This document shows positions 1 to 39,323 of a stretch of DNA of 39,323 nt, in pieces. The translations under genes and the position numbers were made by a program. Origin of the DNA: Basidiobolus ranarum (lineage: Eukaryota); assembly GCA_040143965.1 (NCBI GenBank), contig JASJQH010006918.1, positions 1-39,323 on the forward strand. Direction: 5' to 3'. Each line of letters opens with the position of its first letter. The stretch's first letter is position 1. A model generated the notes under the pieces. The model worked only from the letters and a program-made list of their open reading frames with translations, made no database searches and was not told where the DNA came from.

Positions 1-478
1 CTAGAAGCTTCAAACTTTTCACACATGTTTCTGAGATCTTTATTAACATGTTCAACATGCCAATTTGTCTATACCTTGATGAAACTATAAATGGCAACTT
101 TCAACACAATAAATCAATAAATGAAAATCACCAATTTCCCTGGTTCTTTAAACCAGTTCCAACAGGCTCAACAGGCTTCCAATATACTTTAACAGTACGT
201 GCTTTAGCAAGAAACTCTCACTGCTCCATTGTGATTTTGATACCGAATATATTTGGAATCTAATTCATGGATTGCTTTTGGTTTGGCAATCAAAAATGAC
301 CATGACTTTATTTCATGTTCATGGCTGAATCCCTTTCTAGTTAATTCAAACTCAGTGTCACAAAAATCCCATCAAAAAGTTTGTACTTTTCCAACCCAGA
401 ATTTTGAAACTTGACCAAAATTTATCTCATTATCATCCTCATAGTTTTGGATTCACAAAAATAAATTTCCGCTTGGAT
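1..478 (-). pseudogene. Decayed coding relic of unknown family (possibly TE-derived), running off the window edge
   Basis: Manual minus-strand translation gives protein-like stretches (PSGNLFL*IQNYEDDNEINFGQVSKFWVGKVQTF*WDFCDTEFELTRKGF..., then after a frameshift EQ*EFLAKARTVKVYWKPVEPVGTGLKNQGNW*FSFIDLLC*KLPF...). The interrupting stops are isolated TGAs. Confidence 0.3.
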
Positions 479-1178
479 TTACTTATTCAAAAATAAGTAT
501 GGATTTTCGATGGAAAAAGATCAATATAGTTTACTTCCAATATATATGTACTTAATTCTATCTTGTAATGTAACAAAGTAAATTTTATTGTTTCAACTTA
601 TCCTAAACATCTCAAACTCTTCTTGAATAACAGTTACTGTTTCATTAACACTGTTGCGAACGATTGTAGAGCAATAATTGAATTTGATGTGTATCACATG
701 ATTTAAGGGAGAAATCACAATTCATATAAAAATGCCAAAAAAAATGGATTATATATATAGGTAAAGAAATTCATTTTGCGACACCACATATATAGATTGT
801 ATGTTGCATAGAGCCAACACATGCTAAAAATGGGGAAACTAGGAAGTTAGAGTTTCGGTGATTTAGTAAATATCCCATCGCCATTTATGGGTGAAGAATG
901 TCACTTGTTTGTTTGGTAAAATTGATTCGTCTGTTGGCTTCTTTTCGAAGGAACATTGTTTCCAACGTGTGGGGTAATAATATAGAATGAATGAATGGGG
1001 GCATACCTGGGGTATGAGAATTAGGGTAGATTATGGCAATGGTCAGGGTTGTTTAAATCGAATGGATTTATTAAATCAAAACCGGTTAGTTCAGCTAGTT
1101 CTACTAGTTCAATGTACATGGTGGATTAAAGGAAATATCTAAAAGGTATTATTACATTAAGGATAAGAGTGAATGAGT

Positions 1179-2174
1179 TTAGAAAGTTTTTGCTAACTGT
1201 TTGGCAGTAATCAAGCCACGAAGTTTGTTAAATTTATCAAGTACTGGCAATACACTGATGGGGGATTCACGTTCTTTCATCAATCTTAGGGCTTCACTTG
1301 CCATATCCTCAGTAGAGCAGACCACAGGGTCAATGGACATGATGTGTTTTGCTTGTAATTGAAAGATTTGTTCCCGGAATTCCAAAGCACGTCGAATATC
1401 TCCGTCAGTGATAACTCCGATGACTGATTCTCCTGCTTCATCTAGTACCAAAACTGATCCACATTTTTTACGCATAGATAAAGTGAGAACTTCGTTTACA
1501 ACTGTATCTTGACTAACCACTGGAATCTCACTGAAATTGTGCATTACATCTTTCACTTTCAAGGTTAACTTTCGACCCAAAGAACCGCCGGGATGATTCA
1601 ATGCGAAATGTTGAGCGTTAAATGCTCTTAGTTGCATTAATGATATAGCAATAGCATCCCCTAGTGCTAGTGCTACAGTGGTTGAAGAAGTGGGTGCGGG
1701 AACATGAGTGCAAACCTCCGATTTTACGTAGCCATCCAACCAAGCGTCACATTCTTGTGCTAATAAAGAATTCTTATTACCACCAAGGCCTATCAAGACA
1801 ACGTTACGTTTTTTGAAAGAGGGAACGACCCTTAATAACTCTTCAGTATTTCCAGTATAACTAAGGGCCAATACAACATCTTTGGGTTGAACAAGTCCAA
1901 GATCCCCATGAAGTCCTTCGGTAGGGTGTAAGAAAACTGCAACACTACCGGTACTCTGTAAAGTGGCAGTTATCTTTTGACCAATCTTTCCAGACTTCCC
2001 CACTCCGGTCACAACGATCTTGCCGCCTTTATCTAGACACTTTTGCATGAGTAGAATGACTTTACTAAAAGACTCTGGGTCTTGGGCGATACGTTCAGCA
2101 CAGTCTAGAACGGCATTACCCTCCTCTTTAAGTACACGAACAGCACCGTTTACGACGTCAGCAGTAAGCATCAT
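1179..2174 (-). CDS. kdsD: KpsF/GutQ/KdsD-family sugar-phosphate (arabinose-5-phosphate) isomerase, SIS plus tandem CBS domains, intronless
   Basis: 331-aa ORF with family motifs VVTGVGKSGKIG, FLHPTEGLHGDLG, APTSSTTVALALGDA and HPGGSLG, followed by a CBS pair (GVITDGDIRR, GLIT). Confidence 0.9.
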   Translation of the reverse strand: MMLTADVVNGAVRVLKEEGNAVLDCAERIAQDPESFSKVILLMQKCLDKGGKIVVTGVGKSGKIGQKITATLQSTGSVAVFLHPTEGLHGDLGLVQPKDVVLALSYTGNTEELLRVVPSFKKRNVVLIGLGGNKNSLLAQECDAWLDGYVKSEVCTHVPAPTSSTTVALALGDAIAISLMQLRAFNAQHFALNHPGGSLGRKLTLKVKDVMHNFSEIPVVSQDTVVNEVLTLSMRKKCGSVLVLDEAGESVIGVITDGDIRRALEFREQIFQLQAKHIMSIDPVVCSTEDMASEALRLMKERESPISVLPVLDKFNKLRGLITAKQLAKTF

Positions 2175-3213
2175 AATAAAGTTTGGTTGAAATAAAGGAA
2201 TAGAACAATATGAAATGGCTGGTGAAGAAATAACTCAACTTATAGTAAAGTCTAGTGAGAGGAGATGTACTTAAGTAACAGGTTCAATGGGAAAGAAATA
2301 ATTTGAATGATCTTCGAATGGATTCGGTTGGTTTATATTTATTAGCAAAAAAGTAAGGTGAATGATGTTATTACAGTTACTAAAATCCTAATTTCTCACT
2401 AAAATTTACTTTACCTTTTTTAACTGAAATTTTCTCCCTTTTTTGGGATATCGAAAATTGATCAAGCCGCAATGGTGACTTTTATAGAATGGAAATTTAT
2501 ATCAATCAATATATTATAACACCGATGCGATGATGTAGCTCATTCAGACGGGTTAAGGCGTTAGGCTCATGTTTACCAAGATCATTGACTATCGTACACT
2601 TATTTCGATAAGTAAACATTTGCTCCACATCGATCAATCAGATATCTCAGTGATGTCACCACTAGAAGATCTGGCAATCGATCCATTATGTATGGTTTTA
2701 TCTCCATGGTCAGGCAAAGCATTTAGAAACTGCTACATCAATGCTTCATACCATTAACTTCTGTAACTTCCACTCTCATTGTGGGGACCATACCTCAAAC
2801 GCCCATTCTTTCACACAGTAATGTACACGGCAAATCTACATTTCATTAATCCACCAATGGTTGAGTGTTCTTGGCTTGGATGAACTGCCACACATGCCAT
2901 ACACTCTCTATCCTCTTCTTGATAGTCCATCCGGTTTACTCCGGACATCGGATATTTCTACCATAGTAAGTAGTTCACGGTTAGTAATCCATTCGGCCTT
3001 CTTATACTCAGCTACTGTCAACATTCTTAGTCAACTGACGCTATCCTATCACGTGTTGAACACTGTATTAAATCTAGTGGGAGATACAAAGAAAGGGGAT
3101 CTAAATAGTATCTTCGTGTCATTTTGTTCTGGTATAATTGTAACTCGTGTCCTGCATAAGGTTTAACCCTTTTTATTGTTTACCAATCAATAAGTGTGAA
3201 CGAATGGGTGATA

Positions 3214-3236
3214 TAGGGTTAGGGTTAGGGCTAGGG
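3214..3236 (+). repeat. Short telomere-like (TTAGGG)n tract
   Basis: tagggttagggttagggctaggg in the intergenic region between the divergent kdsD-like and PRP46 genes. Confidence 0.6.
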
Positions 3237-3861
3237 CGCTTACTCACTCGACAGCTTGTTTGTTTCTTTTTTTAGTAATGTTCCAGTCGTGTTCGGAGAT
3301 GGGATTAAAAGGGGGAATCATCCTATATCTCTCTACATCTTCGCTGATGAATTGACTCCACATCGGGCTCTAAAAGGATGTCACACTCATCATCAGATAG
3401 TCCATTCATCATTCACTGTCACCGTTGTTCAGTTAATCGGATGAATCTTCAGAGGTAATCTGCAAACTCGATATGACTTGTATATTAATTCAATCTTGGA
3501 TCGTATATCGTGGTAAAGAATGAAGAAAAGGCTTTCTATGACCACTCATTCACACATCGAACCAAATTTAGGTTACATAGACGACTTTTAATTATTACGA
3601 TAAATCAGTATCGGTGTCGGTATCAGTACCTATATTCGAACGATATGAAACATTTGATTGCACATAAATGATGTTTAACTTAGTTTCAAAATTATCAGTA
3701 GTTGATTAAATTTAAGTAAAAATATTTCATCATGTCATTAAGAGGAAAAAAAATTTCGAACGCGTCAATCGTGTTGGATACAGTATCTTTGGGTGGTCAA
3801 GTTATAGACTATTCGTTGAAGTTTTAGGTTGACCTTCGTTCATAATTTAGATACATTCGCG

Positions 3862-6057
3862 ATGGAAACAACGGTACACTCCAATAACACTCAACCTGAA
3901 GTAGATATTCAGAAAGATGTTTCCGAACCACTTCCAGTTCTTGTAGATCTGATTGAGAAATCTGCTAAACGTACTAGAAATGTATTTAATAAGAATTATT
4001 CTTTACCTTTAGAAAATGTTCCAGCAAGGTAGGTTAATTATCTTGAAAGATTAGTATTCTTTTCTTTTGAAAATCAACCCTTAGTTTTATAGTCAAAGAG
4101 TTAAACTTTCAGTCAAGATCTCAGACGAATATGAACACGTAAAAGAATTGCCTCAAGCTTTACTTACTCAACAAAAAGTCAATACCGATAAACCTGGAAA
4201 TAGAAAACCAATTCCTTCTCATTCACAACCTATCTTGGAACAAAACGTGAAAGTTTTACCTGGTCACGCTTATCCTTCTGCACCTGGTTCGTTTATTTTT
4301 CATTCGGTTGAGTTTATAACAAATGTATGACTAATGTTCTATTTTTTTATCTCTTAAAGGTGTCGAACTTTCTGAAGAAACTTCAGTTGAATCGGAAATC
4401 TCGGAAGATGGTATCCAACATATAATTGATAGCTTACCAGAAAGTAAAGCACAGTAAGCATAGTTGTCTTATTGGTGTGGAAATTTAGACAACTAGTAAT
4501 CTAACTGTTAAAACTCTTTTCTAGACAAGAGGCACGTAAAACGGCCCAAGGAGTTGTGGCTATTCGTCAAAAGGCTGGTTATCAAACTGGTCCTCCTACC
4601 AGTTCTTCCCTTGTTCGTAAACCAACACTTCAGGCCGTTCGACCTGAGTGGCACGCACCTTGGAAGCTTATGAGGGTATGTGGTTTATTCTCTGACTAAG
4701 GAAGCCAATTTAGCAAGATAGTTAAATTTGTTTATCATCATAGGTTATCAGTGGCCATCTAGGCTGGGTCCGTTCAATTGCTGTTGAACCAGGAAACAAG
4801 TGGTTTGCTACTGGAGCTGGCGATAGAACCATCAAGGTTACTTCAAGATTTATTTTGTTCAGTTTGACTTTTGACAAATACTCAATTATTTCATTCGAAT
4901 AATCTTAGATTTGGGACCTAGCATCTGGTACTTTAAAACTCACCCTTACCGGTCATATATCTACTGTACGTGGTCTTGCAGTATCTCCTAGACATCCATA
5001 TTTGTTCTCTTGTGGTGAAGATAAAATGGTGAAATGTTGGGATTTGGAATACAACAAAGTCATCCGACATTATCATGGCCATTTGAGTGGTGTCTACACA
5101 ATGAGTTTACATCCTGTTCTTGACGTTCTTGTAACTGGTGGTCGTGATGCCACTGCCAGAGTAAGCATCACTCATGTTCGTAACCATGTTAAATAGCTGA
5201 CTAATCACCGATTTACTTGTAGGTTTGGGATATGCGTACGAAGCAATGCATTCATGTCCTCTCAGGACATTCGGCTACCATTGCTGACGTGAAGTGCCAA
5301 GAAGGAGATCCCCAGGTTATCACAGGATCCATGGATTCTATGGTTCGCTTATGGGATCTTGCTGCTGGTAAAACTCTTTCAGTGCTAACCCATCATAAGA
5401 AATCAGTTCGTGCGTTGGCTCTTCACCCAGATGAATTCACCTTTGCCAGTGGTAGTTCGGATAACATTAAGCAATGGAAATGTCCAGAAGGATCATTTAT
5501 CCAGAATTTCGAGGGACACAAATCCATCGTCAATACTCTGTCCATCAATAGTGACAACGTTATGTTCTCTGGAGGTAAGCGGGCTAAACCAGCGGTGGTA
5601 ATGAGTGTGGGTGTGGGTGTGGATGAAGTTACTAATGAAGTTGCTTTGTAATAGGTGACAATGGATCCATGCATTTCTGGGATTGGAAATCTGGGTACAA
5701 CTTCCAAAAAACCGAAACCACCATTCAACCTGGTTCATTGGATAGTGAATCTGGAATATTCGCCTCTACTTTCGATCGCTCCGGGTCTCGTTTGATCACC
5801 GGTGAAGCGGATAAAACAGTGAAGATTTGGAAGGTAAGTTCATCGACGTTCACCAACAACAACATTCAAATACTCAAACAAACCATTTTTTCTTCTTGCA
5901 GGAGGATGAAAATGCGGTAAGTTCTCATTCAATCGTTCAATCGTTCAATCGTTCTAAATACATTTCAACTGATTACTAAATCTTGTCTTTCTCACTTTAG
6001 ACTGAGGAAACTCATCCTCTGGATTGGAAGCCTTCACTTGCCCGTCGTCGCTATTAA
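3862..6057 (+). CDS. PRP46: Pre-mRNA splicing factor Prp46/PLRG1 (WD40), multi-exon
   Basis: Exons encode [97 protein letters not shown], ending [18 protein letters not shown] introns; 15-nt micro-exon at 5902-5916. ATG at 3862 is inferred. Confidence 0.93.
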
Positions 6058-6412
6058 TGAATCTCTATCTATCACACAATACAAAAATACAAATAATGTA
6101 TAATATTCAATTCCACTAAGGCCCAGTTCCATTCCCCTTTCCTTTCCTTTCTCTTCACTTCTCTTCCCTTTCCTTCAATGTTAATAAATATTTTGATCTA
6201 CCGATGGTCACATGACATCGTTGGTGGATCACTTGGTAAAAATCATTTGGCAACCATGACAATAAAAGTGGTGTTCGAATATTTAAACGATGAGGTTTCT
6301 TGACCAACAGACATATACATACTTGAGCAAAGTAAAAGGGGGTGACGGTTGGGAAAGAGAAGGGAGGTGGAGAAGAAAAGATTATGTAAATGAACTGGAG
6401 ATTTTACAACAT

Positions 6413-7269
6413 TTAACCTCTATTGAACATACGTCCAACAAGGTTACCTCCAAGCATACCCAAGATACCAGAGTTACTACCGAATGCACTTGCAGCCAGA
6501 CCGCTCCATTTCTGTTTAGCATCTTTATCACATTTCATATATCCCATTAGATTAGCACCACTCAAAACGATAGCGACACCGACAATCAAAAGCCATTGAA
6601 AGTTAAAACGTATGATGGCGATTAAAGCAAAGAATAACCATACAATTGGCGTTGCGTAAAGTGAATACCAAAACATACGAGAGTCTACCCCGTTGGGAAT
6701 TCTAGTTTGCTATAATTATCTTCCAAGTAAATAATTGGTTTTCTTCTTTGCAGATTAAATAAAATACCTTACATCACGACTCTCAAACACCCATACGTTA
6801 GTACCGTCTTCTTGAACTTCGTTCCACCAACGTAGCCCAACCAATAACCTACCGGTGACGTTTTTGACAGTCCAAAAATCAAAGGCCAGGAGTAACATGG
6901 CTATGACAAAGGTGAGAACAAAACTACTCGTAAAAAAGTTGGCTAATAGGTAAACCACCAGTGCGCCAGTTCGAAATAGGAAATGGAAGATGAGTGCCAC
7001 TGGATGACTATATGGTGCGATGGAATAAGTAAGATGGCAAAAGTAGGTAAAGCAAAGGAAAAAAGTACCTGGATTGTTTGAAGATGGAAGGTGTTGGTTC
7101 AGGTTGCTGGCTTTCAACATCCATCGGTTGGAATTGTTGAAATTGTGAACCGGCCATTGGGGCAGCATCAGATAATAAAGTCTGGCGATCTATGTTTGAC
7201 TATTAAACTCGTCTTAGGTTTTGTTCTTTAAATAGATCAACGAAATACGGTTGAATGCAACTTTACCAT
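6413..7269 (-). CDS. TVP23: Golgi membrane protein Tvp23/FAM18, multi-exon
   Basis: HPVALIFHFLFR, FDFWTVKNVTGRLLVGLRWWNEV..WVFESR and ANLMGYMKCDKDA motifs. The first coding exon appears to be the ATG alone (7269-7267), then an intron gtaaag...taatag, giving MSNIDRQTLLSD. Confidence 0.9.
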
Positions 7270-8032
7270 TTTGAAAGTGAGCCGATATATGTGCTTATCA
7301 GTTAAGGCGGTTGGCTACGATTTCTTTGACTATCAACTTATACTTCCACGTGTAACAAATTGGTCAAGTTTAAGATGGTTGTGGCCTGATTATATCAATG
7401 CTACTGTGGATTCTGCATGGATGCTACTTTTGATATCCAAATCGAGATTAATTTAGGGGTTGGAATAACATCAACATTCTCCAATAAAAGTGGAGATGCT
7501 TGAGAGTTCTAAATCCATCAAAAGATATGGCAAGTGGTATGGATGATAAGAGCAGAAAATGCTTAAAGTTAACTAGCCGAGATAGGTGCAAAAAAGAGGG
7601 GCTGTAAAAAAGAGGGATTGGGTTGTATAAAGGCGTTGATAGCATAAGATGTTAAACTTACAAGAATCTCACGAAATCCGCGCCAATACTACACGCTTTA
7701 AGGGGTGCCTAATTGCTTGCAGAAAAGCTAAAAGTTCCCGAATTACAGCACAAACAAACTGCAATACCTGCGGACCGGTGAATTGTTTATTGTAATCACG
7801 AGTCGACGGATTTCTGTCAGCCTTCTAGAAACCCACAATTGAACATTATGAGGAACCTGAATGGCTCGACTAAGGAATAATGACCAAGTAAGGCAGCCCC
7901 TTGCTTGCATTAATCTAGTATGGTATAAATTGGCAGCCATGGGAGTATCTCCAAACAACCATCTCTCTAACCTTAACCTTCTAACCACTTAACCTACCAA
8001 CTAAAACTTAACCCTCTCGTAACCTAATCAAA

Positions 8033-9585
8033 ATGCGCTTCGAAATATTTGCCTTAACTGTTGGAAACTTGGTTGCCCTCTCAATGGCTCATATGGAACT
8101 TGTTAGTCCGGCACCTAGAAGGTCGAGATTTAGCCCCACCTATACGCAGAAAGGGGATGTGGACTATGATATGTCTACCCCACTCGGGCATAGAGTAAGT
8201 AAATTTTTCTCCCAAACAATAACAACCAAGTTTCATATTCTAAACCATCTTAGTTTCCATTCCCATGTCGTGGTATTGCTGCGGGACCAAGTGTTGCGAC
8301 ATACACGGCTGGTGAGTCGGTAAATGTCACTCTCGGTGGAATGGCAGTGCACAACGGTGGCCATTGCCAGTTCGCTCTATCGATAGATGGTGGTAAGACC
8401 TTTGTCGTGCTCAAGACGGTGATGGGTAGCTGTTTGGTGGATGGACTTAGTTACCAAGTCCCTCTTCCAACTGACATGCCCAATGGAGAAGCGGTTTTCG
8501 CTTGGACTTGGATCAATAAAACAGGGAATCGTGAGTATTATATGAACTGTGCAGATGTCACTATCAAGGGTGGCAAAGGTACTTCCCTTAGTGGACCAAA
8601 ACTGCTGGTTGTCAATATGGAAAATGCCCCTACTATCCCTGAATTTGCTAATGGTGGTGACGATGGAGCAGAGTTGATGAACAAGAGGCCAATTGTTACT
8701 TCATATAAATCTGGAGACTCTAGCGAAGCAACCGAGGCTGGAGCTGGAGTTGAGGCTGAAACTGAGCCTGAACCGGAGATCAAGAAAGAGGTTTATAAGA
8801 AGAAAGCATCAGGTAGAAAGGATTATAACAGATCCAAACCTAAAGCCAAGGCAGTCAAAAAGCCTAGCGAGAAATCAGAATCCGATTCAGATAACACTCC
8901 TGAGAATAAGGAGTCGGTATCTAATTCAGATATCAAGAAAAAACCAGCTACCATTAAGTCAGAGAAATCAGAGTCTGATAGCATTCCCGAGAACAAAGAG
9001 CCCGCATCCAGCTCAGATGTGAAGAAAAAGGTTCCTACTGCTAAGTCTGAGCCAGACACTATTCCCGAGAATAAACTGCCTGCATCCAGCTCAGATGTGA
9101 AGAAAAAGGTCTCTACTACCAAGCCTGAAGCAGACATTATTCCCGAAAATAAAGAGCCTGCTTCCAGCTCTGATGCAAAAAATGATGCCTCTACTACCAA
9201 GCCCGTATTGGAAGCCATTCCCGAGAATAAAGAGTCTGCATCAAGCTCCGATATAAAGAAAGATGCCTCTACTACCAAGCCCGAGTTGAAGACCATTCCC
9301 GAGAATAAAGAGTCTGCGTCCAGCTCCGATGTAAAGAAAAATACCTCTACTACCAAATCAGAGTCAGAAGTAGTGGGAGGGAATAAAGTGGAGCCCAGCT
9401 CAGAAGCCAAGAACATTCCCACTACCAAGGCCGAAGAAAACGCCCTCAAAGATGAGAAATGTGCTACTCAGTGCTTGGAAGGTGGCAAATTCCAGCTTTG
9501 CATTTATGGACATCTCTATAATATGCGATGTGCTACTGGAACCCAATGCATGTTTACTAATGGAGAGATTCATTGCGACTATTGA
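8033..9585 (+). CDS. Secreted AA11-family lytic polysaccharide (chitin) monooxygenase with low-complexity repeat linker and C-terminal Cys-rich carbohydrate-binding-like module
   Basis: Signal peptide followed by His1 (A|HMELVSPAPRRS), FPC, AVHNGGHCQFALS and FAWTWINKTGNREYYMNCADV (His brace plus Tyr). One intron at 8195-8253. C-terminus CATQCLEGGKFQLCIYG...CATGTQC...CDY. Confidence 0.82.
8890..9430 (+). repeat. Coding tandem repeat, 78-bp (26-aa) period, about 6-7 degenerate units
   Basis: attccc recurs at 8983, 9061, 9139, 9217 and 9295. Unit is approximately IPENKEPASSSDVKKKVSTTKPE. Confidence 0.9.
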
Positions 9586-9729
9586 GTCGCCTAGACGTTT
9601 AGAGATTTTGTTCAACATCTACGATCTTTTTGACTACTAGAATAAACAATGTTGATAGAATATTATTCTAGTGCAATTTATTTCGACCATTAAAATTAAG
9701 TAAATGTATTTGTGTAGATGACAAAAAAT

Positions 9730-10785
9730 CTAATCGCGGCTTAAAGGACATAATATATCGTTGAGGTATTTTTCGAATTGTTGAATGTTGGTCTCGAAAG
9801 CGGCTACTTTGGAATTCCCTTGTGATTGAGATGGAGGATGGGTGGGGAAGTCGTATAGCCCGTAGCTGTTGAAAAGTTCGTCGGTATTATGTGGATTTTT
9901 GTGACTAGATTGTGTTGTGGCAATATTCAACTGAGCATTTGTGTGAGACGAAACATCCCCTCCAACTCCCGGGTCTATATAATGTGTAAAGAGATCTTGA
10001 AGGTCTACATATCTTTTCAAATGGTGGGAGTGGACTTCCGGCGTGGAATAGCTGGCATCTGATGGGTTCCAGTGTTCGTGACTACTTGTTGGGCTTGTGT
10101 AGCTCGTATCGAGGACGCCCAGATGATTGCATGAGAAATCCGACTCTAGTGGTCTTGCTGGAAATTCCCAAGATCCTGTTGGATATTGTTCACGTATCTG
10201 TCTGAGAGGCATAATGTCATTACAGTAATTTGGTAATTGAGAATAGTTTGAAAAGAGATCCTCCTTTTGGTGGGAGCTGGTGAATTCTTCTGAAGGAGAG
10301 ACTCTTCTCTGGCGTTTTCGTGGTGTGTATTTGTAACCGGGATACCTCAAAGCATGGTCCTTCTTCCCTTGTTCGGCTTTTTTTCTATAGTACTCTTTAA
10401 CATCTTCGGTCTCGTTACGCCACATTTCACCGACTATTTTTGAGACTTCTTTGTTGTTGATTCCCGGATGGGCATCCAAAATCGATTTCTGCTTATCCTT
10501 ACGATATGTCATAAAGGAATTGTTAGGACGAGGAATCCTTTTGGTACTTTGAGTGACTCTTTTCCCAGATGGTGACAGGTTCGATTCACTGTCAAGATAC
10601 GTGGAGGATGAAAGAGGAGGGGGATTTTGCATCAGGATTGGTCGATATCCTTCAGAAAGAAGCATCATGTTAAGACGGTTGTGTTCGTTGATAATGCTCA
10701 TCAACCTTGTCATTTGTTCAGAAGAAATGGTGTTCTGAGGGGTTTGAAGAGTGGAGGTAAAGTTCAAATCTTCTCGAGGGTCCAT
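9730..10785 (-). CDS. MATA_HMG-type HMG-box transcription factor, intronless
   Basis: RIPRPNNSFMTYRKDKQ...NNKEVSKIVGEMWRNE...YYRKKAEQGKKDHALRYPGYKYTPRK; TATAAAG about 75 nt upstream. Confidence 0.88.
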   Translation of the reverse strand: MDPREDLNFTSTLQTPQNTISSEQMTRLMSIINEHNRLNMMLLSEGYRPILMQNPPPLSSSTYLDSESNLSPSGKRVTQSTKRIPRPNNSFMTYRKDKQKSILDAHPGINNKEVSKIVGEMWRNETEDVKEYYRKKAEQGKKDHALRYPGYKYTPRKRQRRVSPSEEFTSSHQKEDLFSNYSQLPNYCNDIMPLRQIREQYPTGSWEFPARPLESDFSCNHLGVLDTSYTSPTSSHEHWNPSDASYSTPEVHSHHLKRYVDLQDLFTHYIDPGVGGDVSSHTNAQLNIATTQSSHKNPHNTDELFNSYGLYDFPTHPPSQSQGNSKVAAFETNIQQFEKYLNDILCPLSRD

Positions 10786-11701
10786 AATGGCAAGATTAAT
10801 CCAAAGATGATGTCTTTGTCAAAGCTTCGAATGATGAGCCTTCAATGACTCTCCTACTTTATAGCAGTCTCAGAAACGACCTAGGAAACCAGCTCAAGCA
10901 GGTTCCGGATCGTCTTGCCTGGCCGGAAATGAATGAAAGAGCCTTCATGAGGATTAGTAAGGGTTACATGTATAATGTACGGCCTTTGTTGTAATTCTCT
11001 AAATGTATAGTTCTCAGATTCTAGTTTACTATGTATACTTCAATTCTATCCTTATTCTATATCTAGGTAGATCTCAAGTTCGTTTTTTGACCAACTTTTA
11101 CTCAAATCGCGTTTCTATGGCATATGCGTGGTGGTACATTGAACTTATTAAGAGAACACTACAAAGATAACACTGCTAAGATAACACTCTGTAACAAAGT
11201 GACTTTTGTGCATGATCTCTGATGGATTCTTGTACAGAAAGTATCAATATAGGGTATGTACCTTGCACAACCAGCAAAACCAGTAAAACCGACTGATACG
11301 CACAGAGGAGACAAAGTCATATAATTATTCTGAAACCAATGATCGAAGTACAACGTGACTATTCCGGATTTGTATGGATTAACATCAAATCTCATTGATT
11401 AGTGTAGACAATGAGGCTCTCGTCACTAATGGTACTTTCTAAGTGAACCAAGGACATGAATCACCTCTTCTTGATATAAAAATGAACTCTTGGTATTTCA
11501 TTTACCATTGCGTGTTGGGTGATTTAGAGTTGATATCCATGCTACTTGAATCGTTGTGTAAAGCAATAGAGGTGTACCTACATTTCCACTCTTTCAATTT
11601 TAGAACTCATTTACTGTAACTCATTCATTGGTGGTGATTATTTATTTACTTCAAATCCACGAATATAAACTGATTCTAAATGATTGATAAAATTGATGAA
11701 C

Positions 11702-14700
11702 CTACTCTTCGTGAGATAGCGCTCTACGGGGAAAGGGTCTTTGCTCCTCTTGTGTTTGAGTATCGATCAAACCATGAGCAATGACTTTCTCCGTAGTGTT
11801 AATGGCAAATGGCAGAGGGATTTCTTTGATTGCGCGGTATTGACCAACATTATTGATGTGCTGAAGCGTATGTTCAGTATTACTGCGAATGATAATAAAA
11901 TGAACGCCAACACTTACCTCGTTCTCCATTCGGAAGAAATTCCATTGAAAACGTCTTTAAAGAAATTAACTCAATGAACGTAACTGACACATGCTGCTGA
12001 CAAAAATACCTGTAAACTTCACCCAGAGCTAAAAAGAAAGCGACTAATCTTGGATCCCAACCAGTTCCTAACACCGATGTAGAGGCGGTGACAACCCATG
12101 AGAATCGAAGGAAGAGGTTCGAGATGATGGCGAAGTAGTAAGCCTAGAAAAGAGGCAAATATCAATGAGCTAGAAATTCCAATGTTCAGCCAGACACGAA
12201 GACTTACCCATTTCCAAGGGTAGGCAAGGTCTTGACGTAAGAATTTATGCTTATGATTAGGCTCCAAAAAGCCCCAATCCAATCGAATATCCCAAACATA
12301 CGTATAGCATGACGCCAAAATGGCACAGAAAATCCATAGTGCATGGGCCTCAGCGGAACCTGCAGGCAATCCTCAATAAGAGTTCACAGATATGTAGAAA
12401 AGTAGACGAAACTAACCTCTGATGCGTGCACCAGCAGCAGCCCATAGCAGGATCATGGATGAGATATACTTTCCAGCGTTGGCCAGGTGTGGGAAGGCTT
12501 GGCCACTATCCTGATATCTTCTGACGCATTGAAGAAAACGCCACCAGGCTGGTAAAGTAGGAATGCACATGGCTATCCAATAGGTATGGATGTTGCATCT
12601 CGACTCGAGGTTCTCCCACCCGTAAGAATACGCACAGGCCATCAATTGCAAATTGATCAACGTATATCCCAAACTGTTAAGCTCATCAGCAATGAAAAAG
12701 TCCCGAAAGTAAACGGAATAAAGCGGACTTGTTACGATTCGATACAGCGTAATGATAAGCCATCTTCTAGAGGTGTAGTATAGAATCCTAAATGGGCACA
12801 AAAAGAGGCCCACCATGGTGCATATTAAAATAAGTGGATAAGAGTCGGGGGAAATCTGATTTGGAAGTGGATTGGAAAAGGTGAAGCTTGAGATGTACGA
12901 GTAAACCATGAAAAAGAACGCGGGAAGCTTCGGGTGGGTTGGTTAGAATGTGTTGTCAGTCACGTATCGTGTATCACAAATAGACGATGCTTACCTCTAG
13001 AAACTGATGTCGGTGTAGATGATCTCTAGGATCGAATTCAAAGATAAACCGGTAATTTACATTGTTTTTGGACCACACATATATGTTGATTCCGAATAGA
13101 GCTGCGAAGATGATTGGCAACAATAGACCGCCATATATTTGTAAGGTAATATCTGCGTAGGGGACGGACTTCCTGACCTCGGGATCCATAGCTGTGAAAT
13201 ATACAACATAGAGATAAGAAAGGAAAGAAAAGGGAATAAGCGACCAAGCACCTACCCAGGTACACCGATCTAAAGAAGACAGGGAGTGAAAGGCCAATAT
13301 ATAGCCCGGACCTTAGTGCAGTCGAATAAAATGACTATATCAAAAGAAGTTGACTTGACTGCCGACTGTTCTCATGCACAGACTAACTTACCCTTTTCTT
13401 CAGATCAGGAATTCGTAAACTATCCATAGCTTCTTTTCGTGATGCGCCGTCAAAGACATCTGTGTAAAGAGTCTTTTTATGACATGTTAGTACCAGATGT
13501 AGCGCTGTATACTGATTCGATTCTTACTTCCGTCTGTACAATGATCTTGTCTAGTATAGTGGAGGCTACAAAGTTTCGACTTTCTGCTTTAGCCATGTAG
13601 AGTTGAGTACATTTCCAATGTGCAGTCTGAAAGGCAACATCCACTATCAGTCCATTGTCGCTCCCGCAATCCATATAATATCACAAAATACCTTCTCGAA
13701 CTTTTTTAAAATCTTCATAAATCCAGTGTGATTCAGAATCTAATCAGATGAAAACTAAGTAATTGCGGCTTTATGTCTCTTGGTGGGTCTCTGGGTACCT
13801 TGTAGTTTTTGAGCAACTCAACACTGCGATAGTATTCGAGAAGCGCCTTTTCCAATCTGTGCTTCAAAGCTTTTTCGTTGGAAGCAATCTCCTCTCGACG
13901 TCTTTCAACTTCCTCTGGATCAACAGGATCGTTATATACAAGGTCACAATCATCACAATTATGTCCATCTTTTTTCGTATTGTCTATTCGATGATAATTG
14001 ACATGTTCGCTCGATGGTCCCTATTGAGAACCAGTGGTTGAGTTGCAAGCTCTTATTTCATCAACAATCAATCCCTACCTCTCCTCCAGTCGTGGCTGCC
14101 TCCAAAACAAGAACCTGCTCTCGTAGAGCATAAAGTCGCTTGACCGCCTCCTTTTCCTTTTCTTTGGTTGGAGAGCATTTCTTTAATAAACTTCTATCTC
14201 AAGGCTCTATTGAAAACATACCATCATAAAATTGACATATTTTCTCTAACTCTTTATCTAGTAGTTCAAAGAAACTACGCTCCTCTGGGCTTCGTCGGGC
14301 CAATTCAATTTGGAGCCTAGAGGTGCTTTCTAAAGAGAATCAGCTGTTTAAGTGATGAACGATAAAGATGATGACTAAGGCTGATCATGTACCCAAGCTT
14401 TCCGTCATGTTTAAAGTATATGAAGGCATGCTCAACGCATTAAGTGTCCGAGATCTAAGAAACGGTTCTCTCTCGGAGGCTTTTGGCCTTGTTACCACTT
14501 CCGCTTGTGATTTGCGGCGAAAAACATTTCCTATATTACCATTACTAGCACGACGCTGCTCAATAGAAACATCTTTTACAGATTGGGCATACCGAGTAGG
14601 ACCGAGTACAGGAGAAAATAGCAAGGCAGGTTTACTCTTTTTCTGAGGTCCTTGCTTCTCTTCGATTCTTTTTAGTGCCTTTTTCAAAGCCTTATAGTCT

Positions 14701-14759
14701 ATGTACTTTTGTTTCCACTCTGGGACAGACTCCGTCTCAAGGTACTTTGCGAACTTCAT
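11702..14759 (-). CDS. SYG1: SPX-EXS phosphate exporter Syg1/XPR1 family, multi-exon
   Basis: N-terminal SPX motif MKFAKYLETESVPEWKQKYIDYKALKK; EXS motifs NYRFIFEFDPR, FRDFFIADELNS, WRFLQCVRRY, HLANAGKY, YVWDIRLDWG, RRFQWNFFRMENEH. The 3' end may extend through one more exon to a stop at about 11502. Confidence 0.88.
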
Positions 14760-15407
14760 GTTACCAAGGAAAGGAACGTCTACTGATACAATTGAAGCTT
14801 CATTTTAATCTGAGCTTAATATATCGTCATATGACTGAGCAAAATCCAGTAACACTATCTGAGTGACTAATTCAAGTTACACTGGTTATATGTTGTTTTA
14901 AAGAGTTATTGTTATAAAAGCATCATACATACAATATATCAATCTCATTATCTTGTGTTCTTAATGTCGATCATCGTTCATTGATGTCTGATGTTTCAGT
15001 GATACCTCCAAAGTGATACAATAATTTATACATGCATCCGACAATTAATCTCAACTAACTTCGGTTAATCGGCTATTACTTTTGTTATCAATTGATTGAT
15101 TGTACTGATTATTGATTTAAGCCAAAGATTATTGTTTCGTCAACCTCTGTTTAAATCGTGTTCAGTAGCAGGTTCAATTATTGTTGTGGTGCTATAGTAT
15201 GTTTTGATTTTGTATTGATGATCTCAATTTTTGAACCAGTGCAGTTTCTCTGTATGCTTTATCCCTAAGAATTTGTGTAACCTTCTAAGCCAAACCCATA
15301 ATTATTGCCTGTAGACCTTTCCTGATCTTTACTCATTATAACATATCCAAGTACAGACGACGTGTTTATTTCTTCGATAACTTCCACCTTGACACGACTC
15401 GAAAATA

Positions 15408-18400
15408 ATGGATGGTGAGAGTGAGGACAGAAAAGCAAGGTTACTTCCTCCTACTGATGTTCGTGGTGCACTTAAGTACTGGCCTATGGCTTCCTTAACT
15501 CCTTCGTTCTCAAGTGCGTATAAATGAGATAAATTCACTCCTTCAAACATAATCTAATATTGCTTCTGAATTAGTAATAAAGGATATACCCTCGGTAAAG
15601 ATAGTGCACGATGAATTTACTTTATGTGCCCCTGGTGATACAGAATACGTGGATAATATATTACATTGTGGTTTGAATGAGGCCAACGGATATGTCGCTA
15701 CCATCGCTAATCTTTTAAACGAAGTTGACGCGTCATATTTGTAAGAAAGTGGTTTTTTTAAAAGGCGGTATATACATCTTACCCCTGTTTCTAAATCATA
15801 ACCTTTTCAACAGAAAATTCAAATCCTCCTGCATACCACCTTCCACTTTCCAACCAGAAAATGACCAAATACTGCCAACTGCACACCCACTAATGGCGAA
15901 GCTTATCATGGGTTATTGTCACCGCGATGGGGATGCTCCAGTACCCCCTGGTAATGTCAAACTTCCTCATTACCTACTTAACAATAGACCACTAAATGTC
16001 TTCCCATAATAGAATTGTATCAGCAGCAAATACCCAGTCATAATAATGCCTTCCGTTTCATACACAAGTTCAAAGACTCAAAAGTGGCTCTGGTTACTCA
16101 AGGAGATTCACTCCCCAAGCACGGTATTTCTGACATTTAATTTGATTATATCATAAAGTACACTCGCTAATATCAACAATATTGATGTTCAAGTTCCGGA
16201 TGTTAGCAAAGAAAAAAAACCGACCCCTCGACAAGAACCGTTAAGAAAGGATGTGATCCAAAACCATGTCAAGACTTCACCTCCAAATAAAAATAACAAA
16301 ATTCCTCCAAAGAGACAATCAGATTACAGCGAAAGCAAGAAAGCGATTAGTAATCCAGCAGAAGGTTGAAGATATTCATGATTGCTTATTTGTAAATAGA
16401 AACTTACCGCGTTTATCATTCTGTAATTCTAGCTGCGTTTACGAGATTAGTCGACTTTTTGGATGATATGTTTGCAGCAGATGATTCTCTCACCCCAGAT
16501 ACATCCATTTCGGAAGCGAATGCGGATGCTTACAAGTTTTTTATTCCATCGTCTATTTCTACGGACAATACACTGTTGACAAGAGAGACGATTTCTAGAG
16601 TGACTTTACTAATTAGCAAAGCTGCTCAATATAATAGGCTCGGCGATGTTAATGTAGAGGATTTTAGTAGACTCCTTAAAATCCTTGAGCGATCTGTTCG
16701 TGCAGCTGAGGATATAGATGTGTTCGCACCTAAACTCAATATTGATGATGAAGAATTGAATAGCGAACAACATCAACTCAATTTTGTAGAAGAGAAACTC
16801 GTAACTATCCAACATGGACTCGACGCGGCGATATGTGCATTCTCTCTTATGACTGGAGGTGCTCTAAGCCGGCAACTTTATCCTGAAGACATCATCATAT
16901 CAAGCCTCAATCTAGCCAAAAACCAGCTCAAAGGAACTTTGTTTACTATATTCGAGCTCTCAGATATAGATATCTCTGACCAATCTCTTGTTCAGAATGC
17001 AATGAAAAGCACCACAATTAAACGCCAGCTGAATTCACTTATTTTACCATTGACGACCTTCTTTAATAAGCTCTACTCCCTGATGCATATCCAAGAATTG
17101 TCGGATAGTGTCATGATCACTGTGGGATATTTTGCTGTTGCGCCGTTTTTCGTCGAAAGTTCTTCTATCCTTCCTGCTGGTTTGGAAGGCATTAAACTTG
17201 CCGCACTAGGACTTCTTCGATCTATCTTTACATGCTACCCAAATCAACGTACTTGGATATTAGAGGAGATTTTAACGTCTCTTATCAAATTGCCAACAAA
17301 CCGCCGTAACCTCCGACAGTACAAGTAGGGATTTTCCAGCAGAGATGGTCAAACGCGTTTAAATTTTAAATTTTTGTGTATTATAGACTTGCCGACGGTA
17401 AATCTATTCAGATGGTTTCCGCTCTACTCTTACAATTAATTCAATGCTGCACGGATCGTATTATCCGTAATGGATTCAGCAGCGATGAAGTAGAGAAAAT
17501 GGCCCAGAAAGAACCAGAAGAAGATGAACGTAACTTTCAGAAAACTCAGGCAGCTTTGCTGGAGAAGGTTATATCATTTCTATTTGTACCTATAAATAGC
17601 GTGTACAATTTCTAACCTTATTGACCAATATAACTGACAGTTTGGTGGACTTTGCAAAGGCGGACTTGACGCTGCCAATTTCAACGCCTCTTATATCTTC
17701 AAATATCTTCTTTCCAGGTAAGCCACTTTGAATTCGTTGATTCCCCGTAGCGATCAGTTTACTAAGAAAAAACAATCGATACGATAGATGTACAAAGAAC
17801 AAATCTTCTAATGAAGCAGAATATCGCGCACTCCTCGATAACTTTATGGAGGATGTTCTGACTGTACTCAACCTTCCGGAATGGCCTGGCGCTGAGCTTG
17901 TCATTCGGATCTTTAGCAAAATCATGGTAATATATATATACATTTGGTGCTACTATGCATGAGGCTCTAACATAGAGTATAGGTTGGATATATTGACGAC
18001 AAAAGGGCTGAAACATACACCAAGTCAATGGCGATCGACTACCTGGGAATTATAGCTGCCAAAATTAAGAAATCGATGAATTCCTTGATTCCAAAGAAAG
18101 AGGAAAGCGAAAATTTTGATTTAGGTAGCGAGCCTCAGGATATTAAACCACGATCTCTTCTTGAAATCCCTACGGGAGAGGTAATGAATTAATTACGATC
18201 TTTCCATCTTCTGTGTTAATGCTCAATGTATGCTGCTTGTAGATTACTGGTGACACTCCCCTCCAACCGATTCAAAATCTTGTACAGTACCAAAGGACAT
18301 TGTTGGACTACTTAGAAGTACTGGCCACAGAAGACCCCGGTATCGAGGTAAAGTAAAAGTATGAATCTCTTTGTACTGATCTTCATTAACTCACATTTCT

Positions 18401-21400
18401 GAGCATATAGTGTGCAAAACAATTTTATCTTTGCGATTGGGGAAATATCATGGCGGCCAATTTTGTTCAAGCCACAAAAGCAAGTCGACACGATGATAAC
18501 ACATGGGATCCAAATGTCATCAAAGAATTTTTCGATGTATTGAGAGAATTCGCATTGAACGGTTCCGACAGAGCAGAAAAAAGACGAGAGTATGCAGATA
18601 GTCTTGTTTCAGATTCGATTGTATTTTTATATTGACTTTGTATCTTATTTAAAAAGAAAAATCTCCGACCGACACACTATATTAATTGTTACAGAGCTAC
18701 TTGGTACTCGTCAAGGATTATACCAGAGCTTTGACGTCTTACTTTCGAAAATACTGGCTGCTTTAGAAATGTCCGTCGTAGCCTTCAGAACAAAAGCTTT
18801 GAAAGCGTTAGGTCAAGTGGTAGTCTCTCATCCCGAAATTCTAAGCCAGGTATATTGCTTTTGTACTTTTACTCAACAAAACCATGATGCTAATACCTCT
18901 TGGAAAGGTCAATGTACGTCACACTATAGGTAATCGTTTGCAGGATTTATCACCTGCTGTACGTGATGCTGCCATCGACTTGGTTGGCAGATACCTCTCT
19001 CAAAAGCCAGAAATTACCCAACAGTACTATAAAGTTATTAGTGAGCGGATTTTGGTAATTTCCTTTCGCTACCTCAGATTTTATTCATTTTTAACACTCT
19101 TCCTGATTATTAGGATACTGGCCTGAACGTTCGTAAAAGAGTTATTAAGTTATTACGCGAGATATATCTTAAAAGCGAAGATCATGACATGATGGTGGAT
19201 ATTTCTTTCAAGTTCTTGAATCGTGTGAATGATGAGGATTCTAATGTTAAGGTAAATGCTCATAGAACTGTAGCACTAGAATCTAGTAAGATGTCTTATG
19301 CAAAAGGATAATTTTAGGAATTGGCCTTAAAGACCCTCCAAGAAATCTGGTTCGGGCCGTTCAAATGCCAGTCCAGTGGACTCTTTGAGTTGGATGAATT
19401 ATCCCCTGATCAATATCAGAGTCTTATGTTCTCGAAAATGACCGTCACCGGCAAGAAAGAGGTTTTGGCTCGTACTTTGATTATGGTAGATGTAGTCAAG
19501 ATGCTTAGTGCCAGTGGGGGTGAGAGTTTGGGCGTCCTAATCCAAAAAGTAATGTACTTGCTCAAGTATTTCTTTGCCTAACAACATTTAATTAATGCAA
19601 TTCATTAGATTATCGAGAAAAGCGAAGGAAAGGTCAAACGAGGAATAACTACCATATGTCAATGTATGGTGGATTGCTTGATTGAACACCTTCTGTCGGT
19701 TGAGGAAGATAACTCCAAAGTAAGTGCACTTGTTGTATTCGAATTCCAATATTACTATACTTATACAACCATTTAGGGCTCCGTGGTTCATTGTATCAAT
19801 GCACTATACCTCTTTAGCAAGGCAGCTCCAGAGCTATTAGTTGATCACGTCACCGTCCTTCATCCATATACAAAAGCGTCTACTTCGGTAAAAGAAAAGA
19901 CACCTCCTGTAGTCTCCATACTATTGAAGATGAAGTTAACGATTTGCATTTATTAGGCTGAGGATCAAAAGATTCTTTATTTTGTTTTGATGATATATTC
20001 CAACTCTGTGCCTTTATTGAAGAACCCGGATCCTGCATTTCTTCAAGGCCTTGAGCAGGAGCTATTTACTTTACTATCAAAGAGTTCACAGATGGTCAGT
20101 ATGAATACCCTTGTTTCAAAGTTTTATGGATCCTTATAAATATGTTGTTTCTCAGGTACTATTGGTAGTTGTTCCTTGCTTGTGTGCAATTGTAGATCGA
20201 CTGACACATAACTATGTCCGCCTCTCAAAATTATTGCGATCATGTTCAGGTACGAGAAAGTTACCATAGCATTCATGAATACAGATTAACATGTTGCTGT
20301 AGCCAAGCTTACTACCGAGATTGAACGCGTCAAAGATGGTCTTGAATTAAGCTCCCCAAGAAATGTTGTTCGCTTACTTATGATTCTAGGATTACTTTGC
20401 AAGCACTTCAATTATGACAAGAAAAGACATGACATACCAGGTAAAGAAACTTCTTTATGACTATTGGTAAATATTTTATTGAAATTAATTCCATTTTTTC
20501 GTTAGAGGCTCAATCGGACTTGGATAGCATCCATAAAGTACATTCAAGTTATATCTATCAACTTGATCTGTTTACTTATTTACCATCGAAAAAATTAGGG
20601 TCCTATTCTCCCGTATATGTTTGAGCTTATCATGTCATTTGCTTCCGCAAAACTTCACTCCAATATTCTTATAGTAGCACTCCAAAGTTTAGGTTGGTAC
20701 TTTACTATATTCATCAGATTGATACGGACTCTCCTCATTGATGAACTTCTCCAGGATTTATCTACATGACTCAACCCAAGTTGATGCTCGCTGAATCAAG
20801 TCGACTTTTAATGGGAAATATCTTTGAATCCAATTCTATTGAGCTTAAGATTCAGTTATTGAAAGTTTACTTGGATTTCCTCTTGGCCGAGCAAAAGAAT
20901 TCGGAGCTTCTGGAAAAAGGTAAAATGACAAAAACTTCGGTGACCTTGGTTTGAATTACAATCTAAGCTTCCGCATTAGAACATGACAAAGATGCTCCGG
21001 TCGATATCAAAGTCTTGGTAGGAAACGCTGAAGAGCTTGGTGAAGCAGGGTAATAGCATTCGTATAATTATTTCGTGAATAGTTATTAATGACTTTTTCG
21101 ATGTAATAGTGTAAGCAGCTCCCTCATGCAGTGCTACCTTGATAGAATCCTTGATTGTATGCTCTCAGAACAAAACACTTTGAGGCTATTATCTCTTGAT
21201 GTTGTCAGCCAAATTATTCAACAAGGCTTGGTACATCCACTTAAGGTTTGTTCATACACGTTTTATATATTTCATGAGATATGTTTAACCTTTCAATCTG
21301 CTCTTAACTCCACAGTGCGTTCCAGCGATTGTTGCGCTGGAAACTGGTCACGAGAAAGTCTTGCGAGAAAAAGCGTATAAAATGCATTGCCATCTAAATG

Positions 21401-22645
21401 AAAAGTATCCTTCGTTTATACACTCGCGAAATGTTGATGCCGTAAGAACTGCATACGACTACCAAAAGCAGATAACCAAGGATAAACCGATTATAGGTAC
21501 TTCACCTATATTTACTCTATTCTTGACTGTATTCTCACCATAACTCATTGAACCAGGCTATGATATCGTTAAGATTGATTCAAAACCGGAAGCTCTATTA
21601 AACTCCATGTACACACTTGTGAAGGAGAAACGACAGCGTAGACACGACTTTCTAAAGTCGCTAATCAAGTCATTTGACTTTGATCTCGAAAGAACTACCG
21701 ACTCTGCGGTACGTCTTGATCGACAAGTAAAGCATGATCATTCCTCTAACTAAAAATGTAATCTATAGGTTGACCCCGGATTTTGTAAGTTTGTCTGCGA
21801 GAACCTTTCGGTTTTAAACTACAAAACTCTGGAAGAGGTTTTGTATCTGATATATGCTATTAATCAAGTACTCTCTGTCACTGGAACCAATGTTATGCAT
21901 CAAATGGAGCTACAGTCGCGAAATAGTGATGGTATGCAAATATGAAGATATACTATTTATTTCTCCCGTTGATATCATTTTGTATTAACCCCATTCACTT
22001 GCTAGTTCCAGATAAAAAGTTCAAGGTCTATTGTAAAGTAGCTGTCTGTATGGGCCTTTTGATAATCCTCAAGGAGTATCTAAAGGGGGCTTTCTCACTA
22101 AATGAAGCGTATGTATTACTACGAATTGCTAGTATCTATTTATTCTAATTACAAAAAATGTTTTTAGGAAATGTCAGAGCTTCAATCCCTCTGACTCTGG
22201 ACATAAAGATAAGCCAGCTTTCCGGCAACCACGAGCAATCCAACCAATATCATGGGATAGACTTATGCTTCCTACTAATTTATCCGATAAGAATGTCGAT
22301 CTTAAACAAACAAGTGAAAAGGTAATTAGATAGAACTTACTTGAATGGGAAAAAAATTCATCGAACTTACAATATATACAGTTTTACGAGCTCATGAATG
22401 AAAGCGGCTCCGTCGCTGACTACCATGACGACGCTGAATCGGTAGACCTTGACGATAGCCTGGAATTTGAAGCGACTAGCGACACCTCACCAACTATGAA
22501 GCCTAACCAACGTAATAAATTAAAGCCAGTCAAAAAGGCACTCGGTGCACGTAACAATCCTCCTAAAGTAAAAAAGCGATCTGTTGAAGAAAGCGAACCC
22601 ACCTTTATTATGGAAAGTGGATGGAAGCGGCCAAAAAAGTATTAG
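15408..22645 (+). CDS. SCC2: Cohesin loader Scc2/NIPBL/Mis4, about 30 short introns
   Basis: QRTWILEEILTSLIKLP, GKSIQMVSALLLQLIQ, DVLTVLNLPEWPGAEL, FRTKALKALGQVV, DLSPAVRDAAIDLVG, DTGLNVRKRVIKLLREI, QQGLVHP. Start MDGESEDRK...ALKYWPMASLTP at 15408 is inferred. Confidence 0.92.
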
Positions 22646-23135
22646 GCATATTGATTTGAAATTACATATAGAATTATACATTTTCTATGCTCTTTGAACG
22701 TTGATAAATAATATTGCCTGTATATTTTCTTTTTTTCTGAAGCTTTTTGAAAATATTTTATCTTTGTATCTCTAGATTTGCTATGGCGTTCTTTATGCCT
22801 ACCTTCTTGCATTACCAACTAAATAAACCGAGAAACCAACAAATCTGTGGCATTTGTATCATGTATTAACGAACTTAATGTGGCGAAGATACTCGCGGTC
22901 TGAGATATACTATATCAATCAATATGCCATTCTACGCGATCAAAAATTGACTAATCAAGATGATTTATAAATTCTTTTAATAAATTTTCGATTATACAAA
23001 TTATATTTTTACATTCAAAACTACTTATTTTCTACAGGGGGCCTATTACCCCACGCGTAACAGTTCAAGATTGATTTAAACAGGGGTGTATGGAGATGTA
23101 TTTTTTTTTGCATCTAGAGATGATTCAAATCAGCA

Positions 23136-23143
23136 TATAAATA
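23136..23143 (+). promoter_or_regulatory. TATA box of the snoRNA host gene
   Basis: TATAAATA about 30 nt before a pyrimidine-rich initiator-like stretch (cttactcacactctca) and about 85 nt before the first 5' splice site. Confidence 0.55.
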
Positions 23144-23265
23144 TCATGGCTGAGCAGTAATCATGCCTTACTCACACTCTCATCTCCAAAACATTTCTTA
23201 CCATTCTCAAGACGATGCACTCATAGGTAATTATCATATCATTTTCAAACTATCCCAGTTTCACT

Positions 23266-23344
23266 ATGATGATTAAGGCATTTGGCTGTAATCCTTCGGG
23301 ATACTGACGAAAATTTGACAGCTACCTAATTACGTCAATTCTGA
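23266..23344 (+). ncRNA. Box C/D snoRNA, snR13/U15-like, copy 1
   Basis: C box ATGATGA, guide AGGCATTTGGCT, hairpin atccTTCGggat, C'-like CTGACGA, GCTACCT, D box CTGA; terminal stem gtttc/gaaac. Confidence 0.9.
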
Positions 23345-23491
23345 GAAACATTTGAAAATACTCTGAGTTTTATAAATTTCCATCATCTAAACATTGTTAT
23401 TTTATCATTCAGGATTCAACGAGTGTCTTGACGTTTCTCGGTTGTACATACTCAAAACCAATGTAAGTTATATATCTCTTTATACTTCGCG

Positions 23492-23570
23492 ATGATGATT
23501 AAGGCATTTGGCTGTAATCCCTCGGGATACTGACGAAAAATAGACAGCTACCTAATTACGTCTTATCTGA
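23492..23570 (+). ncRNA. Box C/D snoRNA, snR13/U15-like, copy 2
   Basis: Same 79-nt C-to-D core; variants CTCG loop, aaatagac, gtcttatCTGA. Confidence 0.9.
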
Positions 23571-23733
23571 GCACCAACTCATATATAATCCCTAAGTATT
23601 ATTTATTCACATACAATTCTCATTTTTAGAGTTCTACTGTAAAATAATCCGACTTCCACTCAACCACTTTCTACCTCATCCTCGTACATACACCCACTAG
23701 GTAATTACAAATTCATTTAAAGTTTCATGTAAA

Positions 23734-23812
23734 ATGATGATTAAGGCATTTGGCTGTAATCCTCCGGGATACTGACGAAAACTTGACAGCTACCTAATTA
23801 CGTCAATTCTGA
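23734..23812 (+). ncRNA. Box C/D snoRNA, snR13/U15-like, copy 3
   Basis: Same core; terminal stem gtttcatg/catgaaac. Confidence 0.9.
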
Positions 23813-23964
23813 TTTCATGAAACATTTAAAGTACAATATATATAGTTCTCTTTCTAATTGTTACTCTTAGACTTTATACATACATATATAATAATTCAAA
23901 CCTGTACTCTTGGGCTCTTCCTACCTCACCGGTGAGTTATTTTCCAGTATCTTACGTTGTTTAA

Positions 23965-24043
23965 ATGATGATTAAGGCATTTGGCTGTAATCCCTCGGGA
24001 TACTGACGAAAACTTGACAGCTACCTAATTACGTCAATTCTGA
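23965..24043 (+). ncRNA. Box C/D snoRNA, snR13/U15-like, copy 4
   Basis: Same core; external stem cgttg/caacg. Confidence 0.9.
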
Positions 24044-24191
24044 TATTCAACGAAAATTTTATTACTTTTTCAAACTTGTTACTAAACTACTTTATTAGAT
24101 TCTCACCATGATCCTTACCTAGTTGTCCACTTTAATGAATTTCAAAACGTGAAATGGTAAGAATTTTACTCAATTCAATCCGGTTGTTTAG

Positions 24192-24270
24192 ATGATGATT
24201 AAGGCATTTGGCTGTAATCCTTTGGGATACTGACGAAAACTTGACAGCTACCTAATTACGTCTTATCTGA
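24192..24270 (+). ncRNA. Box C/D snoRNA, snR13/U15-like, copy 5
   Basis: Same core; TTTG loop; external stem gttg/caac. Confidence 0.9.
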
Positions 24271-24416
24271 TATTCAACAAACTTTTCATTTCCTTGCAAT
24301 CTTTTACTAAATTATTCTATCAGGCTTTCGCATATATATCTTTCACCTATAGCCGTTCACGTTACAGTGTTTCTAATTATAATGGTAAGCATTGTTTGCT
24401 GTTTGATGTTGTCTAG

Positions 24417-24495
24417 ATGATGATTAAGGCATTTGGCTGTAATCCTTTGGGATACTGACGAAAATTTGACAGCTACCTAATTACGTCTTATCTGA
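24417..24495 (+). ncRNA. Box C/D snoRNA, snR13/U15-like, copy 6
   Basis: Same core; TTTG loop; external stem gttg/caac. Confidence 0.9.
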
Positions 24496-24649
24496 TATTC
24501 AACGAACCATTGACTTTTTTTGCAATTTTGTATTAATTTCTTCTATCAGAAGTTACAACATGAGCTTACACTGCCCCGCTCTATCGGAATGCCTCTACAT
24601 TGCTATATGATGGTAGGTTTTATTCTTGATATTCAAGTATATCAACTAA

Positions 24650-24728
24650 ATGATGATTAAGGCATTTGGCTGTAATCCTTCGGGATACTGACGAAAACTT
24701 GACAGCTACCTAATTACGTCAATTCTGA
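24650..24728 (+). ncRNA. Box C/D snoRNA, snR13/U15-like, copy 7
   Basis: Same core; perfect 11-bp terminal stem gtatatcaact/agttgatatac. Confidence 0.9.
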
Positions 24729-24874
24729 TAAAGTTGATATACATTGATTTTCGAAAAAATTCCATTCTAACAGTTCTGCTCAGTTAGATTCTGTTGACCA
24801 TATCTTACAGTCGCTGTATTGGGCAGGATTCTTGTACACAAACAGTAAGTTAACATTCATTTAATGTAATTGCA

Positions 24875-24953
24875 ATGATGATCAAGGCATTTGGCTGTAA
24901 TCCTTCGGGGTACTGACGAAAAATAGACAGCTACCTAATTACGTCTTATCTGA
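24875..24953 (+). ncRNA. Box C/D snoRNA, snR13/U15-like, copy 8
   Basis: Same core with private substitutions (atgatgatCaagg; gggGtac giving a U-G pair in the hairpin); stem taattgc/gcagtta. Confidence 0.9.
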
Positions 24954-25087
24954 GCAGTTAATTACCTATATTTTATTGAAGTCCATTATTAACATTCCAC
25001 TAGTTTCTTCAATATTGTTTAGATACAACCACCTTATGAAGCTCCATATTACTAGGTAATTTGAAATTCATATCCTGTTCGTGTAAA

Positions 25088-25166
25088 ATGATGATTAAGG
25101 CATTTGGCTGTAATCCCTCGGGATACTGACGAAAATTTGACAGCTACCTAATTACGTCTTATCTGA
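25088..25166 (+). ncRNA. Box C/D snoRNA, snR13/U15-like, copy 9
   Basis: Same core; stem gtgtaa/ttacat. Confidence 0.9.
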
Positions 25167-25525
25167 TTACATCTCATGCTATATTTTCTAGAAATATCTT
25201 ATTTATCTTACTGTTCTCTATAGGTCTGCATTCGTTGTAAATAAATCTCTTTCAGCATCCAATATCATATTTCATTTAGTTTGTTTATTTAAAGTATCAA
25301 CTTGAGTTTTTAAATTCATTTATCACCATGTATTGCTAGTTCTTGACTATTATTCATAGTTACGGTGAATGCTTCATATATCTATATATATATATATAGA
25401 ATAGTAAATTAGCTTTAGTGATTGCAGATAAATCTTCTCAATGAAGGTTATAAATTGCTTTTCATCATTCTTGTTACTATACGATTAAAATGTTGTCAGT
25501 AATTCTGGGGAATCAACATGAACAT

Positions 25526-28120
25526 TTAAAGCTCCTTTGTATCCATATCTTTTTCGCCTTGATAGGATGTCACCGGTTCGTCAATATTTTCTTCAACTGT
25601 CATACTATCCTCTACAGATGTTTGTCTTTGTGGAACATTAACTTCATTCGAGTGAGTACTCACTTGGATAATATCGCTGGCATTATTGGGGGGTTCGATG
25701 TTTGTACCAGTAGGTTGAATCATGGAGGATAACTGATAGGCATGATCATTTGAATCTTCATTTCTTTGAAAAATTGTGACTGGTTCTATTGTCAAATCTT
25801 CCTCTGTCTTGGTATGATCATCTAACACTGTTGGATACTTAAGAAATGTCATCTCAATATCTGTTACGGAATTGGAAGAATCTTTTGGTAAACAAAGATT
25901 ATTTTCCCTATCTCCTTCATCCGAATGCATGGCAGATTGTGCTTCATTTAGAGTGGTGATCTTATCCAATTCCCCTTCGATCAAGTTTGAACGTGCATTA
26001 ATTTCAGCACAAGGCTCAACGGCAATAGTATCTGAATATGGGGCATTATCGTTTCCTGATTCTTGTCCTAGATTCATTTCATCCTTAGTTTTGTCTTGGA
26101 TTGTGTTCTTTATCTGATCTATCTTCAATAAATCGAGAGATCTTGCTTCCGTCGAGGTTTCCTCCGTTTCCACGTTTGTAATCATTCCCGTATGTACGTT
26201 CTCGGTCACACATTCAACGATTCCACTTCCATCCTGGTGGTAGTCCCTACATTTAGTAAATTATACTAGGAATATTTGTAATCAACCATCTTACTTCCTT
26301 ATCACCCTTCAATCTGATAGCCATCGAACCTTCAGTTTCCGAACTTTCGGGAGTATTACTAAGTATTAGATATTCCGGTTCGTTGGAAAGGGTCTTTTGA
26401 GTGTTGAGTTCTTTTCTATAGGGAATTTCAACCTCAACTCTCGTCGCTTTGATGTAACTTTCTACTTCGCTTTGAGTTATAATCGAAGAATTTTCCAATT
26501 TTCGAACTGGAAAAAAAGAGAACTCAGTATTATTGACTTCACACACCATTAACAATTGTATTAGTTGATCGTGAGTTAAAGATTTGAAATAATCCTCCTT
26601 CTAATTGAATAAAAAATCGGTGTCTAGATTTTACTCATCAATGTTGGTGCAGATATAAAAAGAATACTTACCTGTGCAAAAGTCAACCCTACTCCGTTTA
26701 TTTCCATTTTAACTTTTAGGGGGATTCGCGTATTTGAGGAACTGTCAATTGGTTTGGGATCACCAAGGTTACACTGGCAACTTTCGTGAAGATCGTTGTA
26801 TATCCGATTAAATGGTGCATACAATTCATAATTATTCCGGGACTCAACGCAGTGAACTTGTTTAATTGAATCCAAATCCTTGCCTACGGTAGTCAATGTT
26901 GTTGTGCAATTATCACAAGTCCAAGAATCTTTCATATCTTTGGTCACTCCATGAGGTTGAGCATAGCAGGCACGGTGAAATGGTTGATGACATTGATCAC
27001 AAATTAAAAGTAGTTCACTTTCAATCAAGTTTCCATTTTGACATGAATTACAGATAAATTTGGAACCAGTAGACTCTTGTGGGGTATTACCAACGTTTGT
27101 GATATTTCCATTATCAAGAGAATCAGAGGACTCGGTGGAATGATCCACTTTGGATTTATTTGATTTGCGACGTTTCGTTACGCTCTTATTCTTATCATCA
27201 CCGTAATCTACTTTACGCTTAGTTTTCTTGGAACATCTCTTGGATTTACTAACTATCATGTATATATCAATATGTGTAGAGACGTATTAATACGTGTTGA
27301 ATGCCAAGTGTATATCTAACCCGAAAAATCAGTCGGTGAATAATGAATCGTTTGACGAATTCGCCTTCCAGATTTTGTTGTAGGTTCTTCATAGTTTGGA
27401 ACTATACTCATATGAATGTGACCAAGTCATTCAGGTAAAAGAAGCTAGACTACATACCTGTGGATTTCCACGCTTCCAACTGCCTTGCCTGTTGAAAGTC
27501 TAGGTGGTTGAGTCCTTCTGAGTTTTTTGTACGTCGAGTTTTCCTATTGAGCATGCTAAAGGTAAAAGTAGAAGAAAGATGAAGAATCGTTCATCAGGTT
27601 CATGGTGAAATTTGTAAATTTATTTCAGAATATATGCATGATTAAATCACAGATTAAACCTTGGTTTGAAACGAAGCATAGTATTGTGCGGTGTGGTATG
27701 GAGGAGTGTTTATTGTCCAAACTCCTTTATGAATCACATACATATTTAACTTTCTTGAATAGTTTATTTTTCTTGGCCGGTGGGTTTGTGGCAGTCAGTA
27801 CAGTGCCGTATAGAACATCAAGTGGTGGACACCATCTATTGTGATTGGTTTTCCATTACCAGAAGCTGCTTGTGTCTGACTGCAAGATTCCAATGATATT
27901 TGGCTTGTTCATAATTTAATAATCGATCGTGTAAGCGAAAGGGGCTTATCCCTTTCATGGTTTCATTGGAGTCCCAACAAGTTGGGGGAATTGAGGGTAC
28001 ATATTTGATATCTGGTGTAGCGTAAGCTCTGCTGTCAGTGGGTTTAATACTTGTGAAAGCTTCCCTTTCAATTCGGCATCGTTTGGTATTGGGTATATTT
28101 GTTGGTTGCCGCTCCATCAT
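25526..28120 (-). CDS. PHD-finger protein with basic NLS-like segment and long acidic C-terminal tail, multi-exon
   Basis: C4HC3 motif CNSC...LLICDQCHQPFHRAC...WTCDNC in ORF 26624-27259. Neighbouring minus-strand ORFs are separated by GT-AG introns. The 5' exon structure and start are uncertain. Confidence 0.65.
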
Positions 28121-29140
28121 GATTGGATTTTCAATGTGATTGGAGGAAGCTTAATGAACAGAAGATACACAGCAGAAGGTGTTAAAGAATACGGGTGGGT
28201 TGAAGAATATGGGTTACTACATGCAGAGCAAGCTGTGAATAGCCACACATGGGGTTTATATTCGTAAGCTGAAAACGTGATTAATACTCCTTCTTTGTTT
28301 ACCACGCATTAACCCAACCCTGAGTATATGCATTTTAAGGTCGGTGTTGCTTTACATGCCAGATCAGTTTCAAGGCTAACGATAGGAACATAGATGATTT
28401 GTTGTTGATGCACTGTTATTTATATCTCAATGGCTACTACTAGGGAATTATAAGACGCGCAGCTTGGTGCGAGAGCATTGATTTTTAAAATCTCTAATAA
28501 ATGTGCAGAGGAATGCATTAGTTATTATGATTCATGGTAGTAGCTGTAGTAGATCAATAATCATCAGGTAAATAGCCCAGTCAGTGGTGATAGGTGCAGA
28601 AGTATCCCATTTACATTTATTATCGACTTCTGAACCTTGTACCATTTAATTAACTCCCGATAATTTATAGTTTTGTGTAACGTGTTCAAGGTTCCAATTC
28701 CTACTGTTGTTTCAGATAGATTAAGAAGAGTTAGCCAGTTAAAGTAATGGATCGAGTATATGATATAAATCAAGATCCACGAGTCTTAACGCACATCGCT
28801 CCCATTTATTGATTTTCGCACACTCGGTTTATCCATTTTTTTTTCCACGCATCGTGAGAAGGCATACTCTTGCCAGTATGTGGAATTACCAAATGGCGCA
28901 AATACGGGCTATGGCTACGATACGTAAAGGAAATAGATTTGGTAGCTCCGCAGAATATATGGACTTGTGGCAATAGTCTCACGATTCATGGTTCTACAAG
29001 GTTACATCACGGGGACATATTAAGTGAAAAGACAGGACAAATGCATACAAATAGTAGGGAAATCCGCAGAGAAATCTTCTTTAATCTTCATATTCTTAAC
29101 TTTCAGTAATCTCTCTCCTAAACGTTCCAGAGAATAAGAT

Positions 29141-30917
29141 ATGACTTCCTTTGACGACGCTAAAGGTAATCTAATCTGAGTCTCGGTAGTGACCAGACTT
29201 CTAACCGAATTCAATTTAGGTCACGAGCTTTCTGTTTGCGACGGAAGTAAAGCCATTCCTGAAGATCAAGATGAGGAGCATTCCAGAAGAACGGGCTCTA
29301 GTTTTGGTGCATATTTTAACGTCATGTAAATACTGATTTATTCTTTATCGCACCAAGAAGCTCACTAACATTGATTTATAGTTGTGTGATTGCTGGTACC
29401 GGAACTATATCCTTCAAGCCCTTAATTCTCTACATCCATTGATCCCATTTGACCTGATATATGTATTCCTTAACTTGTTCTTACCTCCAACTTCCATATT
29501 CCTTGAAGCAGGGTGGATGGATCGGTGTATTTTTGATGTTTCTTTCAGCTGTTATTGCTGTCTATTCTGGCCATTTGTTGGTCAAGTGTCTGTATTATAA
29601 CAGGTATGCCACTTCCCAGTGTCACTTCAGGACCGAATGTTATTTAATCTTCACCTTAATTATAGAGTGTCTCGCCTCAAAAGTTATCCTTGCATTGGCG
29701 AGGCTGCCTTTGGAAGGGTTGGCAGAGTGGTTGTCCAGATCTTCCACTTCTCTATTCTTCTGGGGACTTCTTGCATCTACATCATGCTGACCGGCCTCAA
29801 TACACAAACTCTTTTGAAGCAATATGGTGTAGATATGAATCTGAAGATATTGTATGTTACTTGCATCATCGAGAACCTTTACATTTAACCCTAACCCAAC
29901 TGCCAGAATCACTATTGCAGCTGTCATAGCATGGATCCCCTTCATTCTACTCAAAACACTCAAAGAAGTGGCCATATTATCGTATGTATCTGTGATCTTC
30001 ATCTTTTCACAAATAATTTCTAAATGATGCCTCGGAGCGGATTTTAGCGTATTCGGAGTGATTGCTACTGCGATCGTAATCATTGTTTCCGCTGTGGTTG
30101 GTTTATTGGATTTGCCCAATAATCTACACCAAACTCACCATTTCGTAGTGCCCGCTGGCTTGCCCGTCGCCTTGGCATCCATCAGTTTCTCTTTTGGTGG
30201 GAATGTTATCTATGCGCATGTCGAGGGAACCATGAGACACCCCAAATCCTGGACCAGAATTCTTGGTTTGGCTGTGCTTACAATCTTACTCATGTACATC
30301 GTCATTGGTATTCCTGGGTATTATGTATATGGTGAAAACACCAAGTCACCCATTCTTGATAACCTACCAGAAGGTAAGATATATAGTTATCCGTTTCCTT
30401 CCGTCGAACACCCATGAATATATCTTCAATTATAGGCGCCGCCACCACTGTTGCCATCATCATGATCACTCTTCATGTTCTTCTTGCTGCTCCTATTATG
30501 ATGACGACCTTCGCCAATGAGGTACACAACATCTGCCCTGGTAATTAGCTAAATTCGTACTAACTTCTCTTCGTTCAGATGGAACATAGTTTCAAGATCG
30601 ACACAAAGTATCTTTCCAAGACCAAGGAGTTTGCCCTACGTCTAGCTCTTAGAACTGTGATCACCGTAGTCCTAGCTGTGGTTGCCATGACTATTCCATT
30701 CTTTGGAGACTTCATGTCATTGATTGGTGCACTTGCTAATTGCATGACTGTATTTGTCCTACCGATTGTATTCTATATCAAACTATATGGATTCCGCACT
30801 ATACGCATTTGGGAACTCTTATGGTGCTTCTTGGTTGTTGTGATCGGGTTGATTGGTTGTGTACTCGGTGCTACTGATGCTATTCAATCCCTTAAACGTC
30901 ACTTTGAGGAAGCGTAA
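29141..30917 (+). CDS. Aa_trans (AAAP/SLC32-36-38, Avt1-like) amino-acid transporter, multi-exon
   Basis: GSSFGAYFNVICVIAGTGT|LQLPYSLKQGGW, SYPCIGEAAFG, ISFSFGGNVIYAHVEGTMRHPK, IPFFGDFMSLIGA. Confidence 0.9.
29407..29484 (+). other. U12-type (minor spliceosome) AT-AC intron
   Basis: 5' splice site ATATCCTT at 29407, branch TTCCTTAAC at 29466-29474, 3' AC at 29483-29484. Removal restores the conserved AGTGT-LQLPY frame; retention gives an in-frame TGA. Confidence 0.92.
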
Positions 30918-31458
30918 TAGAATTTATATTACATACTGAATTACTAGTTTTTCATTCACTGAACTCGTTGGAGTTTCGCATCATAAATATTCTTTTCTGC
31001 TCATTAATCTACTCCCATTCCTTACCCGACCATCATCAAACTGGGTTGGGTTTCTATTGTTAGTAGTTATGTGCTTCATAAATGTTAGTAGAATGTATCA
31101 CTGTTCTACCTGTATTGCCTGAATGACCATCGTTAGCCAACCCTATGTAAACAGCCTTCTAAATATGTGAAAAATGATTGGTGTAATAAACTTATGAAGA
31201 TAATTTGATGATGTTTATTTCAATGCATTCCGAAGTTTAAGAGAATCTAATCCTGCATAGTTGGAATTTTTCATGCACCTTATCTACGTTACAACGTCAC
31301 TAGGGAGTTGAAAGCAAATCATTATTTATTATTGATATTGGTAATACAATAAAGTTAATACTGAAGATATATACTTTGCATTGTTTAGAATCGGTAAAAT
31401 TCTTGGGTAAATATTGTACATGGATATATATATATAGAGTATGAATTTCAATTTAAGC

Positions 31459-33372
31459 TTAATCCAATTCTTCAACAGTTGGTTCACTACCTGGGAATCT
31501 TTCTGGGGTTGAAGGAGTAGCTCCAGAGGCTCCACCAGTGGTCTGGTACATCTTAGTCATAATGGGATTGGCGATACCTTCCAACTCCTTTTGCTTTTCT
31601 TTGTACTCCTCCTTAGAAGCTTCTTGACTCGCGTCTAACCAGCTGATGGTACTATTGATAACCTCTTCTAGTTTCTTTTTGTCATCCGCTTCCAATTGAT
31701 CAGTAACCTTCTCATCTTGAAGTGTGTTCCGAAGTGAGTAGGCATAGGATTCAAGTCCATTCTTAGCAGAGATACGAGAAGCAACCTCTTCATCCTCAGT
31801 CTTATACTTCTCAGCTTCGGAGATCATACGTTCAATATCCTCTTTAGAAAGACGTCCTTTATCATTGGTAATGGTAATCCTATTGGAACGACCGGTAGTT
31901 TTATCCAGAGCAGATACATTCAAGATACCATTAGCGTCAATATCGAATGTAACCTCAATTTGGGGAACCCCACGAGGGGCTGGGGGAATTCCAGAGAGTT
32001 CAAACTTACCAAGAATATCATTATCTCTGGTGCGAGCACGTTCACCTTGAAATACTTGAATCAATACGCCAGGTTGATTATCAGCATAGGTAGAGAAGAT
32101 TTCGGATTTCTTGGCAGGAACAGTGGTATTTCTTTTGATCAAAGGAGTCATCACTCCACCTGCAGTTTCAATACCCAATGAGAGTGGAGTTATATCGATT
32201 AAGAGTAAATCTTGAGTCTTCTCGGAGGTATCTCCAGACAGAATAGCTGCTTGAACAGCAGCTCCGTAGGCGACTGCCTCATCGGGGTTGATGGATTTGT
32301 TGGGTATCTTACCATTAAAGTAGTCAGAAACGAGTTTTTGAATCTTAGGTATACGAGTGGATCCACCCACGAGAACGATCTCGTGAACGTTAGCTTTATC
32401 TATCTTCGAATCACGAAGAACCTTCTCAACAGGATCTATAGTGGAGCGAAATAAATCTTGGCAAAGTTCCTCGAATCTAGCACGTGTTAAGGAGGTATAG
32501 AAGTCAACACCTTCGAATAAAGAGTCAATTTCGATGGATGTTTGAGCGATAGATGAGAGAGCTCTCTTGGCACGCTCGCAAGCAGTTCTGAGACGACGAA
32601 GAGCACGAGGATTGTCAGATAAATCTTTCTTGTTTTTACGCTTGAACTCCTGGGCAAAGTGATTAACAAGACGGTTGTCAAAATCTTCTCCTCCCAAGTG
32701 GGTATCACCAGCAGTGGCTTTAACTTCAAAAATACCATCTTCAATAGTTAAAAGAGAGACATCAAAGGTACCTCCACCAAGATCGAAGATGAGAACATTC
32801 TTCTCACCGCTGGATTTTTGATCAAGGCCATAAGCAATGGCAGCAGCAGTAGGTTCGTTAATGATACGAAGAACATTCATACCAGCAATAGCACCAGCAT
32901 CCTTAGTAGCTTGACGTTGAGAGTCATTAAAGTAGGCTGGAACAGTGACAACAGCGTTCTTAACTTCAGTACCAAGGTAGGCTTCCGCTGTCTTTTTCAT
33001 CTTAAGTAAGATCATGGAAGAGATTTCTTCAGGAGTAAAGGTTTTTGTTTCTCCTTTGTAATCGACTTGGATCAGCGGCTTGGTATCCTTGTCAACAACC
33101 TTGAAAGGCCAATGCTTCATATCAGATTGGACTTCCGAGTCGTTGAAACGGCGACCGATGAGGCGCTTGGCATCGAAAACACTGTTGGTGGGGTTCATGG
33201 CGACTTGGTTTTTGGCGGCATCACCTATAAGACGCTCCGAGTCATTGAAGGCGACGTAGGATGGGGTAGTTCTATTACCTTGATCATTGGCAATGATCTC
33301 AACACGATCATTTTGCCAGACGCCGACACAAGAGTAAGTGGTGCCCAAATCAATTCCGACAGCTTTAGACAT
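31459..33372 (-). CDS. HSP70: Cytosolic Hsp70 (SSA-type), intronless
   Basis: 637 aa with [21 protein letters not shown] and [12 protein letters not shown]-terminus EPTVEELD. Confidence 0.97.
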
Positions 33373-34088
33373 TCCTTTATGGTGTATATAATGTGTTGTA
33401 TAGAGTGTTTATGGAGTATGTTAGAAAGTAAAAGATGTAACTTTACTGAGTTCTATGGTTATGAGTATACTCTTTTTATAGTTTATTTGAAGAAGTTAGT
33501 GATTGTGCACGAATACTCTCATAAATTCTAGCATATTCCCGCTATGTTGGCTATCCCATAGCCCTAAGCTATCCCTAAATGACCGTTTCCGCAATCCCTT
33601 TTCTAAGTAAATTACATCGTTTATTCGTTGGGATTTATTTATCAAGTTACTGCTTATTTCTCCCTGTTTAGAACATTATAGTTTATGAGATACCTAGTAA
33701 CCAGTTCGTCTCTTCACTTGTAAAGACACAGGTTATTTTTTTTCGTGTCCACTGTCATACAAGCCACTCTCAACAATTCTAAGCCTTATATCTCAAGAAG
33801 GTTTGAGGAATCCTGCTATGATGTATCGCTGTACTTAATTGTGATGCTACTTCAGGTGATACTTCTAGAGTTGGGATTTTTTTAAACTCACTTTAGATGT
33901 GAACATAATATTCAATAAGCCAGATGATATTTAAAGTATTAGATACGTAGTGCTGGATTACCTAACAAACGATTCAAATAGCTCTTAGAGTTGGTAGCAT
34001 GAAATATGTCCAAAGAGCGTTTAATAAATCGTGGAATTTTGTGGAGCTCCTCATTAATAATAAATAATCTTTCATTTTTCCGGGGATT

Positions 34089-34157
34089 GAGCGACGGAAT
34101 AATTTATCTAGAATTAGTAAACCATTAAGAGCGCCGGAATAATAGGTCTAGAATTAG
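34089..34157 (+). promoter_or_regulatory. Duplicated 29-bp element upstream of the pirin TATA box
   Basis: gagcgacggaataatttatctagaattag (34089-34117) and gagcgccggaataataggtctagaattag (34129-34157), 25/29 identical; TATAAAAG at about 34207. Confidence 0.55.
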
Positions 34158-34280
34158 ATATAAAAAAGTGGCTCTAATTGGGAGTATTTTTCCGAGACCG
34201 AGTGAGTATAAAAGGGGTTGGATTGAGCTCAGAGTTTCATCAATTGAATTTTAAAATTCTTATACACCTGATTACACATT

Positions 34281-35150
34281 ATGACAGTTCAAAGATATAT
34301 TACGAGTAAAGTCGAGGCTATTGCTCAATCCGAAGGAGATGGTGCTCGAGTTAGAAGAAGTATTGGAACTAGTGCACTCGAAAATTTTGACCCTTTCTTA
34401 ATGCTTGATGAATTTATGGTCGAGCCTCCTGCGGGATTTCCAGATCACCCCCATCGTGGTTTTGAGACAGTTACGTATATGCTCGACGGAATAGTCGCTC
34501 ACGAAGATTTCGCAGGTCATCAAGGTAAGATTGGACCCGGAGATCTTCAATGGATGACTGCCGGTCGTGGTATTGTGCATGCGGAGATGCCACAAACTAA
34601 GTGCCGAGGCCTTCAACTATGGGTCAATCTTAGTGCCGTTGATAAAATGTGTGAGCCACGTTACCAGGAGCTCTTGGACAAAGATATTCCAAGAGTATCA
34701 CCACCAGGGGTTAATGCAGTGATCAAGGTGATTGCTGGAAATTCCTTTGGAGTCAGCAGTCCCGTAGTTACCAAAACGCCGACCATGTATCTTGACTTTA
34801 AGGTAGGCAAGAACTCCAAATTTGAGCAGATCATCCCAGAGAGTTTCCAAGGCTTCCTTTATATACTGGAAGGGGAAGGATACTTTGGTTCCAAAAATAC
34901 ACTAGGGAAAGCACACTACACACTGACACTCAGCGAAGAGGGTGGCACAATCAGCATAGAGACCAAGGAGAGGTCAGTTCATTTTGTACTTGTAGCTGGT
35001 GAGCCGATCAAGGAACCAATTGTTCAATATGGGCCATTTGTCATGAATCATGCGAGTGATATCCAACGCACATTTATCGACTACCGTATGGGAATTAATG
35101 GCTTCGAGCGAGCCCGTACATGGCGTTCAAAGATTGGAAATCGTCATTAA
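34281..35150 (+). CDS. Pirin (iron-binding bicupin), intronless
   Basis: DPFLMLDEF, GFPDHPHRGFETVTY, QWMTAGRGIVHAE, GLQLWVNL, EPIVQYGPFVMN. Confidence 0.95.
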   Translation: MTVQRYITSKVEAIAQSEGDGARVRRSIGTSALENFDPFLMLDEFMVEPPAGFPDHPHRGFETVTYMLDGIVAHEDFAGHQGKIGPGDLQWMTAGRGIVHAEMPQTKCRGLQLWVNLSAVDKMCEPRYQELLDKDIPRVSPPGVNAVIKVIAGNSFGVSSPVVTKTPTMYLDFKVGKNSKFEQIIPESFQGFLYILEGEGYFGSKNTLGKAHYTLTLSEEGGTISIETKERSVHFVLVAGEPIKEPIVQYGPFVMNHASDIQRTFIDYRMGINGFERARTWRSKIGNRH

Positions 35151-35397
35151 ATGATCACAGAATTGTACTGTACTATTCCTTTGTATTTTAAACTATCTAG
35201 TGAATAAATGAATAATCTACTTGCCAATTTTTCTCACCATAAACTGTTAAATTATGCTCGAATTTAGTTTGAGAACGCTCATGTTTTGACTTTAACTACT
35301 GATGTTCAAGAATATAGTTAAATTCTGAAGAGAAACCAACTAATCATTTATTAGGAATAGCAGTTGAATTGAATTTTAAAATTTCTCTTTCAACCAA

Positions 35398-35469
35398 GCC
35401 TGCTTAGCGCAGTGGTAGCGCGTCAGTCTCGTAAACTGAAGGTCGCCAGTTCAATCCCGGCAGTAGGCA
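35398..35469 (+). tRNA. tRNA-Thr(CGU)
   Basis: Cloverleaf: acceptor GCCTGCT/AGTAGGC, D arm GCGC/GCGC, anticodon arm TCAGT-CTCGTAA-ACTGA, T loop TTCAATC, one A52-C62 mismatch. Pol III terminator TTTTT follows. Confidence 0.88.
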
Positions 35470-36602
35470 AACAATTTTTATTTGTATTCGAGTTGAACAT
35501 AATTTATTACTGTATACGGATGATCAACTTAATATCGTTGATAGTTACAATTCAAAACAAGTGCTGGAGTAACAGATTAATCCTGACCATATTCTTATTG
35601 TATTCTTCTTACGTGTAACGATGGTTCATTGTTGTCACAAACCAATGGATAGCCATTTTACGAGAAGAGACTAACCGGAAACATACGCAAACCGGTCACT
35701 ATTAACATTTTATTCAGTGATTCGACTCCAAAGGTTTCATTAAAACCAATGATTGTATTTACCATTCATTATGAAGAGAACACCTATGAGTCAGTGCTGA
35801 GTCTTGTATATATACCGGCTCTCTCATAGTATATAATTATCTTTGTATTATTGCTAAATGCGTTCATATGTCTATCAAAACAGTGCTTAGAGCTAAAAAA
35901 TCCATAGTATGACATGCGTGTCTTGACTACTCTGAGCTGGAATAACCTACAATACCACTTGATTCAATATACGGAGCTCATAGGAGACTTGGATTGGGCT
36001 GCCGTATCCTGATTGTGCTATCTTCAACACGATCAACTTTCATTCTTTATCCAACCGGTAACGCCTTCCTCAGCAGCATACTTCGTGATCACATTGAGCC
36101 AGATACAGCACTACACACACTGTATTTACATTTGCACTAACCCCACTAGCCGAAGGAGCAAGAAACAAAGGAAAATTCCATCTAAAGTTGGTTACTCGTA
36201 AACTCCACAGCATGTATATGAGATAGGGCATGATTTATGAAGTCTGTAGATTTGTTAAGTGTTATGGGTCAGTATTGTTGAATTTCTTTACTAACGACGA
36301 TGGTATCTAAATATGACTGTTGACTCGATGGGTTACTGTTAGAGAGCGGGATCGTTTGTGCACGAATATATCTAGATAAGATGGGGTAATGATTATCTCG
36401 GCGGTTTAAGAGTTACTACTATTTGCTCTGAGATGTTGTATTCTTTTTCTGGGTAATGACTAATTACCCAAATTCCATTCGCATGAGAACGAGTTTACTT
36501 TGAAACAGAAACAATAGCAAGCCAAGCCACCAAGAGAGGGATTTTAGCCTATAAAGATGGTCAATACCTCAGCATAGAATTTATTAATCAAGCACAATCA
36601 AA

Positions 36603-38180
36603 ATGAATCCACGTATACGTTATTCCCTTACCGACCTTGAAAATCAATACTACAACCAAGGGAACAAAAAGCCCTTGGAAGACCTGGTCAGGGCATTCCA
36701 AGGTATTCAAAAACTTCCCCCCACCGACCCGAATTCATTCTTCGTAATTGGTGGTTACCATGGTGAGCCTTTCAGAGGCGCGGGCTGGGGAAGTTCACAG
36801 TGGTGGGGAGGTTACTGTAATCATGGCAATGTTCTCTTCCCCACTTGGCACCGCGCATATTGCCTACGGATCGAACAAGCTTTACAAAGTATTCCAGGTT
36901 GTGAAGATGTGATGCTTCCATTCTGGGATGAGGCCTCAGAAGATCCTCAGCTTCTCGGTGTGCCAACTATTCCAAGTATCCTAACCCAAGAAACATTCGA
37001 ACTCGATAATGTTACGATCAATAATCCTCTTAAAAGTTATAGTTTCCAACAAAGCATTACCAGTAATGTGGCCACGACCCCGGGAGTCCCAAATCCTAAC
37101 TACAGCAAGAATCTAGGATATACGACTGTGCGATATCCGCTGTCTGGACTGGTGGGCACTGAGAAGGATCGAAAAGAAACAGAGATACACAACGCTCAAT
37201 TCAAGGACCCTGTCGAAAATGTTCGCCTTCTCAATGAGAATGTTCATGATTGGCTGACTGGTGGTATCGTGATGCCGGATGGTTACCAGCCAAAATTCAC
37301 GATTGAAAAGTATAGGAGATCTCTCGACGCCCCAAATTACACAGTGTTTTCCAACACTACCTCATCTCAACAATGGAATCAAGATCGTACGGATGCTCTT
37401 GTAAATGTTCCACTCGAGAGCCCACATAATGATATCCATCTTGCTGTTGGCGGCTTTGATATCAAGGATATCTCTGACGCCAGCCCCATCTCAGGTGCCA
37501 ACGGTGACATGGGGGAGAACGATACTGCGGGCCTTGATCCTATCTTCTTCTTCCATCATGCGTTCGTCGATCGCGTCTTTTGGCTCTGGCAGAAGAAGCA
37601 TAATAAAACTGATGACCTGGATATCATTGATGCGTATCCTGGAACAAATTCTGTGGACAGCCAGGGACCAACACCAGGGGTAGCAGGTGGTACCTGGCTC
37701 ACTCTTGATTCTGCTCTTGCTCCTTTCAAAAAACTAGATGGTTCTGGTCAACCGATGACTTCGAACGACGTGGTCAATATCGAAACTCAACTAGGTTACA
37801 CATACGGCCCTGGATCTCTAGAGAAGTTACCTGAGAAAACCCCAAGTGATGTATCTCCCGATAAGATGTTGCGCGTTGCAAATATCAATCGTGGTGCCAT
37901 TGGTGGATCGTTCATGGTATCCGTTTGGGCTACAAAGGACGGTAAAGATCACTTAGTGGGAACAGAGTCTATCCTTAGCCGCTGGAATGTTAGTGGTTGC
38001 GCCAACTGTCAGGCTCATCTCGACGTGAAAGTGTTCTTGGAGATACCCAGAGTGCTCGAAGATGCGACCGAATTCAAATCTCGTCTACATACGCGCAAGA
38101 TCGCCAGCAATGAACTTACGAGACCTCTGGATCCACCAATAACAGATGTGGTGCATAAAATATCTAATCTCCCAGGCTAA
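36603..38180 (+). CDS. Tyrosinase (type-3 copper) with C-terminal shielding domain, intronless
   Basis: CuA site YHGEPF...YCNHGNVLFPTWHRAY, CuB site ESPHNDIHLAVGG...DPIFFFHHAFVD, YTY motif and C-terminal CANC. Confidence 0.93.
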   Translation: MNPRIRYSLTDLENQYYNQGNKKPLEDLVRAFQGIQKLPPTDPNSFFVIGGYHGEPFRGAGWGSSQWWGGYCNHGNVLFPTWHRAYCLRIEQALQSIPGCEDVMLPFWDEASEDPQLLGVPTIPSILTQETFELDNVTINNPLKSYSFQQSITSNVATTPGVPNPNYSKNLGYTTVRYPLSGLVGTEKDRKETEIHNAQFKDPVENVRLLNENVHDWLTGGIVMPDGYQPKFTIEKYRRSLDAPNYTVFSNTTSSQQWNQDRTDALVNVPLESPHNDIHLAVGGFDIKDISDASPISGANGDMGENDTAGLDPIFFFHHAFVDRVFWLWQKKHNKTDDLDIIDAYPGTNSVDSQGPTPGVAGGTWLTLDSALAPFKKLDGSGQPMTSNDVVNIETQLGYTYGPGSLEKLPEKTPSDVSPDKMLRVANINRGAIGGSFMVSVWATKDGKDHLVGTESILSRWNVSGCANCQAHLDVKVFLEIPRVLEDATEFKSRLHTRKIASNELTRPLDPPITDVVHKISNLPG

Positions 38181-38530
38181 GTCCAAAAATTCTATTGGAA
38201 AATGGAGCAAACTCAGTTAGCTCTTAGGCGCCTTTATCTTTCGCTTGACAAATTATTGCTACGGTGTCGAATTCATTTACTAAATATGTTAGCCACAAAT
38301 TATGAAATAAACGGTATGCTTTGCGCTGCTTTTGCTAATGAGTTATCCTCAATATGGATATCTAGCTTATATAACCAGCAATCCTTCAACTATCAATCTT
38401 TGTCAACTTAATTTGATAGCTGATCTTGGTAAGACTGTCATTATAAGTTGCTCAATAAATGCAACTAACTTCCCCTTCCTGCCACTAAAAACTAATGAGA
38501 TATTCAAGCAATAAAGCTAACCTGTCTAAT

Positions 38531-38961
38531 TGTTGAAGTTTATTGTCTTTATCATATTTGTTATCTCTATCTTTATACACCTAACTATTTCATATATCAC
38601 ATATAAGTTAGTTAACATTACTTAGTCAAATATCACTTAGCTGAAAATTGGAACATATATTATATATATGTGAATAATGTGAGAATTAGCAATTCCATAT
38701 TGGAATTTCAAACTTATCCAAATTGCCCCAAACATAGCCCATTTTACTCCCACAGATGTTCTAAACATAACCCCAGTGTTAGTTTTCTGTATTTCCACCA
38801 AAATGTATAAATGCTTCATTTCTGGACAATAAATAATTATATCACAAAGCTATTCACAACTTCACTTTTCTAAAGTTTCTCCAAACAGCCCATATCTTCC
38901 CAATAGGTTATGAGGCCTGTGTTCTAATCTTTAAACATGATAAAGCCAATAAACCTTAACA
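38531..38961 (-). mobile_element. 3' LTR of a Ty1/copia retrotransposon (about 431 bp)
   Basis: On the minus strand it begins TGTTAAG directly after a PPT (GAGTGGGAG, 38970-38962) and ends CTTCAACA, with AATAAA near its 3' end. The left boundary is inferred from the terminal inverted repeat only. Confidence 0.7.
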
Positions 38962-38972
38962 CTCCCACTCAA

Positions 38973-39323
38973 CTAAATATTCATACATCTTAATCCCAAC
39001 TTAAATCTTAATTCTTCAAATTTAGGCTTGGGTAATGGTTTAATAAGGATGTCAGCAATCATGTCCTTAGTTGAACAGTACTCCATTTAGACATGCTTAT
39101 TCTCAATAGCTTCCCTAACAAAGTGATGTTGAATGTCCATGTGCTTACTTCTAGCATGAGATTTGGGATTTTTAGCTAAAGAAATACAACTTTGATTATC
39201 CTTAAAAGTTATGGTGGGTGAACTTTGAAGAATTTCCAAGTCTTTAAACAGCTTCCTCAAGCATATAGCCTCCTTTGTTGTATATGACACTGCGATGTAT
39301 TCTGCTTCAGTGGGTGGTTGGTG
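38973..39323 (-). mobile_element. Ty1/copia pol RNase H C-terminus, degenerate, continuing beyond the window
   Basis: TEAEYIA...DNQSCISLAKNPKSHARSKHMDIQHHFVRE...*MEYCSTKDMIADILIKPL, with a premature stop at 39087-39089. Confidence 0.92.

Follow-up and report, generated by a model that had tools for sequence, protein, structure and literature searches.

A putative non-coding host gene carrying one copy of an snR13-type box C/D snoRNA in each of nine predicted introns

What is the product of a locus in which the same box C/D snoRNA core recurs nine times in a row, and by what route would so many copies of one RNA be released? The window, by which we mean the whole stretch of 39,323 nt that was analyzed, contains nine cores of exactly 79 nt each on the + strand. 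A regular expression and blastn-short agreed on these nine, and across the 39,323-nt window neither method found a further core on the - strand or elsewhere. The array of 79-nt units spans positions 23266-25166 (+ strand). In a repeat search, the start-to-start spacings of the nine direct copies were 226, 242, 231, 227, 225, 233, 225, and 213 nt. An earlier note on this DNA had described a 79-nt core repeated nine times about 210-240 bp apart, and the nine exact cores with a spacing of 213-242 nt agree with that description.

The cores were delimited from box C to box D, and all are read from the + strand: copy 1 at 23266-23344, copy 2 at 23492-23570, copy 3 at 23734-23812, copy 4 at 23965-24043, copy 5 at 24192-24270, copy 6 at 24417-24495, copy 7 at 24650-24728, copy 8 at 24875-24953, and copy 9 at 25088-25166. 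Pairwise identity among the nine cores is 90-99%, with a mean of 95%. Ten of the 79 columns vary (positions 9, 30-32, 36, 49, 51, and 72-74), and all ten fall in the hairpin loop, at a wobble-tolerant stem position, or in spacers; box C, the guide, the C' and D' boxes, the second conserved element, and box D are free of variation. The most diverged core is that of copy 8, with private changes at positions 9 and 36, of which the latter, from A to G, retains the hairpin pair as G-U. The stretch just upstream of box D occurs in two forms, AATT and TTAT. Two sites of the core show all four variant combinations, which makes the variants mosaic; beside selection, gene conversion may thus contribute to the uniformity of the cores.

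Box C (ATGATGA) and box D (CTGA) are invariant in 9/9 copies. The candidate D' box (CUGUA) and the candidate C' box (CUGACGA), with a 4-bp hairpin between them, are also invariant in all nine but degenerate; in the relatives described below, their positions are retained. The CTGA that follows the hairpin was considered as D' and rejected; it fits C' (CUGACGA) better, and the relatives carry UGAUGA at this place. The terminal stems differ in sequence from copy to copy, and each pairs with its own partner: the mean pairing energy of the flanks is -6.31 kcal/mol for the cognate combinations vs -2.55 kcal/mol in 72 non-cognate combinations (permutation p = 0.0001). The cognate terminal stem of copy 1 has -5.5 kcal/mol, and the external stems of copies 3 and 7 are 8 bp (-9.8 kcal/mol) and 11 bp (-13.3 kcal/mol) long, respectively. 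In copy 2 the terminal stem is almost absent, its -2.5 kcal/mol being the weakest among the nine.

The earlier note had also proposed a search with Rfam, naming the snR13 and SNORD15 models; the RNA was not recognized. There was no match in the window at the gathering thresholds. At E values of up to 10, for the array as well as for a single copy, Rfam returned no match to the snR13 or SNORD15 model, and only weak, unrelated C/D families (SNORD11, snR61, Afu_263, and others) appeared, with 8-24 bits.

The sequence around the cores points to splicing. Pairwise identity is 63% in the intron flanks, compared to 56-59% after shuffling, and 52% in the inter-intron "exons", compared to 50% after shuffling. 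In the nine-unit alignment, the invariant columns of the 5' flank are the G-T-A of the proposed donor plus one T only. In each unit, 29-39 nt separate the upstream GTA donor from box C, and another 53-69 nt separate box D from a downstream, pyrimidine-rich YAG; each GT...YAG interval encloses one snoRNA copy (9/9). The predicted introns, 165-186 nt long and all on the + strand, are intron 1 at 23227-23412 (186 nt; donor GTAATT, acceptor TTCAG), intron 2 at 23463-23629 (167 nt; GTAAGT, TTTAG), intron 3 at 23701-23870 (170 nt; GTAATT, with CTAAT 17 nt before the acceptor CTTAG), intron 4 at 23932-24098 (167 nt; GTGAGT, with CTAAA 17 nt before ATTAG), intron 5 at 24157-24323 (167 nt; GTAAGA, with CTAAA 17 nt before ATCAG), and intron 6 at 24385-24549 (165 nt; GTAAGC, with TTAAT 17 nt before ATCAG). 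Intron 7 at 24613-24787 (about 175 nt; donor GTAGGT) has a branch-like CTAAC and an ambiguous acceptor at 24773, 24787, or 24810; intron 8 at 24845-25022 (about 178 nt; donor GTAAGT) has a branch-like TTAAC and an acceptor at either 25003 or 25022. Intron 9 follows at 25056-25223 (168 nt; donor GTAATT, acceptor CTATAG). A YTAAH branch-like motif precedes the chosen acceptor in 7/9 introns, and its distance is exactly 17 nt in copies 3-6.

We compared these motifs with shuffled sequences (5000 shuffles). A GT[AG][AG][GT] donor 25-42 nt upstream of box C occurs in 9/9 units, whereas the shuffles gave 0.9 on average and at most 5. A pyrimidine-preceded YAG 45-75 nt downstream is likewise present in 9/9 (shuffles: mean 2.8, maximum 7). 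Both counts are generous, as the motifs were defined after seeing the data and the units are homologous; signals common to the nine units are thus not nine independent observations. Scored against all GT or AG sites with matrices trained on the neighboring SCC2 gene, the splice sites reached only moderately high values, in the 84th-98th percentile for the donors and in the 84th-99.9th for the acceptors. The SCC2 introns used for training were themselves predicted by a dynamic programme and are noisy, several being 40-nt "introns" at the minimum length allowed; the percentile scores are weak evidence, since the training set is approximate. SCC2 has about 27 such predicted short introns with a median of 56 nt, and 20/27 start with GTA, which suggests that this genome splices sites of the proposed kind. 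An unrestricted enumeration of introns was discarded because it produced too many false candidates. The claim that a GT donor and a YAG acceptor surround every copy thus stands at the level of sequence in 9/9 units.

The proposed host gene extends over positions 23136-25262 of the + strand, with the TATA box at one end and the poly(A) signal just before the other; it has 10 exons, 9 introns, and predicted ends. The candidate TATA box, TATAAATA, is at 23136-23143 (+ strand), and transcription is assumed to start about 30 nt downstream of it; the candidate poly(A) signal, AATAAA, is at 25240-25245 (+ strand) in the last exon, exon 10, which begins at 25224. The two elements are those that the earlier note had placed upstream and downstream of the array. 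Its description of the region as ORF-free also held: there is no ORF of at least 100 aa overlapping the array region. The longest ATG ORF in the model spliced RNA of about 550 nt is 51 aa. For an unexplained ORF of 244 aa that adjoins the array, ESM Atlas returned no usable match. The note had given the exons as 50-70 nt long and divergent; the predicted exons measure 33-71 nt and are unrelated to one another, with an identity near that of shuffled sequence, so they are indeed short and divergent. In our view the locus is probably a non-coding host of the UHG type, with ten short exons and, in each intron, one snoRNA of the snR13 type.

The nine snoRNAs could instead be processed from a polycistronic precursor that is never spliced, by RNase III-type cuts between the units followed by exonuclease trimming, as in the snR72-78 cluster of yeast or in plants. 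The tandem, closely spaced copies on one strand behind a single upstream TATA box would suit such a precursor, clusters of this type exist in fungi and plants (excerpts of PMC2780460), and an RNase III-type enzyme might in principle cleave at the external stem of each unit. However, the spacers have no excess of structure (z -1.0 to +0.8 in 8/8 spacers), what is invariant in the flank is the GTA of a donor plus one T, and donor and acceptor motifs occur at fixed distances in 9/9 units. The single-copy relatives also look intronic by eye, as is Neurospora CD1 according to a table in PMC2780460. We regard unspliced processing as unlikely.

Splicing as such would also be compatible with an array that belongs to SCC2, as an intron-bearing 3' extension of its transcript created by read-through or by an alternative 3' UTR. 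SCC2 is on the same strand, and only about 490 nt separate the end of its last long reading frame, at 22645, from the TATA box. However, an AATAAA is present between the two, at 22979, and TATAAATA is found directly upstream of exon 1; furthermore, the hosts of this type known from fungi are, in the excerpts of PMC2780460, non-coding genes in their own right. An extension of SCC2 is in our estimate improbable, and less probable than the unspliced precursor. A separate host gene remains the preferred reading.

Still less probable are nine mini-genes, each transcribed from a promoter in its own spacer. Yeast snR13 is an independent gene and not intronic, the spacers are AT-rich, and some contain TATA-like strings, including TATAAA at 23371. 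This is the only TATAAA within the array, though; the spacers lack a common sequence (52% identity vs 50% when shuffled), and with about 30 nt between box C and the conserved GTA, the 5' flank looks more like part of an intron than like a promoter. The earlier note had used budding-yeast snR13 for comparison. This choice did not hold up: a budding-yeast context was ruled out, the genome being intron-rich and Basidiobolus-like (its HSP70 is 89-93% identical), so the relevant yardstick is provided by intronic homologues, of which Neurospora CD1 is an example.

The least credible explanation, and a very improbable one, is that the array is an artefact of assembly or a repeat in decay or without function, such as a satellite or an array of pseudogenes: Rfam does not recognize the RNA and the contig is only 39 kb, but the cores are conserved between flanks saturated with change, the variation spares every functional element, the terminal stems are compensatory, and every unit has unique flanks, unlike the product of a repeat collapse or expansion, which speaks against an artefact. 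Tandem Repeats Finder called only copies 4-7 as tandem, with 80% match; this partial call suggests old, diverged units rather than an assembly artefact.

Returning to the host gene with nine snoRNA-bearing introns, we asked which RNA the common guide would recognize. An LSU rDNA locus from the metagenomes (L047), which Rfam identifies as eukaryotic LSU rRNA with 687.8 bits, was used as the target in place of the rRNA of the host. The guide, AGGCATTTGGCT, has a 12-nt Watson-Crick match to this locus, or 14 nt with G-U pairs, and the 12-nt match is the longest between the whole core and the locus. If D' is CUGU(A), the third A of the CCAAAT run is the nucleotide at the fifth position; this register hinges on the assignment of D'. 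Excerpts of PMC5389607 state that yeast snR13 guides L2280 and L2281, and the table in PMC2780460 lists Neurospora CD1 as an intronic snR13 homologue with a D' guide for 26S-Am2242. The predicted target of the guide is the LSU site of snR13, equivalent to yeast L2280/L2281, with the identity of the site taken from the literature. The suggestion of a clear, snR13-type rRNA target is thus supported by the 12-nt match and by the snR13 site as given in the excerpted parts of these two papers.

The second conserved element (GCUACCU...) contains GCTACC, which pairs with a GGTAGC that overlaps the guide target by 3 nt. Against the same LSU locus this pairing is 7 nt only, and its energy is barely better than that of shuffles (fraction 0.04). 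For snR13, excerpts of PMC3116282 describe an accessory guide whose rRNA target overlaps that of the guide. The earlier note had called the array single-guide. This is correct in that there is one main guide; it overlooks the candidate accessory pairing element, which is snR13-like.

From these elements we infer the following course of events. One Pol II transcript, from about 23166 to about 25262, would comprise ten short exons and nine introns, and each intron would contain one copy of the same box C/D snoRNA, which is putatively orthologous to snR13 of yeast and to CD1 of Neurospora. With the help of each copy's external stem, the C/D kink-turn would be bound by the core snoRNP proteins. 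Splicing would free the lariat, and debranching and exonuclease trimming would leave a mature RNA of about 85-95 nt. The box-C-proximal guide would pair with the conserved LSU helix-69/71 region and target for 2'-O-methylation the adenosines that correspond to A2280/A2281 in the 25S rRNA of yeast, while the GCUACCU... element would act as an accessory pairing region adjoining the methylation site. The nine copies would presumably serve dosage.

A metagenome scan that required both conserved elements gave no matches, and hence no close relative. A looser metagenome scan, for box C plus the guide, found at least 120 loci. The 120 loci listed comprise 46 from one gut bacterial gene, 46 others that are mostly chance matches, 12 from antisense LSU rDNA, and 16 that were flagged as relatives. 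One of the flagged loci (L037) looks like a chance match and was set aside, leaving 15 single-copy relatives among the 120 loci listed. Their elements follow the order box C, the same guide, a CU-initial D', a variable hairpin, C', GCTACC, and box D. In the 15 relatives among the loci listed, D' is CUUUA or CUUGA. A 12-row alignment has GCTACC in common between three copies from the window and eight relatives; it is missing in L035, a possible relative that lacks this element. Judged by eye, the single-copy relatives have a GT donor 60-90 nt upstream and look intronic. None of the 16 flagged loci matched Rfam at gathering scores, and a literature search returned no paper that meaningfully links snoRNAs with Basidiobolus.

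The RNA resembles snR13 and CD1 in its D'-side guide, which is complementary to the same LSU site. Its candidate D' box is, as in snR13, unusual, CU-initial, and extended (CUGUA here, (C)UCGA in yeast according to excerpts of PMC5389607), and its second conserved element may pair with rRNA beside or overlapping the guide target; with Neurospora CD1 it has in common a location in an intron, predicted here. In contrast to the single copy of snR13 or CD1, there are nine tandem copies here. The core is 79 nt long, compared to 124-125 nt for yeast snR13 and, in the table of PMC2780460, for Neurospora CD1. The accessory pairing is only 7 nt here, and the failure of Rfam to recognize the RNA is a further difference from snR13.

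As a host gene, the locus is similar to the UHG-like hosts (mammalian UHG and GAS5, Drosophila Uhg, Neurospora clusters I-V), which likewise have one snoRNA per intron, short exons, and short ORFs. Excerpts of PMC2780460 describe Neurospora clusters I-V as UHG-like non-coding hosts with only short ORFs of 159-267 bp, and of the C/D snoRNAs expressed in Drosophila, 42% come from seven Uhg lncRNA hosts (excerpts of PMC11014333). These hosts contain different snoRNAs or few isoforms, whereas all nine introns here carry the same guide; splicing is verified for them and predicted from sequence signals here. The polycistronic clusters of yeasts and plants and the intronic clusters of rice are comparable in that several snoRNAs come from one transcription unit and that they expand by local duplication (excerpts of PMC2780460). 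In those clusters, however, a precursor or intron contains several snoRNAs that are freed by endonuclease cuts, whereas here a separate donor and acceptor flank every copy, and there are no hairpins in the spacers.

In layout, the closest parallel to repeated exon-intron units with the same C/D snoRNA in each intron is provided by the eutherian arrays (SNORD116/115, SNORD113/114, and rat Bsr/RBII-36). The earlier note had drawn the parallel to SNORD115/116 and added that the rRNA target is clear here; the repeated units and the LSU match bear out both parts. The eutherian arrays show signs of gene conversion and subfamilies (excerpts of PMC11028025), to which the AATT/TTAT forms and the mosaic core variants correspond here. 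According to the same excerpts, they are recent, specific to eutherians, orphan (without an rRNA target), and imprinted, and they have tens to hundreds of copies. The present array differs in being fungal, in having nine copies, in its age (the flanks are saturated), and in its predicted canonical, conserved rRNA target.

The ingredients are already known, as UHG-like hosts in fungi and as SNORD116-type tandem intronic arrays in eutherians. What appears to be new is the combination: a canonical rRNA guide amplified nine-fold, with one copy per intron, in an early-diverging fungus. We are evenly divided on the larger claim that this is the first tandem one-per-intron C/D array outside eutherians and the first with a canonical, deeply conserved rRNA guide (snR13 type), an old "inside-out" gene whose exons have drifted to random and whose nine cores are held by selection and gene conversion. 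A 2024 review suggests, in the excerpts of PMC11028025, that understudied genomes might hold more tandem intronic snoRNA repeats. If the claim is true, an architecture like that of SNORD116 can have an independent origin and requires neither imprinting nor orphan function; nine units of an ordinary rRNA guide would untie this architecture from imprinting and from non-canonical targets, and would show that it can last until no similarity is left among the exons. The array would also offer a simple system for asking why so many copies of a single methylation guide are needed, in what way intronic arrays are shaped by selection and gene conversion, and how the position of a snoRNA in short introns (29-39 nt from the donor, 53-69 nt from the acceptor) relates to processing. 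The known range of the snR13 family, which is marked by an odd D' box and an accessory guide, would grow to include a Basidiobolus-like lineage.

The region on the side of box D was compared to the same LSU locus. Its best match covers 8 nt, at an unrelated place, and 7 nt match next to the guide site; the duplex energies are only marginally better than those of shuffles. Immediately upstream of box D, and accompanied by the AATT/TTAT forms, is the invariant, lineage-specific TAATTACGTC, which may be a second guide for another target.

The interval 23136-25260 (forward strand) contains nine direct repeats, which start 213-242 nt from one another. A regular expression and blastn-short each returned exactly nine 79-nt cores (ATGATGA to CTGA) on the forward strand, and neither detected further copies or relics of the core elsewhere in the 39,323-nt window; the nine-fold, regularly spaced core described in the earlier note was confirmed. 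Ten of the 79 core columns vary (positions 9, 30-32, 36, 49, 51, and 72-74, counted from box C to box D). The mean pairwise identity is 95% for the cores, 63% for the intron flanks (56-59% when shuffled), and 52% for the segments between the introns (50% when shuffled). Tandem Repeats Finder detected the array for copies 4-7 only. Because the cores are conserved, the flanks have diverged, and the repeat finder recognizes only these four copies, the array is real and old. Exons at random-level identity, and intron flanks nearly so, next to cores held at 95% argue for strong selection on the cores. The hairpin-loop variants (TTCG or CTCG) are found in all four pairings with the variants of the three bases before box D (AAT or TTA), which suggests that copies have recombined or undergone gene conversion with one another, or else that mutations have recurred. 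Gene conversion between copies was likewise inferred for SNORD115/116 (PMC11028025).

Every copy begins with box C (AUGAUGA), followed directly by a 3-nt spacer and the invariant, guide-bearing stretch AAGGCAUUUGGCU. CUGUA occupies the place of D'; it is followed by a short hairpin (UCC-NNNN-GGA), whose variation is confined to the loop or is wobble-compatible, by CUGACGA in the place of C', an A-rich spacer, a second invariant stretch (ACAGCUACCUAAUUACGUC), three variable nucleotides, and finally box D (CUGA). Judged from its sequence, the core follows the canonical order C, guide, D', loop, C', second region, D. The stretch TAATTACGTC does not vary among the nine copies and is absent from the Dikarya-like relatives. 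The helices outside boxes C and D vary in sequence from copy to copy, and the best partner of each flank is its own counterpart: cognate terminal stems average -6.31 kcal/mol versus -2.55 kcal/mol for the 72 non-cognate combinations (permutation p = 0.0001). The weak terminal stem of copy 2 is the exception. Compensatory terminal stems are a requirement of functional box C/D RNA. Several copies have minimum-energy folds in which the guide's 3' part, UUGGCUGU (core positions 17-24), pairs with ACAGCUA(CC) (positions 53-60), directly ahead of the accessory element; neither stretch varies among the nine copies. This internal helix could mask the guide; it was not seen in the metagenome relatives.

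The guide was compared to L047, a metagenome locus of antisense LSU rDNA that was a chance return of a loose pattern scan, and which Rfam identifies as eukaryotic LSU rRNA (687.8 bits). The guide matches GTAGCCAAATGCCT over 12 nt by Watson-Crick pairing and over 14 nt with G-U pairs, the longest complementarity of the entire core to this sequence. The clear rRNA target claimed in the earlier note is borne out by this predicted pairing at the snR13 site, which we take to be equivalent to yeast L2280/L2281 and human 28S A3764 (SNORD15), based on rRNA numbering and the papers cited here. The region on the box D side had no other target within L047. In yeast, snR13 uses its D' guide to methylate L2280 and L2281; its D' box, given as UCGA or CUCGA, is unusual yet conserved, and it also carries an accessory guide (PMC5389607). 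The rRNA targets of its accessory region and guide overlap (PMC3116282). The Neurospora homologue CD1 is tabulated as intronic, with 26S-Am2242 as the target of its D' guide (PMC2780460). The RNA in the window resembles snR13 in the LSU site of its guide, in a D' starting with CU (CUGUA), and, more tentatively, in a candidate accessory element, GCUACCU, that could pair with AGGUAGC; this stretch adjoins the guide target on its 5' side, with a 3-nt overlap. The accessory pairing is weak, at 7 nt, with a duplex energy on L047 better than only 96% of shuffles. Rfam, proposed earlier as a check, recognized none of the window copies.

A scan of metagenome contigs demanding both conserved elements found nothing. 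A looser scan, for box C and then the guide within 0-8 nt, returned at least 120 loci. Of these 120, 46 belong to a single bacterial gene of gut metagenomes, another 46 were mostly chance matches, 12 were antisense LSU rDNA, and 16 were flagged as snoRNA relatives. One of the 16, L037, looks like a chance match; L035, which lacks GCTACC, is a possible further relative. None of the relative loci were recognized by Rfam. In an alignment of 12 sequences (three window copies, eight relatives, and L035), the element order is common to all, GCTACC is kept in 11, and the D'-C' hairpin is always present and varies in sequence and length. The 16 inspected loci (15 relatives and L035) each contain one guide core, and most relatives have, by eye, a GT donor 60-90 nt upstream and a branch-like site and AG downstream; elsewhere, therefore, the snoRNA is a single and apparently intronic gene. 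By chance, the gut bacterial gene (e.g., L004, L005, L009) contains box C and the 12-nt guide with 8 nt between them, and it yields false positives when snoRNAs are searched for by pattern. The 12 rDNA loci are eukaryotic LSU rDNA broken by foreign sequence that lies within the snR13 target region or directly adjoins it. In L017, L047, L056, L086, and L116 the foreign sequence begins just after ...GCCTCGTCATC; L027, L091, L096, L105, L111, L113, and L119 diverge past the GGTAGC/AAGG junction. L047 has a second insertion further 3'. These interruptions are likely rDNA-specific introns or mobile elements.

Upstream of the array lies an SCC2/Nipped-B gene (17302-22868, forward strand; Pfam PF12830 on the frame 21093-21380). 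A dynamic programme linked its many short frames by placing about 27 introns between them, all in all very short (median length 56 nt; the set is approximate), and 20/27 of these start with GTA. Owing to these introns, SCC2 appears in a bacterial-style ORF list only as fragments; the frame 16396-17328 may be its N-terminal exon. An intronless HSP70 (31459-33372, reverse strand) shares 89-93% identity with several HSP70s of Basidiobolus meristosporus, whereas full-length HSP70s (about 640-660 aa) from other fungi reach no more than 87%. Given the SCC2 introns and the HSP70 identities, we treat this as the genome of a Basidiobolus-like, early-diverging, intron-rich fungus, for which the budding-yeast comparison drawn earlier is not apt. 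The window makes up one complete contig of 39,323 nt.

Across the diverged 5' flank in the whole-unit alignment, no column is invariant apart from the G-T-A of the proposed donor and a single T. The donors (GTAATT in three units, GTAAGT in two, and GTAAGA, GTAAGC, GTGAGT, and GTAGGT) precede box C by 29-39 nt; the acceptors are YAG behind a pyrimidine-rich run, 53-69 nt past box D, and the predicted introns measure 165-186 nt. As proposed, candidate donor and acceptor motifs surround every copy (9/9 units each, versus means of 0.9 and 2.8 in shuffled flanks), with motifs defined post hoc and nine units that share one ancestor and are not independent observations. Seven of nine units have a YTAAH branch-like motif ahead of the chosen acceptor, at a distance of exactly 17 nt in copies 3-6. 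Scored with matrices trained on the SCC2 introns, the sites rank only between the 84th and 99.9th percentiles among all GT or AG sites, and introns 7 and 8 have ambiguous acceptors. Ten exons of 33-71 nt make up the model RNA, whose total length is about 550 nt. Its longest ATG ORF, 51 aa, is consistent with the non-coding host claimed, and falls within the range of ORFs in Neurospora UHG-like hosts (159-267 bp; PMC2780460). The upstream TATA box and downstream AATAAA of the earlier description correspond to the candidates TATAAATA at 23136 and AATAAA at 25240, both on the forward strand.

We consider the array to be probably a spliced non-coding host with one snR13-type snoRNA per intron. A single Pol II transcript would be made, and core proteins would bind each C/D motif co-transcriptionally, aided by the external stem. 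Splicing would remove the nine introns; once their lariats had been debranched, exonucleases would trim them back as far as the snoRNP boundaries. The short spliced RNA would probably be discarded. The snoRNP would then direct methylation of one or more LSU adenosines in the helix-69/71 region. The main rival, a polycistronic precursor cut by endonucleases independently of splicing, is unlikely; secondary structure is not in excess in any of the eight spacers (z between -1.0 and +0.8), which speaks against it. That the array is a 3' extension of SCC2, which lies upstream on the same strand, is less probable still, and independent mini-genes would be a very improbable arrangement. A non-functional repeat or an artefact is the least probable reading: compensatory terminal stems would not persist in a decaying repeat, and the flanks unique to every unit led us to reject assembly duplication as the source of the array.

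Non-coding snoRNA host genes with several introns have been described in fungi (Neurospora; PMC2780460), Drosophila (PMC11014333), and mammals, and eutherian genomes, the rat Bsr locus included, contain tandem exon-intron repeats with one and the same box C/D snoRNA in each (PMC11028025); both ingredients of the proposed array are thus known. A 2024 review characterizes such tandem arrays as recent, eutherian-specific, orphan, and imprinted, and suggests that understudied genomes may hold more (PMC11028025). The novelty in fungi suggested earlier holds insofar as the literature searched (titles, abstracts, and main texts of mostly open-access papers) did not describe any array of this kind with a canonical rRNA guide in fungi; its ingredients are not new, and these searches do not establish its absence from print. 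Titles and abstracts on snoRNAs and Basidiobolus gave nothing relevant, and the main text of a fungal snoRNAome paper mentions paralogues and contains neither "tandem" nor "copies".

Further along the window, an intronless tyrosinase gene (36603-38180, forward strand; 525 aa) has named matches that, among its best 120 relatives, are all bacterial, at 55-63% identity, and include Burkholderia, Nostoc, Bradyrhizobium, and Nannocystis. This gene is a candidate for bacterial-to-fungus transfer, or for a chimeric contig; horizontal transfer into Basidiobolus has reportedly been described. Between HSP70 and the tyrosinase lie an intronless Pirin gene (34281-35150) and a tRNA gene (35398-35469; Rfam, 65.9 bits), both on the forward strand. 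An interstitial run of telomere-like repeats, GGGTTAGGGTTAGGGCTAGGG, is located at about 3200-3234 on the forward strand.
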